A program made the position numbers and the translations under genes. The notes under the pieces were generated by a model that worked only from the letters and a program-made list of their open reading frames with translations, ran no database searches and was not told where the DNA came from. From a virus (lineage: Duplodnaviria; Heunggongvirae; Uroviricota; Caudoviricetes): 5,875 nucleotides of DNA. The stretch lies in the IMG/VR virus record IMGVR_UViG_2529292977_000021. One strand, 5' to 3'. Of the stretch, positions 1 through 5,875 are shown in pieces; position 1 is the stretch's first letter; each line of letters opens with the position of its first letter.

Positions 1-5035: not shown

Positions 5036-5353
5036 AAAAATACCAACCCACCCCGCCCCACAGAACGCAGGGAAATACTTCGAGTTACCCGGCAGTGGTC
5101 AGGGGTTAAGTAGCCAGCCCGAGGCGTATGAACATGACGGCAGGGTTCAACTTTAATAACTATGCAGCAGTTTTTTGTTCCGCTACCCCGGCGTTAAGGG
5201 GAAACAGAGGGTTTCTCAGTGGGCGAAGTCAAACATCAGAATGGAAGGCATCCCGGGATCGGCAAAGAAGCAGCAATGGCGCTTTATATTGACATCAGCG
5301 CCATTGCAGGACAGGTAAGAGTTATCAGAGCGGTAACTAAGCGGTATGCGCCT

Positions 5354-5554
5354 TTACTTCAGAAAGTCTCTGGTGAGTGCACCGAAGATATTGTCAACGA
5401 TTTCGTCATCGAACTGCGAGGACTCATCTTCAGTTACAAGGTGACCACAATTTTTGCAGATGGCTCCCGCGAAACTGTCAGAGCCCTGCGGCTTAAAGGA
5501 TGTGTCAAAGACTTCGCCACCACATTCTGGGCAAGAAAACTTGATTGTATTCAT
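5354..5554 (-). CDS. Small zinc-ribbon protein (CPxCG...CxxCG) with an acidic C-terminal tail
   Basis: 66 aa from ATG 5554..5552 (MNTIKFSCPECGGEVFDTSFKPQGSDSFAGAICKNCGHLVTEDESSQFDDEIVDNIFGALTRDFLK); the ORF track begins 2 codons earlier at TTG. GAGGAA lies 7 nt upstream (revcomp of 5562-5567). Codon position 1 is about 62% purine. Preferred over the overlapping plus-strand ORF 5219..5575. Confidence 0.65.
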   Translation of the reverse strand: MNTIKFSCPECGGEVFDTSFKPQGSDSFAGAICKNCGHLVTEDESSQFDDEIVDNIFGALTRDFLK

Positions 5555-5647
5555 AACCAATTTCCTCTCGAGTAACAGACCCCTCAGAGGATACCACCTC
5601 GCCTGACGTGGTTAAAAAGCAGGCAACGCTAACCACAAGGAGCCGAC

Positions 5648-5866
5648 ATGCAGAAACGAGACCCCGTCATCATCGCGCCAGACTATACCGATGATGAACT
5701 TTATGAGTGGATGCACCAGAAAATTAAGGCGGCGCAGGATCTGAAATGGGCCAATGAAGCCAGGGCTAAGCAGGCTGAAAATCTGTCCGCTCTGGAGCAG
5801 GATATCACCAATCTGGAAAAAGCAGCGGCATTAAGCATTGCCAGAATGATTACATACCCGCGTTAA
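5648..5866 (+). CDS. Small hypothetical phage protein (72 aa), possibly Kil-like (KilR-sized) early protein
   Basis: ATG 5648 preceded by AAGGAG (5637-5642) with a 5-nt spacer. Same strand as the repressor and downstream of the PL-like promoter, the position and orientation of kilR in Rac (KilR is 73 aa from memory). No motif recognised; the Kil assignment is synteny-based only. Confidence 0.6.
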   Translation: MQKRDPVIIAPDYTDDELYEWMHQKIKAAQDLKWANEARAKQAENLSALEQDITNLEKAAALSIARMITYPR

Positions 5867-5875
5867 TAGCTAACC

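Follow-up and report, generated by a model that had tools for sequence, protein, structure and literature searches.

The stretch of DNA analysed here (the window, 5,875 nucleotides) is a DicA/Qin-type lambdoid prophage sequence of Escherichia coli O157:H7. A PL-type early promoter lies on its plus strand at 5008-5035 (-35 TTGACT at 5008-5013, 16-nt spacer, -10 TAAACT at 5030-5035) and repeats the PR promoter at 4020-3991 in inverted orientation; the two share an operator half-site, GTTTAGTGTTT, found in three copies at OR and in two at OL, where the copies flank PL at 4995-5005 and 5017-5027. A sister prophage in strain EDL933 has a transcription start site, mapped by Cappable-seq under all conditions, at its own PL-type promoter (PMC10469882, supplement file 6). 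The PL leader (5042-5215) shows no unusual structure (z = +1.0), and a search of the window against Rfam returned no RNA family, the best hit being a chance miRNA match (E = 0.33). Further along the plus strand ydfC occupies 5648-5866, and in the matching genome dicB comes next; K-12 Qin has the small RNA gene dicF between ydfC and dicB.

Between PL and ydfC lies an exchangeable cassette of about 420 bp (5212-5630), whose limits come from aligning the window to phage vB_EcoS-689R5 and to K-12 Qin: homology to these extends on the left to ...GTTAAGGGGAAA and restarts on the right at the ydfC Shine-Dalgarno sequence (SD). In other Qin-type prophages ydfA-ydfB takes its place, and matches that fall into two pieces (H30-H33) also mark the cassette as exchangeable; a copy of the window type was absent from the two 49-kb EDL933 stretches examined. 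The cassette holds two open reading frames, one on each strand. The plus-strand ORF always runs in the direction of the surrounding early operon and the minus-strand gene is always opposed to it. Here that operon is the one driven by PL; certain Citrobacter and Klebsiella prophages have the cassette in the PR operon, after cro.

The minus-strand gene (5354-5554; ATG at 5554-5552, stop TAA at 5356-5354) encodes a 66-aa C4 zinc-ribbon protein; the ORF list gives it from a TTG start, as 68 aa at 5354-5560. Read from the ATG, the protein (MNTIKFSCPECGG...CKNCGH...) carries the motifs C8-P-E-C11-G and C33-K-N-C36-G. An SD read from the sequence, GAGAGGA (5569-5563), precedes the ATG by 8 nt, and relatives have GAAGGAA, AAGGAGGT or GAGGAGGT at the equivalent site, outside the end of the plus-strand ORF. 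The protein matches NF047912 ("ECs_2282 family putative zinc-binding protein") with a score of 57.3 bits where the cut-off is 37 (E = 1e-15), its residues 4-59 aligning to positions 1-56 of the 60 in the profile, and is essentially identical to WP_001092153, the RefSeq CDS at this locus in O157:H7 genomes. With a score above the cut-off and an existing annotation the ORF is not a product of chance, and on this sequence evidence it is a genuine conserved gene, already annotated. The original prediction, which had proposed a zinc-ribbon mini-protein with a good SD transcribed against a PL-like operon, described the gene and its orientation correctly.

Its profile matches place the protein in a widespread family of about 65-aa proteins, for which a profile search returned 66 clusters at E < 1e-3. 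Conservation of the Cys ligands had been named as one of the points on which the prediction could fall; C8, C11, C33 and C36 are invariant in an alignment of 30 sequences with a mean identity of about 35% (A5), and also in a further alignment (A1), one frameshift-like sequence excepted. The two CxxC knuckles lie about 20 residues apart and are conserved, as in a C4 zinc ribbon, and a GAxCxxCG motif is kept in 30 sequences, with only the G nearly invariant. No Pfam family scored over threshold (DUF5795 reached 23.4 bits against a cut-off of 27), and a profile search of the PDB returned generic zinc ribbons only, such as archaeal RNAP Rpo1N and MasE. The PADLOC model of a candidate defence protein, PDC-M14A, aligns with the window protein over positions 18-67 of its 152 (E = 0.0019, 16.5 bits) and with remote relatives at 2e-7 and 2e-6, the N-terminal domain alone being common to them. 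Genes of the remote members are co-directional with their neighbours, within operons, and those neighbours offered no Pfam or PADLOC clue and no defence matches. A literature search for ECs2282, WP_001092153, NF047912 and phrog_21318 found no paper, and the AlphaFold2 (AF2) model of the zinc protein is poor (pLDDT 55) and too weak for use. Of 5426 complete E. coli genomes, 515 carry a nonsense allele, E14*, and since it knocks the gene out in all of these the gene is dispensable, at least in cryptic prophages. The natural change behind this allele, C5515A, makes F80L in the plus-strand ORF.

The protein is acidic, with a net charge of -7 from 12 Asp/Glu and 5 Lys/Arg, and a strongly acidic tail had been claimed for it, but this property is not conserved across the family: net charges of -7 to -13 occur only in the enterobacterial subfamily, while remote members range from -6 to +9, with tails that are mostly basic. 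The acidic GAN codons of the gene are the antisense of hydrophobic NTC codons of the plus-strand protein. The suggestion that the acidic tail might make the protein a DNA mimic or anti-defence factor is thus not upheld. Other small zinc ribbons of phage early regions were compared directly. The Lar/Ral-type restriction-alleviation proteins (PF14354; PHROGs 599 and 6422) are likewise small early-region phage proteins with a CxxC...CxxC pattern, but the window protein gave no match to Lar (PF14354) at E ≤ 0.1, 6 of 30 family members matched it weakly and below threshold (best E = 2.8e-4), and the match of the window protein to PHROG 6422 was also sub-threshold (E = 0.0098). YdaE, the zinc-binding protein of Rac, gave no BLASTP alignment and an hhalign probability of 0.2%.

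A comparison with sieB had also been drawn from position, and it stands: in lambda and Rac sieB is annotated opposite the PL operon, antisense at its promoter-proximal part, and the zinc gene shares both place and orientation. sieB is a superinfection exclusion gene expressed in the lysogen, and its product is membrane-associated. The two proteins differ in size and type, as the original prediction had also said: the annotated SieB proteins have 184 aa in lambda and 162 aa in Rac, against a soluble-looking zinc ribbon of 66 aa here, no SieB family appears among the Pfam, NCBIfam and PHROG matches of the window protein, and sieB is not nested within another ORF.

We place a putative promoter for the zinc gene on the minus strand at 5588-5615, with a -35 TTAACC (5615-5610), a 16-nt spacer, an extended -10 TG (5596-5595) and a -10 TATCCT (5593-5588). 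It agrees with the consensus at 8 of 12 positions and scores under the threshold of the promoter scan. A palindrome, ACCAC(5612-5608)-N10-GTGGT(5597-5593), falls inside the predicted spacer. The sequence TGnTATC(C/T)T is kept about 30 nt 5' of the zinc ATG in relatives in the PL context, and TATCCT in those in the PR context.

The plus-strand ORF (5276-5575, 99 aa; PHROG 21318, and WP_001240336 in sister prophages, where RefSeq annotates the same ORF) encloses the whole zinc gene, and the two frames are codon-aligned antisense, position 1 of one being position 3 of the other. It had been noticed as a 118-aa ORF from a GTG (5219-5575) that covers the zinc ORF entirely, which it does, and GenBank phage records give PHROG 21318 members that longer start. 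Conservation, however, ends at the ATG at 5276, and polymorphisms at 5240-5275 are dense and not codon-like (6:2:4 by codon position); in three lineages there are in-frame stops shortly upstream of the ATG. The true start is most likely ATG 5276, from which the window ORF matches PHROG 21318 over 99 of 99 positions (E = 2e-67). The Citrobacter and Serratia ORFs match the same profile at 3e-32 and 1e-21. Most lineages have an SD (GGAGG, AGGAG or GAGGTG) and an ATG of their own. Both ORFs are intact in 15 diverged cassettes from about eight lineages of Escherichia, Citrobacter, Klebsiella, Enterobacter and Serratia, with a homologous plus-strand N-terminus in all 15, down to 45% identity of the zinc protein. 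Within the E. coli clade the plus-strand ORF is intact in 34 of 34 distinct variants, those null for the zinc gene included. AF2 predicts an alpha-alpha-beta-beta-alpha fold for its product (pLDDT 74), to which Foldseek found no match among PDB folds (best E = 0.25); a sequence search of the PDB likewise found none, and as far as these searches reach it is a 99-aa protein without recognisable relatives beyond the cassette.

The N-terminal 26 codons of the plus-strand ORF (5276-5353) lie outside the zinc gene and form the sole stretch in which plus-strand coding can be tested alone. We scored 27 codons (5273-5353), one codon upstream of the ATG included. Parsimony changes fall 35:35:66 by codon position there, 65 of 136 are synonymous against 28% expected (p = 8e-7), and omega is about 0.4; no other frame stays open across lineages in this stretch. 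In the overlap the plus-frame omega, estimated in the style of OLGenie, is 0.65 (CI 0.46-0.88, P(≥1) = 0.0024), against 0.95-1.42 for the antisense frames of six ordinary neighbour genes and 0.51 for that of one small control gene, all omega estimates here coming from small numbers and a parsimony tree. The zinc frame is under purifying selection (omega 0.37, CI 0.23-0.56): 100 of the 225 changes inferred in the overlap are zinc-synonymous against 24% expected, and by plus-frame codon position the changes fall 118:34:73, concentrated at zinc-frame third positions. Zinc-synonymous changes number 0.26 per codon, against 0.39-0.49 in two neighbour genes (L002 and L009). The substitution patterns argue that each frame is under purifying selection beyond what the other frame accounts for, with a plus-strand coding signature outside the overlap as well as inside it. 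The original prediction had judged the plus-strand ORF spurious; its PHROG profile, its openness in diverged relatives, its own SD and ATG and this coding pattern reverse that judgement, and the ORF is probably a real gene.

At the start of the plus-strand ORF lies a conserved hairpin (inverted repeat I10, 5273-5307), with an 11-bp stem, GCAATGGCGCT / AGCGCCATTGC, and a 13-nt loop. Its folding energy is about -20 kcal/mol on either strand and shows no preference that would assign it to one of them. It could be the 3' hairpin of the zinc mRNA, or it could sequester the start codon of the plus-strand ORF. The first of these options is part of an account in which the cassette is a moron with a single minus-strand unit of promoter, zinc gene and 3' hairpin, the conserved stretch past the zinc stop is a 3' UTR or terminator, and the plus-strand ORF is a shadow frame, which stays open because a stop in it would require the zinc gene to use TTA, CTA or TCA. 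Such a unit would fit the cassette borders at 5212 and 5630. The hairpin is kept in 10 lineages, with double changes in three pairs, some of them compensatory, and with G-U as the commonest pair at one position when read on the minus strand; a T-run, however, lies 5-6 nt off the stem in most lineages. The window's own plus-strand ORF has a weak SD (AAGAAG) and its ATG is buried in the stem, whereas in four other lineages a strong SD and ATG stand exactly at the onset of conservation. Openness alone counts for little, because of five remote zinc-ribbon genes four have a codon-aligned antisense frame that happens to be open by chance; set against this, TTA, CTA and TCA are absent from the Leu and Ser codons of eight lineages (6 to 14 such codons per sequence), codon 2, at the end of the plus-strand ORF, excepted. 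Constraint on the plus frame is slight within the E. coli clade, where it is near neutral (region A has 6 polymorphisms that are synonymous and 10 that are not; 7 of the 33 changes in the overlap are plus-synonymous, where 26% would be expected). The omega in the overlap nonetheless falls below the value near 1 of most controls, and the period-3 pattern persists for 45 nt past the hairpin, where 43 of 83 changes are synonymous (p = 4e-6). We consider this account unlikely, although it is the most serious competitor.

An improbable reading is that the plus-strand ORF is translated and that the act of translation is what matters, with no specific protein at stake. Ribosomes covering an open frame in the 600 nt that separate PL from ydfC would block Rho-dependent polarity on ydfC-dicF-dicB, and selection would maintain three things: the SD, the ATG and a frame free of stops. 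This agrees with the retention of all three under weak amino-acid constraint (omega 0.65 in the overlap, about 0.4 in the N-terminus), and with an ORF that is always co-directional with its operon and ends just 5' of the SD of the next gene. It sits poorly with constraint at the amino-acid level in the N-terminal 27 codons, with the compact fold predicted by AF2, and with the keeping of the cassette in the PR operon of other phages, which have different downstream genes. The converse proposal, that the zinc ORF is an annotation artefact of an antisense frame, draws on the choice of the plus-strand ORF alone by GenBank phage records and PHROGs, on the 515 genomes in which the zinc ORF is null and the plus-strand ORF still intact, and on the better AF2 model of the plus-strand protein (pLDDT 74 against 55). 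The concentration of changes at zinc-frame third positions brings that proposal close to refutation, and it is further opposed by the four invariant Cys, by the conservation of the zinc SD past the end of the plus-strand ORF, and by the remote zinc homologues, which are ordinary operon genes: in three of four such lineages checked the plus-type ORF is broken, by the lack of the N-terminal extension (L173, L175) or by an internal stop (L174). We regard it as highly improbable.

We therefore favour the reading that the cassette encodes two proteins, one per strand, with their codons aligned antisense, and we hold this to be reasonably likely: since the plus-strand ORF also looks like a real gene, each strand of the same 300 bases probably codes for a protein. 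The pair may be old, as a GC-rich viral contig (L168) with only about 30% zinc-protein identity also has a plus-type ORF, and the N-terminal part of this ORF that extends beyond the zinc gene lines up without a shift in register and shares the Leu, Gln and Pro columns; a small minus-strand ORF at the equivalent place in an Actinobacillus phage is unrelated. We suggest that the plus-strand ORF would be transcribed from PL as the first early gene, and the zinc gene from its own weak extended -10 promoter. That promoter would converge on PL, and the zinc gene would hence be favoured when PL is repressed, in lysogeny, and disfavoured when PL fires, such that the cassette would yield different products in the lysogenic and PL-active states. 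It is possible, if rather doubtful, that the nested pair works as a strand switch at the head of the early operon, giving the zinc protein while PL is repressed and the 99-aa protein once PL is active, when converging transcription would silence the zinc gene. Judging solely by its sieB-like position, we would guess that the zinc protein is an accessory, moron-type factor expressed in the lysogen, which might use its zinc knuckles and C-terminal helix to bind a partner.

The overlapping genes reported in EHEC are mostly young or taxonomically restricted. Antisense pairs in O157:H7, namely ano/ECs2385, asa and three overlapping genes of EDL933, also have a coding ORF fully embedded antisense to another, as here, and the portions consulted of the papers describing them trace their discovery to RNA-seq and Ribo-seq expression signals (PMC5960689, PMC6294744, PMC9927249); those portions make no mention of the present locus. 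The present pair differs from them in that its evidence is comparative, covers five genera and concerns both frames, and in that the embedded partner belongs to the older, widespread family. Existing annotation describes each half of the pair separately. The window protein is a full member of NF047912, with no difference from it, but that family has a name only and its model is silent on the opposite-strand ORF, and the window plus-strand ORF matches the full profile of PHROG 21318.

Long genes that overlap in antisense are a matter of dispute in bacteria and phages alike, and most candidates have been put forward from expression signals alone; the support here is evolutionary and, as set out above, covers both frames. 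GenBank phage records annotate only the plus-strand ORF and RefSeq whichever of the two is intact, the plus-strand ORF being annotated where the zinc ORF is null, and hence the RefSeq choice of strand flips with a single nonsense SNP and each record lacks one of two proteins that are probably real. Because the cassette is short and easily mutated one frame at a time, it offers a clean test case for such overlaps. It also lies directly upstream of ydfC, with dicB downstream, and converging transcription within it could therefore affect the leaky expression of DicB, a cell-division inhibitor, in O157:H7 lysogens.

The window comes from a DicA/Qin-type lambdoid prophage, of which it is the immunity and early region. 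Its segment 5000-5875 is 99.5% identical to an E. coli O157:H7 prophage; of the 5426 complete E. coli genomes, 4351 contain sequence resembling this segment, and 826 of these contain at least 80% of it. The minus strand carries genes for a DnaC-like loader (647-1393), a replication protein (1400-2608; 402 aa, with a QEQEQEQEQEKEQEQ linker), a YdaT-type protein (3238-3663) and a cro/YdaS-type protein (3660-3962); a 186-aa ORF between the YdaT-type and replication genes (2715-3275, minus strand) had no match in Pfam, NCBIfam or PADLOC. On the plus strand lie the repressor gene (~4060-4431), a PaaA2/ParE toxin-antitoxin pair (~4452-4923) and ydfC (5648-5866). Between the repressor gene and PL, at the place of rexAB in lambda, stand the PaaA2-type antitoxin and the ParE toxin genes; after them comes an inverted repeat with 22-nt arms (4942-4988) that resembles the terminator of the immunity transcript. 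Operator half-sites GTTTAGTGTTT occur in three copies at 3973-4041 (OR) and two at 4995-5027 (OL). The promoters TTGACT-16-TAAACT (5008-5035, plus strand) and TTGACT-18-TAAACT (4020-3991, minus strand) are PL and PR; PL is an inverted copy of PR, one promoter-operator module standing at both 3973-4041 and 4995-5034, with 24-nt arms that are 79% complementary. The PL leader (5041-5211) is conserved among prophages that differ in immunity region and downstream cassette, keeps 75% identity even in a record named Actinobacillus phage vB_Apl-pPE4, and has neither unusual structure (z=+1.0) nor an Rfam match. When the window is aligned to K-12 Qin and to phage vB_EcoS-689R5, a cassette of about 5212-5630, bordered by this common leader and by the Shine-Dalgarno (SD) sequence of ydfC, stands in place of ydfA-ydfB.

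The minus-strand gene of this cassette is real and already named. In agreement with the original prediction, a 66-aa ORF runs from ATG 5554 to a stop at 5354, with CPECG...CKNCG motifs, a good SD (GAGAGGA) and a product of net charge -7, and it lies antisense to the operon that would be read rightwards from PL across both ORFs to ydfC and then to dicB, the last seen in the matching genome. The protein scores 57.3 bits against NCBIfam NF047912 (cut-off 37), and RefSeq calls the gene 'ECs_2282 family putative zinc-binding protein'. Homologues are 60-70% identical in Citrobacter, Klebsiella and Enterobacter and 53% identical in Serratia, and all of these keep the four Cys ligands, whose conservation had been proposed as a check. 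Searching 1.8 billion representative proteins with a profile yielded 66 clusters with E<1e-3, almost all of them 63-77 aa long, and a Pfam scan of the family found nothing above threshold. Across 30 aligned sequences (mean identity ~35%) only the four Cys columns are invariant; a GAxCxxCG(H) motif is visible, of which only the Gly is nearly invariant. Remote members are co-directional within ordinary gene rows. One relative, on a Logan contig (L172, protein P0014), has a degenerate C-terminus and shares bases with an MFS transporter gene at the latter's 3' end; its surroundings are GC-rich and of non-phage type, and it may be a decayed remnant.

The 118-aa ORF that overlaps the zinc gene on the plus strand (5219-5575) is present too, and the two are in exact antisense alignment codon for codon. 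The original prediction judged it spurious; six lines of evidence oppose that judgement, and it is probably not spurious. The GTG start that gives 118 aa was rejected: upstream of ATG 5276 the lineages have unrelated sequences, and within E. coli this stretch is densely polymorphic with no codon pattern. The ORF matches PHROGs family 21318 over 99/99 positions (E 2e-67), is the only one annotated here in the GenBank records of phages Evi and vB_EcoS-640R1, and is RefSeq WP_001240336 (99 aa) in sister prophages whose zinc ORF is broken. It is open in 15/15 diverged cassettes examined, in each of which it runs ~26-30 codons beyond the zinc stop codon. This extension is recognisably homologous across cassettes (M..TL.VDASAVAGQTRVVEAV.KRY.PL), and the homology stops at the start codon; GGAGG, AGGAG, AGGAGAGG or GAGGTG precedes the ATG in Citrobacter, Klebsiella and Enterobacter lineages, and three lineages have an in-frame stop just 5' of the start. 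The ORF is co-directional with the surrounding operon in every context, be it that of PL (the window, Citrobacter freundii, Klebsiella michiganensis and P0013-type prophages) or that of PR, directly after cro (C. amalonaticus, K. variicola).

Two variants of the arrangement deserve mention. One Enterobacter-type lineage (loci L095 and L108; proteins P0107, P0108, P0112 and P0114) lacks the usual ATG, and its ORF extends upstream into a 126-aa protein whose added N-terminus has its own CKSCG motif. In a remote cassette on an IMG/VR contig of 62% GC (L168; P0036, P0117; zinc-protein identity ~30%), different pipelines called the 74-aa zinc ORF and the 105-aa ORF on the other strand, and the opposite-strand N-terminus outside the zinc gene is in register with the enterobacterial one, with common Leu, Gln and Pro columns.

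We favour, with some reserve, true dual coding, one protein from each strand of the same DNA. A considerably less probable reading is that the zinc gene is the only coding unit and the plus ORF its shadow. Polymorphisms inside the E. coli clade make the plus frame look nearly neutral: 6 synonymous against 10 non-synonymous in the N-terminal stretch, and 7/33 plus-synonymous against 17/33 zinc-synonymous in the overlap. In the window the plus ORF has a weak SD and its ATG lies inside an 11-bp stem (~-20 kcal/mol). Moreover, chance leaves the codon-aligned antisense frame open in four of five remote zinc-ribbon genes, two of these four without any N-terminal extension, so that openness alone is weak evidence. 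Against the shadow reading, however, stand the codons outside the overlap. In 5273-5353 (27 codons, one codon upstream of the ATG included) no other frame stays open on either strand, and plus-ORF coding can be tested alone there: inferred changes fall 35:35:66 by plus-frame codon position, and 65/136 are synonymous versus 28% expected (p=8e-7), or 43/83 once a conserved hairpin is removed (p=4e-6). That hairpin (5273-5307, past the zinc stop codon) has double changes at three base pairs across lineages, and its folding energy does not discriminate which strand uses it.

The overlap itself also argues against a mere shadow. The plus-frame omega (dNN/dNS) is 0.65 there (CI 0.46-0.88; 0.24% of bootstraps reach 1), whereas the same estimator gave 0.95-1.42 for the antisense frames of six ordinary neighbour genes, the exception among controls being one small gene at 0.51 (CI up to 1.04). 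Zinc-synonymous changes per codon (0.26) are below the 0.39-0.49 of neighbour genes for the pair of loci L002 and L009. That the plus ORF is kept only for being translated we regard as improbable, and that the plus strand alone codes as very improbable indeed. For the 201 bases of the overlap, a parsimony tree of 13 cassettes gives 118, 34 and 73 changes at the first, second and third positions of plus-frame codons, which are zinc-frame positions 3, 2 and 1; 100/225 changes are zinc-synonymous, versus 24% expected, and the OLGenie-style zinc-frame omega is 0.37 (CI 0.23-0.56).

All 34 distinct E. coli-clade cassette sequences among the loci retrieved have an intact plus ORF; in the zinc ORF, three of these variants carry the nonsense allele E14* and another carries E44*. 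E14* (5515 C to A) turns zinc codon 14 from GAA to TAA and makes F80L in the plus protein. Searching 33-mers around this codon in the 5426 complete E. coli genomes found the wild type in 839 and E14* in 515, many of them presumably clonal O157 copies; one copy of each allele can coexist in the same strain. Where the zinc gene is null, RefSeq annotation moves to the opposite strand.

Some 30 nt before the zinc ATG, a conserved TGnTATC(C/T)T on the minus strand, with TT(A/C)ACC 16 nt further upstream, is predicted from sequence to be a weak extended -10 promoter of the zinc gene (5615-5588). Within its spacer lies a palindrome, ACCAC-N10-GTGGT (5593-5612), conserved in PL-context relatives and absent in PR-context ones, which could be a protein-binding site. 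For the plus strand, supplement file 6 of an EDL933 Cappable-seq study (PMC10469882) gives EDL933_RS09595, for every condition listed, a transcription start site at 1,848,930 on that genome's minus strand. This gene corresponds to the plus ORF and belongs to a sister prophage with a zinc-null allele; the start lies 7 nt past TTGACC-18-TAAATT, the PL of this sister, and the ATG of the ORF follows 129 nt further on. Among the supplement entries listed, this one is the only published expression data that could be tied to the cassette; it concerns the plus-type ORF of the sister copy, and no listed entry falls on the zinc-gene strand.

Neither protein has an informative relative in family or PDB sequence comparisons. 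Two longer uncharacterised families match the zinc ribbon with their N-terminal part: PHROG 4852 (E 1e-9) and, from PADLOC, the candidate PDC-M14A (E 0.0019 for the window protein, 2e-7 for a remote relative). The plus protein is modelled by AF2 as alpha-alpha-beta-beta-alpha (pLDDT 74), and PDB comparisons by fold and by sequence gave no match. The earlier idea of a DNA mimic, drawn from acidity, is given no weight, since acidic character is not a family trait and is the antisense image of hydrophobic residues in the plus protein, GAN reversed being NTC. The comparison with sieB was apt: the zinc gene is like it in position and orientation, but there is no homology.

We posit, from an anatomy that fits, that the plus ORF would be an early gene transcribed from PL or PR, and that the zinc gene would be transcribed from its own converging promoter, mainly with the early promoter off. 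The zinc-ribbon finding is real, and the gene itself, a named but uncharacterised RefSeq family, is not new; what is new is that this DNA most likely holds a second gene, the ORF once taken for a competitor.
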